Assembly (NCBI RefSeq): GCF_015207485.1
Contig: NZ_JADEWU010000005.1
Coordinates: 1 to 52,507 of the forward strand
Reading direction: 5' to 3'
Length of the DNA stretch: 52,507 bases
Source of the DNA: Planktothrix mougeotii LEGE 06226
GTDB lineage: Bacteria; Cyanobacteriota; Cyanobacteriia; Cyanobacteriales; Microcoleaceae
Notes under the pieces: model-generated
What the model was told of the DNA's origin: nothing
The model's input: only the letters and a program-made list of their open reading frames with translations
Database searches by the model: none
Shown: positions 1 through 52,507 of the stretch, piece by piece
How the letters are laid out: each line of letters opens with the position of its first letter
Position numbering within the stretch: position 1 is the first letter of the stretch
Translations under genes and position numbers: made by a program

Positions 1-11
1 GATGGGGGGAC

Positions 12-46
12 GGGGAGATGGGGAGATGGGGAGATGGGGAGATGGG
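12..46. repeat. Tandem octamer repeat GGGGAGAT x4 (STRR-like short tandem repeat)
   Basis: Direct reading: GGGGAGAT repeated four times at 12-43 followed by a partial copy; typical cyanobacterial short tandemly repeated sequence. Confidence 0.7.
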
Positions 47-532
47 AATGATTAAGGGCTTACCTCGATCTTCAGACTGCTGTTATAACTTTTAATAGAA
101 GCGGGGATCACGCAAAACGCAATAAGTTGGTGAATAGATCACAATCGGGACTGAGGATTGAGTATTAATTCCTGCTTTTCAACTGCCGATCTTTGATTCG
201 TTGAAACCGTCTGCTTCTGTGTTTTAATAAAATCAACGTATTTTAGGAACCAAACCTATGACCAGCAAAACTCAAAAATCCGGTGGCCCTTATACCTTTC
301 GTGTGTTTTGGGCACTGCTTCTGTTAGGGATTAACTTTTTAGTTGCCGCTTACTATTTCGGCATCATTGTATAGTTTTAACATCATCCACTTTTAAAGAT
401 TGTGCTGCTCTTGATCAATCTTCTAAGATGAGGAGAATAAATTTCAACTTCTCAGATCATCGAGCAGCACTATGATTTCAGGATATTTGACATTCCGCTA
501 CAGTCACATCTCCTCAACCGTTTAACCGTTAA

Positions 533-907
533 TTATTGGGTGTCTATTCGCGCTTTTAAATCCGCGATTTGTTGTTGAAGTTGTTGCACATCTTGTTTTG
601 TTTCTATAACTAAGGTGGCTAACCGATCAAACATCGGATCACCCGAAAGGAAACGATTTTCTGGTTGAGGTGGAGGACTGGTTGCATCCGGCTCAACCTG
701 AATCACTGTTGTTCCTGAGCTTTGATATCGCAAACTATTAATCTGTCCTGCGAGTTGAGAGACTTGTGCTTCTAATCGACTCATGCGATATTCAAGCTGA
801 GTGGCTGAACCTTGTGCTAAGGTCAAACTATTCCAACCCAGCGTAACGCCTAAAATGATTGTAATCGCTAGAATAAGATTCTGGAACCCAAAACGCTTTT
901 TCACCAT
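533..907 (-). CDS. Hypothetical protein with an N-terminal TM/signal segment and coiled-coil-like Q/L-rich region
   Basis: 124 aa ORF; N-terminal hydrophobic stretch (LILAITIILGVTLGW) followed by Q/L-rich heptad-like sequence; no recognisable catalytic motif. Confidence 0.4.
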   Translation of the reverse strand: MVKKRFGFQNLILAITIILGVTLGWNSLTLAQGSATQLEYRMSRLEAQVSQLAGQINSLRYQSSGTTVIQVEPDATSPPPQPENRFLSGDPMFDRLATLVIETKQDVQQLQQQIADLKARIDTQ

Positions 908-924
908 ATTTTAACCCCTTATCC

Positions 925-1584
925 TTGTTGTTTAGGATTACTGAACTAATGACTCAAAAAAATGTTGCTATTTTAATGTTTAATGACGTTGAAATTCTGG
1001 ATTTCGCTGCCCCCTATGAGATCTTTTCTATTACCTCAGAAATTAACGAAGATAAACCCTTTAATGTTTATCTAGTGGCAGAAACCTTAAACTCCCTTCA
1101 ATCCCATAATGGCTTAAGTATTAATCCTGATTTCACCTTATTAGATAGTCCCGTCCCTGATGTAATTTTTATACCGGGTGGAATTGGCACAAAGGCTGCA
1201 ATGAATCAACTTCAAATTTTAGCTTGGATTCAATCTAAAGGACATCATGCTGATTTAATTGTATCAGTCTGTACGGGAGCTTTACTGTTAGCTAAAGTCG
1301 GTTTATTAGATGGGTTAGTTGCGACGACTCATCATCAAGCTTTAGAGCAATTAAAAGTGCTTGCTCCCCAGACTACTATTGTAGACAATCAACGATATGT
1401 TGATAATGGCAAAATTATCACAGCGGCTGGAATTTCGGCGGGAATTGATGTGTCTCTTTATGTGATTGCTAAACTTTTAGGGGATGACAAAGCTTTAAAA
1501 ACCGCTCAATACATGGAATATGATTGGAAACCCAAAGTTAAAATCACCCCAACTCCTAAAATATCAAATTCTTTGGGACTCTAA
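925..1584 (+). CDS. DJ-1/PfpI family protein (class I glutamine amidotransferase-like fold)
   Basis: 219 aa; N-terminal NVAILMF...VEILDF pattern and nucleophile-elbow SVCTGALLLAKVGLLDG, characteristic of DJ-1/PfpI/ThiJ proteins. Confidence 0.75.
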   Translation: MLFRITELMTQKNVAILMFNDVEILDFAAPYEIFSITSEINEDKPFNVYLVAETLNSLQSHNGLSINPDFTLLDSPVPDVIFIPGGIGTKAAMNQLQILAWIQSKGHHADLIVSVCTGALLLAKVGLLDGLVATTHHQALEQLKVLAPQTTIVDNQRYVDNGKIITAAGISAGIDVSLYVIAKLLGDDKALKTAQYMEYDWKPKVKITPTPKISNSLGL

Positions 1585-1745
1585 TTCTGTTTGAGCTTGC
1601 ATAAGTTTAATCACTTCAGAGATAAGTAAACTTGAGGGGTGAGATCACCTTACCCCTCTGTCCTAAATCACTTGTTGGAGTTGTTGGTTGCTTGGGATTC
1701 ATAAGCCGAATTCAACAAGATACCGACTTCCTCTGTTCCTAACCC

Positions 1746-3233
1746 ATGAGTAAAGCATTAAAGTATTGGACACTGGTTAAACTCGAAAGTTCTGGCCGAC
1801 AAAAACGGTCGGAAATAGCAGCAGCCAAAGCCTTTTTTGAGAGCGCTTTTCCAGAATTCATCGCCGAGGCGGATGTTCCCGATGTGCCCATTCAGAAGCA
1901 ATTAGTACAATGGCTTCGTGATGCTAATTCTCAAGGGAATAATATCAATAGCCAAAATGCAGAATGTTGTCTTTTATGCTTTATTTCTTGGGAAATTGAA
2001 CAGGTTTGCCTTCAGTTAGCTCAACAATTTGGAACCTATCATGGTTTTAGGGGTCAAGACTTATTCCCCTTTGTTTTGGATGAAGAAGGAATTAATCGTC
2101 AGCGCCATTTAGGACAAACAAAAACCCCTTATCAATCCTTTGCACGGGAAATTTTACAAACCTTTGATCCTCAGCAAAGTAGTTTGGCAACTTGGACAAA
2201 TCGACGAGTTAAATTTAATAGTGAAATCAATAAGTTTTTACTAGAGCATGGGGTGTATCTCGTGAGTGATTGGGCAATTTTAAATGATACCCATCCTCAA
2301 CAACTGGAAAAAATTTTAACCCAGTTTTATCAATTAACGTCCCTGGAAGTTGAACAGCGATTACAGCTTTTAGCTTGCTACCATAGCGTTTACCGTAGCC
2401 AACGTTTACAACAACGCCAAGCCGGAGCTAAAAAACGCTGTCAACCGCCAACGGCCCAACAATATCAACAAATTGCTCAACGGTTAGAAACCTTAATTCA
2501 ACAGAGGATTTCTCCTAAAGCCGTCGCCCTGAAATTACAAAATCTAGCAACTCAATTACGCCAATATCGTACCTATATTCGCGGAGGAAAGTTACCCAAC
2601 CAATCCTTTATTTCTATTGATGATTCTGATTCTATTATTGAACAAATTCCTAGCCCTGAAGCGTTAGAAAACGATGAGGAAGACATCAAAAAACAGGAGT
2701 TTTTAAACTGGTATGAAAAACAGTTTTTGATGTGTTTAAATAGCAGTATTGCTCAAGTTTTAGAAACCTGGTTAACAACTTGCCAAAAGCGAGGTGGAGA
2801 AAAAACGGAACAATTTTTAACCGCACTTTATCTGTTTCATTGTCAGGGTCAATCTATGAGCGAAATTGCAGCTACATTAGGATTAAAAGCTCAGTATCAA
2901 GTAACTCGTTTATTAAAGCTTAAAGCCTTTCGCGCTGATGTCAGACATCATTTATTATTGCAGTTACGCGATCGCATTTTAGAGTATACCAAACCTGAGC
3001 ATCTTTCCCAAGAGTTAGAACAGTGGGAAAAACAAATTGAATTAGCCTTAGATGGAGAATTGGAAACCCTGTTTAAACAAGCTGAATCTGATTCCTATAT
3101 TGCTCAAAATCGTCCCCTAGATAGTCCCTTTTTTAAAGGCGTTTGCTACTATTTAGATTTAAGAGAAAAAAGTCCCAACTTGATACAGTCCATGATTTCT
3201 TTATTATCTAAAAATTCCCGACGGAGCTATTAA
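1746..3233 (+). CDS. Hypothetical protein with C-terminal sigma-70 region-4-like HTH; first gene of a four-gene operon
   Basis: 495 aa ORF; segment GQSMSEIAATLGLKAQYQVTRLL resembles a sigma-70 region 4 / LuxR-type helix-turn-helix; 3 nt gap to the next ORF. Confidence 0.4.
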   Translation: MSKALKYWTLVKLESSGRQKRSEIAAAKAFFESAFPEFIAEADVPDVPIQKQLVQWLRDANSQGNNINSQNAECCLLCFISWEIEQVCLQLAQQFGTYHGFRGQDLFPFVLDEEGINRQRHLGQTKTPYQSFAREILQTFDPQQSSLATWTNRRVKFNSEINKFLLEHGVYLVSDWAILNDTHPQQLEKILTQFYQLTSLEVEQRLQLLACYHSVYRSQRLQQRQAGAKKRCQPPTAQQYQQIAQRLETLIQQRISPKAVALKLQNLATQLRQYRTYIRGGKLPNQSFISIDDSDSIIEQIPSPEALENDEEDIKKQEFLNWYEKQFLMCLNSSIAQVLETWLTTCQKRGGEKTEQFLTALYLFHCQGQSMSEIAATLGLKAQYQVTRLLKLKAFRADVRHHLLLQLRDRILEYTKPEHLSQELEQWEKQIELALDGELETLFKQAESDSYIAQNRPLDSPFFKGVCYYLDLREKSPNLIQSMISLLSKNSRRSY

Positions 3234-3235
3234 TA

Positions 3236-4606
3236 ATGTTTACTTCTTTCTTAGATGAATCAGAAGTTTTGTTTGAGTTTGAACCGCTTAATCCTGAAGC
3301 CTTACCCTTATCTTCTGAACAAATTGATCAATCCTTAGATTATTGCCGTTCTATTCTCAATGATCGAAAACAATGGCAAACCTATCTCAATTCTCTAGCC
3401 TTATTTGGGTTTCAGAATTGGTTAGAACAGCGTTCATCAGAACTGGTATTTAATTTAGAGCATCCTTCGTTAGAAAAACCTGAATTAGCTTATTTTATTG
3501 AAGCTGTTTGCCACTTAGCTGTTAATCAATTTAAAATCTGCTTAGTCGCCTTGGGAAATTCTAGGACGGATACTATTATTTTACCTAGGGCTATATTTGA
3601 ATTACCAGAATATAGGGCGCATTATTATATTTTAATTGAAGTTCAAGAAGAATTAGAAACAACCTCAATTTATGGGTTTATTTCCTATTCCGATTTTCAA
3701 ACCCATATAACACAGATTGATTTAGAACCCAAAGCAGATTGGACATATTCTGTTCCCTTATCTTGGTTTAACATAGAACCTGATCAATTTTTATTATTTT
3801 TACGCTGTTTAGAAGTGTCTGCAATTCCTTTACCAGAAATTCCAAATCCTGCAATACTATTATCTCAAATTCGAGAAGAATTAATTAGCAAACTTTCCCA
3901 ACTCCAATCCTCAGAACCCGGTATTTTTCCTGAATTGTGGCAAATTTTAACTTGGGAACAGGGAAAGATTCTTTTCAGTTATCCTGAATTACTGCGGTGG
4001 ATTTATGAAGTACAAAATCAAGTGAGTTTATCGGTACAACCGATTTCTCAATCTCCTCAAAATCCGGTTGCTTATTTAACAGATTTATTTGACTTATTAA
4101 CACAACCTGCGCTCAATTTAGCGCGATGGTTTAACCCGGAATTAGACACAATATCAACAGCTTTATCCTGGGTTTTTATTCCCAATTTTTCTCCAGAAAC
4201 CGCCTTGCGTGACGGAACTGAAATTTCCAGTTTAGTCAAACAACTCCAAGAAAATGGCGTCGAAATTTCTCCCCAAGCCAAAGGTGCTTATCGAGATTTA
4301 GGTTTAGGAGGACGTTCTCTACGATTATATGCTTTAACTTGGCCATTAGAATGGGAAATTGAACCCGAATGGACGCTATTATTAATATTAGGTTTACCTA
4401 CAGGAACGGATTTACCAGTGGGTGTGAAATTACGAGTCAGTGACGCCACCGGAATTTTAGTTGAACAAGATTTAAGTCGGGAAGATCAGTGTTCTTATTT
4501 ATTTACTCGTGTGGTCGGAACTTGTCAAGAAAAATTTGTGGTGACAGTGAGTTTAAGGGAAGATATAACAGAAACATTACCGCCTTTTGAATTTAGTTTC
4601 AATTAA
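3236..4606 (+). CDS. Hypothetical protein (operon member, no recognisable motif)
   Basis: 456 aa ORF tightly packed between flanking co-oriented ORFs (3 nt gap upstream, 20 nt overlap downstream). Confidence 0.4.
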   Translation: MFTSFLDESEVLFEFEPLNPEALPLSSEQIDQSLDYCRSILNDRKQWQTYLNSLALFGFQNWLEQRSSELVFNLEHPSLEKPELAYFIEAVCHLAVNQFKICLVALGNSRTDTIILPRAIFELPEYRAHYYILIEVQEELETTSIYGFISYSDFQTHITQIDLEPKADWTYSVPLSWFNIEPDQFLLFLRCLEVSAIPLPEIPNPAILLSQIREELISKLSQLQSSEPGIFPELWQILTWEQGKILFSYPELLRWIYEVQNQVSLSVQPISQSPQNPVAYLTDLFDLLTQPALNLARWFNPELDTISTALSWVFIPNFSPETALRDGTEISSLVKQLQENGVEISPQAKGAYRDLGLGGRSLRLYALTWPLEWEIEPEWTLLLILGLPTGTDLPVGVKLRVSDATGILVEQDLSREDQCSYLFTRVVGTCQEKFVVTVSLREDITETLPPFEFSFN

Positions 4607-7097
4607 GATTAAAAACCTAAATATGAATGCCATTGTTTCCCCTTTTTATCTCAAAGTTCAACGAGTTGAGCAGGTTTGCTTATTTCAATTATCTTGGGGA
4701 AAAGGGCAAAATTTGGGAGTCACCCTTCCCTATCCTGAACGATTAACTCAACTGTATCAAGAATGGCAATATATTTATCTAAGTTTTTATCAGAAAGCCC
4801 TGCGGGGTCGAGTGGAAGCGACCGGAAAACTTACCCAAAACCAAACAGATTGGCACGCTAAATTAGTTCAAGCAGAAGCAAAATTATTATATGAATTTCA
4901 TCGCTGGTTAAGACATGAAGAATTATATGAAATTCGAGCAACTCTGGCTAAAGCGACATCAAAGCAGAATTTAGAAACTTTACCCCGTCATCCCGGCGTT
5001 GGATTAGATATTGATGTGTTTCTCACCACTGACCCGATAGATGTGGCTCGACTTCCTTGGGAAGCGTGGGAAATTGGTACAGAATTTGCGGCGACTGGAA
5101 AAATTAGAATTGTTCGTCAACCGATTAATATTCGTCAGGTTACAACGACTTCCGAACACCGACCAACCCGCAACAAAGTTAGGGTATTAGTAATTTTAGG
5201 AGATGAAACGGGATTAAATTTTCAAGCTGATAAAGAAGCGGTGCGAGCGCTCGCTCCAATTGCAGAAATTCAGTTTGTCGGTTGGCAACCTCAACAAACT
5301 GTAATGGAGGTTAAACTCGCAGTTGTTAAAGCCATTCAAGATCAAAAAGGTTGGGATATTTTACTGTTTGCTGGTCATAGTAATGAAACGGAATTAACCG
5401 GAGGAGAATTAGGGATTGCGCCCTCAGTTTCGTTGTCCTTATCCGAACTGATTCAACCCTTAACTGTTGCCAAACAACGAGGCTTACAATTTGCTTTATT
5501 TAATTCTTGTAATGGCTTAAGTTTAGCGAATACCTTGATTGATTTAGGATTAAATCAAGTGGCGATTATGCGAGAACCTATCCATAATCAAGTGGCTCAA
5601 GAATTTTTATTACGATTTATTCGCAGCTTAACGGAATATCATGATGTTCATGATGCCTTATTATCCGCTTGTCAATTCCTTAAATTAGAAAAACATTTAA
5701 CCTATCCCAGTGCCTATTTAATTCCGTCCTTATTTCGCCATCCCCACGCTCCTCCGTTTAAATTACAAGCCTTAAGTTGGAAACAACGATTAAAACGATG
5801 GTTTCCGACAAAAAAAGAAGTCTTTGCCCTGACAACCTTATTAGTTATCGCTTGGCAAACTCCGATTCAAAATTTTTTATTAGAACGACGAATTTTGATT
5901 CAAGCTATTTATCGAAATTTAACTCATCAAATTCCAACTCAATCCTCTCCCCCCGTTCTATTAATTTTAATTGATGAAAAATCTATTCTAAAAGCTAAAA
6001 TTTCTAATCCAAGACCGATGGATCGAAGTTATTTAGCTGAGATTATTAATCAGTTAATTCAACTTAATCTGCAAATAATTGGCATTGATTATTTATTAGA
6101 TCGTCATCAACCTCAAAACGATCCCATTTTATCCCAATCTTTACAAAATGCAGTTCAAAATCATCAAACTTGGTTAATATTTGGAACCAGTAAAAATCCC
6201 ACCGGAGGATGGTTTGAAACCTTACCCGAATTAGCGAGTCCTAATTGGAGCTTACAAGGGGATTTAAGAATATTAGGTTATCCTCCCCTCTATACCACCT
6301 TACTGCCCCTTCCTGACTCTCGACAACAACCTTTACCCTTCGCTTATTTATTAGCTTTAGCGTATCAATTAAACGTTCAAGAACTTGAACCTCCTTCCCC
6401 TCAACTTAACTCATCCGTTGATTGGCTATCCCATTTAAAAGCCTATTTAATTGATAGTACCGGAACAGATTATCAAAGGTTATTTTCATCAAAAGCACGT
6501 TTACAACCGATCACAAATTGGGCATATTTATTAAAGCAATGGTGGTTTCATCCCCTGATTGATTTTTCAATTCCCCCAAAACAAGTGTATCAAAGTCTTC
6601 CCGCTTGGCAATTATTTGAGTCTCCAGAGTCTACCTTGAAACTTTCTACTCCCTTTGTCGTTCTAATTGCACCAGGGGGATATGGTGAAGCCGGAATTGC
6701 AACAGAAGGTCAGGATAATTTTCCTTTACCTATGGCATTAAATTATTGGTATTCTCAGGAAACACCACGCAATTATCGCCAAGTCTTACCGGGAGGTGAA
6801 GTTCATGCTTACATGACTCATCACTTTATTCAGCAACGATTTGTGATTCCCATTCCTGACCTTTTGCTGATTTTAATTGCCGCTTTATTCGGAAAAGGAG
6901 CGACTTTATCCTTAGCAACAGTTCGTCCTCAAAAAATAAAGTATATCCTGGTGTTTTTGGGATTAACAGGAATATATGGATTAGGGAGTGTACAGGTTTA
7001 TATTACAGGGGAACTTCTGCTTCCTTGGGTGTTACCAACTTTGATGTTTTGGATGTATATTTTTCTGACATTTGTGGAAAGGAAATTTTATGGCTAA
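4587..7097 (+). CDS. CHAT-domain (caspase-like His/Cys protease) protein fused to a CHASE2-like membrane sensor region with C-terminal TM helices
   Basis: 836 aa; caspase/CHAT-like dyad context DILLFAGHSNE ... QFALFNSCNGLS; internal hydrophobic segment (VFALTTLLVIAW); three C-terminal hydrophobic helices (LLLILIAALFG, ILVFLGLTGIYGLG, LLLPWVLPTLMFWMYIFLTF), consistent with TM-periplasmic-3TM CHASE2 topology. Confidence 0.55.
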   Translation: MNLVSIKIKNLNMNAIVSPFYLKVQRVEQVCLFQLSWGKGQNLGVTLPYPERLTQLYQEWQYIYLSFYQKALRGRVEATGKLTQNQTDWHAKLVQAEAKLLYEFHRWLRHEELYEIRATLAKATSKQNLETLPRHPGVGLDIDVFLTTDPIDVARLPWEAWEIGTEFAATGKIRIVRQPINIRQVTTTSEHRPTRNKVRVLVILGDETGLNFQADKEAVRALAPIAEIQFVGWQPQQTVMEVKLAVVKAIQDQKGWDILLFAGHSNETELTGGELGIAPSVSLSLSELIQPLTVAKQRGLQFALFNSCNGLSLANTLIDLGLNQVAIMREPIHNQVAQEFLLRFIRSLTEYHDVHDALLSACQFLKLEKHLTYPSAYLIPSLFRHPHAPPFKLQALSWKQRLKRWFPTKKEVFALTTLLVIAWQTPIQNFLLERRILIQAIYRNLTHQIPTQSSPPVLLILIDEKSILKAKISNPRPMDRSYLAEIINQLIQLNLQIIGIDYLLDRHQPQNDPILSQSLQNAVQNHQTWLIFGTSKNPTGGWFETLPELASPNWSLQGDLRILGYPPLYTTLLPLPDSRQQPLPFAYLLALAYQLNVQELEPPSPQLNSSVDWLSHLKAYLIDSTGTDYQRLFSSKARLQPITNWAYLLKQWWFHPLIDFSIPPKQVYQSLPAWQLFESPESTLKLSTPFVVLIAPGGYGEAGIATEGQDNFPLPMALNYWYSQETPRNYRQVLPGGEVHAYMTHHFIQQRFVIPIPDLLLILIAALFGKGATLSLATVRPQKIKYILVFLGLTGIYGLGSVQVYITGELLLPWVLPTLMFWMYIFLTFVERKFYG

Positions 7098-7827
7098 GTT
7101 CAACTTTGTGCGTTCTCTTTGGAGATGCACAACCCTGGTCAGCATAATAGGATTTTCGGTTATTCCTCCTGCACTGAGTGAACCCAGTTTTTATCCTTTA
7201 GAATTTAAAAAAAGTTCCCATTCTGGAGAAGAATTGTATCAGCTTGCTAATCATGATTCTTCAACGACTAATCATGAACCGCCTGTCTATTCTCCTGGGG
7301 GGTCACGGGGAAATGAAATTTGTACAATTGTTCCTCTAACCCAACCTAATAATCATCAAGTTGATAGTGAAATTTGGAGTGACAAACCCACTTTTATTTG
7401 GCGAGGAAATATTGAATATGTAGAACTGCATTCTGATGACAATGGGACTTTAATTTGGAGTCAAAATATTTCGGATTCTAAGCAAAGTATTTCCTATACG
7501 GGAGAACCGCTTCAACCTGGAGAAACCTATCAATTATCACTTTATGATATCTCTAATCCTGATGTCAGTGATTTTCCCCGTGACTCTTTAACTTTTAAAG
7601 TTATAGAAACCCATCAACACCAGAAAATTCAGCAGGATTTAGAAGAATTAGAAACGCAACTGCATCAACAAAAAGCCCCCGCAGAAGCAATTACTTTAGC
7701 TCGGATTCAATATTTTGTAGAACATCAGTTATGGTCAGATGCTCTGATGGAATCTTCCTCAATTCAGGTTCAAGACCCCAGTTTAAATGAGTTATTAAAA
7801 ACTAAAGTGTCCCGTTCTTGTGGATAA
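7072..7827 (+). CDS. Secreted hypothetical protein (signal peptide); last gene of the CHAT operon; probable true start at 7090
   Basis: 251 aa ORF; N-terminal MAKFNFVRSLWRCTTLVSIIGFSVIPPALS looks like a signal peptide; overlaps the upstream ORF. From memory only, DUF928-type secreted proteins accompany CHAT proteins in cyanobacteria; this was not verified. Confidence 0.4.
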   Translation: MWKGNFMAKFNFVRSLWRCTTLVSIIGFSVIPPALSEPSFYPLEFKKSSHSGEELYQLANHDSSTTNHEPPVYSPGGSRGNEICTIVPLTQPNNHQVDSEIWSDKPTFIWRGNIEYVELHSDDNGTLIWSQNISDSKQSISYTGEPLQPGETYQLSLYDISNPDVSDFPRDSLTFKVIETHQHQKIQQDLEELETQLHQQKAPAEAITLARIQYFVEHQLWSDALMESSSIQVQDPSLNELLKTKVSRSCG

Positions 7828-7971
7828 CTCAAAATTGGAATTTTAGATTTTTTTGATCTTTGCTTCAACCCCCGACTCATAGGAAGAAGGGGGTGAGATT
7901 ATCTAAATTGATAATATAGTCCTGAATTAATTTAAGATAGGAAGAAGACCTCAATTCCAATTTAGATTAAA

Positions 7972-8889
7972 ATGACAACAGAGACAGCAGCAACCTCAAT
8001 CTTGCCATTGGGTACATTATGGCAACGGATTATTACTCAAACTGAATATGCTCTCAATTGTGGCGCTCTTCAATCAATTGCAACAGATTATGATTTTATT
8101 GAAGAGGGGGATATTCGCTTTTTAGTTAGAATTTTAGCTAACTTAGCGCGTAAGGAAAAAGCGAAGAAACAGCAAAAAAAGATAGAGAAATCGGGGAAAG
8201 AGTTTAACCCTTTTCTTCCTTATGAAAAAGATTTATTTGTTGCTGATTTATCGAAAACTCATTTATGTTTACTGAATAAATTCAATGTAGTTGAGCATCA
8301 TTTATTAATTGTAACCCGCGAATTTGAAGAACAAGAAACTTGGCTAACTCAAGCCGATTTTGCAGCGATGTGGATGGGTTTAGCAGAAATTGATGGATTA
8401 ATATTTTATAATGGGGGTAAATTAGCGGGAGCAAGTCAACGCCATAAACATCTACAATTAGTTCCTTTTCCCTTAGTTCCCGATGGCTTAAATCTTCCCA
8501 TTCAACCTGCGATCGCTTCTGTACAATTTCAAAATTCTATTGGTATCATTCCTGAATTCCCTTTTGTTCATGCGATCGCCTCTTTTAATCCCAATTGGAT
8601 TCATACCCCATTAGAAGCTGCTATTTTCACCTTGGAATTATACTTTGCTTTATTATCAGCCGTGGGTTTATCCGTTGATGATCATCTTTTTCAATCAGGA
8701 GCTTATAATTTATTAGCTACCCGAAATTGGATGATGATTGTTCCTCGATCTCAAGAAGAATTTGAGGGAATTTCGATTAATTCTTTAGGGTTTGCGGGAG
8801 GATTATTAGTCAGAAATTCCCAACAACTACAATGGCTTAAATCCTATCACCCTTTAACGGTTTTAAAACAAGTCGGAATTTCCCGTTAA
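7972..8889 (+). CDS. Ap4A phosphorylase / ATP adenylyltransferase-like protein (HIT-like HxHxQ motif)
   Basis: 305 aa; motif SQRHKHLQLVP matches the HxHxQ histidine triad arrangement of the Apa2-type ATP adenylyltransferase family. Confidence 0.5.
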   Translation: MTTETAATSILPLGTLWQRIITQTEYALNCGALQSIATDYDFIEEGDIRFLVRILANLARKEKAKKQQKKIEKSGKEFNPFLPYEKDLFVADLSKTHLCLLNKFNVVEHHLLIVTREFEEQETWLTQADFAAMWMGLAEIDGLIFYNGGKLAGASQRHKHLQLVPFPLVPDGLNLPIQPAIASVQFQNSIGIIPEFPFVHAIASFNPNWIHTPLEAAIFTLELYFALLSAVGLSVDDHLFQSGAYNLLATRNWMMIVPRSQEEFEGISINSLGFAGGLLVRNSQQLQWLKSYHPLTVLKQVGISR

Positions 8890-8923
8890 TTCGGCTCTTT
8901 TTTGATGTTTTTTCTATTCCCCC

Positions 8924-8951
8924 TTCGTAATTCGTAATTCGTAATTCGTAA
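8924..8951. repeat. Heptamer tandem repeat TTCGTAA x4 (STRR) in a convergent intergenic region
   Basis: Direct reading: TTCGTAA x4 flanked by T-runs, between the convergent genes ending at 8889 (+) and 8957 (-). Confidence 0.8.
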
Positions 8952-8956
8952 TTTTT

Positions 8957-10048
8957 TTAAACTAAATCAGGAAAAACTTCCCGAACAGCCGGATGGACTA
9001 AATGGTGATTTTCCACATTTAAACCTTTGGCTAAAACCGGGTTTAATTCTAATGCTTTGAGTCCCCGATCTGCTAACTGAAGAACATAAGGTAAGGTACT
9101 ATTATTTAGAGCTTGGGTCGCTGTCCAAGGCACAGCACCGGGCATATTGGGAACGCCATAATGTACCACCTTTTCTTCAATATAAGTCGGATGGCTGTGA
9201 GACGTTGGCCGTAAAGTTTCAATACACCCTCCTTGATCTACGGCGACATCCACAATGACAGAACCGGGACGCATTTGAGCGACTAACTCACGAGAAACTA
9301 ATTTTGGGGCGCGTTTTCCTAAGATTAAAACCGCACCAATTAATAAATCTGCTTGGGGAACACTTTCTTCAATTTGGGATAAATGACTGTAGAGTAATTC
9401 CACACTCGATCCAAACACCGTTTCCAAATACGCTAATCGCTCCACATTCACATCTAAAATTTGCACTTTAGCCCCCATACCGAGGGCAACCCTAGCCGCT
9501 TCTGTGCCAACTACACCTCCCCCTAAAATTACAACAGTGGCCGCTTTTACCCCAGGAATTCCCCCTAATAAAACCCCTCGTCCTCCCTGTTGTCGTTCTA
9601 AAAAACGAGCCCCAAACTGAATCGATAACCGTCCCGCGATAATACTCATGGGGGTTAGTAAAGGCAAGCGACCATCAGGAAGTTCTACCGTTTCATAGGC
9701 GATCGCATGAACACCCTTATGAATTAACTGTTCCGTTAGTTCCCGATCTGCCGCCAAATGCAGATAAGTAAACAGCAGTTGCCCTTTTTGAATGCACTCA
9801 TATTCTGAGGGCAAAGGTTCTTTAACTTTCACCACCAGTTCGCGACACCAAGCATCAGCCGGAGATTCCACGATTATGGCTCCCGCTCGTATATAATCCT
9901 CATCGGTAAATCCAGCACCATTCCCTGCACCCGTTTCCACAAAAACTTGATGACCTCGTTCACAGCAGACTCGCACACTACCGGGACTCAATCCCACCCG
10001 AAATTCCTGATCTTTAATTTCTTTCGGAATCCCAATTTGCATCATCAA
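8957..10048 (-). CDS. ald: Alanine dehydrogenase
   Basis: 363 aa; N-terminal MQIGIPKEIKDQEFRVGLSPGSVR and Rossmann motif VVILGGGVVGTEAARVALGMGAKVQILDVN typical of AlaDH/PNT-alpha family; length fits AlaDH. Confidence 0.8.
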   Translation of the reverse strand: MMMQIGIPKEIKDQEFRVGLSPGSVRVCCERGHQVFVETGAGNGAGFTDEDYIRAGAIIVESPADAWCRELVVKVKEPLPSEYECIQKGQLLFTYLHLAADRELTEQLIHKGVHAIAYETVELPDGRLPLLTPMSIIAGRLSIQFGARFLERQQGGRGVLLGGIPGVKAATVVILGGGVVGTEAARVALGMGAKVQILDVNVERLAYLETVFGSSVELLYSHLSQIEESVPQADLLIGAVLILGKRAPKLVSRELVAQMRPGSVIVDVAVDQGGCIETLRPTSHSHPTYIEEKVVHYGVPNMPGAVPWTATQALNNSTLPYVLQLADRGLKALELNPVLAKGLNVENHHLVHPAVREVFPDLV

Positions 10049-10328
10049 TTATTTCTCCTTCGTCTGACTGCGCTATCTTTCAACCTTTGTATTCTAATTT
10101 AGAGGATAATTTTGCTGGGAGTTTCTAATCTAAGTATAAAATTCAGGGGGGGACTTACAGCCCAATCTTTAAATATCCGTGATTATTTCTAAATTGGGTA
10201 TTCCAAGATTAATATTCGGATAAAACCCCTCCCTCAGAGTGATTCCAGCTAATAGATCACTAATTAACGACTGTTTACCCCTAGACATCTGGAATCTTTT
10301 CGGTAGAATCAGAACAAAAAATTAACGA

Positions 10329-11702
10329 ATGTTAACGTACAACCCATTTTTGGAGGATAGGCCCATTACACTCGCTATACGTTCATCAAAGCTCGCTACT
10401 GCGTCCAACCCTAACCAGTCCGTTCTCAAAATTTGGGGGCATCAACCCCTACAGGGTCATGTTTCGATTAGCGGGGCTAAAAATTCCGCTTTAGTTTTAA
10501 TGGCCGGTGCATTGCTGTGTTCTGAAGATTGTCGGCTTCGTAACGTTCCCTCCTTGGTTGATGTCAACCGCATGAGTGAAATTCTCACGGCGCTAGGGGT
10601 TAAAATCGACCGCCAGGGTGATGTTCTCGATATTAAAGCGGGTCAACTATCAGAATCACAAGCTCCCTATGAACTCGTCAGCCAACTCCGGGCTAGTTTC
10701 TTTGCCATTGGGCCGATACTCGCTCGTTTAGGGGTAGCCAGAGTTCCCTTACCGGGAGGTTGTGCCATTGGAGCTAGACCTGTCGATCTTCATGTTCGGG
10801 GACTGCAAGCGTTAGGGGCTGAAGTTCATATTGATCATGGCATTGTTCATGCTCACGTTAAGGGATCTAACCCCCGACTCAAAGGTACTCGCATTTATCT
10901 GGATTATCCCAGTGTAGGAGCAACGGAAACTTTGATGATGGCAGCAACCCTCGCTGAGGGAGAAACCATCCTCGAAAATGCAGCCCAAGAACCGGAAGTG
11001 ATCGATTTAGCCAACTTCTGTTGTGCGATGGGAGCAAAAATTCAGGGGGCTGGAACTAAAACCATTGTGATTTCTGGGGTTCCTAGTCTGCATTCAGCCG
11101 ATTATTCGATTATTCCTGATCGAATAGAAGCCGGAACTTTTTTAATAGCAGGAGCCATCACCCGCTCTGAAATTAGTTTATCTCCCATTATTCCAGAACA
11201 TTTGACTCCGGTACTGGCTAAACTCAAAGCCATTGGGGTCAAATTCCAGATGGAAGGGTCAAACCATTTACGCATTCTCCCTGTGGAGAATTTAACGGCA
11301 ACAGACATTGAAACCCTACCCTATCCGGGATTCCCTACGGATATGCAAGCCCCCTTCATGGCTCTGTTAACGCTGTGTGAAGGCAATAGCTTGATCAGCG
11401 AAACAGTGTTTGAAAATCGGTTTGGTCATGTTCCTGAACTCAGCCGCATGGGTGCAGATATTCGGGTTAAAGGAACGACTGCCTTAGTCCGAGGAGTTCC
11501 GTTCTTATCGGGCGCACCTGTAACAGCAACCGACTTACGCGCTTCTGCGGCTTTAGTCCTAGCGGCTTTAGCGGCGGAGGGAGAAACCACCATTCAGGAG
11601 TTAAAACATTTGGATCGGGGTTATGAACAATTGGAAGCTAAACTCCGACAATTAGGAGCCAAACTCCAGCGTATTGATCATGCGCTAATAGAAAAGGAAT
11701 AA
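10329..11702 (+). CDS. murA: UDP-N-acetylglucosamine 1-carboxyvinyltransferase
   Basis: 457 aa; [30 protein letters not shown] and the overall EPSP-synthase-like pattern are characteristic of MurA. Confidence 0.85.
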
Positions 11703-11865
11703 GCAACTGATCTGTTAGCAGACAGTCGCTTATTCTCAAAAATGGAGTGTTTGTTGTGAGTTGTTTAGGGTGCGTTTTAGGGTTAATTACAACTCACAAC
11801 CCACCCAATTTTGATCAGGCAGACGTTAGAATTTGTTATAGTTTGACTTTAATCTGTATGTAGCT

Positions 11866-12744
11866 ATGACGTTTTCAACGACCCCTTTAATAGGACTCCG
11901 AGCCGATCATTTTCGTCATCCGTTGGATTTACAAGCGACCAATGCTTTGAAACAATTGCCCGGTTTAGATTTATTAGTCCGGCAAATTTTAGGCGGTGTC
12001 GGGGAACAGTTTTTTTATTTAGAAAATATTGCGTCTAGTATTTTAGTTAGTGATCAACAATTACCTGCTCTTCATCAATTATTATTAGCCGCTTGCAAAA
12101 CTTTAGATTTAGAACCGCCTCAACTTTATATTCGTCAACATCCGGTTCCCAATGCTTATACTTTTGCAATGCGGGGAAAACAACCGTTTATTGTTATTCA
12201 TACCTCGTTAATTGAGTTATTAACCTCGGAAGAAATTCAAGCGGTAATTGCCCATGAGTTAGGACATTTAAAATGCGAACATGGGGTATATTTAACCTTA
12301 GCGAATTTAGTGGTCTTAGCGGCGAATCAATTGTCGCCTTGGGGAACAATTTTAGCTCAGGGGTTACAAGCGCAGTTAATGGAATGGTTACGCTGTGCTG
12401 AGTTTACTTGCGATCGCGCAGCCCTATTAGCAACTCAAGATCCAAGAGTCGTGATGTCGGTATTGATGAAACTGTCGGGGGGTTCTCCCAGTTTAGCTTC
12501 GCAACTGAATTTAGATGCCTTTGTTGCCCAAGCCCGGACGTATGATCAAATTAGTCGCACAGAATTGGGAGAACTGCTTCAACAAGCTCAAACCGCCCAA
12601 TTAACCCATCCCCTTCCGGTCTTGCGGGCCAGAGAAATTGATCGCTGGTCGAGTAGTCCTAATTATCAGGACTTGCTAAAACGAAACTTTATGGTTTATA
12701 ATAGTGAAGCTAACCCAAACAAGGGCGGGTGGCGGAATTGGTAG
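11866..12744 (+). CDS. M48 family zinc metallopeptidase (HtpX-like)
   Basis: 292 aa; HExxH motif in AHELGHLKCEHG; M48-like context. The ORF's last ~7 codons run into the tRNA-Leu gene, so the true stop may be misjudged. Confidence 0.7.
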   Translation: MTFSTTPLIGLRADHFRHPLDLQATNALKQLPGLDLLVRQILGGVGEQFFYLENIASSILVSDQQLPALHQLLLAACKTLDLEPPQLYIRQHPVPNAYTFAMRGKQPFIVIHTSLIELLTSEEIQAVIAHELGHLKCEHGVYLTLANLVVLAANQLSPWGTILAQGLQAQLMEWLRCAEFTCDRAALLATQDPRVVMSVLMKLSGGSPSLASQLNLDAFVAQARTYDQISRTELGELLQQAQTAQLTHPLPVLRAREIDRWSSSPNYQDLLKRNFMVYNSEANPNKGGWRNW

Positions 12745-12804
12745 ACGCACCGCACTCAAAATGCGGCGGCTTCGGTCGTGAGAGTTCGAGTCTCTCTCCG
12801 CCCA
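12723..12804 (+). tRNA. tRNA-Leu (anticodon CAA)
   Basis: GGGCGGGTGGCGGAATTGGTAGACGCACCGCACTCAAAATGCGGCGGCTTCGGTCGTGAGAGTTCGAGTCTCTCTCCGCCCA: Leu-type D-arm (GCGGAATTGGTAGACGC), anticodon loop CTCAAAA (anticodon CAA), long variable arm, T-arm GAGTTCGAGTCTC, acceptor GGGCGGG/CCGCCC. No encoded CCA. Confidence 0.85.
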
Positions 12805-12880
12805 TTAATCAGCTTTAAAAAGCTGGGCTGAAAATCCCAGGGCTGATGTCATTGATTTTTATAATTTCTGGCGATCGCCT

Positions 12881-13114
12881 TTACCAAGTCGGATCACTAT
12901 AAATATTAATGGTGATTTCCGCTTTTCCAGAGGGAACGGAAGAAATGCAAGCACAGATAAAATTATCTTCGTCTAGTTCCACTTCACAAGCATGACAAGA
13001 CCCCATTAAACATCCAGTGGGAATTACAACTCCAGCGCGTTCGGCGACGGCTAATAAAGGTTCACCCGGTTGGGCTTCAACGGTAACTTTATCGGGTAAG
13101 AAATGGATTTTCAT
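12881..13114 (-). CDS. 2Fe-2S ferredoxin-like small protein
   Basis: 77 aa; Cys pattern GCLMGSCHACEV...ICAC resembles plant-type 2Fe-2S ferredoxin domain cysteine ligands. Confidence 0.5.
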   Translation of the reverse strand: MKIHFLPDKVTVEAQPGEPLLAVAERAGVVIPTGCLMGSCHACEVELDEDNFICACISSVPSGKAEITINIYSDPTW

Positions 13115-13138
13115 GTTGACTGTTGTTGAGGTTGACTG

Positions 13139-14602
13139 CTATAAAACCGATCTCAAATCTAAATAGGAATCTACGGTATCTGCTAATAAATCTAATAACA
13201 ATTCTCGCTGTTCTCGATAATTAGCAATTCCAGTGGGTAAAGCATTTAACCCTCTGGGTTTTCGCAGATGATTTAACCAGGTTCGTCGCCAAGGGCCATT
13301 ATCAAAAACCCCATGTAAATAATGACCCCAAATCGATTTTTGCTGATTAACAAATCCTAAATTCGGGTCATTAAATAAAGGAGAAATATCGTTAGAATCT
13401 AACAATTGAGTTCGTCCTTGATGAATTTCAAATCCTTCAACGGGTAAACCTTCTTGGGGAAAATGGGATGAAACCAACCGTTGACGGGAGGTTTTTTGAG
13501 TGGACATAACGGTTTTAAGCGGTAATAATCCTAACCCTTCATAATCGCCCTGTTGTCCTTCTAAACCATAGGGATCTGACACAATTTTTCCTAACATTTG
13601 ATAACCGCCACAAATTCCCATCACCTGACCCCCCGCCTCGACATAATTTTTAATTTGATTTGCCATTCCCGATTGTTTTAAGACTTGCAGGTCAGATATC
13701 GTCGTTTTAGACCCAGGAAGAATGACGGCATCGGGATGTCCTAAAGTGTCAGAAGGCGCTACATACTTAATTTTAACGCTGGTTTCAGCATCTAGGGGAT
13801 CAAAATCTGTAAAATTAGCAATACGAGGAAATCGGATAACGGCAATGGTTAATTCCGCTTGGGCCGAACTCGGACGACGATCTAATAAACTTAAAGAATC
13901 TTCTGCGGGGAAGGGATGATCAATCCAAGGAATAACCGCAACAACCGGAATTCCCGTATACTCCTCTAACCATTTTATCCCCGATTCTAATAGCGATCGC
14001 TGTCCTCTAAATTTATTAATAATAATGCCTTTAATTAATGCCTGTTCATCAGGGTCTAAAAGTTGCAAAGTTCCCACAACATGAGCAAAGGCCCCCCCGC
14101 GATCAATATCAACCACTAATAACGTTTTGGCATTCAAATATTTTGCCACCCGCATATTGGTTAAATCTCGATGTTTGAGATTAATTTCGGCGGGACTGCC
14201 AGCACCTTCACAAACTAAAATATCAAATTCCTGGGTTAAATAGTCTAAACATTCAGTAATAGTTTGCCAACCCCGATCAAAATAGTGTTCATAATAATCA
14301 CTTGCTTGCACAACTCCCACAGGTTTGCCTTTTAAAATCACCTGAGAGGTCATATTTCCTTGGGGTTTTAATAAAATAGGATTCATAGAAACAGAAGGTG
14401 TCACTCCCGCCGCCCAGGCTTGCACCGCTTGAGCATAACCCATTTCTGATCCGGCCGGAGAAACATAGGAATTCAGAGCCATATTTTGCCCTTTAAAGGG
14501 AGCAACCCGCACGCCGCGACGATGTAAAATTCGACAAATGGCCGTGACCATCATGGATTTTCCAGCATGGGAAGTCGTTCCCACAATCATGATTGCTTTC
14601 AT
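13139..14602 (-). CDS. cobQ: Cobyric acid synthase
   Basis: 487 aa; N-terminal MKAIMIVGTTSHAGKSMMVTAICR (CobQ/CbiP P-loop-like) and C-terminal GATase-like region with GICGGYQMLG. Confidence 0.85.
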   Translation of the reverse strand: MKAIMIVGTTSHAGKSMMVTAICRILHRRGVRVAPFKGQNMALNSYVSPAGSEMGYAQAVQAWAAGVTPSVSMNPILLKPQGNMTSQVILKGKPVGVVQASDYYEHYFDRGWQTITECLDYLTQEFDILVCEGAGSPAEINLKHRDLTNMRVAKYLNAKTLLVVDIDRGGAFAHVVGTLQLLDPDEQALIKGIIINKFRGQRSLLESGIKWLEEYTGIPVVAVIPWIDHPFPAEDSLSLLDRRPSSAQAELTIAVIRFPRIANFTDFDPLDAETSVKIKYVAPSDTLGHPDAVILPGSKTTISDLQVLKQSGMANQIKNYVEAGGQVMGICGGYQMLGKIVSDPYGLEGQQGDYEGLGLLPLKTVMSTQKTSRQRLVSSHFPQEGLPVEGFEIHQGRTQLLDSNDISPLFNDPNLGFVNQQKSIWGHYLHGVFDNGPWRRTWLNHLRKPRGLNALPTGIANYREQRELLLDLLADTVDSYLDLRSVL

Positions 14603-14714
14603 AAATGATCACTGAAGATAGAGACTAATATTCTAATCGCTTAGGGTTAAAAACCGTCAACCCATCTCTGGCAATGGTGTGGGATGATAGTGGAGACTTT
14701 CTAACGATTTTGTT

Positions 14715-15386
14715 ATGGCTAATCAACTGCGTATTTATGTCCCCCCCCATCCTTTAATTAAACATTGGTTAGGAGTTGCTCGTGATCAGGCGACTCCTCC
14801 GGCTTTATTTCGCACGGCGATGACGGAGTTAGGACGTTGGTTGACCTACGAAGCCGCCAAAGACTGGTTACCAACCCTGGAAACAACGGTACAAACCCCG
14901 TTAACCGAATGTAACGCCACCTTTGTTAATCCTGAAGTTCCCCTGATCGTGATTCCTATTTTACGCGCGGGTTTAGCGTTAATGGAGGGAATTCAAAGCG
15001 TTGTGCCTTTATCTTCGGTTTATCATATTGGCATGGTACGCAACGAAGAAACCCTAGAAGCCAGTTGCTACTTAAATAAATTACCTCCCCAATTTGATCC
15101 TCAAACGCGGGTGATGATTAGTGAACCGATGTTAGCAACAGGGGGAACAATCATGGCGGTGATGGAAGAACTCACCCAGCGCCATCTTGACCCCGCTTTG
15201 ATTCGGATTATTTCCATTGTCGCCGCCCCCCCAGCGTTACAAAAATTAAGTCAAGCTTATCCCAGTTTGCAAATCTATACCGCTATTATTGATCCTGAAG
15301 TCAATGAACAGGGCTTTATTGTACCCGGTTTGGGAGATGCAGGAGATCGAACGTTTGGCACATTCGACCGTCTCCCCACCGAATAG
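14715..15386 (+). CDS. upp: Uracil phosphoribosyltransferase
   Basis: 223 aa; LIVIPILRAGLALMEG and PRPP-binding region VMISEPMLATGGT typical of UPRTase. Confidence 0.8.
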   Translation: MANQLRIYVPPHPLIKHWLGVARDQATPPALFRTAMTELGRWLTYEAAKDWLPTLETTVQTPLTECNATFVNPEVPLIVIPILRAGLALMEGIQSVVPLSSVYHIGMVRNEETLEASCYLNKLPPQFDPQTRVMISEPMLATGGTIMAVMEELTQRHLDPALIRIISIVAAPPALQKLSQAYPSLQIYTAIIDPEVNEQGFIVPGLGDAGDRTFGTFDRLPTE

Positions 15387-15501
15387 ATCGCGGTTGTTGT
15401 CGCAACAGTAAGTGTGTCTCCCTTTTTTCCTGACTGTTGCCTGTTCCCTGTTGTCTGTTCCCTACTATAAAATCAAGCTATTGTGACAAAGTGGTTAAAT
15501 T

Positions 15502-15798
15502 ATGGGTAATCGAGATGGTTTTGGTAGTGGCTTCTTCCTCGGTGCAACCCTAGGAGGGTTTGTGGGCGGGGTATTAGGAGTGGTACTCGCTTCCCGCATC
15601 ACCAATTCCGAAAGCGGTGAACCCTTGCCAGAAATACCGGGAAAGTCGGGGAAGTCTGCTAAATTGACGGGAGAACATATCGAAACCGCCCGTTTGAGTT
15701 TGGAGGATAAAATTGCTCAACTCAATCAAGCCATTGATGATGTTCGTCAACAGTTAGGCAATGTCAATGGCAATAGTAGCTCGGAAACTTATGATTAA
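15502..15798 (+). CDS. Hypothetical small protein with Gly-rich hydrophobic N-terminus
   Basis: 98 aa ORF; GFGSGFFLGATLGGFVGGVLGVVLA (probable TM) then a polar tail. Confidence 0.4.
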   Translation: MGNRDGFGSGFFLGATLGGFVGGVLGVVLASRITNSESGEPLPEIPGKSGKSAKLTGEHIETARLSLEDKIAQLNQAIDDVRQQLGNVNGNSSSETYD

Positions 15799-15909
15799 TC
15801 GATGGGGGTATCCCGTTTGATTTTCCCCCCTTTTCTTAAATGTGATACACTAAGGGTCATAACTTTATCTCAAATTCAGTCAAATTGAGTTAAACATCAA
15901 ATAAATTTT

Positions 15910-16200
15910 ATGGCACTTCCTTTCGGCTTACTCGCTAACACCCTGGCACAGTTCCTCAACATTTATATGATAATCCTATTTATTAGGATTTTATTAAGCT
16001 GGTTTCCAACTATTAACTGGTTTGATCCCCCCTTCTCGATTTTAAGTCAGTTAACTGACCCCTATCTCAATCTTTTTCGGTCTTTTATTCCACCTTTAGG
16101 GGGAATTGATTTTTCAGCTATTATTGCTATTTTTGCTCTCCAATTTGGCTCTCAAATTATTATTGCTTTATTAGGCAGTATGCAGCAAATGGCATTTTAA
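15910..16200 (+). CDS. YggT family membrane protein (Ycf19-like)
   Basis: 96 aa; YMIILFIRILLSWFP ... DPYLNLFRSFIPPLGGIDFSAII matches YggT family conserved features. Confidence 0.75.
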   Translation: MALPFGLLANTLAQFLNIYMIILFIRILLSWFPTINWFDPPFSILSQLTDPYLNLFRSFIPPLGGIDFSAIIAIFALQFGSQIIIALLGSMQQMAF

Positions 16201-16405
16201 TTCCCACCGTAGTAAGCCCTTCAGGGCTTTCTTTATTTTCCGCAAATGGTATTTTAATTCCCACTCCAAACGTAGTAAGCCCTTCAGGGCTTTCTTTATT
16301 TTCCGCAAATGGTATTTTAATTCCCACTCCAAACGTAGTAAGCCCTTCAGGGCTTTCTTTTATCAAATTGAGTTAAAAGAAAAGTCCTGAAGGACTTACT
16401 ACGTT
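16184..16405. repeat. About 3 tandem copies of a ~63 bp unit containing the palindrome AAGCCCTTCAGGGCTT, followed by an inverted partial copy (MITE/REP-like element)
   Basis: Direct reading: unit GCAAATGG(T/C)ATTTTAATTCCCAC(TCCAAA)CGTAGTAAGCCCTTCAGGGCTTTCTTTATTTTCC repeated ~3x (16184-16365); then the inverted variant AAAGTCCTGAAGGACTTACTACG at 16381-16403. Lies between the convergent yggT and ntrC. Confidence 0.8.
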
Positions 16406-16432
16406 GTTACTTGAGAAATCGGGTTTTGAGTC

Positions 16433-17800
16433 TTACAAATTATTCTGAATTAATTCTCGATATAAACTCTTGGGTTTCACACCTTTGAGGTCTTGAATTA
16501 AATCCTTATTTTTGAACATTTGTAGGGTTGGAGTCCCAACTACCCCCGCGTTTTGAGCAATTTCAGGATCTTCTTCAATGTCAATTTCGACATAATGAAT
16601 TTTACCCTCAAATTCACCAACCACTTTATCTAAAATTGGTTTAAGCGCATGACAGGGCCCGCAGGTGGGTGAGGCATATTTTACCACAATTAAGCGATCG
16701 CTATCATGGTAAAGTTTCCGCAAGGCATAACCCCCCGTATGGCGGGTATTTTGGATATCAAAATTTTCAGAAGTGGTAATTTGAGGTTGGGTTGAAGGTG
16801 TCGTTTCTGCTGCTGGTTCAGAAGTTTCTGTTTGTTGAACTTCCTGCGCTAACCCATTAATCGATAACCACCGCTCTGCTAACATCGCTCCCATACAACC
16901 ACTTCCAGCGGCTGTAATGGCTTGACGAAACTCATGATCTTGGACATCCCCAACCGCATAAACCCCCTCAACGCTGGTTTCAGGAGTGCCATGTTTTGTA
17001 ACAATATATCCCACTTCATCCAGTTGTAATTGTCCTTGGAAAATTTGGGTATTGGGAGTATGACCAATGGCATAAAATAACCCCTGGACGGGTAAATCCT
17101 GTTGTTCTCCCGTTTGGTTATTCTTAATTTTAATCCCGCCTAATTTATCATTGCCATAAACATCCACCGCTTCCGTATTCCAATGCACCGTAATTTTAGG
17201 ATGCTGAAGAACCCGTTGCTGCATAGCTTTACTCGCCCGCAATTCATTTCGTCTGACTAATAAATGAACATGGGTGGCGTATTTAGTTAAATAAACGGCT
17301 TCCTCGGCGGCGGTATCTCCTCCCCCAATCACCGCTAATTCTACACCTTTGAAAATTGGACTCGCCCCATCACAAATGGCACAGGCGGAAATTCCCGCAT
17401 TCCAAAAGGTTTCTTCCTGGGGTAAATGCAGCCGTTTCGCCGTCGCCCCCGTTGCAATTACAATGGTATGGGTTTTGATTTCCCGGTCTTCAGATTTAAT
17501 AGTAAAGGGACGTTGACTTAAATCAACGGAAATCACATCTTCGGTAAACAGTTCCGCCCCCCACCGTTGAGCTTGGGCTTTGATTCTATCCATGAGTTCC
17601 GGCCCGGTAATGCCTTCGGGAAAACCAGGGAAGTTCTCAACTTCTGTGGTGGTCATTAACTGACCCCCCGGAATTCCCCCGATTTGATAGCCTTCAAAAA
17701 CAACGGGTTTCAAGTTCGCCCGTCCTGCATAAATCGCCGCCGTGTAGCCCGCAGGCCCAGAACCAATAATGACAAGATTTTCAACAGTTGGGTTTGTCAT
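16433..17800 (-). CDS. ntrC: NADPH-dependent thioredoxin reductase C (TrxR fused to thioredoxin)
   Basis: 455 aa; N-terminal FAD motif [21 protein letters not shown], TrxR redox CAICDG, and C-terminal thioredoxin module with [12 protein letters not shown] (CGPC). Confidence 0.85.
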
Positions 17801-17892
17801 TTTTCTTATTTCAAACTCATAACGACTTCGTTTAAATCAATTATAGCAGTTTTTGTCCTAAGATGGCGAGGGAGCCACAGATTCCCATTCAA

Positions 17893-18255
17893 TTAACCAA
17901 TTTCTTTCTCATATTGAGTGATCACCTCTTCAATGGTTTCATGACTAATATCTGAGTAATCAGATTTGGAATAAATGGTAGCGAGAATGATGGCTTGATT
18001 TGTTTTCAGATAATAAATAACTCGATAGCCCCCACTTTTTCCTTTTTGGATATTACTATTTTTAAGACGAACTTTAAAAACGGTATATTTAATACCTGCA
18101 ATTCTATCACCAGGAATTTCACCTGCTTGAAGTTGTTCGATTAACGGTTGAAGATCGGTACGAATTGAACGATAGCGTTTAGCAAGTTCTCGAAGATCCC
18201 TTTTGAAGCGGGAAGTAAGCGCGATTTGGATGGGTGGTGGTTCACTCAACATCAA
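17893..18255 (-). CDS. Type II toxin-antitoxin system RelE/ParE-family toxin
   Basis: 120 aa; KGKSGGYRVIYYL motif typical of the RelE/ParE/HigB superfamily; 14 nt overlap with the upstream small ORF. Confidence 0.6.
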   Translation of the reverse strand: MMLSEPPPIQIALTSRFKRDLRELAKRYRSIRTDLQPLIEQLQAGEIPGDRIAGIKYTVFKVRLKNSNIQKGKSGGYRVIYYLKTNQAIILATIYSKSDYSDISHETIEEVITQYEKEIG

Positions 18256-18523
18256 TACCTTCCCACATTTCTGAGAGCGGAATAGTCTGTCCTGTTAATG
18301 CTTCCCATAAACCTTGGCGAATACCTTCTATAACAATTTCAGTCGGCGTTTCATTGGGGTCAACTTCGTCGTCTTCAGGAATTAAGACAATAACCCGAAC
18401 ACGCTGTGGTTTAGTAATTCCTAATGATTGATCAAGTGTCAGTTGCCCACTCTCATTAATAGTCGCTGTCGTTTCAATTGCTCTCATAACCGTTGATAGT
18501 TTACTCAAACATTTTTTAATCAT
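18242..18523 (-). CDS. Putative antitoxin partner of the RelE/ParE toxin
   Basis: 93 aa ORF immediately upstream of, and overlapping, the toxin gene on the same strand (classic antitoxin-toxin order). Confidence 0.5.
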   Translation of the reverse strand: MIKKCLSKLSTVMRAIETTATINESGQLTLDQSLGITKPQRVRVIVLIPEDDEVDPNETPTEIVIEGIRQGLWEALTGQTIPLSEMWEGIDVE

Positions 18524-18948
18524 AAGCTTTTTTAAAGTATTACTCCAGGTTTGGTGTCAAGAGGGAGTTTTAATAAGAAAAAACTATAGATTATAGAAAT
18601 TTGTTTTAAATTTTAAAAGAATAAGGTAAAAAACCTCGATTTTTGTCAAGGGGTTATTGCAAACAGGTTGCAATTAGTTGACGAAATCATAGGGGTTTGG
18701 GCTATAATAGAAAAATAATAATCTGGGGAAGTATAACTTAACCTCAAAACCCTATCCTCAAACCCCTATAATCTCGTAAAAATTTATGAAACCCTGACAG
18801 AATTTAAGCGCAGCGATGCACGAGTTTTGAACAGAACTGATGGGGTCATGATCAAAGGGATTGACAAAATAGTAATTTTGTGCATTGCTTTTCTTGAGTT
18901 CGGAACTTCTACAATACTTCTGAACTTACCTTAATCTGAATTACCCTT

Positions 18949-19641
18949 ATGGAACGTATTCCAGAAGTAGAAGTCATGGATACTTGGGAAGAAGCCAGCG
19001 AGTATGATGCGATGGATTTTAGCCAAGTTAATCAAGAATTTGCCGAATTAGCAATAGAATTAGGGCCAGAAACCGGATTAATCTTAGATGCGGGAACGGG
19101 GACAGCACGGATTCCAATTTTAATCGCTCAAAAGCGATCGCGCAGCGGCGTGGCTAACGCATCGCAATGGCAAATTACCGGAATTGATTTATCAGCAAAT
19201 ATGCTATTTATTGGCAATCAAAATATTGAGCAAGCGGGGTTACAGGAACAAATCAAATTAGAACAAATCGATGCCAAACAGTTACCTTATCCCGATGATC
19301 AATTTGATATGGTCATTTCCAATAGTATTGTTCACCATTTGTCAGAACCTCTGCTATTTTTTCAAGAACTTCAGCGCGTGTTAAAACCCCAGGGAGCAAT
19401 ATTTCTAAGAGATTTAACTCGCCCCAGTAGTGAAACCGAACTCAATACCTTAGTTGAACAATATGCAGGAAATTGTAACGACCATCAGAAAAAACTATTT
19501 CGAGACTCCTTACAAGCGGCTTATACCTTAGATGAAATCATTTATTTGATCGAGTCTGCGGGTTTAGAGAAGATGAGAGTTTATCAATCTTCTGATCGCC
19601 ATTGGACAGCAGAACGTTCCTATCCTGCTGCTCCCAAATAG
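18949..19641 (+). CDS. Class I SAM-dependent methyltransferase
   Basis: 230 aa; motif I LDAGTGTARIPILIA and post-I acidic residue; VLKPQGAIFLRD motif. Confidence 0.7.
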   Translation: MERIPEVEVMDTWEEASEYDAMDFSQVNQEFAELAIELGPETGLILDAGTGTARIPILIAQKRSRSGVANASQWQITGIDLSANMLFIGNQNIEQAGLQEQIKLEQIDAKQLPYPDDQFDMVISNSIVHHLSEPLLFFQELQRVLKPQGAIFLRDLTRPSSETELNTLVEQYAGNCNDHQKKLFRDSLQAAYTLDEIIYLIESAGLEKMRVYQSSDRHWTAERSYPAAPK

Positions 19642-19762
19642 CAAAATTATCCTTCAGGAAACTTAAACGATTAATGCCCTGAACTCAAGTTCAGGCTAAT
19701 TAATAAATGTAGTACAGTTTAGAAATTGAGTGCTGATTCACCAAAAACCCAATTTCTAAGTT

Positions 19763-20755
19763 TTACTGACCAAACAAAAATAACCATATCGGTAACGTTA
19801 ATAATAATAGTGTAGAGCCCATCGCTAAATTGGTAACGGCTAATTCCCGATCTAAATTAAAGGCTTCGGCTAAAACTAAGGTGGCAAAAGCGGGAGGGGT
19901 TGCCATTTGCAGAACTAAAACTAATAACGGAGCTCCGGTTAATCCCAATAGCATTAATCCATAACCTAAAACCAAAGGTACAATTAACATTTTGATGACT
20001 AAACTGACAGAAGCGGGTTGGAAATAGCGCCAAGAATGAAGCTGACTTAAACGCATTCCCATCAAGACTAACGTTGAAGCAACACTTCCCCAAGCAATTC
20101 CCTTTAATCCCTGTTCAATCGGATCACCAACCGGAATATTTCGTACCATTAAACCGATCACCATACTCATTAAAGCCGGATTCGTTAATGATACTGCAAC
20201 TAATTGCCAAGGGTCTTGTTTTCCCATGCCAAATCTTGCGGCTAAAGCCACTCCTAATCCATAGGCGCCAATAACCGTTCCCAGTCCATCATAAAATACC
20301 GCCCAACCGAAATATTGGGGGCCGACTAAGGCTAAACTAACCGGAAAACCAATATATCCCGTATTCCCCACCATTGAAGCTAATAAAAAACTGCCTTGAG
20401 CGGGTAAAGATTGGGGTAAAATATTGAATTTAGGAATACGGCTTTGCCAATGTAACCCCATCCAAGCTAATCCAGCACCGAGGAAAATAGCAGCCCAAGC
20501 CGCTAAGGGAGCAATCCAAATCGAACCGGATAAATCCGCTTTTCTTAAAAATGCAATAATAGCGATCGGAACAATGACCCAATATAAAATTTTTCCTAAA
20601 TAATAGGGAACAATAGGGGGTAATTTCCGACCTAAAATCCAGCCGATTAAAACCCCGCCAATCAGCCATTCATAAAGTGTTAGAAGTTGAGTTACAGAAT
20701 TAGACATCATGATTAAGTGTTCACTGTTGAGGTGTTGACGATTAGCCGTCAACAT
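19763..20755 (-). CDS. Polytopic membrane protein, possibly AEC (auxin efflux carrier) family transporter
   Basis: 330 aa, ~10 hydrophobic helices; size and topology fit AEC-family permeases; no diagnostic motif confirmed. Confidence 0.45.
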   Translation of the reverse strand: MLTANRQHLNSEHLIMMSNSVTQLLTLYEWLIGGVLIGWILGRKLPPIVPYYLGKILYWVIVPIAIIAFLRKADLSGSIWIAPLAAWAAIFLGAGLAWMGLHWQSRIPKFNILPQSLPAQGSFLLASMVGNTGYIGFPVSLALVGPQYFGWAVFYDGLGTVIGAYGLGVALAARFGMGKQDPWQLVAVSLTNPALMSMVIGLMVRNIPVGDPIEQGLKGIAWGSVASTLVLMGMRLSQLHSWRYFQPASVSLVIKMLIVPLVLGYGLMLLGLTGAPLLVLVLQMATPPAFATLVLAEAFNLDRELAVTNLAMGSTLLLLTLPIWLFLFGQ

Positions 20756-21263
20756 GAAGTATTATAAAATTCAGCCTTGAATGGATGTGCAGGAGTCAAC
20801 AACCCACCACTGACTTGAGTACAAGTACAGTGGGGGCTTGAAATACAGCCCTAGTTGACCCGCCTAAGTCTTAACTGACTCCGTTATTTAGGTCACGACA
20901 CCGGAAAATGCGTAGCTAGTTTTCCGCTCTGTCGCTGAGTATTAAACAACCATTTGGGAGGCAGTGTACTCAGCCGAAAAAGCCTTGATAACATTGGCCA
21001 AGCTAACATTACCCTAGAAATAGGAGGGGGAGAAATCCCCAAACCCAATTAAACGCCCTACCGAGGCGGGTCGAACCAGAACAATATCGGTAGCCTCAAT
21101 CCTGTAATCCCAACAGGTATGCCGGGGAGTTTCGCCACTTCTGAGGCACAACGGTTTCCTCCAAACCACAAGAATTCACTATGTTGCATAGACCCCGCCC
21201 TCCCTTTCCTCTCACCGCCAAGCTGAGTACAGCTATGGCGGGAGTCTCCAGGGAGGAAGAAAG

Positions 21264-22139
21264 GTGAAGCCGTTGAAGCATTCTAGTCTGCCTAAACAAG
21301 CCGAAACTGTCGCGGATGAATCAACTCAAGAGATTCCAGAAGCAATACGAGATGTTCCCGTTGTGACCGTGGCTTCCTCCCGACCCCCTCAGAGACCTGG
21401 ACTCTTCTGGAAAATGTTGGGGTTAGCCGTCGTGGCGTTCTGTACGGCTTTAGCCATTAATTATCAATTTGGAATTCTGTCTCCCAAAGCTTATATCCCC
21501 CTGATAGAAACTACCCCAGAAGCCAAAAGTTCTGTTACATCTTCCCCGTCTCCTAGTCCGAGCACGTCAGTTTCAGCGACACCAACCGCCCCCTCCCCTA
21601 GTGCCTCTCCAACCCTACCGGACAATTTATTAGGTCATCTCCCCTATGAAGAAGCTCCAGCCGCAGAGTTAGAAAGTATTACCCCCGATGGGAGTCATCG
21701 GTTACGCAAAGCTGCCGCCCAAGCTTATCAGGAAATGGAGCAAGCGGCTTTAGCCAGTGGGGTGAGTTTAGTTCCGATTTCCAGCTTTCGCACGGTTAAA
21801 GAACAGGAAGGAATCTTTTTTGAAGTCAAAGCCCAACGGGGACAAGGAGCAACCAAACGCGCCGAGGTAAGCGCACCGCCGGGATATAGTGAACATCATA
21901 CGGGTTATGCCATGGATATTGGGGATGGAAATATGCCCTCAACGAACTTGAGTGTTAGTTTTGAACAAACTCAGGCTTTTCAATGGTTAAAAGAGAATGC
22001 CGCTTTTTATAGTTTTGAGTTATCCTTTCCTAAGAATAATCCCCAAGGGGTGAGTTATGAACCTTGGCATTGGCGGTTTGTCGGAGATCGCCAGAGTTTG
22101 GAAACGTTTTATAAAGCCAGAAATCTGAAGAAAAGCTGA
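21264..22139 (+). CDS. D-alanyl-D-alanine carboxypeptidase (VanY / peptidase M15 family), membrane-anchored
   Basis: 291 aa; TM (FWKMLGLAVVAFCTALAI), Ser/Pro/Thr-rich linker, and the M15 motifs SEHHTGYAMDIGDG and EPWHWRF. Confidence 0.7.
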   Translation: MKPLKHSSLPKQAETVADESTQEIPEAIRDVPVVTVASSRPPQRPGLFWKMLGLAVVAFCTALAINYQFGILSPKAYIPLIETTPEAKSSVTSSPSPSPSTSVSATPTAPSPSASPTLPDNLLGHLPYEEAPAAELESITPDGSHRLRKAAAQAYQEMEQAALASGVSLVPISSFRTVKEQEGIFFEVKAQRGQGATKRAEVSAPPGYSEHHTGYAMDIGDGNMPSTNLSVSFEQTQAFQWLKENAAFYSFELSFPKNNPQGVSYEPWHWRFVGDRQSLETFYKARNLKKS

Positions 22140-22813
22140 TGAGAACGACCAGTTTAAACTTAATTGCAATTAGTGTTTTCTGCATAACTTTATCGGCGTT
22201 ATTGAGTCCGGTTTTGAATATTTCGCCGTTTATTCCGGCGAGTGTGACTTGTTTTTTATTAGGGGTGGCGACGTTAGATATATTTCAATTTCAAGGTCAA
22301 GGTGCTAATTTATTAGTAGATTGGTTAGCGGGAACCTCGGCTTCCACTCGGGAACGAATTTTACACCATGAAGCCGGACATTTTTTAGTGGCTTATTTGA
22401 TGGAAATTCCCATTCAGGGATATGCTTTAAATGGTTGGGAAGCCTTCAAACAGGGATTAAAGGCTCAAGGAGGGGTGCAGTTTGCTGATCAACAGTTATG
22501 GGAACAATTACAGCAAGGTCAACTTTCATCACGGGTTTTAGATCGTTATTGTACCGTTTGGATGGCGGGAATCGCCGCAGAAACGTTAGTATTTCAAAAA
22601 GCGGAGGGGGGATGGGAAGACCGAGAAAAAATTACCGCAATTTGGACTCAGTTAAATCGTCCGATGAGTGAAGCGAAAGTTAAAGAACGTTGGGCTATTT
22701 TACAAGCTAAAACCTTAATTCAAAATCACGAAACGACCTATTATCGTTTGGTAGAAGCTATGAAAAATAAAGCTTCTGTTGAAGAGTGTTATCAAATGAT
22801 TCAGGTTGACTGA
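22139..22813 (+). CDS. Putative zinc metallopeptidase-like protein (FtsH-like HEAGH motif), membrane-anchored
   Basis: 224 aa; N-terminal TM helices; ILHHEAGHFLVAYL resembles the HEAGHA zinc-binding motif of FtsH-type protease domains. Confidence 0.4.
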   Translation: MRTTSLNLIAISVFCITLSALLSPVLNISPFIPASVTCFLLGVATLDIFQFQGQGANLLVDWLAGTSASTRERILHHEAGHFLVAYLMEIPIQGYALNGWEAFKQGLKAQGGVQFADQQLWEQLQQGQLSSRVLDRYCTVWMAGIAAETLVFQKAEGGWEDREKITAIWTQLNRPMSEAKVKERWAILQAKTLIQNHETTYYRLVEAMKNKASVEECYQMIQVD

Positions 22814-22869
22814 AAAACAAAGTGTTGATTTTATGATGTTATTTTGTAAATAAACAATTTATTAAAATT

Positions 22870-23976
22870 ATGATAAATTATGTTAACATAAATCCCTATA
22901 AAATAACACTAAATTTTTTAATATTTTTATTACCCCTAAATCCGGCTTTAGCTTCAGAGACTGCTGTACAACCTTCAAATAATTTTGAAACGATTTGTTT
23001 AAATCAAAATAATTTAGAGGTAGAAACACAAAAAACCCTAGATTTATTATTAGAAATCTCTCAAACCAAAGACTGTAAAATAGCAAATAAAATTCTATCT
23101 CAACTGATTCAATTAAATTTGAGTGGGTATCAAATCAAAGATTTAAGTCCTTTAAGTTCTTTTTCTCAATTACAATTTTTGTATTTAAGTGGAAATCAAA
23201 TCTCTGATTTAACGCCATTGGCTAATCTAACAAATTTAAAAGTCTTAGCACTGGATGTCAATCAAATTCAGGATTTAACCCCGCTTTCTTCCTTAATAGC
23301 ACTAGAAACTTTAATTTTAGATACGAATAAAATTACGGATTTAACCCCGCTTAACCATTTGACCCGATTAAAAAGTTTAGTATTATTTGATAATCAAATT
23401 CGAGATATTACGCCGTTGCAATCTTTAGTAAGTTTAAAAAAATTAGCCTTACAGGGAAACCAAATTTCTGATATTACACCCCTACACCCCTTAACAAAAC
23501 TCAGCTATTTAGCCCTTTATGATAATCAAATTGCAGATTTAACCCCCCTCGCCTCTTTAACTCATCTCAAACAACTGCTCCTCTTTAACAATCAAATTAC
23601 AGATTTAACCCCCCTCGCCTCTTTAACCAATCTCAACCAATTAACTTTATTTGATAATCAAATTTCCGATCTTCGTCCTTTAGCAACCCTGACCAATCTA
23701 ACCGAACTTTACCTTGGAAATAATCCCATTTCAGATTTAACCCCCTTACAAGCATTGACGCACCTGAAAATCCTCAGCTTGTTTAATACCTCGGTTTCAA
23801 ATCTTGCACCCCTGCAACCGTTAACCCAATTAATCACTTTAGATTTGTATAATACAAAAGTTTCCGATAGTCGTCCATTGCAAAGCTTGACAAACCTAAC
23901 TGGATTAGACCTGAGAGGGAATTCCTTGACAGAACGAGCTTGTCCCGTTAAAACCACCTTAACCTGTCGTTTTTAG
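22870..23976 (+). CDS. Leucine-rich repeat (internalin-like, 22-residue LRR) protein with signal peptide
   Basis: 368 aa; about 13 tandem 22-aa repeats with consensus LxxLxxLxxLxLxxNQIxDLTP; N-terminal hydrophobic signal sequence. Confidence 0.8.
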   Translation: MINYVNINPYKITLNFLIFLLPLNPALASETAVQPSNNFETICLNQNNLEVETQKTLDLLLEISQTKDCKIANKILSQLIQLNLSGYQIKDLSPLSSFSQLQFLYLSGNQISDLTPLANLTNLKVLALDVNQIQDLTPLSSLIALETLILDTNKITDLTPLNHLTRLKSLVLFDNQIRDITPLQSLVSLKKLALQGNQISDITPLHPLTKLSYLALYDNQIADLTPLASLTHLKQLLLFNNQITDLTPLASLTNLNQLTLFDNQISDLRPLATLTNLTELYLGNNPISDLTPLQALTHLKILSLFNTSVSNLAPLQPLTQLITLDLYNTKVSDSRPLQSLTNLTGLDLRGNSLTERACPVKTTLTCRF

Positions 23977-24136
23977 CTAACCTATAGGGAATCACCGTGA
24001 TTGATTTTCTCCAATATCCCTAAAAATAGTGACCACATTGACTAAATCCCGAATCACGGCGCGATAAATTATATAAATAGAGTCAGGCTAGAAGTCAAAA
24101 ATTTTCATCCTTATCTAAAATTTAGGTGAATCAATC

Positions 24137-24517
24137 ATGCTTCAGAGTAAGCGGGAGAATCTTATGACCTTTGAAGAGATCTATCAATTTTTCCAAGAAC
24201 CCCCGCCTATCTATCTCAATAAAGAACTGGCGGTTTGCTACATCTTATCTGTCTTTCTGCGAGGGGACTCCTATGGAACCGAACTGATTGAACGACTAGA
24301 ACAAGAGTATTCTGCTTATCGATTATCGGATACGGTTCTCTATAGTGCCTTGAAGTTCCTCGAAAAACAAGGAACGATTACGGGATACTGGCAGAAGGTA
24401 GAAGGCAGAGGTCGCCCTCGTAGGATGTACCAAATCATACCGGAATACAAAACCCAGGCGCAAGAGTTAGCCCGACTTTGGCATGAATATACAACTCGTC
24501 GAGGTAAATTTGTGTAA
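24137..24517 (+). CDS. PadR-like winged-helix transcriptional regulator
   Basis: 126 aa; GDSYGTELIERLEQ ... LYSALKFLEKQG pattern typical of PadR family. Confidence 0.5.
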   Translation: MLQSKRENLMTFEEIYQFFQEPPPIYLNKELAVCYILSVFLRGDSYGTELIERLEQEYSAYRLSDTVLYSALKFLEKQGTITGYWQKVEGRGRPRRMYQIIPEYKTQAQELARLWHEYTTRRGKFV

Positions 24518-24563
24518 ACTCCCCATCGACGAGTGACCGTTTAAAAGTAGACTAATTTAATCT

Positions 24564-25097
24564 ATGATGATTCCCGTAATTCCTTCCACGTTTGTGTTGA
24601 CCTTGTTACTAGCAATTGGCTTATTCTTCTTTGTGCGGGCTGCGACCAAAGATCGAACCCAGCAGGAAAAACTAATGGCGGAACAAGCAGCAGACTCTTT
24701 GCTAACGCAAATTCAACAGTATTTCGCAGCACGAGCTTATCGTGTGACGAAATTAAATCGGGAAGACAATCAAATCACCTTTGAGGGGTTAGTTCGTCCC
24801 AGTTGGTTTCTAGCCATCTTCTTAACCCTATTAACAGCCGTTGGGCTGTTATGTTTAGGATTAGTCCTATCGATGGCTATTCCCAACCTTGGCGAACTGT
24901 TTTGGGGACTGGTGTTGCTTTCGCCCCTGGCGGGGTGGTTTTATTGGAAAGGTGCCGGGCGGCTAGAAAAAGTCTCTCTTAAGCTGGATGCTGTTCTCGG
25001 TCAAGGAAACCAAACTCAAAGTTTAATTACTGTAACCGCTCACCGAGACGAACTGGCAACGCTCAAACAAGCACTGCACCTCAAACCTTGCGAATAA
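24564..25097 (+). CDS. Hypothetical membrane protein (3-4 TM)
   Basis: 177 aa ORF with several hydrophobic helices; no recognisable motif. Confidence 0.4.
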   Translation: MMIPVIPSTFVLTLLLAIGLFFFVRAATKDRTQQEKLMAEQAADSLLTQIQQYFAARAYRVTKLNREDNQITFEGLVRPSWFLAIFLTLLTAVGLLCLGLVLSMAIPNLGELFWGLVLLSPLAGWFYWKGAGRLEKVSLKLDAVLGQGNQTQSLITVTAHRDELATLKQALHLKPCE

Positions 25098-25384
25098 TTT
25101 CATCTGATCCTTGCTAGAAGCAGGGACTCCTGGGCTAGTTGGGTTAAAAGAGAAGAAATTCAACACCCTTTTAACCGACTAAACCCCCAGAGATAGATTG
25201 CCTCCATTGAAGGTTCACCACCAGACCTATCCGGTTTTTCTCTCGCGCTGCCTTAATCTGAGTTAAGGACTAAAGCTCATGTTGATAATAGCTGTCACCC
25301 AGTTTCAGGACGCTAGAAAAATTCCGCATTTAGAAAACCCTTTACTTTAAGCATTAAGAATATTCAACACAGGGGATCTAGACT

Positions 25385-25708
25385 TCAAACGCTTTTGAGG
25401 GCGGAAGCAGAAGATAGGGGTGTTGCTTTTTCCACAAGCTGCTTTAAACTGGGGAATAAAAAATGATTTTCTTCAACATACTGAGCGCCAAACAGACCCT
25501 TCTCAGCCCAGAAATACCGATCTGTTGTATGCTCATTGCGTTTGACAAGAAGCACAGCAGGGGGAATAATTCCCTCGGCATGGATAAACTTGCGAGCAGC
25601 CGTTACAGGTTTATCTTCGCCACTGGAAATGCTATATTGAGGCACACATTCTAAAATTCTTCGTCCTTCTTGTCTACGACGGCTTTTACGCTTACGTCTT
25701 CTAGCCAA
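25385..25708 (-). CDS. Hypothetical small protein with extremely basic N-terminus (MARRRKRKSRRRQEGRR)
   Basis: 107 aa ORF divergent from the histidine kinase gene; Arg/Lys-rich N-terminus suggests nucleic-acid binding or a transit-like tail. Confidence 0.35.
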   Translation of the reverse strand: MARRRKRKSRRRQEGRRILECVPQYSISSGEDKPVTAARKFIHAEGIIPPAVLLVKRNEHTTDRYFWAEKGLFGAQYVEENHFLFPSLKQLVEKATPLSSASALKSV

Positions 25709-25809
25709 CTTGTTGACCTCCTTTTTAAGCAGGCGGGTTGTAAATATAGCTACAAAATCCGAAAGAAGTATATCTGTTCTAGTTCAAAATTTCAAGATGT
25801 TTTAATAGA

Positions 25810-27258
25810 TTGATACAAAATCAGTACACTGATCCCCCGGCTCCTCCCCCTCCTATGCTTACAGCGAGTTCTGAATTTGTCCAACTCTGTCGCACGCAAT
25901 TGTCATTGACGGCGAGTTTAGGTGCGTCCTTGAGTGTGGTGTATTTGGCCGAGGCTTGGGTGGATGAGGAACATCAGAAATTGATTCCGATCGCCACTTA
26001 TCCTGAAACCTCCCTGGAAGATTTGGATATTCCGGGTTTGATGCGCTTTCCGACAATGTTAACTCCAACTCTACCTCGTTTGTTAACAACAGAAGAAATT
26101 ACCAAAACCCGGATTTTGTTACCGGCGGTGGATATCAATGATTTTATAGAAGCTGAAGCACACCGGGAACAACCCCTAGAAGAAGAGAAAAGTTGGCAAC
26201 AACGCAGTCAAACCGTGTTACCGTTGATTCAAGAAGAGGTGGTCTTAGGCTTTTTAGTCACCGGACGCAATGATCGCTCCTGGAACCCAGAGGAATATGG
26301 CCAATTGCAAGGAATTGCCCATACCTTAGCCCTGGGTTGTATTTTAGATCAACGCTCCCAATGGTTTCAACAACAATTAAGCCAACAACAACACCTACAG
26401 GCGCAACAAGCCGATGCCCTTCATAATATCTTTCATCAACTTAAAAGTCCCCTCACGGCGGTGCGTACCTTTGGAAAATTATTATTAAAGCGGTTGTTAC
26501 CCGACGATAAAAATTATCCGATTGCCAATAGTATTTTACGAGAGAGCGATCGCATTCAAGAATTGTTACAACAAGCGGATCAAACTTTAGACCGCACAGA
26601 ACCTGCTGTAAGCTTACCCCTAACCGTTGATTCTGTCTTGGTTTCCATGCCTCCTGGGGAAGAAGCCACGTCTGCGTCCTCAATGTTAACTTTGTTACCC
26701 GCCTGGGATGAACTCGAATGGTTAGAGTTATCTGAGGTCTTACAACCGTTAATTTTATCAACCCAAGCCATCGCTGAAGAACGACAACTTCAATGTTTTG
26801 TTGACCTTCCCCCTAAATTACCCGTTGTCCAAGGGAATCATAAAGCCTTGCGGGAAGTCTTGAGTAACCTCCTCGATAATGCCTTAAAATATACTCCACC
26901 GGGGGGAAAACTTTGTATTCGAGTGCGACTAACTCAAAAACGCAAATCTCAACCCCGACAAGTGGGAATTGGCATTAGTGATACTGGCCCCGGTATTCCA
27001 CCCGAAGATTTAGCCCATTTATTTGAACGTCACTATCGAGGTGTCCAAGGACGTTCTGAAATTCCGGGGACAGGGTTAGGGTTAGCGATCGCCAAAACCT
27101 TAGTCGAACAAATGCAGGGAAAAATTGAAGTGTTCTCTCCGGTTAATTCGGTTTGGGTGTCCAAGGATATGCTTTCTCGTGGGAATACTCCTAGGGGAAC
27201 TACATTTATCGTTTGGTTAAAGGGTGTTACTCCTGATCAAGAATTGAACAGAAGTTGA
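25810..27258 (+). CDS. Sensor histidine kinase (N-terminal GAF-like region, HisKA, HATPase_c)
   Basis: 482 aa; H-box NIFHQLKSPLTAVRTF, N-box LSNLLDNALKYTPPGGK, G-boxes ISDTGPGIP and GTGLGLAIAKTLVEQMQGKIEV. Confidence 0.85.
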   Translation: MIQNQYTDPPAPPPPMLTASSEFVQLCRTQLSLTASLGASLSVVYLAEAWVDEEHQKLIPIATYPETSLEDLDIPGLMRFPTMLTPTLPRLLTTEEITKTRILLPAVDINDFIEAEAHREQPLEEEKSWQQRSQTVLPLIQEEVVLGFLVTGRNDRSWNPEEYGQLQGIAHTLALGCILDQRSQWFQQQLSQQQHLQAQQADALHNIFHQLKSPLTAVRTFGKLLLKRLLPDDKNYPIANSILRESDRIQELLQQADQTLDRTEPAVSLPLTVDSVLVSMPPGEEATSASSMLTLLPAWDELEWLELSEVLQPLILSTQAIAEERQLQCFVDLPPKLPVVQGNHKALREVLSNLLDNALKYTPPGGKLCIRVRLTQKRKSQPRQVGIGISDTGPGIPPEDLAHLFERHYRGVQGRSEIPGTGLGLAIAKTLVEQMQGKIEVFSPVNSVWVSKDMLSRGNTPRGTTFIVWLKGVTPDQELNRS

Positions 27259-27380
27259 TAGAATTATTTTTTCTTAACTGATGTTGTCTCCATCCCCAAG
27301 CCAATATTAAGCTTAAGAGTCCCAACAAACTGATCTAAAAATCCAATTTTCACCCCTTTATTTTACCCGGTTTAAAGCCT

Positions 27381-28010
27381 ATGAGTGCATCCAGTAGCCC
27401 TGATAATCTGATTAATAACCCCGTGAGTTCCTCTGTTCCTGTAGAACAAAATTCAGGTAAACCACTGCCTTATGTTGCCCAGGAAGATATCATTTATCGT
27501 GCTTTTGATCGCAAAACCGTCTGTCGAGTTTTGAGTCAAGCGCATATTTATGTATCCATTCGCTGGACAAGAACTCATCTTTATATTGGCATTCCCAGCA
27601 CCGTTTTAGCGGCTGTTGCTGGTGTGCAAGCCATCAGTGGGACTTATCAATTAGTGGCGGTGATTATTCCCGTTTTAGTCGCTATTCTTGCACCGTTATT
27701 AACCTTTTTAGATCCCAATGGTAAAGCGAATACCCATTTAGTCGCCTCCAGAGTTTATGAACAAATGGCAGATCAATATGATTCCTTTTTACTCAAATGT
27801 CGTTTAGAACCCCGACCCATCGAGGAAGAACTTAATGATTTAGTTCAGATTAATTCTGCCTATGGTGAAAGCAAAAAATCCCTTCCGGCTTGTCCTGAAT
27901 GGGCTTATCAAAAAGCCCTTCGCACAGAAAATGACATCCAAAAGCTGATTCCTGCTGAACTTAAAAAAGCCGGGAATTATGGCAGATCTATAGGCAATAC
28001 ATCTTCTTGA
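27381..28010 (+). CDS. Hypothetical 2-TM membrane protein
   Basis: 209 aa; two adjacent hydrophobic helices (IGIPSTVLAAVAGVQAI / LVAVIIPVLVAILAPLLTFL) flanked by soluble regions. Confidence 0.4.
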   Translation: MSASSSPDNLINNPVSSSVPVEQNSGKPLPYVAQEDIIYRAFDRKTVCRVLSQAHIYVSIRWTRTHLYIGIPSTVLAAVAGVQAISGTYQLVAVIIPVLVAILAPLLTFLDPNGKANTHLVASRVYEQMADQYDSFLLKCRLEPRPIEEELNDLVQINSAYGESKKSLPACPEWAYQKALRTENDIQKLIPAELKKAGNYGRSIGNTSS

Positions 28011-28131
28011 ATGGAGAATAAATTTGATCCCTTTAAACACCTTTTAATTTCCGTAGAGGCAGATTTGAGTTCATTTTTGAATCAGCCGATAAAACCAATC
28101 CAAAGACACTTCTACGGAATGGAGGTCTTCA

Positions 28132-28791
28132 ATGGATAACACACAATCTGATTTAGAAGGATTAGAAATTACCCCAGGGGAAATCAAGCATTGGAGTGGT
28201 ATCAATCAAAAGTTACTCTATCGACCCGCTACCGTTAAAAAATTATTAGGAGAAGGTTTAAAAACCTTTTTTATTTTATTATTATTATTAATCAGTTATT
28301 GGGTTTGGAGTTTAATTTTTCCAGAACTATCTTTAATTTTAATAATTATTTATTTAATTATGGGAGGACTATTAATTCTTGAGGATAGTGTGAAACTTTG
28401 GAATACCTTAACCCGTCCCCAATTCGTCAAACTGTGTCATCAAGTAGAGCGTTATAACGCCATTGTTAAAGCCTTAAAAATTTATGATCAACTCGATGCA
28501 ATAGCCCATCCCCCCGGAAAATTAAACAATCGAGAAGCTATTATTGCAGCTTTAAACTTAATTAGAACAGAATTAATTAAAGGATTAAAAATAGAACGAA
28601 CCTTGAAAAACTATCAAAAATTTATTCAGCAACATTCCGAACTGTTTGATCCAAATTTCACCGCCTTAACGGTCTTACAAACGGAAAAACCGACAACAGA
28701 ACAAGGAAGACTTCTATATCAAGCCTTTGAAATTGCTTCAGACGTTCATCAACAATTAAAACAACTTCAGGAGCAACAGATTTCCCGTTAA
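28132..28791 (+). CDS. Hypothetical 2-TM membrane protein
   Basis: 219 aa; two hydrophobic helices (LKTFFILLLLLISYWVWSLIF / LSLILIIIYLIMGGLLIL) then a helical soluble C-terminus. Confidence 0.4.
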   Translation: MDNTQSDLEGLEITPGEIKHWSGINQKLLYRPATVKKLLGEGLKTFFILLLLLISYWVWSLIFPELSLILIIIYLIMGGLLILEDSVKLWNTLTRPQFVKLCHQVERYNAIVKALKIYDQLDAIAHPPGKLNNREAIIAALNLIRTELIKGLKIERTLKNYQKFIQQHSELFDPNFTALTVLQTEKPTTEQGRLLYQAFEIASDVHQQLKQLQEQQISR

Positions 28792-28844
28792 GTGGTAGGC
28801 TGGTTTTAATATCCTGAAAATCCACCAATAACCTCAACACGATT

Positions 28845-30239
28845 GTGATAGGAACTCCAATGCGACCTAAAATTATTGTTCTCGATGATGACCCCACAGG
28901 TTCTCAAACCGTTCATAGTTGCTTATTGCTGACTCAGTGGGATGTGGATACCCTGCGAATTGGACTCGCTGACCAATCTCCGATTTTCTTTATTCTCACC
29001 AATACTAGAGCCTTAACACCCGAACAAGCCGCATCCGTTACCCGTGAAGTCACCCAGAATTTAAAATTAGCCCTCGCCGCCGAAGAAACCCGGTTTCTCA
29101 ACGAAAAATCTGGATTTGATCAGCAAAATCTGGGCCAGAAACCGGGTTTCTACGTGATGGTGGTCAGTCGTTCTGATTCTACCCTACGCGGTCACTACCC
29201 GGTAGAAACCGATGTCATTGCTGAGGAACTGGGCCCCTTTGATGCTCATTTTCTAGTTCCAGCCTTTTTTGAAGGGGGAAGGATTACCCGCAATAGTATT
29301 CATTATTTAATCATTGATGGAGTAGAAACCCCCGTTCATTTAACAGAATTTGCTAAAGATTCAGTTTTTGCGTATCAACATAGTTATTTACCCGATTATG
29401 TCACCGAAAAAACCAACGGTCAAATTCCATCGGAAAAAGTAGAACAATTTTTGTTATCTGATATTCGGGTGGGAACTTTACCTCGGTTAATGCGTTTAAC
29501 AGACAATCAATGTGTGGTAGTCGATGGTGAAACCCAAAAAGATTTTGATCAATTCGCCTCGGATATTATTACCGCCGCTAGTCAAGGAAAACGCTTTTTA
29601 TTCCGCAGCGCGGCGAGTATTTTAACGTCTTTAGCAGCACTGGGAAATCAACCGATTCCCGCAGAAGAAATGGCAAAATATACCCGAAATGGGAAACCGG
29701 GTGTCGTGATTATGGGTTCTCATGTTAAGAAATCCACTCAACAATTAGAACGATTATTACAGGAACCTGGAATAGTCGGAATTGAAGTGGATGTTTCCCA
29801 TTTATTAGAAGAAAGTGAGACTCAAAGACAGGAACTCCTACAACAAATTTTAGACCAAATTAAGACAATTCATGAGGAAGGTCAAACCCCAGTCATTTAT
29901 ACCAGTCGTCAAGAATTACAATTTGATACCGTAGAAACTCGGTTAGCGTTTGGGATGAAAGTCTCAGATTTACTGATGGATATTGTGCGAGGTTTACCGA
30001 CAGATATTGGATTTTTAATTAGTAAAGGGGGAATTACCTCTAATGATGTCTTGAGTAAGGGATTAGCGTTAAAAACAGCACGGTTACTCGGTCAAGTGTT
30101 AGCAGGTTGTTCAATGGTTAAAACCTCTTCTAACCATCCTTTATACCCCAATTTACCCGTTGTTTTATTCCCTGGAAATGTGGGAGATGCTAACGGGTTA
30201 GCAACGGTCTATCAACGTTTAACCCAACCCCAAAGCTAA
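28845..30239 (+). CDS. Four-carbon acid sugar kinase family protein (OtnK/YgbK-like, DUF1537/DUF4392)
   Basis: 464 aa; N-terminal IIVLDDDPTGSQT corresponds to the ADDFTGA nucleotide-binding motif of this kinase family; size matches. Confidence 0.55.
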   Translation: MIGTPMRPKIIVLDDDPTGSQTVHSCLLLTQWDVDTLRIGLADQSPIFFILTNTRALTPEQAASVTREVTQNLKLALAAEETRFLNEKSGFDQQNLGQKPGFYVMVVSRSDSTLRGHYPVETDVIAEELGPFDAHFLVPAFFEGGRITRNSIHYLIIDGVETPVHLTEFAKDSVFAYQHSYLPDYVTEKTNGQIPSEKVEQFLLSDIRVGTLPRLMRLTDNQCVVVDGETQKDFDQFASDIITAASQGKRFLFRSAASILTSLAALGNQPIPAEEMAKYTRNGKPGVVIMGSHVKKSTQQLERLLQEPGIVGIEVDVSHLLEESETQRQELLQQILDQIKTIHEEGQTPVIYTSRQELQFDTVETRLAFGMKVSDLLMDIVRGLPTDIGFLISKGGITSNDVLSKGLALKTARLLGQVLAGCSMVKTSSNHPLYPNLPVVLFPGNVGDANGLATVYQRLTQPQS

Positions 30240-30327
30240 CCCGTAGGGTGCGTAAGCAACGCGCACGCACCACTCCCTAATTAAACTTAATTAATCTACC
30301 AATAATCCTAAACCACGACTGACAAAC

Positions 30328-30900
30328 CTATGGCTTTTTCTTCTTAAAAATCCAAGCTATTCCCAGAACTCCTACATAAAAGAAGAACGCCACTATAAAA
30401 CTGATTATCACTGATATTCCAAAGGTGATGACGGGATAATCAGTCGCATATTGGCTTAATAATAGACCCGAACTAGAACCTGTAATTCCTCCCGCACTCA
30501 TTCCTGTACCGACGGCTAAAATTTTGATTTGGAGTTGATAATTATTCTCTTGTTCCTGTTTTTCCTGACGGCGTTGGTTTTCAGTTTGTTCAATTTCTGT
30601 AATTCCCCGAATAGATGCGATCGCTCGATCTACTAAAGTAGAACCCTCAACAAAATAGTTGAGTTCATCCTTAATTCGCTCTTGGAAATATTGACTATCC
30701 TCATTAATAAAAGCAAGAAAGAAATCCAATTTTTGTTCAGAATTAATCGGGTATTTTTCTTTTAATTTTCGTTGAATTTTTTTTAAAGTTTTTTGATAAT
30801 TTTTACTATTAATTACAATGGTTCTTAACCAGCTTTGAGCTTGATTTAAGGCTAAACTCACGGACTTTTCAGATCGAAACAGTTCATAAAACTTAATCAT
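30328..30900 (-). CDS. Hypothetical protein with C-terminal TM anchor, AT-rich
   Basis: 190 aa ORF; charged helical N-terminal region, Gly-rich segment, C-terminal hydrophobic helix; adjacent to the transposase remnant. Confidence 0.35.
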   Translation of the reverse strand: MIKFYELFRSEKSVSLALNQAQSWLRTIVINSKNYQKTLKKIQRKLKEKYPINSEQKLDFFLAFINEDSQYFQERIKDELNYFVEGSTLVDRAIASIRGITEIEQTENQRRQEKQEQENNYQLQIKILAVGTGMSAGGITGSSSGLLLSQYATDYPVITFGISVIISFIVAFFFYVGVLGIAWIFKKKKP

Positions 30901-30920
30901 TAAATATGTTCTTCGTTTTT

Positions 30921-31070
30921 TCTAAAATTATCTATTTGCTTATCAGTAACATTGCCAGTTAGCAGGGCTAAAATAATGATAGTCAACACTACCCATAATT
31001 CATGTCTTTTACCCCGATTTTTCCGAAAATCCTTGACTAACTTCAGTTGTTCAATTATACTGTTTAACAT
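30921..31070 (-). pseudogene. N-terminal remnant of an ISAs1-family transposase (DDE_Tnp_1-associated N-terminal domain)
   Basis: 49-codon ORF MLNSIIEQLKLVKDFRKNRGKRHELWVVLTIIILALLTGNVTDKQIDNF*. The KDxR..R.KRH.L...L.I...A.L.G pattern is the conserved N-terminus of ISAs1/H-repeat transposases. Truncated by a stop, no DDE domain downstream. Confidence 0.5.
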
Positions 31071-31084
31071 GATTTTTTAAAACC

Positions 31085-31135
31085 AAATAAAAGTGATCTC
31101 TTTTTAATTTTACAAAAAAAAGATCACTTTTATTT
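31085..31135. terminator. Perfect 15-bp inverted repeat (AAATAAAAGTGATCT / AGATCACTTTTATTT) with 20-nt loop; probable terminator for the convergent aldo-keto reductase gene, or an IS-end remnant
   Basis: Direct reading; a second hairpin CCCCCTGCTAAAAAAGGGGGG lies at about 31164-31184. Confidence 0.45.
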
Positions 31136-31234
31136 CCCTTTTTACCCCTGACTTTGAAAACCCCCTGCTAAAAAAGGGGGGAATTGATGGATTAGGAGTT
31201 AGGAAAATATTGATTTTCCTATTAAGTCCTGTTT

Positions 31235-32197
31235 CTAAAAATCCCACATCACCGGATTATCATCTAAATGATCTGTAACAGTGCGCCCAATTTGGTCGAT
31301 TTTTGCTAAATCTTCGGAGGCGATTTTAATAGTACCAGCATGAGTATTTTGTTCAGCTTGTTCTGCATTTCTAAACCCGACAATTGCATGAGTTTGGGGT
31401 TGGGAAATTAACCATGCGATCGCTAATTGTCCTAATGTACATTGATAACGTTCTGCAATGGGTCGTAATTGTTCTAAGGCATTTTGTACCCGTTGATAAT
31501 GGTCTTTATTAGCAAATAATTTATTTTTAGATCGATGATCTCCTGCTGCAAATTGATGATGGGGGCCGAATTTTCCCGTTAATAATCCTTGAGCTAGGGG
31601 AGAATAAGCTAAAATAGAAATCTTCTGTTCAATACAATAAGACATGGCATCTTGTTCGACCTTTCGCCAAAATAAAGAATAAGGAGGTTGTAAACTTTCA
31701 ATTCTTCCATATTGGCTGGCTTCTTCCAATTGTGTTCGGGAAAAATTAGAAACCCCAATCCCTCGAATTTTTCCTTGTTCTTTTAAGTGATTTAAGGCTT
31801 TCATGGTTTCTTCAATCGGGACTATTTCTGAATTAAAAAAGCCAGATGGCCAGTGTATTTGATATAAATCAATATAATCGGTATTCAGATTTTTTAAAGA
31901 TTGTTCACAAGCTGCAATCACTTGATCATATTTCAAATGATTAGCAAATACTTTACTTGCATAAACGACTTGATCTCGGACATCAGATAAAGCTTGGGCT
32001 ACAATTTGTTCCGAGTGCCCTTCTCCATAGACTTCTGCGGTATCAATGGTTGTAATTCCCGCCTCAAAACCAGCACGAATGGCTTTAATGGTTTCTGCAT
32101 CTTCAATTCCTACCCACATTCGTTTTCCGGCTTGCCAAGTTCCGATTAAAAGCGGAGTAATTAGAATATCAGATTGACCTAGAGTTCGTTTTTCCAT
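31235..32197 (-). CDS. Aldo/keto reductase
   Basis: 320 aa; LGQSDILITPLLIGTWQAG start, IDTAEVYGEGHSE, and overall AKR pattern. Confidence 0.85.
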   Translation of the reverse strand: MEKRTLGQSDILITPLLIGTWQAGKRMWVGIEDAETIKAIRAGFEAGITTIDTAEVYGEGHSEQIVAQALSDVRDQVVYASKVFANHLKYDQVIAACEQSLKNLNTDYIDLYQIHWPSGFFNSEIVPIEETMKALNHLKEQGKIRGIGVSNFSRTQLEEASQYGRIESLQPPYSLFWRKVEQDAMSYCIEQKISILAYSPLAQGLLTGKFGPHHQFAAGDHRSKNKLFANKDHYQRVQNALEQLRPIAERYQCTLGQLAIAWLISQPQTHAIVGFRNAEQAEQNTHAGTIKIASEDLAKIDQIGRTVTDHLDDNPVMWDF

Positions 32198-32264
32198 ATT
32201 GAGTTTCCTAGTTTCAGGTTATTATTATATATAATATAATAGAAAATCAGCATCTATAATTATA

Positions 32265-32849
32265 ATGATGAAAACTGTAACAAATCACGCTCTTAAAGAA
32301 TGGAATATTACGGTTGAAGCCTTAGAACAAGGTGAAACCATTATGTTATTGAGAAAAGGAGGAATTCGGGAACAAAATGGAAAATTCAAGGTTGATCAGA
32401 ACAAAATTCTGCTCTATCCTACCTTTGAACATCAAAAACCCACTTTATTAAAACCTGAATATGCTCATTTTGTACAACCTGTTTCTTCGAGTTGGCATCC
32501 TGAAACGGTTAAAATTAGTAGTTTTGCAGAAATTACTCATATTTTATCCTGGAATAATTCTCAAGATGAGTCTTTGATTCATTCATTAATCAAGTTTCAT
32601 ATTTGGAATGAAACTTTTGTGCGCGATCGCATCCAATTTAAACCTCAACAGCCTCTTTATATTCTATTATTGAGAACCTATAAACTTTCTCAAGTTCATG
32701 AAATTCCTTATCATCCTAGTTATGGCGGATGTCGTTCTTGGATTGATTTACAGCAACCGATTTCATTAGACAATAAAATTCCTATTTTAACTCAAGAAAA
32801 CTACGACCAAAAAGTCTCAATGATTGCTCAAATTCTTCAATCCTCGTAG
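32265..32849 (+). CDS. Hypothetical protein
   Basis: 194 aa ORF with no recognisable motif; its stop codon lies inside a palindromic repeat element. Confidence 0.4.
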   Translation: MMKTVTNHALKEWNITVEALEQGETIMLLRKGGIREQNGKFKVDQNKILLYPTFEHQKPTLLKPEYAHFVQPVSSSWHPETVKISSFAEITHILSWNNSQDESLIHSLIKFHIWNETFVRDRIQFKPQQPLYILLLRTYKLSQVHEIPYHPSYGGCRSWIDLQQPISLDNKIPILTQENYDQKVSMIAQILQSS

Positions 32850-32903
32850 TGAGGGCTTCAGCCCTCATCCCTGATTAAGAAAGCCCTGAAGGGCTTACTA
32901 CGG
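32842..32903. repeat. About 62 bp MITE/REP-like element bounded by inverted CGTAGT...ACTACG termini, each arm carrying an internal GGGCTTCAGCCC-type palindrome; same family as 16184-16405
   Basis: Direct reading: CGTAGTGAGGGCTTCAGCCCTCATCCCTGATTAAGAAAGCCCTGAAGGGCTTACTACG. Confidence 0.7.
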
Positions 32904-33614
32904 GATATAGTTTTGAAGCCTGGGTATCAACTTCAGAAAAATTTCTGAAGGTTTTATTACAGTAAGTAATAATTAGCCTACAATTAAAAGAAGTTGTTTT
33001 TCCACTCCCACTTCGTCCTAATACAACTAAAGATTCATATTCAATCGATAGAATTCCCCAATCCAACCCTCTGTATAAAAGCATACCATAAATCAAGAAT
33101 TTTGATCAAAAATCCGATCTGGGTTGAGGATAATCCTCATGGTTATTTCAGATTATTCATACTGTTGAAGAATAAGAATCAAAGGATTAATCCTTGTATT
33201 TTTAACAACTTTTAATCGTGAAATTGATGAGTTTATATAGCTATAAAACCGTTTATTTTCGAGGATATGATGCTAGAATTGACTCCTAGCAGGGTGAGTT
33301 TTTCAATGCTATCTTGATTATAGGACTGCTACTCGTTGGGTGTAAGGAGGTGAGACAATTCAGGAAATCAAACCTAAGACAGCCAAACAAGTGTAAGAAA
33401 ACGATTTTTAAAACCAATCTCATCTAAAACTATCACATCAGGAAACCAGACTATAAATTTCTGGAAGAATTATCTATTTTAGATTTTATCTTCTTAAAAA
33501 TTTATCGGCTGGAATTTTCCCAAAATTTCATCTGTGTATTACCCTTGTTTTGAATTTCAGTTGTTTGACTTTTATTCCTGATGGTAATGGATATCGCATC
33601 TACCCCCGTTTAAC

Positions 33615-34682
33615 ATGAAAAATTCTCGATCGCCTTCCAGAACCGATACTTGGGTGGGAAAAGTAATAGATCAATTTCCCACTTTTATTATCGGATTTTT
33701 TACGGGATCACTGATCACAGTTTATGGAACTTTGACTCAGATTGATTTATTAAGCCATCTAAATGCTGATCCTAATATCCTAAATTTCTATCAACAATTA
33801 TTGGGATTATCTCATGATACATCAGAACAAAAAAAACAATATAGAGGATATATTGAAAAGCTTAATATTAGTGTGAATCCTAATACGTTAATTATTCATG
33901 TTTTGCCTAATTCTATTTGTGAATCTGCTATTTATGAAGGAGATCGTGTACAAGTTTTACCTCCTGTTGAGGTAATTGGTCAACAAAATTCTGCTCAAGA
34001 TACAGAATTTAATTTATTGAAACAGAGGGTCAATCAAATTATTAGTGATGGGTTTGGGTCTCTTGAAGTTGTCACTCCTGAAAATCAATTAGCACTGATT
34101 GAAATTAATCTACTCAATGAAGAACAAAATTGTGTGAGGAAACCTAAATATATTCAAGAGTTAGAAAAGCTCCTAGAGCAGAAAAAATGGAAAGAAGCTG
34201 ATCAAAACACGAATCAGGTTTTACTGAAAATTACGAATCGAGAAAGTGTTGGTTATTTGGATGAAGATGCGATTCAAAAAATGTCTTGTTCCTACTTAAG
34301 AACGATTGATCAGTTATGGAAAAAATACTCAGGAGGGTTATTTGGATTTAGTGTTCAGAAGCGAATTTTTGTAGAAACTGAAAATGAGCTAGAAGATGAT
34401 AGTTTAAATCGATATGATCCCAATGCTTATATTCATTTTACCGATTTAGTTCGCTGGATTGAATCAGGGAAAAATGGAAAAGAAAAATGGAAAAATTATA
34501 ATGAATTGACTTTTTCTTTAGAAGCACCAGAAGGTCATCTTCCTCGTCTAAATCAGCTTGAGAAAGGAATGAAAAAGGAATCCAATTATCAACTTTTTTC
34601 TCCCAATGCGCTTCCCTTATCTTCCCAAGAAATTAAAGCAAGAACCTTATTTTTTACACGAGTTGATACTTGCAAGCTTTAG
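33615..34682 (+). CDS. GUN4-like domain protein with N-terminal hydrophobic segment
   Basis: 355 aa; C-terminal region SCSYLRTIDQLWKKYSGGLFGFSVQKRIFVE closely resembles the GUN4 domain signature (…DL.TID.LW..YS.G.FGFSVQ…); N-terminal TM (FPTFIIGFFTGSLITVYG). Confidence 0.5.
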   Translation: MKNSRSPSRTDTWVGKVIDQFPTFIIGFFTGSLITVYGTLTQIDLLSHLNADPNILNFYQQLLGLSHDTSEQKKQYRGYIEKLNISVNPNTLIIHVLPNSICESAIYEGDRVQVLPPVEVIGQQNSAQDTEFNLLKQRVNQIISDGFGSLEVVTPENQLALIEINLLNEEQNCVRKPKYIQELEKLLEQKKWKEADQNTNQVLLKITNRESVGYLDEDAIQKMSCSYLRTIDQLWKKYSGGLFGFSVQKRIFVETENELEDDSLNRYDPNAYIHFTDLVRWIESGKNGKEKWKNYNELTFSLEAPEGHLPRLNQLEKGMKKESNYQLFSPNALPLSSQEIKARTLFFTRVDTCKL

Positions 34683-34801
34683 ACTAATCTTAGAATATGA
34701 GGAGGTAGGGGAACTTAGGGGGGATGAATTCATTTCCTGAGTTAGTTACTATAGAAAGAGATCTATAAAATTAGTTCATTTGAGGTTAAAGCGATCGCAG
34801 T

Positions 34802-36418
34802 ATGTCTATCTCTCGCTATTTACTGTTAATTTTTGGGATTTGCTTGCTTCTAGGGTTAATGATTTGGCTGATTAGTTCCCTATCAGCACTTTATACTCAG
34901 GTGATTTGGTCAGCGAATCCGATTTTAGCAAATTTGCTGCTATTATTATTAATTGTATTATTAGGATTGGCTATTTTTGCCTTTTTTTATTATACTCGAT
35001 TATTCCAAAAATCAGGAAAATCTACCAAAAAACGGCGACCCTTAAAAATTCCTTTAGATAAAACCGAAGCCGCCGAAGAATCCCTTAAATCGTTAAGACA
35101 ACAGGTGACTCAAATTCAAGATGAAGTGGCTAAAAAAGCGTTATTAAGTCGTTCTCAAGATATCGCTTCCGAATTAGCCAAAGGGAATATTCAAGTGGTC
35201 GTATTTGGAACAGGTTCGGCGGGAAAAACTTCTTTAGTCAATGCTTTAATGGGTCGCATGGTGGGAAAAGTTAACGCACCGATGGGAACTACAGAAGTTG
35301 GAGAAACCTATCATTTACAATTAGAAGGAATTGAACGGGAAATTTTAATTACAGATACCCCTGGAATTTTAGAAGCGGGAATGGGGGGCTCTGAACGGGG
35401 AAAATTAGCACGTTCGTTAGCAACAGATGCCAATTTATTAATCTTTGTTGTGGATAATGATTTAAGACAATCCGAATATCATTCCTTACAAGCATTAGTT
35501 GAAATTGGTAAGCGATCGCTGATTCTTTTAAATAAAATTGATTTATATCCTGAAAGCGATAAAACCCTAATTTTAGCTAAACTTCGAGAGCGAGTTAAGG
35601 CGTTTTTAGATCCCAGTGATGTCATTGCTGTAGCTGCAAATCCTCAATCCATACGTTTAGACACGGGAGAAATCATACAACCTGAACCGGATATTATGCC
35701 TTTAATTCGACGGATGGCAATGATTTTAAGATCAGAAGGAGAAGAATTAATTGCTGATAATATTTTACTCCAATCTCAGCGATTAGGAGAAGAAGCACGA
35801 CGATTAATTGATACTCAAAGAAAACGGGAAGCTGAAAAAATTGTGGAACGATTTCAATGGATTGGTGCAGGAGTCATTGCGGTCACTCCTTTACCTGTCA
35901 TTGATTTAATTGCGACGGCGGCTGTTAATACCCAAATGGTAATCGAAATTGGTAAAATATATGGCTGTGAATTAAATGCAGATCGGGGTCGAGAATTAGC
36001 CTTATCCTTAGCCAAAACTTTAGGCAGTTTAGGAGTGGTTAAAGGGGTGATTCAGTTAGTCTCAACAGCCTTACAATTAAATATTGCCACCTTAGTCGTC
36101 GCACGTGCCATTCAAGCGGTGAGTGCTGCCTATTTAACCCGGATTGCAGGTAAAAGTTTTATTGAATATTTCCGTCATGATCAAGATTGGGGAGATGGAG
36201 GAATGACGGAAGTAGTACAACGACAATTTCAGTTAACTCGCCGAGATGAATTTGTCAAACAATTTGTTCAAGATGCCTTTGCTAAAATTATTGAACCTTT
36301 GAATTTAAAGCCAGAAGAAGAGGAAGAATTTGAGATGGAAGTGAATCCCGAACCTTTATTAAAGCGTTATATAGAAGATTGGGATGAGGGGAATAGTGCT
36401 GATCGTCCTGATTGGTAA
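34802..36418 (+). CDS. Membrane-anchored P-loop GTPase (50S ribosome-binding/dynamin-like GTPase family) with DUF697-like C-terminal region
   Basis: 538 aa; two N-terminal TM helices; G1 GTGSAGKTS, G3 DTPGI, G4 NKID; long helical C-terminal half. Confidence 0.55.
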   Translation: MSISRYLLLIFGICLLLGLMIWLISSLSALYTQVIWSANPILANLLLLLLIVLLGLAIFAFFYYTRLFQKSGKSTKKRRPLKIPLDKTEAAEESLKSLRQQVTQIQDEVAKKALLSRSQDIASELAKGNIQVVVFGTGSAGKTSLVNALMGRMVGKVNAPMGTTEVGETYHLQLEGIEREILITDTPGILEAGMGGSERGKLARSLATDANLLIFVVDNDLRQSEYHSLQALVEIGKRSLILLNKIDLYPESDKTLILAKLRERVKAFLDPSDVIAVAANPQSIRLDTGEIIQPEPDIMPLIRRMAMILRSEGEELIADNILLQSQRLGEEARRLIDTQRKREAEKIVERFQWIGAGVIAVTPLPVIDLIATAAVNTQMVIEIGKIYGCELNADRGRELALSLAKTLGSLGVVKGVIQLVSTALQLNIATLVVARAIQAVSAAYLTRIAGKSFIEYFRHDQDWGDGGMTEVVQRQFQLTRRDEFVKQFVQDAFAKIIEPLNLKPEEEEEFEMEVNPEPLLKRYIEDWDEGNSADRPDW

Positions 36419-36443
36419 AAGGTAGATTAAATTTAATTCATTA

Positions 36444-37631
36444 TCAGGACAAATCACCCCCCATATTTTGATAGCGTTCTACCATTTTACAAGCGGCTTG
36501 ATACTGTTTTTGGGCAAGTTCTGGTGGAGATAAAACCTGTGCTAAGTTTAAATATTGATTGACCCAAATCATAAATTCATTGAGTGATCGAGAAGGTAAC
36601 TGAATTTTATAATCTACAAATAATAGTTTCCCCTGTTCATCTTTAATCGTCTTAATTTGTTGACGAATATGGCGACGCTCCCCTTCTAAAATAAAATTAG
36701 TAGCGGGAGGAAAAAAGCGAATATGAACCAATTTTAAAGGCAGTTCTCCCGCAAGTTCCTGTTGTTGTTCGACTGCATTCCCTAAATTTAATCCCCATCC
36801 TTGGTTTAATAATTGATGAGCTTTTTGTAAATTATTATATTGTTCTTGGAGAGGTCGAGATTGGGATAAAAATTGGCAATAATCTCGATAGCGGTTGATT
36901 CGACCAATCGTGAGTTGACCGTTTTCGCAGGATTCATAGACCAAATACCAAGCAATATTAAAATGAATCAGTTGTAATGGCCAAATTTTTACTAATCCAA
37001 TTTGTCCAGAATTATAGGGGTCACTGAACCGAGAAATTTCAATGGCTTTTCCAGTGAGAATTGCCTCTTCAATCTGATCTAATTGATGAAAAAGAGTATT
37101 TTGTACATTGCCCATTTCCAACATTTCATCCGGGTCAGTCCACACAATAGAACGGTTGAGTTGTTGTCGAACAGGATAGAAAAATTCTCCTTTTCGTTCT
37201 AAGTTAACCCCTCGTAATCGCTTTTCTAAAGTTTCGCAAATTCGTCTCGTTTTGGAGTCCGCTTGATATTGACTCAAGGAAACTAACAGTTGAAACGCAA
37301 CTTGTAATTCCTCCCAACTCATCACACCTGTTCCGAGATAATAACCCCAACGGTACATTCGCTGTTCGAGAATGCTGTAGCGCCGTAGGGTTTCGATATC
37401 TTTACGAATTGTTGGTAAAGCGGGATAACCCGGAGGAAGGTTAATTTTCAGTTCAGAGGCAAGCTGCTGTAAGTGATATTGGACATCTGATAGAGCATTC
37501 CGATGTTCTCCTTTCTGAGTTGGGGGAGTGTTACCAACCCCTGGATATTGAACCAAGGTGGCAATTAATAACATCAATCGCTCAAAGGCTTGTTGATCTG
37601 AATAGGAATGGCGTGTTGGCTTTTTAGCCAT
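36444..37631 (-). CDS. WYL-domain transcriptional regulator, divergent from the cmr operon (putative CRISPR-Cas regulator)
   Basis: 395 aa; literal WYL tripeptide in the context IAWYLVYESCENGQLTIGRINRYRD, which fits the WYL-domain consensus (WYL ... R ... R.). Position immediately upstream of, and divergent from, cas10. Confidence 0.5.
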   Translation of the reverse strand: MAKKPTRHSYSDQQAFERLMLLIATLVQYPGVGNTPPTQKGEHRNALSDVQYHLQQLASELKINLPPGYPALPTIRKDIETLRRYSILEQRMYRWGYYLGTGVMSWEELQVAFQLLVSLSQYQADSKTRRICETLEKRLRGVNLERKGEFFYPVRQQLNRSIVWTDPDEMLEMGNVQNTLFHQLDQIEEAILTGKAIEISRFSDPYNSGQIGLVKIWPLQLIHFNIAWYLVYESCENGQLTIGRINRYRDYCQFLSQSRPLQEQYNNLQKAHQLLNQGWGLNLGNAVEQQQELAGELPLKLVHIRFFPPATNFILEGERRHIRQQIKTIKDEQGKLLFVDYKIQLPSRSLNEFMIWVNQYLNLAQVLSPPELAQKQYQAACKMVERYQNMGGDLS

Positions 37632-38033
37632 ATTCCGTAGGATAATAGTCGTAATAAGCCAATATTGACATGAAGCTTATGATTTCTTAAAAAATTTAGA
37701 TTTTTAAAGGATTATTGAGTTTTGTAACTTAAACGATAAATATTGTGAAATTCAAGACAGAACCTATCACAGGTTGGTAAAGTTAGTAAATAGTTAATTT
37801 GTGAGAACATCACATTTGTTGTCCCCCTAGATTTAACAAACTTGCATCTGGCTAAGTCCAGTTAATTCACTCATCACACTCATTAGCTTTGATCCTAGAA
37901 GAAATGTTCTGCACAGCCACCTCCTGCAAACATTCTTATTATTCAGTTTTATTTTCTTGGATAACTAAGAAAAGACGGACTCGCAATGATTAGTTAAGTC
38001 AATTTCTATTCATGAAATGGGAAGTAAGGAATT

Positions 38034-42190
<4,157 letters not shown>

Positions 42191-42195
42191 AAACC

Positions 42196-43026
42196 ATGAC
42201 AAATTTAGTGTATTTGTATCTACTCGCTCCCTTACATACAGGGGGAACCACTCAAGAAGGAAATCTATTAGGAATTGCCCGTGAATCTCATACGAATTTA
42301 CCTTACATTCCTTCCAGTAGCATTCGGGGAAGAATTCGAGCCAGTGTCAGCGATCGCATTACCTGTGTTAAGCTGTTTGGCCCGGATTTAAAAGATTTAG
42401 AAAATCGTCAGTTTTTAGATGAATATAAATTAGAAACCAATAAAGATCTCACTCAATTAGAACAAGGAGATATTTGGATCGGCGATGGTTCCTTATTATG
42501 GTTGCCTGTTCCTTCTTTAAGTCATGGTGTTGTCTGGATTAGTTGCCCGCTTCTGTTACAACGTTGGGCAAGATTTAACCCAAATTTACCTGAAATTCCC
42601 GCACCTTATAGCACAAATTTAGGGAATTCTAATGTTTATCTCAAAGATGCTATTTTAAAACAAAATCAACTCTCTACCTGGAATAATTGGAAAGACTTTC
42701 TTCCGCAAAACCAATCGAATCAATCAATTCAACGGGTTTTATTACTTCCTGATCAACATTGTGCCACCTTAATTCAAATGAGTTTGTGGCGACAAGTGAA
42801 AGTTAAACTTGATCAAAATAAATCAGTTGATGGTGGTTTTCGTTATGAAGAAGCCATCCCTCCTGATAGCGTGATGTATTTTCCTTGGGGAATTACATCA
42901 CAAACTAATGGCACAGCAGAAAAATCAAAGACAGATTTTCAAGACTTGCTTTCAGTTAATGAAGTTTTACAAATTGGGGGTCAAGAAAGTTTAGGTCGTG
43001 GTTTTGTTCAATCTTGGTTAAATTAA
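42196..43026 (+). CDS. cmr4: Cmr4 (Cas7 backbone subunit); start chosen at the Met 6 nt after the cmr3 stop
   Basis: About 276 aa; N-terminal LYLLAPLHTGGTTQEGNLLGIARE...LPYIPSSSIRGRIRA is the characteristic Cmr4 G-rich and RAMP motif. Confidence 0.75.
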   Translation: MTNLVYLYLLAPLHTGGTTQEGNLLGIARESHTNLPYIPSSSIRGRIRASVSDRITCVKLFGPDLKDLENRQFLDEYKLETNKDLTQLEQGDIWIGDGSLLWLPVPSLSHGVVWISCPLLLQRWARFNPNLPEIPAPYSTNLGNSNVYLKDAILKQNQLSTWNNWKDFLPQNQSNQSIQRVLLLPDQHCATLIQMSLWRQVKVKLDQNKSVDGGFRYEEAIPPDSVMYFPWGITSQTNGTAEKSKTDFQDLLSVNEVLQIGGQESLGRGFVQSWLN

Positions 43027-43046
43027 TTATTTAAGGAGTTAAACTC

Positions 43047-43427
43047 ATGGCATTTGATCCACGTACTATTGCTACTCCTGTTTATGAAGCATTATCAGGA
43101 CTGCAAACTCAATATTACAATCAAAATGAGCGCCTTCAAGAACAAAAAAGCCAAGCTGTTGAATTGTATACCTATTTAGCCACTTGGGGATTGATGCGAC
43201 TTAAAGCAGAAGAAACAGCGTTAAATCAAGACGGTAAAAAAGATGTAGTTAAAAAATATTTTGCCTGTTTAGAAGAACTATCTGGGTTAACTAATCTTGC
43301 TAATGCTGAAGGTCTTAAAATCTTAAAAAATCTCAATGCAGATGAATATTTAGGTTTAACAGGTTTAGGTTTAACAGTCGCTCAAGAATTTAGTTTTTGG
43401 GCAAATGCTATTTATGTAGGAGACTAA
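43047..43427 (+). CDS. cmr5: Cmr5 (Cas11 small subunit)
   Basis: 126 aa all-helical small ORF between cmr4 and cmr6, the standard position and size for Cmr5. Confidence 0.65.
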   Translation: MAFDPRTIATPVYEALSGLQTQYYNQNERLQEQKSQAVELYTYLATWGLMRLKAEETALNQDGKKDVVKKYFACLEELSGLTNLANAEGLKILKNLNADEYLGLTGLGLTVAQEFSFWANAIYVGD

Positions 43428-43431
43428 GATT

Positions 43432-45411
43432 ATGGCTTTTGATCGACCCAGAAGACCAGGACAAACCCCACCAGCGACCTCTCGCCCTAACCAAGCAGTT
43501 CAACGTAATACGTCTCGACCAACTCCTCCAAATTCTAATCGTTCATCAGGTGGTGATGGGGGTCGCAGAGGAGGAGGAAGCAATGGCGGTGGCGGTGGCG
43601 GCGGCAATCAACCTAATCTCCCGTCCCCTTGGTTAGATTCTGACAATGAACCTTCGCCAGATAAAACGGCCAGTTTTGTTGAATATTTGCGTTGGATGCG
43701 TTCCCCTGATAGTGGCTATAAAGACGCGACAAAAGTTCAAATTTTACAAATGGCGGAGGAAAACGCTAACTATCAACAACGTCTGGAACAATTAACAGAC
43801 CGAACTCAATTAATTGCCGGAAAAGAAAACTGTTTTAAAGTCAAATGTCCTTGGCGAATTCGAGTCGGAGGACATCGGGGGCCAGAAAGTATTTTACTTC
43901 CTGCTTTTGATGCCTTGGGAATGCCTTATATCCCGTCTTCTAGTTTGCGAGGTGTGGCAAGAAATCAAGCTATTCGGGAAATCATGTCTAAGGAAAAAGT
44001 AGACTGGAAAGAAGCCGAGAAACAGATTGCCCCTTGGTTTGGTTCTCTTGAGGAAGAAGAGAAAGATCGCTCTGGAAAAGTGATATTTTTAGATGCCTAT
44101 CCTCTTCCTAAACAAGATGGGTTAACCGTTGATATGGCTAATAATATTTGGAAATGGGAGGGAAATGATTTCAAGTATAACCCTAATCCTAATCCATTTT
44201 TATCTTTAAAAGAACCGATGTTTTTAATGGGTTTACGGTTAGCTATTGGATGTACTGATATTGAAGTTTTAAACCAAGTTAAGAAATGGTTAATTAAAGG
44301 ACTACAAGCCGGAATTGGTTCTCAAGTGAATACGGGTTATGGAGAACTGATGAAAGCGGGAGAAGGACGACCGAAAGAGGAGTTTTTCAGCTTAGATTTT
44401 ACCCTACAAGGTCAACTCATTCATGGGCGACAAAAGTTTACTCAATGGAACTGGAATGATAACCGTCAAGAATGGCAAATGCGAGGTCAAGCAGAAGCAG
44501 AGGTGCGTCCTGTTGCGTTTAAATCCATGTTGAGATATTGGTTTAGAACTTTAGCATTAGGTGTTTTACCGATAGGAGAGGTTTCGACTTGGGAAAATAA
44601 GTTATTTGGAGGGATTAATCCTCAACGGGAATGGGGTTGGGTTAAAGTTGAAATTTTAGAAGGAAAAGTGACTCAAAAAGAACCTAAACCTAATTATCAA
44701 GGTAAAAATGATCCTTGCGGAGAACAGGAAGGAACCTTAACCCTTTCCTATGGAGTCGGTTGTCCAACTGATCCTAAAACTCGACAAGCCATCAATACAT
44801 TAATGAAGAATTTAACTTGGTTAATGTTTCATTTAGGAGGGATTGGACAGGGAGCAAGACGACCGTGCTATTCTCGTCAAACCCGTGAACGTGCCCCTTG
44901 GTGGAGAGGCTCAACGTTAATTCCTAATGATGATGATTCCTTCTGGGAATTACCTGATAATGTTCTAGCGTTTAAAGAGAAATGTGTCACTCATTTACAA
45001 AAAATTTATCAAGCCATTTCTCAACTGTTTAATATTCCTAATCTTCGTCCGATTAATAATCCCATTAATCTAGGACAAGTGCGTCAAGATAACTGGAAAG
45101 AAGCCATTGATGCTAACTGTCGGATTATTGTTTGTGCTGGGAAGTCTCAACAGGAGAAACCTTATGCTTTAGGAGTGTTACATAGTCCTGATTTTAAAAT
45201 TACTAAAGGTCAATACAAGGATTATGACGGTAATTTATGTGGTCAAGTTAGCCGAGGGGTTAAACCTTCTCCTGTTTGGATTGCAGATCTAGGAGATTAT
45301 CAAGTTGTAACAATATTTGGAGCGACAGAAAATCCTCGACAGCGTTATATTCAGGAGTTGCGATCGCGCACTTCCAAGGATAACTTTGCTCAAATCTGGC
45401 CATTAAATTGA
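43432..45411 (+). CDS. cmr6: Cmr6-like Cas7 RAMP, unusually large (659 aa) with N-terminal Gly/Arg-rich low-complexity tail; possibly a Cmr6/Cmr1-type fusion
   Basis: RAMP motif GMPYIPSSSLRGVARNQ; G-rich loop HLGGIGQGARRPCYS; N-terminal SSGGDGGRRGGGSNGGGGGGGNQ; no separate cmr1 gene in the locus. Confidence 0.6.
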   Translation: MAFDRPRRPGQTPPATSRPNQAVQRNTSRPTPPNSNRSSGGDGGRRGGGSNGGGGGGGNQPNLPSPWLDSDNEPSPDKTASFVEYLRWMRSPDSGYKDATKVQILQMAEENANYQQRLEQLTDRTQLIAGKENCFKVKCPWRIRVGGHRGPESILLPAFDALGMPYIPSSSLRGVARNQAIREIMSKEKVDWKEAEKQIAPWFGSLEEEEKDRSGKVIFLDAYPLPKQDGLTVDMANNIWKWEGNDFKYNPNPNPFLSLKEPMFLMGLRLAIGCTDIEVLNQVKKWLIKGLQAGIGSQVNTGYGELMKAGEGRPKEEFFSLDFTLQGQLIHGRQKFTQWNWNDNRQEWQMRGQAEAEVRPVAFKSMLRYWFRTLALGVLPIGEVSTWENKLFGGINPQREWGWVKVEILEGKVTQKEPKPNYQGKNDPCGEQEGTLTLSYGVGCPTDPKTRQAINTLMKNLTWLMFHLGGIGQGARRPCYSRQTRERAPWWRGSTLIPNDDDSFWELPDNVLAFKEKCVTHLQKIYQAISQLFNIPNLRPINNPINLGQVRQDNWKEAIDANCRIIVCAGKSQQEKPYALGVLHSPDFKITKGQYKDYDGNLCGQVSRGVKPSPVWIADLGDYQVVTIFGATENPRQRYIQELRSRTSKDNFAQIWPLN

Positions 45412-45421
45412 TTTATACTTT

Positions 45422-45460
45422 TAGTAGCTAGTTTTAAAAAAGCTAACTACTAATTTTTTC
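45422..45460 (+). terminator. Rho-independent terminator candidate downstream of cmr6
   Basis: TAGTAGCTAGTT-TTAAAAAAG-CTAACTACTA imperfect hairpin (8 of 9 bp) followed by ATTTTTTCC. Confidence 0.4.
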
Positions 45461-45473
45461 CATTGGATTAACT

Positions 45474-47186
45474 ATGTTAACAGAATACCAATTAACCAAT
45501 TTTAAAGCGTTTTCTAAAACGAAACCGATTCCGATCCGGCCGATCACGTTGATTTATGGCCCTAATTCTTCTGGTAAAAGTTCTATTATTCAGTCTTTAC
45601 TGTTACTGAAACAAACCTTACAACAGGCAGAAAGCCCTAATATTATCCTAATCCCTAAAGGAAATTTAGTTGATTTAGGCAGTTATCGAGACTTTGTATA
45701 TTGCCATGATGTTAGTCAACCTTTTTCAATCCAAGCAACGTTACCGTTTCAGCCGAAAAAATTATTAGAAAAAGGTTGGGCTTTAGAACAGCTACAAGAT
45801 ACTACAGAACTGAAAATTAGAATTAACTTTGCTTATGATGCAGAACAATCACAAATTGTTTTTGATTCAGTTTTGTTATTTATTAATCACCCAACTATTC
45901 CTTTAATTTCTTATAAATGCCTAGAGGGAGATCCTAAGTTTTTAGTTTTAGATCAATTTAACCCAGAACATCCTCTGTGGCAAGGTTGGTGGAAAGAAGC
46001 AAAAAATAAAATTCCCAAAAACTTTAGAAACAAGGTCAAATCAATTCTTAAAGAATTAGGCTTTAATGAGGCTAAAAGAAATAATGCTGCTAAAAATCTA
46101 GTAATTGTAGAGAACAAAATTAAAGAACTAGAAGTTGAAATAAAAACCATTTTAGATCAGATAGAATTAGCTAAATCTAACTCAGATAATAATCTAGTTT
46201 CTAGCTTAAAACAAGAGTTATCTTCTCTCAATTATAAATTAGACGAATTCAACGCTATTAAAATTTTATCTCATCGCTTTGATAATTATAATATTAAAGA
46301 GGGAATAGAGGATTTATTTCTAGTCCAATCCTATTTATTTGGAGTTGAAAATCGAAATTTTTTACCCTATAGTTTATATAAAGAGGAAAAAGCAGATGAT
46401 CAAAATTTTCAGCTAAATTATCTATCCGAAGTTTATTCAAAGTTAGATTCTAAGGATTGGATATCAGATTTAACAAAAATTATCGATCCTGTGTTTCGAG
46501 GATGGATGGAAAAGATTGTTTATATTGAGCCATTAAGAGATTATCCAGAACGATTTTATATCTTTAGTGATTATTCGGGAAGCCAAGTTGGAAAAGAGGG
46601 TTCCCAAATTTCTAATTTATTATTCAATAACCCTCAATTGATTGAGCGTATTAATCAACAATTCAAAAATTTTAAATTAGGTTATGAAGCAAAAATTGTT
46701 AAGTTTATAGATGAAGAGGATTCAACAGGAAGCAATCTTTTTGCTATTCGTCTTTATGATGAATTTACCAAGGTTAACGTCAGTATTTTAGATGTTGGTT
46801 TTGGGATTAGTCAAGTTTTACCGATTCTTGTTCAATGTATGTTTTCTCATCAAAAAACAATTTTAATTGAACAGCCAGAAGTCCATATTCATCCTCGGCT
46901 ACAAACTGAAATAGGTTCACTTTTCGCCGAATGTATTAAGCTTCCCTATGAGAATCGATTTATTATTGAAACTCATAGTGAGCATTTAATTCTTAGGCTT
47001 CAAAAATTGATTCGTAAAGGAGAGTTAAAACCTGATGATATAGCCGTGATTTATGTTGATCGTTCTTCGGAAGGGTCTAACTGTTTAGAGTTAAGACTTG
47101 ATGAAGATGGTGACTTTATTGATGAATGGCCACATGGATTTTTTGAAGAAGATTTTCAGGAGATTTTTGAAAATTATGCTTTATAG
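45474..47186 (+). CDS. ABC/OLD-like ATPase (AAA_21-type) without fused nuclease domain
   Basis: 570 aa; N-terminal LTNFKAFS...ITLIYGPNSSGKSS (Walker A); C-terminal ILIEQPEVHIHPRLQ (Walker B / D-loop-like, IDEPE..LHP pattern) and IIETHSEHLIL (H-loop), the hallmark layout of AAA_21/OLD-family ATPases; AT-rich. Confidence 0.65.
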   Translation: MLTEYQLTNFKAFSKTKPIPIRPITLIYGPNSSGKSSIIQSLLLLKQTLQQAESPNIILIPKGNLVDLGSYRDFVYCHDVSQPFSIQATLPFQPKKLLEKGWALEQLQDTTELKIRINFAYDAEQSQIVFDSVLLFINHPTIPLISYKCLEGDPKFLVLDQFNPEHPLWQGWWKEAKNKIPKNFRNKVKSILKELGFNEAKRNNAAKNLVIVENKIKELEVEIKTILDQIELAKSNSDNNLVSSLKQELSSLNYKLDEFNAIKILSHRFDNYNIKEGIEDLFLVQSYLFGVENRNFLPYSLYKEEKADDQNFQLNYLSEVYSKLDSKDWISDLTKIIDPVFRGWMEKIVYIEPLRDYPERFYIFSDYSGSQVGKEGSQISNLLFNNPQLIERINQQFKNFKLGYEAKIVKFIDEEDSTGSNLFAIRLYDEFTKVNVSILDVGFGISQVLPILVQCMFSHQKTILIEQPEVHIHPRLQTEIGSLFAECIKLPYENRFIIETHSEHLILRLQKLIRKGELKPDDIAVIYVDRSSEGSNCLELRLDEDGDFIDEWPHGFFEEDFQEIFENYAL

Positions 47187-48201
47187 AACAGTAATTTCAC
47201 CTTCAGTCTTTAACATTACAGAAAGTAATTCTTCTCAGTATAGGTTCGTTATAAGTTTACTTAAAGACTTAGACAAAAATGGGTTGATTTTAGTAGATAA
47301 AAATGATAGAAATGAAGTTTTGTTTCCTCAAATTCTACAATATGTAGAAAACTGGGATACAAGATTTAAAATTCCTGCAAAAAAATTAATAAAGAAATTA
47401 CGAGAAAATAACCGTATCATTAAAATCAGTGATTTTTCTCAAGTTCATAATACTCCTATTACTTGTGGATATATAGTTGATCAAATTGCGTTAAAATTTA
47501 GTCCTGATGCCATTTTCTCAACACAAAATTGTTGTATTAATAATAAAATTAATCAAATTGATATTATGGATTATGTTATATCTGGATTTGATGATAAAAT
47601 TCAATCTTATGATTTTAGCCTTAATCAAGGACAATGGACTAAGGAAATATTTGAAAATGAAGTCTTGATTTCATTATTCAAAGATGCTAAATACATTAAA
47701 CTTTATAATCGCTATATTGGAAGAACAATCTTGACAAAGAATAGAGGATATAGAAATACTTTAAACTGGATTCTTGATGTATTTATTAGAGAGTCGAATT
47801 TTCTGAAGCCAGGTGTAAGCAATCGAGTAATATTTGAAATCTATACAGGGATACAAGTTGGTGGCAAACAAGGTTTATCAACATCAGATTTATATTCTGC
47901 TATTACGGCTATTAGAGAGTTAGAAAAACAACTCTATAGAAAATTGACTTTACAAAAAAGCAATGCAGATGTTAAAATTTATATCAAAAAAGAAAACGAT
48001 TGCGATAACCCTAAAACATTTCCTCATGCTCGTTATTTATTTACTGATCAAATCGGTTTGTGTATAGATAGAGGCTTTGATCTTTTATATTCGCCAGATC
48101 AGAATTCTATTCCTTCTTTAATTAAGGATCTTCATATTTCTTATCATTCAGATAAATCTAAAATCGCAAGAGAAGTAAATCAGCTTGAAGATTTACTGTA
48201 A
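47176..48201 (+). CDS. Uncharacterised partner protein of the ATPase (342 aa from Met-27; ORF extends upstream to 47098), translationally coupled
   Basis: In-frame ATG at 47176 overlaps the ATPase stop (47184-47186) by 11 nt; AT-rich; no motif recognisable by eye (no HNH Cys/His pairs, no obvious TOPRIM E...DxD). Confidence 0.45.
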   Translation: MLYRTVISPSVFNITESNSSQYRFVISLLKDLDKNGLILVDKNDRNEVLFPQILQYVENWDTRFKIPAKKLIKKLRENNRIIKISDFSQVHNTPITCGYIVDQIALKFSPDAIFSTQNCCINNKINQIDIMDYVISGFDDKIQSYDFSLNQGQWTKEIFENEVLISLFKDAKYIKLYNRYIGRTILTKNRGYRNTLNWILDVFIRESNFLKPGVSNRVIFEIYTGIQVGGKQGLSTSDLYSAITAIRELEKQLYRKLTLQKSNADVKIYIKKENDCDNPKTFPHARYLFTDQIGLCIDRGFDLLYSPDQNSIPSLIKDLHISYHSDKSKIAREVNQLEDLL

Positions 48202-48239
48202 TTAAATTTTTGTAAAAATAATCTGAGGATTTAATTTTT

Positions 48240-49712
48240 ATGTCTCAACAATCAATTTTAGTTGCAACGATTGGAACCCGTGATTTAAGCTTCCAAATTA
48301 CTTCGGGAAAATGGTATAACGTGGGTGATGACCGCATCCAAAATGGCGCAATTATTGGAGAACAGGCAGAAGTTTTATCTGATTTAGGATTTGCTGAGAA
48401 AAGCTATCGAGATTTGACCCAGTATTTGTTAGAAAATATTGACCAGTACCGAGAACGGGTTAAACCGATTATTTTTGGTAAAGTCTTTTTAGAACAAGGT
48501 CGAACAATCTCTAAAGTTTATTTAATTGCTACCAATCAACAGGAAGGAATTCGAGAACGAGAGAAAGATACTATTTATTCGGCTCAAATTATTAAAGCTT
48601 GGTTAATGGATAATTTTAAACATTTAAACAATGAAAAAATAACAATTATTCCATTAGGAGAAGATGGAACTAACCCTTCTAACTTTGAAGAAATGTTTCG
48701 CTGGTGGTCACGGGTCTGGCGAAATCAAATTCGGGTGAAAAAACAGTTGGTTTGGGTGTGTTTAAAGGGAGGAGTGGGTCAAGCATCGGAAGCAGCTAGG
48801 GTTTCGGGTTTAAGTTTATATGGCGATCGCATTCAATTTTATGAGTTTAAAGCAAATGCCGTCAACAACTATCAAGGAATTCCTTCTGATTATACTGGTC
48901 CGTTTTTAGGAACGAATTATCTTTGGGATAGAATTCAACAACAATGCTTAAAGTTATTAGAACGATTTGACTATGATGAAGTGTCTGATTTATTAGAGCC
49001 TTATTTTGAACAAGATCCTGAAAATTTTGGTAGTCTCCGCAATTTAGTTCAAGCGGGTATTCAATGGAATCAAGGTAATTTTCAAGATTTTTTCAGACGC
49101 TCTGAAAGTATTTTAAATCCTCCTCAACAAGATCAAGGACACTCCTGGTGGTGGATGGGATATGAACAAGCAATGTTAGGTGTGGTGAGATTTAAGCAAC
49201 AAAATACTGTTGAAGCAATGCTACACAGTTACCGAGCAATTGAGGGTACAATTTATTTATGGGCTATTCAGACTTTCCCGACTTTTGTTCAAAATCGAGA
49301 GGGTGAATATCTGAAAATTTCATCCTCAATCACTGAACGATATCCTCAAATACTTAAAGGGAAATACTTTCAATCTTCAGATTCAGAAGAATTAAAAGGT
49401 TGGTTTTTAGAAGATTTTATCAAAGCTGTTCTCCCAAGTACATCGAATAGCCAAGATTTTATAACTTTCTGGTCTTCAGCAAAAAAAATGAGAAATCAGC
49501 TATCTCATCGGTTAGGAGGATTAACAGAAGATGAACTTTTTAAAGGTTGGAAGGTTGACCTACAGATGGATTGTGAAAAGAGTTGGAAAAACCGAATTTT
49601 AAATTGTTTAAACACTTTGACTAGCCAGTCTTTTACGTCCTTAGAAGGAGCAAGTTTATTCATCAGAGTTCATCATTATCTTATCAATAAAATTAAGCAA
49701 TATGAACCCTAA
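48240..49712 (+). CDS. csx1: Csx1/Csm6-family CARF-HEPN ancillary ribonuclease
   Basis: 490 aa; N-terminal QSILVATIGTRDL (CARF-like Rossmann start); C-terminal KKMRNQLSHRLGG contains the R-x4-H HEPN motif; location inside a type III locus whose Cas10 retains GGDD. Confidence 0.6.
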   Translation: MSQQSILVATIGTRDLSFQITSGKWYNVGDDRIQNGAIIGEQAEVLSDLGFAEKSYRDLTQYLLENIDQYRERVKPIIFGKVFLEQGRTISKVYLIATNQQEGIREREKDTIYSAQIIKAWLMDNFKHLNNEKITIIPLGEDGTNPSNFEEMFRWWSRVWRNQIRVKKQLVWVCLKGGVGQASEAARVSGLSLYGDRIQFYEFKANAVNNYQGIPSDYTGPFLGTNYLWDRIQQQCLKLLERFDYDEVSDLLEPYFEQDPENFGSLRNLVQAGIQWNQGNFQDFFRRSESILNPPQQDQGHSWWWMGYEQAMLGVVRFKQQNTVEAMLHSYRAIEGTIYLWAIQTFPTFVQNREGEYLKISSSITERYPQILKGKYFQSSDSEELKGWFLEDFIKAVLPSTSNSQDFITFWSSAKKMRNQLSHRLGGLTEDELFKGWKVDLQMDCEKSWKNRILNCLNTLTSQSFTSLEGASLFIRVHHYLINKIKQYEP

Positions 49713-49889
49713 ACTGTAATTAATTTGGTTTGAGGTAATCTTTGATAATTAATCTGTATTTTCACTGATGCAGTTTAACTTAAATTGTGTATTACAGATA
49801 ATTTCAAACTTTCATGTAACTTTGCGTAATCTATAATTCAAGCTTTGTTGAATCCATTAGAACATTAAAAAACTCTTAAGGATTGCATC

Positions 49890-50171
49890 ATGTATATTTC
49901 TAGTCGTGCCATTGTTGTTCGGAATTTTGCGATCGCTATTGTCAACGGAACCGTTACCTTAATTATTTTATTGATTGCGCCTTTGGGATTAATGGCTGTC
50001 ATTAGTAATACGTTTTTAGTCACTGTTGCTACTTTCTTTACGGCTACTATCGCCGATGGAATTATTCGATTTCTCCAACCTTCTCGCTCTATGGGGGAAT
50101 TTCCTTTACATCAGGATACTCCCTATTCTTCTGAATTAGAGTCTCGTTCATCCCATGAAATTGATCGCTAA
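49890..50171 (+). CDS. Small 2-TM hypothetical protein directly upstream of cas1
   Basis: 93 aa; two hydrophobic helices; stop at 50171, 3 nt before the cas1 ATG; contains a HIP1 site. Confidence 0.35.
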   Translation: MYISSRAIVVRNFAIAIVNGTVTLIILLIAPLGLMAVISNTFLVTVATFFTATIADGIIRFLQPSRSMGEFPLHQDTPYSSELESRSSHEIDR

Positions 50172-50174
50172 ATT

Positions 50175-51167
50175 ATGTTAACATTGTATGTGTCTCAACA
50201 GGGATGTTATCTCACTTTAAAAGCTGAAAGTTTGTTAATCAAAAAGGGGAAGGAAGTCTTAGCAGAAGCTCAAATTCCCTTGCTGGAACAAGTGTTAATT
50301 TTTGGAAAATCTCAAGTGACGACTCAAGCGATTCGAGCTTGTTTATTTCGTAATGTTCCGATAGCTTATTTATCTCGGATGGGATATTGTTATGGTCGAA
50401 TTTTACCGGTTGAACGGGGATATCGCCATCTATCTCGCTATCAACAACAACTGACTAGAGTAGACCGTTTAATTGTGGCTCGTCGCATTGTACAAGCTAA
50501 ACTGAAAAATAGTCGAGTGATTCTGCAACGCCAAGCTCGTCGTCAATCTTCTGAGGCGATTACTTTTGCAATTCAAAGTTTAAATCATTTGATGGAAAAG
50601 GTAATAGAAGCAGAAAGTTGGGAACGATTAATGGGGTTAGAAGGGGCGGCGGCTTCTCAATATTTTTCGGCTTTGGGTGACTGTTTAACGAATCCTAAGT
50701 TTGTGTTTACGGTGCGTTCCCGCCGTCCTCCCGGAAATCCGGTGAATGCTTTATTGAGTTTTGGTTATCAACTGCTTTGGAATCATCTTTTAAGTTTAAT
50801 TGAACTTCAGGGACTTGACCCTTATTTTGGGTGTTTACATCAAGGAACAGAACGTCATGCGGCTTTGGCTTCCGATTTAATTGAGGAGTTTAGAGCCCCC
50901 ATTGTGGATTCGTTGGTGATGTATTTAATTAATCGCAATATGATTAATTCAGATACGGATTTTATTTACCATGATGGCGGTTGTTTTCTGAATGATTCGG
51001 GTCGAGTTAAATTCTTAAAGGCGTTTCTGCAACGGATGGAGGAAAAGTTAACGACCGCCGCCGGAGAAAATCAACCTCGATGGGATACTTTGAATCAACA
51101 AGTTAAGGCTTTTAAGCAGTTTGTTTATAACCCCATTGAAGGATATACACCCTATGAGTTGCGCTGA
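50175..51167 (+). CDS. cas1: Cas1 integrase
   Basis: 330 aa; LYVSQQGCYLTLKAESLLIKKG...VLIFGKSQVTTQAIRACL and the rest match canonical Cas1. Confidence 0.85.
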   Translation: MLTLYVSQQGCYLTLKAESLLIKKGKEVLAEAQIPLLEQVLIFGKSQVTTQAIRACLFRNVPIAYLSRMGYCYGRILPVERGYRHLSRYQQQLTRVDRLIVARRIVQAKLKNSRVILQRQARRQSSEAITFAIQSLNHLMEKVIEAESWERLMGLEGAAASQYFSALGDCLTNPKFVFTVRSRRPPGNPVNALLSFGYQLLWNHLLSLIELQGLDPYFGCLHQGTERHAALASDLIEEFRAPIVDSLVMYLINRNMINSDTDFIYHDGGCFLNDSGRVKFLKAFLQRMEEKLTTAAGENQPRWDTLNQQVKAFKQFVYNPIEGYTPYELR

Positions 51168-51448
51168 TGTTATTTTATATTGTTGCCTATGATATTCCCT
51201 GTGATAAACGTCGTCGCAAAGTGGCTAATTTATTAGAGGGATATGGAAAGCGGGTTCAATATTCGGTGTTTGAGTGTGTGTTGGCTGAATCGAAATATCT
51301 TGAGTTACAGAAACGCTTAAAGAAACAAGTGAATCTGGCGGAAGATAATCTGCGGTTTTATCCTCTTTCTCGCCATACCTGGGGAAGTGTGGAAACTTGG
51401 GGTCAGGGGCCAAAGATTACGGAGTATCCGAGTTCGTTGATTGTTTAA
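51167..51448 (+). CDS. cas2: Cas2
   Basis: 93 aa; MLFYIVAYDIPCDKRRRKVANLLEGYGKRVQYSVFEC is the canonical Cas2 N-terminus; start overlaps the cas1 stop. Confidence 0.85.
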   Translation: MLFYIVAYDIPCDKRRRKVANLLEGYGKRVQYSVFECVLAESKYLELQKRLKKQVNLAEDNLRFYPLSRHTWGSVETWGQGPKITEYPSSLIV

Positions 51449-51773
51449 GGAGGTTGGGGAGGTTTAGGGAAGCTTGATGAGCCTCGCAATTCCTCTGGGT
51501 AAGGGTTTCGTTGTTTTGCTAGGAAATGGAAGGAGGGATTTGGTTGGCTGGGATGAGGGAGCTTAGAAGGGATAATCAACGGAATCATGGGCTCGCGAGG
51601 CTCAGACAAAATGGCTGTAATACTGATTCTCTCATTGGGAGCCTCGATATTGCTCTGGATAAGGCTTTTGGCGATTTTGGCAATAGGCAAAATGTGGTTT
51701 CAGCCAACGGTTTTCCTGAGCCTCGAAAACCCCCCCTAGACAGCCGATGGTGTCTGGGTTTAAAATAGGAGGA
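51449..51773 (+). promoter_or_regulatory. CRISPR leader (~325 bp) between cas2 and the first repeat
   Basis: Non-coding, repeat-free interval immediately upstream of the first repeat and downstream of cas1-cas2. Confidence 0.6.
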
Positions 51774-52507
51774 TTCCCTACTCGTTAGGGAAATTAATTG
51801 ATTGGAAACATCTCTTAACATTAAAGCTATTAAAACAGCTGCAATAATTCCCTACTCGTTAGGGAAATTAATTGATTGGAAACTTAATGGCAAACGAACA
51901 ATATTTCTTATCCAGCAGCAGGTTTCCCTACTCGTTAGGGAAATTAATTGATTGGAAACCAACAACAACCCAAGGTTCATTCATATAAACTCCGTTATTG
52001 AATTCCCTACTCGTTAGGGAAATTAATTGATTGGAAACACGTCGGTCCATCACACGCAGAGCAGCCTTTTGATAAGGCTTTTCCCTACTCGTTAGGGAAA
52101 TTAATTGATTGGAAACTTACGTACTAAAGGGTGGAATGTAACATTTATCCCATTTGATTCCCTACTCGTTAGGGAAATTAATTGATTGGAAACCGGAATT
52201 GATAAGGAAGTTCAGCCCCTGCTTGTTCATTCCCTACTCGTTAGGGAAATTAATTGATTGGAAACATCAACCCAATCAGGGTTGCACATATCTTCAGGTT
52301 CGAGTTGAACTTCCCTACTCGTTAGGGAAATTAATTGATTGGAAACCATGCTTGTTTAGGAGTGATATCCACTTTAATAAACTTCATTATTCCCTACTCG
52401 TTAGGGAAATTAATTGATTGGAAACTGGTCTGCATATATACAGCCACCATTTCTAGTAGCCATATTTCCCTACTCGTTAGGGAAATTAATTGATTGGAAA
52501 CATCCAT
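51774..52507 (+). CRISPR. CRISPR array, at least 10 repeats of 36 nt (TTCCCTACTCGTTAGGGAAATTAATTGATTGGAAAC), spacers 36-45 nt, truncated by the window end
   Basis: Repeats at 51774, 51848, 51924, 52003, 52081, 52158, 52230, 52311, 52390 and 52466; unique spacers of 38, 40, 43, 42, 41, 36, 45, 43 and 40 nt; repeat has an internal CCCTA-CTCGT-TAGGG hairpin and a GAAAC 3' end. Confidence 0.95.

Follow-up and report, generated by a model that had tools for sequence, protein, structure and literature searches.

A conserved cyanobacterial operon joins a CHAT-CHASE2 membrane protein to a divergent sigma-like protein and a strand-specific promoter-like motif

Here we describe a genuine four-gene operon, kept across filamentous cyanobacteria, that is an orthologue of a system predicted computationally in 2021 by Kaur, Iyer, Burroughs and Aravind (eLife; PMC8195603), and we report a conserved, strand-specific motif ahead of it that is new to this analysis, no promoter motif or regulon being given in that paper. 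The operon lies in a stretch of 52,507 nucleotides from Planktothrix mougeotii LEGE 06226, the whole of which we call the window, and encodes in order a divergent sigma-70/ECF-like protein (g1), a DUF1822 protein (g2), a membrane protein in which a CHAT domain precedes a periplasmic CHASE2 domain (g3), and a secreted DUF928-type protein (g4). Multicellular cyanobacteria are rich in caspase-fold proteases, and to our knowledge the trigger, substrate or output has been established for almost none of them. The operon pairs such a protease with an identifiable input, the periplasmic CHASE2 domain and a secreted partner, and with an identifiable output, the sigma-like factor and the conserved promoter motif, the last of which makes the operon experimentally testable.

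An ORF check of the window recovered four co-oriented ORFs on the forward strand, at the coordinates that an initial annotation of this DNA had listed, and only the starts of g3 and g4 had to be shifted to agree with database orthologues. The first two genes, g1 (1746..3233, 495 aa) and g2 (3236..4606, 456 aa), stand as they were. The g3 ORF had been read as 836 aa from a TTG (4587-7097); because a 100%-identical Planktothrix mougeotii protein has 824 aa, we move its start to ATG 4623 (4623..7097, 824 aa). The g4 ORF, read as 251 aa from a TTG (7072-7827), is likewise moved to ATG 7090 (7090..7827, 245 aa) because a 92%-identical P. tepida protein has 245 aa. The tight spacing first ascribed to the genes survives at two of the junctions: a gap of 2 nt separates the g1 stop from the g2 ATG, and the g4 ATG at 7090 and the g3 stop share an overlap of 8 nt, with GGAAAGGAAA just before the g4 start. 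The proposed overlap of g2 and g3 does not survive, since the g3 ATG lies 16 nt past the g2 stop. Among 61 related loci the 8-nt overlap of g3 and g4 is the modal arrangement, so the packing of the genes is non-random, and from this overlap and the adjacency of the two genes in 59 of 76 loci g3 and g4 are predicted to be translationally coupled. A scan for consensus promoters and terminators found no terminator-like sites on the forward strand inside the operon; taken as a whole it was uninformative. The neighbours of the operon in the window are housekeeping genes (DJ-1, Ap4A phosphorylase, alanine dehydrogenase-like and MurA). Paralogues of g1 to g4 within the window were considered and rejected, no further copies being found, and none of the four proteins matched NCBIfam or the defence-system models of PADLOC-DB.

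The g3 protein runs from a conserved N-terminal domain through CHAT, a weak transmembrane (TM) helix and periplasmic CHASE2 to three TM helices. Both domains named in the initial annotation were recovered by Pfam, CHAT (5046..5669, forward strand) with PF12770 at 26.6 bits against a cutoff of 24, and CHASE2 (5838..6890, forward strand) with PF05226 at E 2.2e-15 and 57.4 bits over profile positions 4-254 of 257; the FAGHSNE and FNSCNG motifs that it had pointed out are also both present in the 836 aa ORF. His252 (codon 5376-5378, within FAGHS) and Cys296 (codon 5508-5510, within FNSC), both on the forward strand, are invariant in an alignment of 27 g3 homologues, which argues for catalysis by the CHAT domain. 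CHAT belongs to the same caspase-fold clan as Peptidase_C14, and g3 itself gave no match to PF00656 (Peptidase_C14) at E <= 0.01. The roughly 115 aa ahead of CHAT are strongly conserved in a 27-sequence alignment; this segment (aa 1 to ~115) occupies the position of EACC2 and would be EACC2-like, a match drawn from architecture alone. In a hydropathy scan the three C-terminal helices (aa 740-758, 774-792 and 798-816) are strong and the helix ahead of CHASE2 (aa ~402-420) is weakly hydrophobic, with a score of 1.24, so that the flanking of CHASE2 by TM helices, as first claimed, is clear on its C-terminal side and faint on the other. The predicted topology agrees with that of the Trichodesmium homologue in PMC3501461. 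There are 1560 g3 homologues, and the best 120 of the 1560 are all 800-950 aa long with CHASE2, mostly with CHAT too; at least 589 species have a g3 relative. A search with aa 1-375 returned 2006 matches, the best 150 of which are all CHASE2-type orthologues, and a profile search of PDB sequences with g3 gave no meaningful match.

Besides its signal peptide, the g4 protein shows an FN3-like beta-sandwich together with a helical domain, as well as an invariant GGSRG..C..P motif and a Cys at the C-terminus, the conserved residues being taken from the homologue alignment. Its own score on DUF928 (PF06051), a family put forward for checking, is 19.2 bits and falls under the cutoff of 26; since PF06051 is carried by 12 of 32 g4 homologues and the 92%-identical relative bears the UniRef name DUF928, we place g4 at family level as a divergent DUF928 member. 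The AlphaFold2 model has a folded part (aa ~78-240) with pLDDT above 90, and we propose that this fold, an FN3-like sandwich with a helical domain, would serve protein binding and is not that of an enzyme. The protein evolves fast, with a mean column identity of 28% against 55% for g3. The earlier suggestion that the last gene encodes a substrate of the protease fails on topology: g4 carries a signal peptide and is exported, CHAT is cytoplasmic, and g4 was therefore rejected as a CHAT substrate.

In g1 we distinguish a sigma-2-like motif (aa ~129-170), a long helical insert that includes a disordered acidic linker (aa 285-309), and a sigma-4.2-like helix-turn-helix (HTH; aa ~356-400). Direct searches of Pfam and NCBIfam with g1 gave no match, a Pfam scan of 34 family members at E <= 5 returned no sigma family and merely scattered HTH matches, the g1 profile found no meaningful match and no sigma factor among PDB sequences, and jackhmmer, started from E. 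coli RpoE and run over every ORF of the loci, reached convergence without matches; the 946 homologues in cyanobacteria are, every one, annotated as hypothetical. The sigma-70 region-4-like HTH that had been noticed in the first gene was upheld by two profile alignments. Residues 356-390 of g1 align in register with residues 141-175 of E. coli RpoE, in region 4.2 (hhalign E 0.018), and the g1 profile aligns over 235 columns with a protein from locus L028 (hhalign probability 94.3%, E 1e-7). This bridging protein, which surfaced solely in a permissive phmmer run, is over the Sigma70_r4 threshold, and its gene adjoins a DUF1822 gene. Its Sigma70_r4 match is collinear with the HTH at g1 356-390, and its weak matches to Sigma70_r2 (sub-threshold) and Sigma70_ECF also lie at positions collinear with g1; the sigma-2 region of g1 is tentatively assigned by motif resemblance and by this sub-threshold Sigma70_r2 match. 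When the AlphaFold2 model of g1 (pLDDT 80) was compared with the PDB by Foldseek, sigma-70 family chains made up 11 of the 50 best matches at weak E-values of 0.03-3, and the best matches were entire sigma factors. By way of the L028 intermediate, g1 thus appears to be a remote relative of the DUF1822-linked sigma-70-like proteins, and as such it may bind RNA polymerase and read the promoter-like motif described below, although that motif could also belong to another factor.

DUF1822 had likewise been named as a domain to look for, and g2 matches PF08852 (DUF1822) essentially in full length (E 2.1e-56, profile positions 1-369 of 370). Kaur et al. call this family 'TPR' or 'TRADD-N+TPRs', and their supplement holds natural HTH+TRADD-N+TPR fusions annotated DUF1822 (PMC8195603); among PDB sequences, a search with the g2 profile turned up neither a relative nor a TRADD. 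The tight pairing of g1 and g2 resembles that of sigma/anti-sigma genes, which supports reading the two as partners, and g2 is probably a partner or regulator of g1.

The gene neighbourhood, whose conservation the initial annotation had offered as a check, is indeed conserved in a sample of loci from 80 cyanobacterial species. Of 76 loci, 59 have g4 as the next gene after g3 and 15 have none; of 68 loci, 42 have g1 and g2 in the 10 kb before g3 and 26 lack them there; a DUF1822 gene was found in 42 of the 68 related loci. The two pairs are co-located across Oscillatoriales, Nostocales, Pleurocapsales and Leptolyngbya-like lineages. Given the loci that lack g1-g2 (26/68) or g4 (15/76), the four genes are not obligatorily linked. 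Across orders g1 to g3 are well-conserved single-copy orthologues with 45-75% identity, and the extended neighbourhoods in other genomes contain TPR-CHAT giants, Peptidase_C14+DUF4384 proteins and S8 subtilases.

Upstream of g1 the window carries, at 1598, a two-block promoter-like motif, TGCATAA-N13/14-AGAnATA. This candidate operon promoter (1598..1627, forward strand) is made up of a -35-like block TGCATAAG (1598-1605) and a -10-like block AGAGATAAGT (1618-1627), both on the forward strand. The pattern TGCATAA-N12-15-AGANHTA has a single match in the 52.5-kb window, in the spacer upstream of g1, against 0.03 expected, and the site has a PWM score of 23.6; shuffles mostly scored below 13, but one of 20 reached 19.6. 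When six g1 upstream regions are aligned, no columns other than the two blocks are invariant, which constitutes a phylogenetic footprint. Over ~1.5 Mb of loci the operon strand carries 48 sites and the opposite strand 6, with controls at a mean of 1.05 sites for block shuffles and 0 for reversed sequence, and a hold-out locus (L087) that had been left out of motif discovery holds 4 sites, all on the + strand. The strict motif stands ahead of g1 in 14 loci besides the window, and a relaxed pattern (one mismatch in the first block, the second block loosened) does so in 26 of 38 other loci. The motif also occurs upstream of g3 (8 loci), g2 (1) and 31 other ORFs, and it precedes g1 where the gene pairs are together and g3 where they are apart. 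The other motif-preceded ORFs comprise 30 distinct ones, of which 19 form two BLAST clusters. The members sampled from these clusters are TPR-CHAT or TPR proteins, and an S8 subtilase outside the two clusters is motif-preceded as well. The motif is two-block, directional and promoter-like, and not palindromic. A repeat or mobile element was considered and rejected, the two blocks being conserved and the flanks variable. The predicted leader (1628-1748) folds at -38.1 kcal/mol (z = -3.7 against shuffles) and is predicted to have a stable hairpin at its start (1634..1658, forward strand; GAGGGGUGAG...CUUACCCCUC).

We give even odds to the view that the operon is a cyanobacterial transmembrane signalling pathway leading from the g3 protease through the g1 sigma-like factor to the promoters that bear the motif. 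In such a pathway g3 would sit in the cytoplasmic membrane, with CHASE2 in the periplasm and the EACC2-like and CHAT module in the cytoplasm, and exported g4 would be a periplasmic accessory to CHASE2, as co-sensor, ligand presenter or inhibitor. A periplasmic signal would switch on the CHAT protease, which would then cut a cytoplasmic partner, the likeliest target being g2, or else the disordered linker of g1. Cleavage would free sigma-70-like g1, which would bring RNA polymerase to TGCATAA-N13/14-AGAnATA promoters. In the window such a promoter would drive the operon itself, in positive feedback, and in other genomes it would also act ahead of g3-g4, TPR-CHAT giants, small TPR proteins and S8 subtilases. 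We infer the substrate, g2 or g1, and the accessory role of g4 from this arrangement; no substrate cleavage site could be identified. Should the chain hold, this would be the first sigma factor found to be under the control of a caspase-like protease, and the 'programmed cell death' genes of cyanobacteria would become open to experiment. More tentatively, and with a good deal of doubt, the operon could be the core of a hitherto unmapped regulon, in which the CHASE2-fused caspase-fold protease gates a cryptic sigma that reads the motif, the DUF928 protein is its periplasmic co-receptor, and the sigma activates itself together with TPR-CHAT, caspase and subtilase proteases. If true, this would amount to a proteolytic cascade in bacteria that is transmembrane, 'death-receptor-like' and equipped with a transcriptional arm.

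A different use of the same parts is the view of the published interpretation (Kaur et al. 2021, PMC8195603), namely a conflict or programmed-cell-death system in which an invader or damage is sensed and a proteolytic death cascade proceeds through neighbouring TPR-CHAT, Peptidase_C14 and S8 proteases, the sigma merely amplifying it. The caspase-fold protease would suit such a system, as would the TPR-CHAT giants, Peptidase_C14+DUF4384 proteins and S8 subtilases near the operon in other genomes and the divergence of g4 (28% mean column identity against 55% for g3). We nevertheless consider it rather unlikely for this operon, which in the window lies amid housekeeping genes with no effector proteases near it and whose four proteins have no PADLOC matches. 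Its sensor is turned toward the periplasm, whereas phage components appear in the cytoplasm, and its single-copy g1 to g3, 45-75% identical across orders and with a g3 relative in at least 589 species, are unlike fast-turnover defence islands.

The distribution of the genes bears on whether they form one system at all, for g1-g2 and g3-g4 might instead be two independent modules that are often neighbours, the targets of g3-g4 being unrelated to g1-g2 and the motif being the site of another regulator. Besides the 26 of 68 loci without g1-g2 within 10 kb upstream of g3, such a division would accommodate Capilliphycus, whose g1 homologue is at another place on the chromosome, Kamptonema, with the order g2-g3-g4-g1, and several Nostocales, with insertions of 4-8 kb between the pairs. 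It is less easily squared with co-location in 42 of 68 loci across the lineages named above, with a shared motif that is found ahead of g1 when the pairs are together and ahead of g3 when they are apart, or with the DUF1822 and sigma genes that are also found beside paralogous EACC2-caspase proteins whose C-termini differ (PMC8195603), and we find it improbable. Nor do we put much weight on g1 being an ordinary HTH regulator or scaffold and not a sigma, and CHAT a non-proteolytic interaction module. The HTH is, it is true, the only part of g1 detectable by profile methods, no sigma Pfam model matches any of the 34 family members, and the CHAT score of g3 is barely over threshold; but invariant His252 and Cys296 argue for catalysis, the alignment of g1 with the L028 protein spans 235 columns and so reaches beyond the HTH alone, the best Foldseek matches are whole sigma factors, and the motif is two-block and directional and not palindromic.

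The functional logic of the set, which the initial annotation had taken to be undescribed, has in fact been approached before, the fusion in 2010 and 2012 and the gene system in 2021. Kaur et al. (PMC8195603) introduced the EACC2-caspase-X systems, which come with an ECF sigma factor and DUF1822, and put forward the same general signalling logic, in an account that is purely computational. The operon has the caspase-fold protease with His and Cys, the C-terminal CHASE2+TM sensor and the adjacent DUF1822 gene of these systems, and their adjacent ECF-type sigma gene is recognised via the L028 intermediate only. A Fischerella row of their supplement reads '?? -> TRADD-N+TPRs (DUF1822) -> EACC2+CASPASE+CHASE2+TM+TM -> TM+beta_rich+TPRs' and has the four-gene order in common with the operon, the 'TM+beta_rich+TPRs' gene being at the g4 position. 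That CHASE2 row leaves its first gene as '??' and does not identify its fourth as DUF928, whereas here g1 is sigma-like and g4 of DUF928 type; moreover, these systems were framed as fast-diversifying conflict systems, whereas the CHASE2 subfamily is a conserved orthologous group amid housekeeping genes.

A metacaspase-CHASE2 fusion with one plus three TM helices was described in Trichodesmium in 2010 (Jiang et al., PMC2853523) and 2012 (Asplund-Samuelsson et al., PMC3501461). As in g3, the Trichodesmium erythraeum protein has an N-terminal caspase-like domain, predicted to be cytoplasmic, followed by CHASE2 with one and three TM helices, and the Trichodesmium homologues are ~58% identical to g3. 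Both papers treated the protein alone, without operon partners, and as a metacaspase, whereas by Pfam the protease domain of g3 is CHAT and not Peptidase_C14. Canonical CHASE2 receptors are histidine kinases, cyclases and Ser/Thr kinases (Zhulin et al. 2003, cited in PMC8195603). They share with g3 the periplasmic CHASE2 between TM helices but carry their output after the last TM helices; in g3 the CHAT output precedes the sensor, and there is nothing beyond the final TM helix. A further likeness, to the C-terminal domain of MtxA (PDB 4z29), is one of 12% sequence identity and unrelated biology (magnetotaxis).

In the RpoE-RseA-DegS/RseP system of E. coli, an envelope signal leads to proteolysis, to sigma release and to autoregulation of the operon. 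The likeness that we propose would follow the same course from signal through proteolysis to a freed sigma and its own operon, and it extends to the layout, in which a sigma gene is directly followed by the gene of its presumed partner, as in rpoE-rseA. The parts themselves differ: unlike RpoE, g1 contains a large insert, reaches 495 aa and can scarcely be recognised as a sigma; unlike RseA, g2 has neither a TM helix nor an anti-sigma domain; and in place of the serine and site-2 proteases DegS and RseP, g3 has a protease of the caspase-fold cysteine type that is fused to its sensor.

Four co-oriented genes lie at the positions proposed for them in the initial annotation, encoding a sigma-like protein (g1, 1746-3233, + strand; 495 aa), a DUF1822 protein (g2, 3236-4606, +; 456 aa), a CHAT-CHASE2 protein (g3, 4623-7097, +; 824 aa) and a secreted DUF928-type protein (g4, 7090-7827, +; 245 aa). 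The tight spacing or overlap claimed for them holds at two junctions, with 2 nt separating the g1 stop from the g2 ATG and the g4 start overlapping the g3 stop by 8 nt; there is no overlap at the third. Because a database orthologue of g3 from Planktothrix mougeotii, 100% identical, has 824 aa, the g3 start is placed at ATG 4623, 16 nt past the g2 stop, and g2 and g3 therefore do not overlap. The g4 start was placed at ATG 7090, preceded by a Shine-Dalgarno-like run, GGAAAGGAAA, and its product is 92% identical to a 245-aa orthologue from P. tepida. A scan of the + strand found no terminator-like sites inside the four-gene block, which is flanked by housekeeping genes: DJ-1/PfpI upstream, and Ap4A phosphorylase, an alanine-dehydrogenase-like gene and MurA downstream.

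Pfam matches and alignments upheld the earlier domain calls overall. g2 matches DUF1822 over its full length (E 2e-56), and g3 matches CHAT at 26.6 bits (cutoff 24) and CHASE2 at 57 bits. An alignment of 27 g3 homologues, drawn from different genera, shows no variation at His252 (FAGHS) or Cys296 (FNSC) and strong conservation of a ~115-aa domain N-terminal to CHAT. Hydropathy places three strong transmembrane helices at the C-terminus of g3 and a weaker one directly ahead of CHASE2, matching the 1+3 topology predicted earlier for the homologue in Trichodesmium (PMC3501461). An alignment of g4 homologues contains an invariant GGSRG..C..P motif straight after the signal peptide and a near-invariant C-terminal Cys; these residues suggest a periplasmic processing site, a disulfide bond, or both.

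Scanning a single genome for each species gave at least 589 g3 relatives; the best 80 loci were kept, and every ORF in them was scored with HMMs built for g1-g4. These loci are cyanobacterial, mostly from filamentous or otherwise multicellular species, the exceptions being three bins, two named 'uncultured bacterium' and one Acetobacteraceae. Of the 76 loci whose flank is long enough, 59 have g4 directly 3' of g3, the modal overlap being 8 nt; this argues for translational coupling of the pair. Both g1 and g2 occur within 10 kb upstream of g3 in 42 of 68 loci (immediately adjacent in 31), and the full set is present in 37 of 67, bearing out the original grouping of the four genes. What looks like real loss of g4 is seen in Okeania, Dapis, Coleofasciculus and others; Capilliphycus carries its g1 homologue elsewhere on the chromosome, and the order in Kamptonema is g2-g3-g4-g1. 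Judged by mean column identity in the alignments (g3 55%, g1 50%, g2 46%, g4 28%), g4, the predicted secreted partner, is the fastest evolving of the four. DUF928 genes also adjoin giant POTRA+TPR+CHAT proteins (1934 aa), Peptidase_C14+DUF4384 genes and TPR-CHAT genes in two other loci (L088, 1081-6885, +; L087, 7894-14738), suggesting a wider CHAT/caspase network around DUF928.

Direct searches with g1 returned no Pfam, NCBIfam or PDB-sequence match, and sigma models matched none of 34 g1 family members. Four lines of evidence nevertheless point to g1 being sigma-70/ECF-like, though very divergent. By hhalign, g1 356-390 lines up with E. coli RpoE at region 4.2 (E 0.018). A permissive phmmer search of all fetched loci with RpoE recovered a 405-aa protein whose gene immediately precedes a canonical DUF1822 gene (389 bits); the protein exceeds the Sigma70_r4 gathering score and matches Sigma70_ECF and Sigma70_r2 weakly. 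Its alignment with the g1 family profile spans 235 columns, running from the FDPxQSS motif as far as the HTH (probability 94.3%, E 1e-7). In a Foldseek search of the PDB with the AlphaFold2 model of g1 (pLDDT 80), sigma-70 family chains made up 11 of the top 50 hits, aligned over the whole length at weak E-values (0.03-3). The 405-aa protein and its DUF1822 neighbor form a paralogous pair in Cyanomargarita (L028, 13835-16388, -); the g3-g4 pair of this genome is 6 kb away, beyond genes for a TPR protein, an S8 subtilase and a Peptidase_C14+DUF4384 protein. In a further locus (L053, 1514-3814, +), a single 766-aa ORF matches both the g1 and g2 profiles, which suggests a g1-g2 fusion; as the metagenome-assembled genome has ~2.8x coverage, an assembly error or a frameshift could also account for it.

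In 39 loci, a search of the 260 nt before g1 for shared words and dyads yielded a two-block element, TGCATAA-N13/14-AGAnATA. Counted across the full set of loci, the strict pattern has 48 sites on the operon strand versus 6 on the other; block shuffles gave a mean of 1.05 and reversed sequence 0. Sites precede g1 (14 loci and the window), g3 (8 loci, mostly those without adjacent g1-g2), g2 (1) and other ORFs (31). These last comprise 30 distinct ORFs, 19 of them in two BLAST clusters; the members sampled from these clusters encode either TPR-CHAT proteins (1000-1200 aa) or proteins with TPRs alone. Sampling also turned up one S8 subtilase and two proteins without a Pfam match. In L087, which was fetched later through a DUF928 protein and left out of motif discovery, the + strand carries all four sites; they precede a PALP-domain gene, a 188-aa ORF ahead of the DUF928 gene, and a TPR giant. 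Against an expectation of 0.03, the window has exactly one site (1598-1624), which falls in the 161-nt spacer before g1. An alignment of six sequences from upstream of g1, taken in distant genera, is invariant at the two blocks and nowhere else. Because the element is directional, not palindromic and spaced like a -35/-10 pair, with flanks that are not conserved, we read it as a putative promoter, for which the sigma-like g1 would be the obvious candidate reader. Directly after it, in the g1 leader, lies a stable 10-bp hairpin (1634-1658, +), and the leader (1628-1748) folds at -38.1 kcal/mol (z = -3.7). Several Nostocales-like loci (L020, L054, L057, L064, L071, L075 and L081) share GGAGGTG(A/G)AAAAATTGAGG between motif and g1; this element resembles a Shine-Dalgarno sequence combined with a TTG start, from which a mini-ORF or an extended N-terminus could be translated.

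Elsewhere in the window, a full-length HEARO/IscB omega-RNA match (RF02033, 143.7 bits; 20795-21012, +) has no IscB or HNH ORF beside it and is followed by a VanY D-Ala-D-Ala carboxypeptidase (21264-22139), and thus appears to be an orphan HEARO RNA. A type III-B CRISPR-Cas (Cmr) cluster (38034-47186, +) includes Cmr2/Cas10 (38034-41075, +), a RAMP protein (43432-45411, +) and, after it, an AAA_15/AbiEii-like ATPase (45474-47186, +). An NTRC-type thioredoxin reductase-thioredoxin fusion (Pyr_redox_2 plus Thioredoxin) is encoded at 16436-17800 (-), and tRNA-Leu(CAA) (12723-12804, +) starts within the last 22 nt of ORF 11866-12744.

Our best reading of the operon, to which we give about an even chance, is a transmembrane pathway running from a periplasmic signal through the CHAT protease to the sigma-like factor. 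CHASE2, with g4, would sense the signal and switch on the cytoplasmic protease; cleavage of g2 or g1 would free g1, which would then transcribe motif-bearing promoters, including that of its own operon. A review depicts the caspase-CHASE2 fusion as a hypothetical death receptor (PMC7475262), and a programmed-death or defence system is the rival we take most seriously, although we consider it improbable given the housekeeping context, the strong vertical conservation, the absence of the system from PADLOC and a sensor that faces the periplasm. Ranking lower still is the idea that the operon consists of two independent gene pairs, and we put at the same low level a reading in which g1 is not a sigma factor and the system is non-catalytic.

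The initial annotation held the functional logic of these genes to be undescribed, a claim that does not survive the literature. In Trichodesmium, the caspase-CHASE2 fusion has been on record since 2010 (PMC2853523), and its topology was discussed in 2012 (PMC3501461); Kaur et al. (2021) defined 'EACC2 + caspase + variable C-terminus' proteins and proposed that a stimulus induces autopeptidase activation and that the end-point is transcriptional (PMC8195603). The gene set and its broad logic have therefore already been described by computation. Literature on EACC2, DUF1822, DUF928 and sll1891 yielded no experimental work, and the operon belongs to a known but experimentally untouched kind of system. 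To that description we add evidence bridging the gene labelled '??' by Kaur et al., at the g1 position, to the sigma family; an identity for the fourth gene, as a translationally coupled DUF928 protein with a predicted FN3-plus-helical fold; numbers for the synteny; and, as the most useful new handle, the conserved promoter motif with its putative regulon.

Follow-up and report, generated by a model that had tools for sequence, protein, structure and literature searches.

A Cmr6-Cmr1 fusion with a predicted disordered N-terminal tail in a III-Bv-type CRISPR-Cas locus of Planktothrix mougeotii

In a 52,507-nt stretch of DNA from Planktothrix mougeotii LEGE 06226 (the window), the ORF at 43432..45411 of the forward strand (659 aa, ATG start; identical to WP_193868021.1) almost certainly encodes a Cmr6-Cmr1 fusion protein that forms the head subunit of a III-Bv Cmr complex and carries a translated N-terminal tail. 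The head is the end of the Cmr complex that caps the crRNA 3' region. The Cmr6-Cmr1 fusion itself is already known and the Planktothrix protein is a further example of it. Its tail is a conserved, translated, basic and probably disordered segment. The head subunit that bears it is part of a type III complex relying on host RNases and not on Cas6, and the function of the tail could tell how type III systems without Cas6 are linked to host RNA metabolism, or how they capture RNA. The explanation that best covers the observations as a whole, a fusion protein whose translated disordered tail acts as an RNA-tethering arm, is on balance probable.

Identity of the fusion protein and its locus

The four strings quoted in the initial annotation (MAFDRPRRPGQTPP, SSGGDGGRRGGGSNGGGGGGGNQ, GMPYIPSSSLRGVARNQ, HLGGIGQGARRPCYS) were all found in this ORF, which had been read as an enlarged Cmr6, possibly fused to Cmr1. 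The fusion was borne out, since Cmr6 and Cmr1 matches fall in separate halves of the protein in profile comparisons with the PDB, with PADLOC and with Foldseek; the enlarged Cmr6 had to be given up. The Cmr6 portion spans aa ~64-306 in profile, PDB and fold searches. It begins with a conserved region (aa 64-135; 43621..43836, forward strand) containing PSPWL, ASFVEYLRWMR and three helices (aa 82-87, 97-111 and 115-129 in the AF2 model), in which the alignment columns P64, W67 and A80-R90 are invariant and of which residues from ~94/97 to 135 align with solved Cmr6 chains such as 9arw_H. The RAMP core that follows (aa 136-306; 43837..44349, forward strand) holds GMPYIPSSSLRGVARNQ (43918-43968) and the Cmr6 glycine loop GIGSQVNTGYGEL (aa 294-306; 44311-44349), which aligns with GVGAKTSLGYGRF of solved Cmr6. 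TIGR01898 (Cmr6) scored 51.3 bits over aa 161-306, just above its cut-off of 51.1, PF03787 (RAMP) matched at 2e-17, and profile positions 94-310 matched PDB Cmr6 chains with E values of 8.6e-13 and 1.8e-8.

The Cmr1 half (aa ~317-659; 44380..45408, forward strand) carries the first-helix motif LRYWFR (44530-44547) and the glycine loop HLGGIGQGARRP (44830-44865). This loop had been taken for a Cas7-type loop of Cmr6; the ~180 residues reported behind it are present and constitute the C-terminal part of Cmr1. Profile positions 351-477 matched PDB Cmr1 chains (Pfu Cmr1-1, Afu Cmr1 and Cmr1-MntA; E 1.2e-4), and PADLOC Cmr1 profiles matched the same residues with E values from 1.6e-4 to 1e-3. Typical of Cmr1 is an N-terminal RRM-like domain with an aromatic W-F motif in its first helix and with a glycine loop closed by RR/RRG. 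In the fusion, the first helix EVRPVAFKSMLRYWFRAFALG (motif xRxWFRA) aligns with EVRSPSIKGAMRWWFRALAGS of Pfu Cmr1, and the glycine loop LGGIGQGARRP with its LGSVGFRSRRG. In S. islandicus, the W-F pair of Cmr1 is needed for target capture and crRNA binding (PMC5737701). The AF2 model of the fusion is confident (pTM 0.82) and its best Foldseek matches are 9l7c_A (E 1.6e-8) and 4l6u_A/B (AF1868 Cmr1, 6e-8), with Cmr6 chains next; the fit to the two-domain Cmr1 fold is moderate (target-normalised TM 0.52-0.59 over 349-380 columns, rmsd 7-8 A). No NCBIfam Cmr1 model matched at E<=0.01, and when the C-terminal half was searched by itself, Pfam RAMPs reached just E 0.013. Since curated Cmr1 models thus fall short of threshold, the Cmr1 assignment rests on family-profile and fold evidence.

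The fusion gene lies at the 3' end of a cas10-cmr3-cmr4-cmr5 effector operon (38034..43427, forward strand; Pfam, NCBIfam and PADLOC matches), the position expected of cmr6. Profile matches identified cas10/cmr2 (38034-41075), cmr3 (41087-42190) and cmr4 (42196-43026, gene-finder call), and cmr5 (43047-43427) matched PADLOC PDLC01383 with E 3.7e-61, all on the forward strand. Neither a separate cmr1, the absence of which had already been noted, nor a cas6 was matched by Pfam, NCBIfam or PADLOC models among the locus genes and all but one of the ORFs of at least 170 aa (up to ~370 aa) in the window; a 367/341-aa ORF and six small ORFs (82-156 aa) between 42 and 49 kb stayed without assignment. 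A CRISPR array (51774..52507, forward strand) with at least ten repeats of TTCCCTACTCGTTAGGGAAATTAATTGATTGGAAAC continues past the window end. The 3' 19 nt of the repeat, AAATTAATTGATTGGAAAC, are identical to those of the Synechocystis CRISPR3 repeat, and the MFE fold places a 5' stem-loop at the start of both repeats (stem nt 2-20 in the window, nt 2-18 in Synechocystis), leaving the 3' half single-stranded. PMC12464536 describes the III-Bv repeat as a 5' stem-loop followed by a single-stranded AU-rich 3' half with an RNase E site and a 13/14-nt handle, with which the window repeat agrees in fold and 3' 19 nt.

PMC6546367 and PMC10243305 define subtype III-Bv, which lacks Cas6, by the Cmr6-Cmr1 fusion (Sll7085); crRNA maturation in this subtype proceeds via RNase E, with participation of RNase J (PMC12464536). 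The window protein is an ortholog of the pSYSA-encoded Sll7085 (49% identity over 90% of the length), and by its fusion, its operon, the lack of a cas6 match and the CRISPR3-type repeat the locus fits III-Bv as far as sequence features go. Both loci have the order cas10-cmr3-cmr4-cmr5-fusion, with cas6 found in neither; both proteins have the two-domain Cmr6-Cmr1 architecture and a tail of the same kind running into PSPWL...ASFVEYLRWMR, and both repeats share the identical 3' 19 nt and the 5' stem-loop. The tails differ in that Synechocystis has the Lys-rich MPNPMEKPRPQKP..KKKVITTPVSGGGKKAGGGSGG with a KKVIT motif, whereas the window has MAFDRPRRPG..GGDGGRRGGGSNGGGGGGG, in which Arg is the only basic residue and KKVIT is missing. 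The accessory genes differ as well, a peptidase and others on pSYSA as against an AAA_15/DUF3696 ATPase, a CARF-HEPN and a CARF-WYL protein in the window. While sll7085 is plasmid-borne, the window copy is most likely chromosomal, because GUN4 and GTPase genes flank it. Sll7085 carries the same tail, and interference assays and crRNA Northern blots are established in Synechocystis.

A translated and constrained N-terminal tail

Low complexity is confined to aa 1-63 (43432..43620, forward strand), which on AF2 pLDDT, composition and dN/dS were delimited as a disordered basic tail. Of the ~120 extra N-terminal residues of the initial annotation, those from aa 64 on (aa 64-135) are highly conserved and modelled as helices. 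The tail contains 9 Arg, no Lys and 2 Asp (net +7), with 24% Gly, 14% Pro and 17% Asn+Gln, and pLDDT stays below 50 for aa 1-57, as it does for aa 1-58 in homolog P0005. It starts with MAFDRPRRPG (43432..43461, forward strand; family consensus M-V-F-[DE]-R-P-K-[RK]-P-[GN]) and includes the Gly-rich tract GGDGGRRGGGSNGGGGGGG (aa 40-58; 43549..43605, forward strand), with (TGGCGG)x3.7 at 43584-43605. The tract has 14 Gly in 20 residues, and nowhere else in the six frames of the window are there 9 or more Gly in 20; ~5e-9 such sites would be expected (six-frame Gly frequency 0.054; DNA 39% GC). Pfam gave nothing meaningful on the isolated aa 1-141 (tail plus N-region). A Tat or secretion signal was ruled out, as a hydrophobic h-region is missing (6% hydrophobic residues).

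Translation of the tail is supported by several lines of evidence. A Shine-Dalgarno sequence AGGAG (43418..43422, forward strand; read from the sequence) stands 9 nt 5' of the ATG, which itself follows 4 nt after the cmr5 stop codon TAA (43425-43427), and P. agardhii has AAGGAG at the same site. Between the two species SD and ATG are conserved, and the tail indels of 9 and 15 nt are both in frame. The dN/dS of the tail is 0.34-0.41, compared with 0.13-0.19 in the body, with a significant difference between synonymous and non-synonymous change in the tail (Fisher p=0.005). For Synechocystis, a proteogenomic study reports 8 novel peptides (251 PSMs) backing an extended sll7085, the start of which an older annotation had placed 69 aa downstream; RefSeq now carries the long form. 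The old start was probably the GTG at V74, 69 aa from M5, and under any plausible old start the extension covers the Gly tract.

The opposite reading, that the annotated start is wrong and the tail is untranslated 5' sequence ahead of a true start at Met89 or Met107, has in its favour the older, shorter sll7085. It is contradicted by the SD and ATG directly after cmr5 while no SD was found at the internal start candidates, by in-frame indels, purifying selection and a conserved N-terminal peptide, and by the Synechocystis peptides and the RefSeq long form; its probability is negligible and it is effectively refuted already. The tail being translated, the objection that the start might lie downstream of the Gly tract fails.

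Across the family, a tail with PSPWL at its end occurs in 119 of 120 homologs, and the remaining one is a fragment. Homologs measure 632-678 aa, so that size and tail are lineage-typical, which comes close to the ordinary Cmr6 with lineage-typical insertions that had been named as a counter-case; an ordinary Cmr6, however, the protein is not. The net charge of the tail is positive throughout (+2 to +13). Acidic and hydrophobic residues account for 4% and 10% of the tail, compared with 11% and 32% in the body, and the tails are rich in Gly (19-24%), Asn and Pro (Asn+Gln 17-19%). A phi-[EDQN]-[RK]-[PS] motif occurs within the first 15 aa of 107/118 homologs (1.8 expected from shuffled tails) and is kept in Gloeothece at 40% identity. 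A second motif, KK(I/V)ITV, is found in 62/118 relatives (0.1 expected from shuffles) and is absent from the P. mougeotii tail. Docking of KKIITV onto the body as a beta-strand was rejected: AF2 leaves aa 1-58 of the motif-bearing P0005 at pLDDT 28-42, so no intramolecular docking is predicted. With its low predicted order, biased composition and conserved charge, the tail is best described as a predicted intrinsically disordered region under constraint.

Constraint is looser than in the body, with a length CV of 0.12 against 0.012 and an inflated alignment. The Gly-rich segment is nearly missing in 13/118 tails, and in Planktothrix two unrelated tail 'alleles' (type A and type B) are attached to similar bodies. 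At least eight type-A P. agardhii sequences share an identical Gly tract, which differs by 1-3 residues only among type-B sequences and is 5 aa longer in P. mougeotii than in P. agardhii through the in-frame 15-nt indel. The length variability between strains raised by the initial annotation thus amounts to small in-frame differences, the tract is not hypervariable, and a slippage-driven contingency locus was ruled out on these grounds. Related appendages occur elsewhere: Euhalothece has a Lys-rich low-complexity tail on Cmr5 and none on the fusion, and homolog P0227 has a P/R/N-rich tail at its C-terminus. No cas6 is annotated within 9 kb of distant fusions without such a tail (Microcystis NIES-2481, Euhalothece, Nostoc TCL26-01), and the rule 'tail if and only if cas6 absent' was rejected as uninformative since it does not separate them from the tailed ones.

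Possible roles of the tail

We infer that the tail is a flexible basic arm for RNA tethering or partner docking at the crRNA-3' end of the complex, and tentatively put forward RNA tethering as the mechanism, at somewhat less than even confidence. The tail would act as a flexible, positively charged arm in which the Gly/Asn/Ser tract, under loose constraint on its length, serves as an entropic spacer, and transient contacts would come from the N-terminal phi-D/E-R-P-K/R-x-P peptide together with the basic Pro/Gln/Arg(Lys)-rich part. These contacts would most likely be non-specific tethering of RNA (pre-crRNA, the crRNA 3' end or target transcripts), and might raise capture efficiency beside the RNA-binding Cmr1 module. 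Counted for a constrained tail were the positive charge in all tails and the motifs far above shuffle expectation, and for position and precedent the 9arw_H appendage (see below), the Euhalothece Cmr5 tail and the C-terminal tail of P0227. However, RNA binding by the tail remains a proposal drawn from sequence, RG/RGG is sparse, selection is relaxed relative to the body, and AF2 monomer models give no docking hint for any tail segment. Moreover, KK(I/V)ITV is missing in P. mougeotii and present in relatives, so the tails of the family may not all work alike.

A positionally conserved terminal peptide also fits a protein-docking motif better than it fits non-specific RNA binding, and the tail could be an arm on which host housekeeping RNases (RNase E, RNase J, PNPase) or some other partner dock and are thereby brought to the crRNA 3' end of the Cas6-less complex, with the N-terminal peptide (KKIITV in other members) as binding motifs and the Gly tract as linker. 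We give this possibility limited weight. It agrees with the RNase E- and RNase J-dependent maturation of III-Bv crRNA (PMC12464536), with the pile-up of 71-nt intermediates upon deletion of the Csm5 IDR (PMC9762709), with motif positions conserved beyond shuffles (107/118 and 62/118), and with the FERP motif persisting at 40% identity though the Gly tract is gone. RNase E, PNPase and cr3RNA complexes were also found together in fraction 10, but that co-sedimentation is non-specific, and in the passages of PMC12464536 consulted on the RNase J co-IP, the proteins named as enriched in common include no Cmr subunit. Distant fusions that are tail-less or differently tailed are likewise without annotated cas6 nearby, hence the tail is not simply correlated with Cas6 loss. 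A bolder version, which we consider unlikely, would have the tail, as a built-in adaptor, bring degradosome-type RNases of the host (RNase E, RNase J, PNPase) to the crRNA-3' head, which would explain how III-Bv manages without Cas6, the N-terminal peptide and KKIITV being docking motifs and the basic Cmr5 or C-terminal tails of sister clades interchangeable solutions. Quite improbable is a largely neutral low-complexity appendage, maintained by GGN slippage and tolerated without specific function because it faces the solvent. The high length CV, a tail dN/dS 2-3 times that of the body, the small hexamer repeat in the DNA, the two Planktothrix alleles and the 13 tails nearly without a Gly-rich segment would all suit it; yet tail dN/dS is significantly < 1, the tail with its charge and terminal motifs is kept in >100 homologs down to ~40% identity, the Gly tract is invariant in the type-A P. 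agardhii sequences, and GGN-rich coding is kept in a 39%-GC genome. That the Gly/Asn/Gln/Arg-rich tail drives condensates or subcellular clustering of Cmr complexes in a prion-like or RGG fashion is very improbable: the composition (Gly 19-24%, Asn+Gln 17-19%, few hydrophobics, positive charge) would suit this, but the tail is short (~60 aa) and present once per complex, aromatic 'stickers' are nearly absent, RGG is sparse, and support from localisation is nil. The condensate idea had come from the initial annotation.

Comparison with other systems

Tails of this kind had been stated not to be a described feature of Cmr complexes, in line with which our literature searches, of incomplete coverage, found no paper discussing the N-terminal tail of the fusion. 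The closest analogue, by comparison of features, is IDR2 of Csm5 in the S. epidermidis III-A system, likewise basic, predicted disordered and located on a type III head subunit; it recruits and stimulates host PNPase for crRNA 3' maturation (PMC9762709) and may serve as a functional precedent for partner docking. Unlike the tail, it lies within the chain as a loop of ~11-46 residues, has no sequence similarity to it and belongs to a system with Cas6; its function is experimental, that of the fusion tail hypothesised.

RGG/RG domains are usually defined by clustered RGG repeats (di- or tri-RGG). The tail shares with eukaryotic RGG/RG domains that it is Gly-rich, Arg-containing, predicted disordered and positively charged, but differs in having one RGG (GGRRGGG) and no di- or tri-RGG cluster, with Asn and Pro as prominent as Gly. 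In the family, RG/RGG is lacking in 43/120 tails, 87/120 have 0-1, and Lys often replaces Arg, so that the description 'RGG-like' is a weak one.

In canonical Cmr6 and Cmr1 (P. furiosus 3x1l/4w8v/4w8x; A. fulgidus 4l6u/9l7c), RAMP folds with glycine loops and, in Cmr1, a first-helix RxWFRA motif are found as in the fusion, at 11-21% identity in structural alignments. The canonical proteins adjoin at the head in solved complexes as separate subunits, whereas the window protein is a covalent Cmr6-then-Cmr1 fusion with a ~63-aa disordered tail in front. The appendages of distant relatives gave sub-threshold matches only, to a DnaA_N-like domain (E 0.045) and an SH3-like MSSS domain (E 0.015). The best-scoring solved relative of the Cmr6 part (E 8.6e-13) is the 'CSD domain-containing protein Cmr6' of 9arw_H / 9z7q, for which literature searches found no paper. 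Its Cmr6 part begins only at about residue 123, and the ~120 extra N-terminal residues make it an appendage at the same position as the fusion tail. The cold-shock (RNA-binding) domain would lie in residues 1-122; this appendage is a folded domain, unlike the tail, and the Cmr1 of that complex is a separate chain fused to MntA.

The Cmr6-Cmr1 fusion and its subtype III-Bv locus

The ORF at 43432..45411 (+), which opens with ATG and comprises 659 codons, and all peptide strings cited for it in the initial annotation were confirmed in the sequence. Its product, which five assembled contigs encode without change, is the same protein as WP_193868021.1 of Planktothrix mougeotii LEGE 06226. The fusion of Cmr6 and Cmr1 suggested there is borne out, since the two halves match these proteins separately in the profile search against the PDB, in PADLOC and in Foldseek. 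The family profile A1 (76 sequences), searched against PDB sequences, divides the protein in two: positions 94-310 match Cmr6 chains (9arw_H, 8.6e-13; 3x1l_H, 1.8e-8; 4w8v_A), and positions 351-477 match Cmr1 chains (Pfu Cmr1-1 4w8x_A, 1.2e-4; Afu Cmr1 4l6u_A, 6e-4; 'Cmr1-MntA' 9z7q_I, 6.7e-4). PADLOC Cmr1 profiles match aa 351-477 of the fusion, and the PADLOC 'Cmr6' profile (499 positions) spans aa 102-656 (5e-33). With the AF2 model (pLDDT 82.6, pTM 0.82), Foldseek against the PDB returned Cmr1 as best match (9l7c_A, 1.6e-8; AF1868 4l6u, 6e-8), then Cmr6 chains (6s6b_I, 3x1l_H, 4w8v). Pfam and NCBIfam gave a single RAMP/Cmr6 match at aa 135-306 and nothing else, and TIGR01898 narrowly passed its cut-off (51.3 versus 51.1 bits). 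Because curated Cmr1 sequence models stay below threshold on the fusion protein, it is by family profile and predicted fold that the C-terminal half is assigned as Cmr1.

In the alignment with Pfu Cmr1, EVRPVAFKSMLRYWFRAFALG stands opposite EVRSPSIKGAMRWWFRALAGS and LGGIGQGARRP opposite LGSVGFRSRRG; the G-rich loop previously described as Cas7-type is therefore the Cmr1 loop, and the Cmr6 glycine loop is GIGSQVNTGYGEL (aa 294-306). In S. islandicus, Cmr1 needs a W-F pair in its first helix to capture targets and to bind crRNA (PMC5737701). In this region of the fusion family R368, Y369, W370 and R372 are invariant, and F371 is found in at least 90% of the 76 sequences of A1.

The effector operon consists of cas10/cmr2, cmr3, cmr4 and cmr5 (PDLC01383, 3.7e-61), then the fusion gene, which is followed 3' by an AAA_15/DUF3696 ATPase, an unknown gene, a CARF-HEPN Csx1/Csm6, csx18, cas1, cas2 and, from 51774 on, a CRISPR array. 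Neither a separate cmr1, whose absence had been stated, nor cas6 had a match among the ORFs scanned, the scan covering the locus genes and all but one of the ORFs of at least 170 aa (up to ~370 aa), with six 82-156-aa ORFs at 42-49 kb lying outside it. The arrangement cas10-cmr3-cmr4-cmr5-fusion without cas6 is described as III-Bv in two reports (PMC6546367, PMC10243305). Fusion and subtype are thus already published, and the window protein is the Planktothrix ortholog, 49% identical to Synechocystis sll7085 over 90% of its length. The 3' 19 nt of the repeat, AAATTAATTGATTGGAAAC, are identical in the window array and Synechocystis CRISPR3, and the 5' stem-loops of the two repeats show compensatory differences; according to PMC12464536, these 19 nt are the source of the 13/14-nt handle made by RNase E. 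Homologs of 632-678 aa are common across cyanobacteria (950 matches, the best 120 of which include Planktothrix, Microcystis, Spirulina, Nostoc and Leptolyngbya), and an exhaustive search recovered 602 cluster representatives with E<=1e-3, or 102 if the threshold is set at E<=1e-30. The 'enlarged' Cmr6 is accordingly a real fusion of lineage-typical rather than unusual size.

Translation and conservation of the N-terminal tail

The N-terminal low-complexity tail includes a Gly tract (aa 40-58, nt 43549-43605, +) with 14 Gly per 20 residues, unique among the six frames of the window (39% GC; ~5e-9 such windows expected by chance) and containing a short (TGGCGG)x3.7 repeat. The tail is translated. 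AGGAG lies 9 nt 5' of the ATG, itself 4 nt past the cmr5 stop, the same arrangement is found in P. agardhii, and no SD precedes any of the internal start candidates (codons 86, 89 and 107). Compared with P. agardhii, the P. mougeotii tail shows two in-frame indels (9 and 15 nt), with a dN/dS of 0.34-0.41 (body 0.13-0.19) and a significant synonymous excess in the tail (Fisher p=0.005). In a Synechocystis proteogenomics study, sll7085 is an 'alternate start' ORF extended by 69 aa, with 8 novel peptides and 251 PSMs. Since only 70-79 aa precede ASFVEYLRWM in this protein (MPNPMEKPRPQKPQPP...KKKVITTPVSGGGKKAGGGSGGNQPPSPWL), the extension covers the Gly tract; the current RefSeq annotation is the long form. 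A true start downstream of the tract, the objection raised in the initial annotation, is effectively excluded by the SD, the in-frame indels, the dN/dS and these peptides.

Among the 120 best homologs (of 950), 119 have a tail ending at an invariant PSPWL, the exception being a truncated fragment. Over these 120, tails are 32-75 aa long (mean 58), with a mean composition of 19% Gly, 15% Pro, 19% Asn+Gln, 15% Lys+Arg and 4% Asp+Glu, a net charge of +2 to +13 (mean +6.2) and 10% hydrophobic residues versus 32% in the body. Conservation is concentrated in the first 10 residues (M-V-F-[DE]-R-P-K-[RK]-P-[GN]) and poor in the mid-tail (consensus identity 0.34-0.41). A phi-[EDQN]-[RK]-[PS] core lies within the first 15 aa of 107/118 tails (1.8 in shuffles), and KK(I/V)ITV precedes the Gly tract in 62/118 (0.1 in shuffles); the latter motif is absent from the window protein. 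The terminal peptide is conserved deeper than the glycine run, because the Gloeothece PCC 7822 fusion (40% identity) retains AFERPPNPK and ASFVEYLRWMR and lacks the Gly tract. AF2 pLDDT is below 50 for aa 1-57 of the window protein and for aa 1-58 of the homolog P0005, KKIITV motif included. The term 'RGG-like' fits the composition of the window protein alone, whose tail has one RGG, and not the family, in which 43/120 tails have no RG/RGG.

Relative length variation is about tenfold higher in the tail (CV 0.12) than in the body (0.012). At strain level the Gly tract is stable: type-A P. agardhii sequences (at least eight) all share it unchanged, and among type-B sequences the differences amount to 1-3 residues. 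A contingency locus driven by slippage was rejected. Planktothrix has two unrelated tail 'alleles', MAFDRP...SSGGDGGRR... and MSPNPWER...KKIITVGG... (the latter with KKIITVGGSGGGGGN), seen on comparing homologs P0001/P0130-P0145 with window 43432-43620. Their bodies each share 82-89% identity with the window protein, and both occur even inside one 90%-identity cluster, a pattern that points to recombination at the 5' end of the gene or to a cassette-like swap there.

Possible role of the tail

A literature search whose scope lay outside the primary III-Bv paper found no publication that discusses the tail, and what remains of interest is the putative role of a conserved IDR on the head subunit of a type III complex without Cas6. 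The analysis establishes which protein this is, that its tail is translated and predicted to be disordered, and that the positive charge and the terminal motifs of the tail are conserved; the function of the tail is what we infer here. Solved Cmr complexes (3x1l, 9l7c) have Cmr6 and Cmr1 as the head that caps the crRNA 3' end, so that the N-terminal arm of Cmr6 would project from that end. We tentatively favour a tail that would serve as a flexible basic arm tethering RNA, with the Gly tract as its spacer.

The main rival, in which the tail would dock host RNases or some other partner, is somewhat less likely. Several points speak for it. Short motifs are conserved in the tail; Csm5 IDR2, a disordered region of the S. 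epidermidis type III-A head subunit, offers a precedent, as it binds PNPase, stimulates it and is required for maturation of the crRNA 3' end (PMC9762709); and III-Bv depends on RNase E and RNase J, the enzyme producing the mature 3' end being not yet assigned (PMC12464536). A neutral slippage product is improbable in view of purifying selection on the tail and its deep retention, and condensate formation, which is without support, is very improbable.

Appendages in distant relatives and further features of the window

Appendages on the Cmr6-Cmr1 head subunit are recurrent beyond the close family. Distant fusions (33-39% identity) carry other N-terminal additions, namely an ~80-aa alpha/beta-like region, basic MxKKxSLxDL peptides or coiled-coil inserts. 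The ~80-aa region, with the pattern W..F(L/V)...L.L.F (in fusions of 30-39% identity; proteins P0221, P0224, P0225, P0227, P0237, P0240, P0250 and P0255; loci L005:8659-8900 and L007:8593-8830), is probably a small alpha/beta domain; the sole Pfam hint is a sub-threshold DnaA_N-like PF23007 (E 0.045). The N-terminus of P0240, MSFERRRRP, is similar to the FxRP motif. P0227 has a C-terminal P/R/N-rich tail, and P0289 (741 aa) and P0298 (685 aa) have a C-terminal basic linker and a conserved ~60-aa domain with KTKKGKWKV, which may be a further RNA-binding add-on (sole Pfam hint MutS2/Smr-associated SH3 PF20297, E 0.015, sub-threshold). On Euhalothece natronophila pEu1 the fusion (L006:8890-10488, 532 aa) is tail-less, and the protein in the Cmr5 position (L006:8282-8875) bears an N-terminal low-complexity tail of ~65 aa rich in Lys/Gln/Asn/Pro; it seems that more than one subunit of such complexes can carry a basic disordered tail. 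The best solved Cmr6 relative, 9arw_H, is deposited as a 'CSD domain-containing' Cmr6, its Cmr6 part beginning at ~residue 123.

Within the window locus, the start of cmr4 is either a TTG at 42166 (ORF listing, overlapping cmr3) or 42196 (gene callers on identical contigs), the shorter, 276-aa form being more likely. The stretch 45474-48201, between the fusion gene and csx1, holds the ATPase (AAA_15/AAA_21/DUF3696), with NsnB, HEC-03B and AriA-like as best PADLOC matches, and beside it the unknown ORF of 367 aa (341 aa by gene finders). This pair is present in the window and at locus L009 and is missing in P. agardhii LR882934; it resembles a cassette gained or lost as a unit, which would be a candidate defence module of its own within the CRISPR locus. 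Divergent and upstream of cas10, a CARF-WYL gene (36444-37631, -; PDLC01036, 8.7e-54) encodes a candidate cyclic-oligoadenylate-responsive regulator of the cas10-cmr operon. Weak or partial defence-model matches were seen at 18949-19641 (mad2-like, 6e-18), 27381-28010 (2TM 'Effector', 1e-21) and 33615-34682 (PD-T4-6-like region within a GUN4-domain protein, 9.5e-34). A 63-bp tandem repeat of ~3 copies, seemingly intergenic, lies at 16185-16390, with the hairpin AAGCCCTTCAGGGCTT in each copy.

Follow-up and report, generated by a model that had tools for sequence, protein, structure and literature searches.

A tightly coupled pair of AT-rich genes lies between cmr6 and csx1 in the type III-B CRISPR operon of Planktothrix mougeotii LEGE 06226, raising the questions of what the pair encodes, how long it has been there, and whether it serves the CRISPR system or acts on its own. 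In the window (the whole 52,507-nt stretch of DNA analyzed here, with all features below on its forward strand), cmr6 (43432–45411) encodes a 659-aa RAMP protein (Pfam RAMPs, 2e-17), and its 3' end defines the slot that the pair occupies. The first gene of the pair (45474–47186) encodes a 570-aa ABC ATPase of the NsnB/HEC-03 type that has a coiled-coil-like insert and ends in a DUF3696 tail, and the second (47176–48201) encodes a 341-aa NsnC-like effector, hereafter the partner; csx1 (48240–49712; CARF-HEPN, PADLOC CARF1--CARF_HEPN 2.1e-133) is the right-hand neighbor. The TAG stop of the ATPase gene (47184–47186) overlaps the partner ATG at 47176 by 11 nt. Although a mechanical list of open reading frames offers an alternative partner start at TTG 47098, M1-L2 is kept in 87 of 90 partner homologs, which places the start at 47176. 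An earlier sequence-only reading had proposed a defense-type module of an ABC ATPase and an effector inside the type III-B operon, made of two ORFs coupled by an 11-nt overlap, and both the module and its coupling are borne out.

The gap between cmr6 and the ATPase gene contains an AU-rich hairpin (45421–45453) with a T6 run (together 45421–45459), a weak terminator or attenuator with a centroid fold of -11.4 kcal/mol (z = -2.26). The hairpin and T-run that had been taken for a terminator thus exist, but their strength does not hold up: the structure is weak and AU-rich, and the terminator scan did not call it because it fails the G+C rule. A hairpin after cmr6 is present in loci L001 and L006 and absent from L005 and from lineages in which the ATPase ORF begins right at the cmr6 stop or overlaps it.

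The ATPase carries a Walker A motif (GPNSSGKSS, residues 29–37; 45558–45584), ILIEQPEVHIHP, and ETHSEHL, so that every motif named from the sequence was found in the translation. It matches AAA_15 (1.5e-19), AAA_21 (2.5e-18), and DUF3696 (1e-05) in Pfam, and in PADLOC its best match is NsnB (5.7e-60), followed by HEC-03B and PDC-M55A (both 1.1e-54) and AriA (1e-22); against the NCBIfam models for PtuA and MAD3, it scores far under their cut-offs. The protein is NsnB/HEC-03-like and ends in a helical DUF3696 tail (residues 518–559, ending ...FIDEWPHGFFEEDFQEIF; 47025–47150) that is kept in 14/14 lineages compared, with no fused TOPRIM domain, as the sequence-only reading had said. Its dN/dS is 0.20–0.25. 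The tail is a predicted clamp for the N-terminal domain of the partner, a role suggested by AlphaFold 3 models of Menshen, in which paired DUF3696 tails grip inPIN in an NsnB4-NsnC2 assembly (PMC12065111); that conservation is concentrated in the tail and in residues 1–30 of the partner supports such a clamp indirectly.

For the partner, we used an AF2 model built from a 90-sequence alignment, which replaced an earlier 7-sequence model (pLDDT 68.9, its N-terminal half poorly modeled). The N-terminal domain (residues 1–150; 47176–47625) is predicted to adopt a PIN-like fold that lacks the catalytic D-E-D-D residues (inPIN), its first 30 residues being conserved and residues 31–150 hypervariable. 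The C-terminal domain (residues 151–341; 47626–48198) belongs to the PLD superfamily and is MIT_C-like and "PB-PLD1"-like, fitting the NsnC PB-PLD1 class in its MIT_C-like fold, its acidic residue, and its HDR-type motif. That motif, H284-A-R286-YLFT-D291 (48025–48048), reads H-x-R-x4-D within the PLD fold, with His in 89/90 sequences and Arg in 90/90 by column counts; Arg is invariant where PLD nucleases have Lys, and catalysis is only putative. The best structural match of this domain is the MIT_C domain of MITD1, and a Foldseek search of the PDB with the partner gave a single marginal PLD match (E 3.5e-3). As modeled, then, the partner joins an inactive PIN domain to a PLD/MIT_C-fold domain that carries the HxRx4D motif. 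The sequence-only reading had found no familiar motif in it and had considered a new fold. Pfam and PADLOC scans and the PIN + PLD fold agree on the absence of HNH, TOPRIM/DUF4435, and PD-(D/E)xK domains, but the HKD-like motif in a PLD fold is a familiar one, and the predicted PIN + PLD architecture speaks against a new fold.

The window's partner has no match in Pfam, PADLOC (including NsnC and HEC-03), NCBIfam, or PHROGs, even at E 10, so its family membership rests on fold and relatives. The PADLOC NsnC model matches 13/90 members of the partner family (best 8e-7) as well as the III-B-embedded partners of loci L014, L019, L066, and L073 (8e-8 to 1e-4), and MIT_C is matched in 8/90 members and in L014; the second HEC-03 component model is matched by 0/90 members and not by the window's partner. 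An exhaustive profile search put the family at 670 representatives, correcting an impression of great rarity from word-indexed searches with the partner and with the 7- and 90-sequence profiles, which had returned 7–9 proteins. Two candidate kinships were set aside. A match of residues 16–105 to E. coli RNase HI in a profile search of PDB sequences (E 0.003) was put down to chance similarity of helices, given that the confident partner model is a PIN fold, and the partner of a Bacillus plasmid DUF3696-ATPase showed no similarity to the partner profile by hhalign.

How long has the pair been in this operon? The sequence-only reading saw a recent horizontal insertion, in which a foreign AT-rich cassette entered an older, host-ameliorated locus between cmr6 and csx1, and the composition on which it drew is real. 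The GC content is 0.309 for the ATPase gene and 0.278 for the partner gene versus 0.34–0.41 for the cas genes, with GC3 of both genes lower as well, and the pair as a whole stands at 0.30 against 0.39 in its flanks, a deficit of 9–10 GC points. HIP1 (GCGATCGC) occurs 24 times in the window versus 0.19 times expected by chance, and a scan of the window found no site from 45367 to 48823, so that the pair is HIP1-free as claimed; the HIP1 coordinates given earlier are correct within 1–7 nt. The gap carries weight as a compositional break across 16 loci, where 0/214 HIP1 sites fall inside the pair (P = 4e-18), but not in the window alone, where it is within chance (~1.25 sites expected, P(0) = 0.29) and is exceeded by three other gaps. 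Insertion is further suggested by a clean empty site in the nearest relative found at species level (L013, Cmr6 82% identical), in which cmr6 is followed after ~18 nt by csx1 and which has the shared junction GAGGATTTAATTTTTATG, and by the presence of the pair in just 17% of related loci. Against a recent date, the pair is AT-rich and HIP1-free in 16/16 loci analyzed, with host GC from 0.38 to 0.56; because this state is constant in every host, composition is a standing property and not a timestamp, and it does not date the insertion.

The distribution of the pair argues the same way. We fetched 80 cyanobacterial Cmr6 orthologs. The pair lies directly 3' of cmr6 in 10/60 species-level cyanobacterial III-B loci; the other 50 lack it, and many other genes occur in the slot. 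Wherever it occurs in a III-B locus, it is immediately after cmr6 and on the same strand. The slot is occupied likewise in relatives whose partners are 82, 54, 52, and 34% identical and in lineages whose ATPases are just 33–47% identical, with clades congruent to Cmr6, and ATPase identity varies together with that of Cmr6 (Mantel r 0.53, p 3.5e-4). In dS, the pair and the cas genes are of similar magnitude (0.2–0.64 for the ATPase within the Planktothrix-like group), and both genes are under purifying selection (dN/dS 0.2–0.45; 0.21 and 0.30 versus the nearest relative, with both ORFs intact). The flanks of the pair showed no integrase, no repeat, and no other sign of mobility, and a viral contig scan and a phage/plasmid tblastn with the partner found nothing, leaving a phage or plasmid source of the AT-rich DNA unsupported. 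The pair is therefore a long-term resident of this slot in some cyanobacterial III-B operons, and the recent-insertion reading, now largely refuted, is highly improbable. The sequence-only reading had said that a pair kept at this position in all related III-B loci without a compositional difference would not be a recent insert; the position proves to be kept, though in a minority of the loci, and the compositional difference persists. A GC and HIP1 break in cyanobacteria alone cannot date an insertion, a caution for comparative genomics; the pair stays AT-rich and HIP1-free through long residence.

The two genes also travel together outside CRISPR loci. ATPase and partner are always adjacent, with junctions of -11 to +6 nt, and the ATPase gene is directly upstream of the partner gene in 28/28 metagenome loci. 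In L096 and L098, they belong to type I restriction-modification loci in the order hsdR-hsdM-hsdS-ATPase-partner, and in the non-CRISPR locus L116 they adjoin SIR2. The gene upstream of the ATPase is cmr6 in the window and HsdS, RAMP, SIR2, or others elsewhere. No DUF262 (DGQQR) ORF, that is, no NsnA, was found in the window or in any other examined locus with the pair. Between L002 and L006, the DNA is 100% identical over cmr6 and the ATPase gene, 49–80% identical over the partner gene only, and 95–100% identical in csx1, showing that the partner gene alone has been exchanged between otherwise identical strains.

On balance, we consider it probable that the pair is an NsnA-less member of the class formed by Menshen NsnB/NsnC and HEC-03, stably embedded downstream of cmr6 in some cyanobacterial III-B operons. 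It is most likely an autonomous, ATPase-gated putative nuclease embedded in the operon, one that, by analogy with the two-gene HEC-03, probably acts on its own while being co-expressed and co-inherited with type III-B, and it may provide a back-up layer or guard against CRISPR inhibitors. In the mechanism we propose, ATPase dimers or tetramers would grip the conserved N-terminal segment and inPIN domain of the partner via paired DUF3696 tails, a grip that would keep the single-HKD PLD domain monomeric and inactive. A phage cue, picked up by the ATPase inserts, the hypervariable inPIN surface, or both, would lead through an ATP-dependent change to release or dimerization of the partner, and the released partner would then cut nucleic acid. 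We infer DUF3696 gating, release, and dimerization by analogy with PARIS and Septu and with what has been predicted for Menshen.

Coupling of the pair to type III-B is also possible. The fixed position after cmr6 and the cmr6 and ATPase ORFs that abut or overlap fit such coupling as well as they fit autonomy. In its full form, this alternative makes the pair a true type III-B ancillary module in which the Cmr complex or Cas10 products replace NsnA as sensor, and target-RNA binding would license the ATPase to free the PLD-like effector, a CARF-independent type III output. The constant same-strand placement immediately after cmr6, with ORFs whose coordinates abut or overlap in seven loci (L034, L043, L102, L026, L066, L073, and L099), points toward it, as do the co-divergence of the pair with Cmr6 and its recurrence in the same relative place in a second, unrelated RAMP-encoding locus (L117, on a contig of GC 0.64). 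The HD and GGDD motifs of Cas10 are intact, so signaling is available to type III-B, and Cas_RecF/cas_RFas beside crenarchaeal type III modules offers a precedent (PMC6546367). However, Pfam scans and the predicted folds revealed no CARF, SAVED, or other known cyclic-nucleotide sensor domain in ATPase or partner, the same pair occurs in type I restriction-modification operons and other non-CRISPR contexts, 50/60 sister loci do without it, many other genes occur in the slot, and the related two-gene HEC-03 works alone. We regard an ancillary module as unlikely, and a more specific version, in which the type III-B complex took over the role of the missing NsnA by signaling via the unusually long Cmr6 or a Cas10 product to the ATPase and so to release of a PLD-type nuclease, as distinctly unlikely. 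If type III-B did substitute for NsnA, the pair would give type III CRISPR immunity an effector arm independent of CARF and SAVED, and an arms race against phage inhibitors would lie behind the strain-specific swapping of inPIN.

The pair could instead be selfish or decaying, a toxin-antitoxin-like cassette that stabilizes itself or the CRISPR locus, with an effector that is maybe crippled here by D178N and P166S and would then add nothing to defense. N178 (codon AAT, 47707–47709) is the only departure from Asp in 90 sequences at the acidic position with the strongest conservation, encoded by GAT in the closest relatives, and S166 stands where 85/90 sequences have Pro; the persistent AT-richness and sporadic distribution resemble those of mobile accessory genes, and AAA_21 is annotated as an AbiEii/type IV TA toxin domain. 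Yet both ORFs are intact and evolve under purifying selection in the clade, the window's partner is no outlier (three deviations at conserved columns, the same as 14 others), Asn sometimes replaces Asp in metal or phosphate coordination, and the validated relatives are defense systems. From these residues, the N178 copy in this genome may be attenuated, but we consider a selfish or decaying module very unlikely.

With the pair read as an embedded, autonomous member of the NsnB/NsnC and HEC-03 class, ATPase-gated effectors of a type previously surveyed only beside a ParB-DUF262 sensor or inside Hma are now placed in III-B operons, and "guilt by embedding" thereby extends to CRISPR loci. The conserved slot, the natural empty sites, and the natural swaps of effector alleles in otherwise identical strains make a clean test system for the question it poses, namely whether such pairs, once embedded, work independently, serve the host system as guards, or make use of its sensor.

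Set against known systems, a novel or Septu-, PARIS-, or Gabija-like identity of the pair is not supported; its nearest relatives are Menshen NsnB/NsnC and HEC-03, which the sequence-only reading did not name. The single-HKD PLD nucleases (Nuc, NucT, BfiI, Zucchini, and the nuclease domains of SauUSI and NgoAVII) and MITD1 MIT_C are 7–14% identical to the partner, and the HKD Lys of the nucleases is Arg in the partner. In PLD-superfamily nucleases, two HxK(x)4D motifs together make up the active site. MITD1 MIT_C binds membranes, and to our knowledge it is not known as a nuclease or to have any catalytic activity. In PARIS (AriA-AriB) and Septu (PtuA-PtuB), an effector bound asymmetrically by ABC ATPase oligomers is set free or activated when a phage cue is sensed. 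The pair's ATPase is matched by AriA models at 1e-22, but AriB is a TOPRIM/DUF4435 protein and PtuB an HNH protein, and the partner has neither fold; Gabija GajA has a fused TOPRIM domain, whereas the pair's ATPase ends in DUF3696. Cas_RecF and cas_RFas (Shah et al. 2019, PMC6546367) likewise combine an ABC/SMC-type ATPase with an adjacent small unmatched protein and are recurrently linked to type III; they are archaeal, with ATPases of ~330 aa and partners of ~160 aa.

Menshen (NsnA-NsnB-NsnC; Li et al., NAR 2025, PMC12065111), whose NsnC variants include inPIN + PB-PLD1, is, with HEC-03, the closest system. Like Menshen, the pair has an ABC-fold ATPase with a DUF3696 tail, best matched in PADLOC by NsnB, and the partner resembles NsnC in that an inactive PIN domain precedes a MIT_C-like PLD domain, whose conserved acidic residue and H-(D/A)-R motif are those of NsnC. 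Both systems place B before C and couple the two genes tightly, both have a hypervariable inPIN region and an effector that is shuffled between strains, and Menshen too is often associated with other defense operons. Unlike Menshen, no locus examined has a gene for NsnA (ParB-DUF262 + ParBDB), the proposed sensor and the seed that defined Menshen (PMC12065111), and the ATPase has 570 aa against the 345 positions of the NsnB model, with an extra ~200-residue coiled-coil-like insert; embedding in III-B is a context not reported for Menshen in that study. HEC-03 (Hma-embedded candidate 03) is similarly a sensor-less, two-gene system of an ABC ATPase and a PIN-fold partner, although its partner is described as a VapC-like PIN protein, whereas in the pair a PIN domain devoid of the acidic residues is joined to a PLD-like one. 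HEC-03 protects from phage and requires both genes to do so, and it is likewise nested inside another multi-gene defense system (Payne et al., bioRxiv 10.1101/2024.01.29.577857), its host being Hma where that of the pair is CRISPR.

The type III-B system of the window is complete (cas10, cmr3-6, csx1, a conserved 93-aa ORF, cas1 and cas2), with an HD motif at residue 14 and GGDD at residue 784 of Cas10 and, about 330 nt past cas2, a CRISPR array (51774–52507, up to the window end) with 10 or more copies of the repeat TTCCCTACTCGTTAGGGAAATTAATTGATTGGAAAC at a period of 72–81 nt. Between cmr6 (43432–45411, + strand) and csx1, a CARF-HEPN gene (48240–49712, +; PADLOC 2.1e-133), lie ORF A, a 570-aa ABC ATPase (45474–47186, +), and ORF B, its 341-aa partner (47176–48201, +). 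Both the two-ORF layout and the ATPase motifs described in an earlier sequence-only reading were recovered, with ORF B starting 11 nt inside the 3′ end of ORF A on the same strand. We place the ORF B start at ATG 47176 and not at an upstream TTG because 87 of 90 aligned homologues begin with the same Met-Leu; an identical protein is on record from Planktothrix mougeotii. The hairpin and T-run read as a terminator after cmr6 (45421–45459) does fold (−11.4 kcal/mol, z −2.26), but it is AU-rich, escaped a terminator scan and has no counterpart in the comparison locus L005.

Cmr6 is unusually long (659 aa), with a Gly-rich low-complexity stretch at about residues 40–60 and a conserved extension at about residues 65–130 preceding the RAMP domain, features present in 80 of 80 cyanobacterial orthologues with or without the pair. 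The 93-aa ORF (49890–50171), directly before cas1 and found in most related loci, gave no Pfam match and may be Csx18, which Shah et al. 2019 list as a small cyanobacterial III-B protein associated with adaptation. Upstream of cas10, a 395-aa ORF on the minus strand (36444–37631) shows a weak WCX-domain match (E 0.0055) and could encode a WYL-type regulator of the locus.

ORF A matches Pfam AAA_15 (1.5e-19) and AAA_21 (2.5e-18) and carries a C-terminal DUF3696 (residues 518–559); its best PADLOC models are NsnB (5.7e-60), HEC-03B (1.1e-54) and PDC-M55A (1.1e-54), with AriA (1e-22) and GajA (6e-8) far behind, and every NCBIfam model fell well short of its cut-off. PADLOC recognized the ATPase but not the window partner, for which direct scans of Pfam, PADLOC, NCBIfam and PHROGs gave no match. 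Word-indexed searches with this protein returned 7 homologues only; an exhaustive profile search recovered 670 cluster representatives at E ≤ 1e-3 (345 at ≤ 1e-10), mostly full-length at about 330–350 aa, indicating that the partner family is substantial. Among 90 family members, 13 match PADLOC NsnC (best 8e-7) and 8 match Pfam MIT_C (best 4e-4), the sole Pfam family matched by more than 2 of them. NsnC also matches four partners from the orthologous III-B slot (L019 8e-8, L073 4e-6, L014 5e-6, L066 1e-4), and the L014 partner matches MIT_C as well (1.6e-4).

The N-terminal half of the partner resembles PIN domains (VapC AF1683, 8.3; HARP, 7.2; SMG5, 7.1; and many other VapCs), although the D-E-D-D catalytic site is absent, since this half has a single conserved acidic residue and a Pro follows strand 1. 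The other half, with a phospholipase D-superfamily (PLD) fold, contains an HKD-like H-x-R-x4-D motif formed by H284 (89/90 sequences), R286 (90/90) and D291 (67/90, N in 15); T290, Q292 and G300 are also conserved, as is D178 (89/90). Family assignment, two-domain fold, conserved motif and tight gene coupling are established. The PIN-like domain also holds a four-Cys cluster (C-x4-C ... C-x2-C, window residues ~97–120; columns 149, 158, 188 and 191 of family alignment A3), each Cys being found in 70–85 of the 90 sequences and three of the four being retained in the Planktothrix-like group; the cluster may bind zinc. The window partner has an intact ORF and, taken over all conserved columns, does not stand out from the family, but residue 178 is Asn (AAT, 47707–47709), where its nearest relatives L001, L005 and L006 have GAT, and residue 166 is Ser (47671–47673), where 85 of 90 sequences have Pro. 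Judged from these two substitutions, the effector in this strain may be attenuated, and its catalytic competence is uncertain despite the intact ORF.

The sequence-only reading had proposed a recent horizontal insertion, which the comparative data contradict. The order cmr6–ATPase–partner–csx1–...–cas1–cas2 is kept in metagenome contigs whose partners are 82, 54, 52 and 34% identical, and identity clusters are congruent among Cmr6, ATPase and partner (Mantel tests over 11 independent lineages: Cmr6 vs ATPase, r 0.53, p 3.5e-4; ATPase vs partner, r 0.70, p 5e-5). For the Planktothrix-like group, the pair has dS values (0.2–0.8) of the same order as the cas genes, and dN/dS is 0.20–0.25 for the ATPase, 0.30–0.45 for the partner and 0.12–0.25 for cas genes, indicating that both genes are functional and long resident; purifying selection and co-divergence with the cas genes are established. 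Orthologous loci conserve the position of the pair but not its presence: among 80 species-representative cyanobacterial loci with a long Cmr6, the 60 with at least 2.5 kb of downstream sequence have directly 3′ of cmr6 the ATPase in 10, csx1 in 13, orf93 or cas1 in 2 and other genes in 35, and L013 (Cmr6 82%) is a clean empty site in which the csx1 leader GAGGATTTAATTTTTATG almost abuts the cmr6 stop. The site is thus a variable accessory slot with the pair as one recurrent occupant, found in Symploca, Spirulina, Nodosilinea, Halomicronema, Pseudanabaena and others. Related loci carry further defence-type genes in this accessory region: Uma2-family endonuclease genes in L011 (9521–10174) and L059 (4500–5189, between cmr6 and the ATPase), and a gene for a DUF262-like DGQQR protein in L069 (16539–18410), which lacks the pair.

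The pair is AT-rich as described, with GC of 0.309 (ATPase) and 0.278 (partner) against 0.34–0.41 for cas genes, and a lower GC3. The reported lack of HIP1 sites also holds, with 24 sites in the window (0.19 expected by chance) and none from 45367 to 48823, but by itself this gap is not significant (1.25 sites expected, P(0) = 0.29, three larger gaps). Across 16 loci with host GC of 0.38–0.56, the pair lies 7–17 GC points under the rest of its own locus in all 16 and up to about 20 points under immediate flanking genes (L026, 0.37/0.36 vs 0.54–0.57; L077, 0.33/0.33 vs 0.52), and it contains 0 of 214 HIP1 sites while making up 17% of sequence (binomial P = 4e-18). Non-CRISPR copies L103, L108, L109 and L117 show the same dip, and L113, L115 and L116 do not. 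The shift in composition belongs to the module itself; candidate causes for the lack of amelioration are selection on toxic-effector expression, repeated gene conversion by alleles from an AT-rich pool and a general AT bias of defence genes. No partner copies were found in the phage, viral-contig and plasmid sequences searched.

Exchange between strains is established for the partner allele. Between L001/L002 and L006, protein identity is 100% for the ATPase and 96% for Cmr6 but only 55% for the partner; the L006 partner is 82% identical to that of L005, though their ATPases are at 77%. At the DNA level, L002 (partner 2801–3880) and L006 match at 100% over cmr6 and ATPase, 49–80% over the partner gene alone and 95–100% over csx1, which amounts to a clean exchange of the effector allele only. 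Partner identity is 50–87% over residues 1–30, 22–44% over residues 31–150, the most variable region, and 38–60% over the PLD half; at greater distance, the slot holds at least three partner families, each starting with an ML...P-x-VF segment. Separately, dS across the window operon (43432–49712) against L001/L006 is mosaic (cmr3–cmr6 0.49–0.87, ATPase 0.205, csx1 0.24), which suggests recombination between strains within the operon.

Beyond cyanobacterial III-B loci, a DUF3696 ATPase lies directly 5′ of the partner in 28 of 28 metagenome loci. The pair ends type I R-M operons in L096 (542–9035) and L098 (422–4968), ordered hsdR–hsdM–hsdS–ATPase–partner, and adjoins SIR2 in L116. In L117 (1–8621, GC 0.64), a second, non-cyanobacterial type III-like context, it follows genes for a RAMP (553 aa) and a RAMP plus cold-shock-domain protein (759 aa) and lies about 12–15 GC points under its flanks. 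In L119 and L120 (584–8573), two tandem ATPase–partner pairs follow a gene for an RtcR-like activator that combines a CARF-type RtcR domain with sigma-54 AAA+ and HTH_8; the partner of the first pair (4729–5685) gives no match to the partner profile. Plasmid DUF3696 ATPases of Bacillus and Aeromonas also form two-gene modules in Abi islands, with unrelated partners.

By analogy with the AlphaFold 3 NsnB4–NsnC2 models of PMC12065111 and the structures of PARIS and Septu that it cites, paired DUF3696 tails would clamp the partner's conserved N-terminus and inactive PIN-like (inPIN) domain, sequestering a single-HKD PLD domain whose active site would need dimerisation; a phage cue sensed by inserts in the ATPase or by the hypervariable surface of inPIN would then drive ATP-dependent partner release and nucleic-acid cleavage. 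We lean towards this whole reading, an autonomous pair co-expressed with type III-B and acting by clamp and release, as a moderately probable one. Direct coupling of the pair to the Cmr complex, the main rival, has in its favour the strictly conserved position, gene junctions that abut or overlap, and the RAMP genes of L117; we consider it rather unlikely, and autonomy is favoured because the same pair occurs in R-M operons and HEC-03 (Hma-embedded candidate 03) works alone.

The proposed defence-type ATPase–effector module inside a type III locus is therefore supported, whereas a wholly new system is not, given the shared NsnB- and NsnC-type architectures. The literature searched yielded no description of the CRISPR-embedded arrangement, an absence that is not proof of novelty. 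HEC-03, an ABC ATPase plus a PIN protein nested in Hma systems, was protective in experiment and needed both genes (bioRxiv 10.1101/2024.01.29.577857); our pair departs from it in the partner protein, which places it outside HEC-03. In Menshen, NsnB is described as an ABC ATPase that carries a DUF3696 helix (PMC12065111), an architecture shared by ORF A, and partner swapping here mirrors the inPIN/effector shuffling reported for NsnC. No ParB-DUF262 (DGQQR) ORF was found in any pair-bearing locus, so that the pair, having the NsnB and NsnC architectures but no NsnA, falls short of full Menshen membership; the Menshen census used NsnA as seed (PMC12065111), which puts such sensor-less pairs outside its scope.
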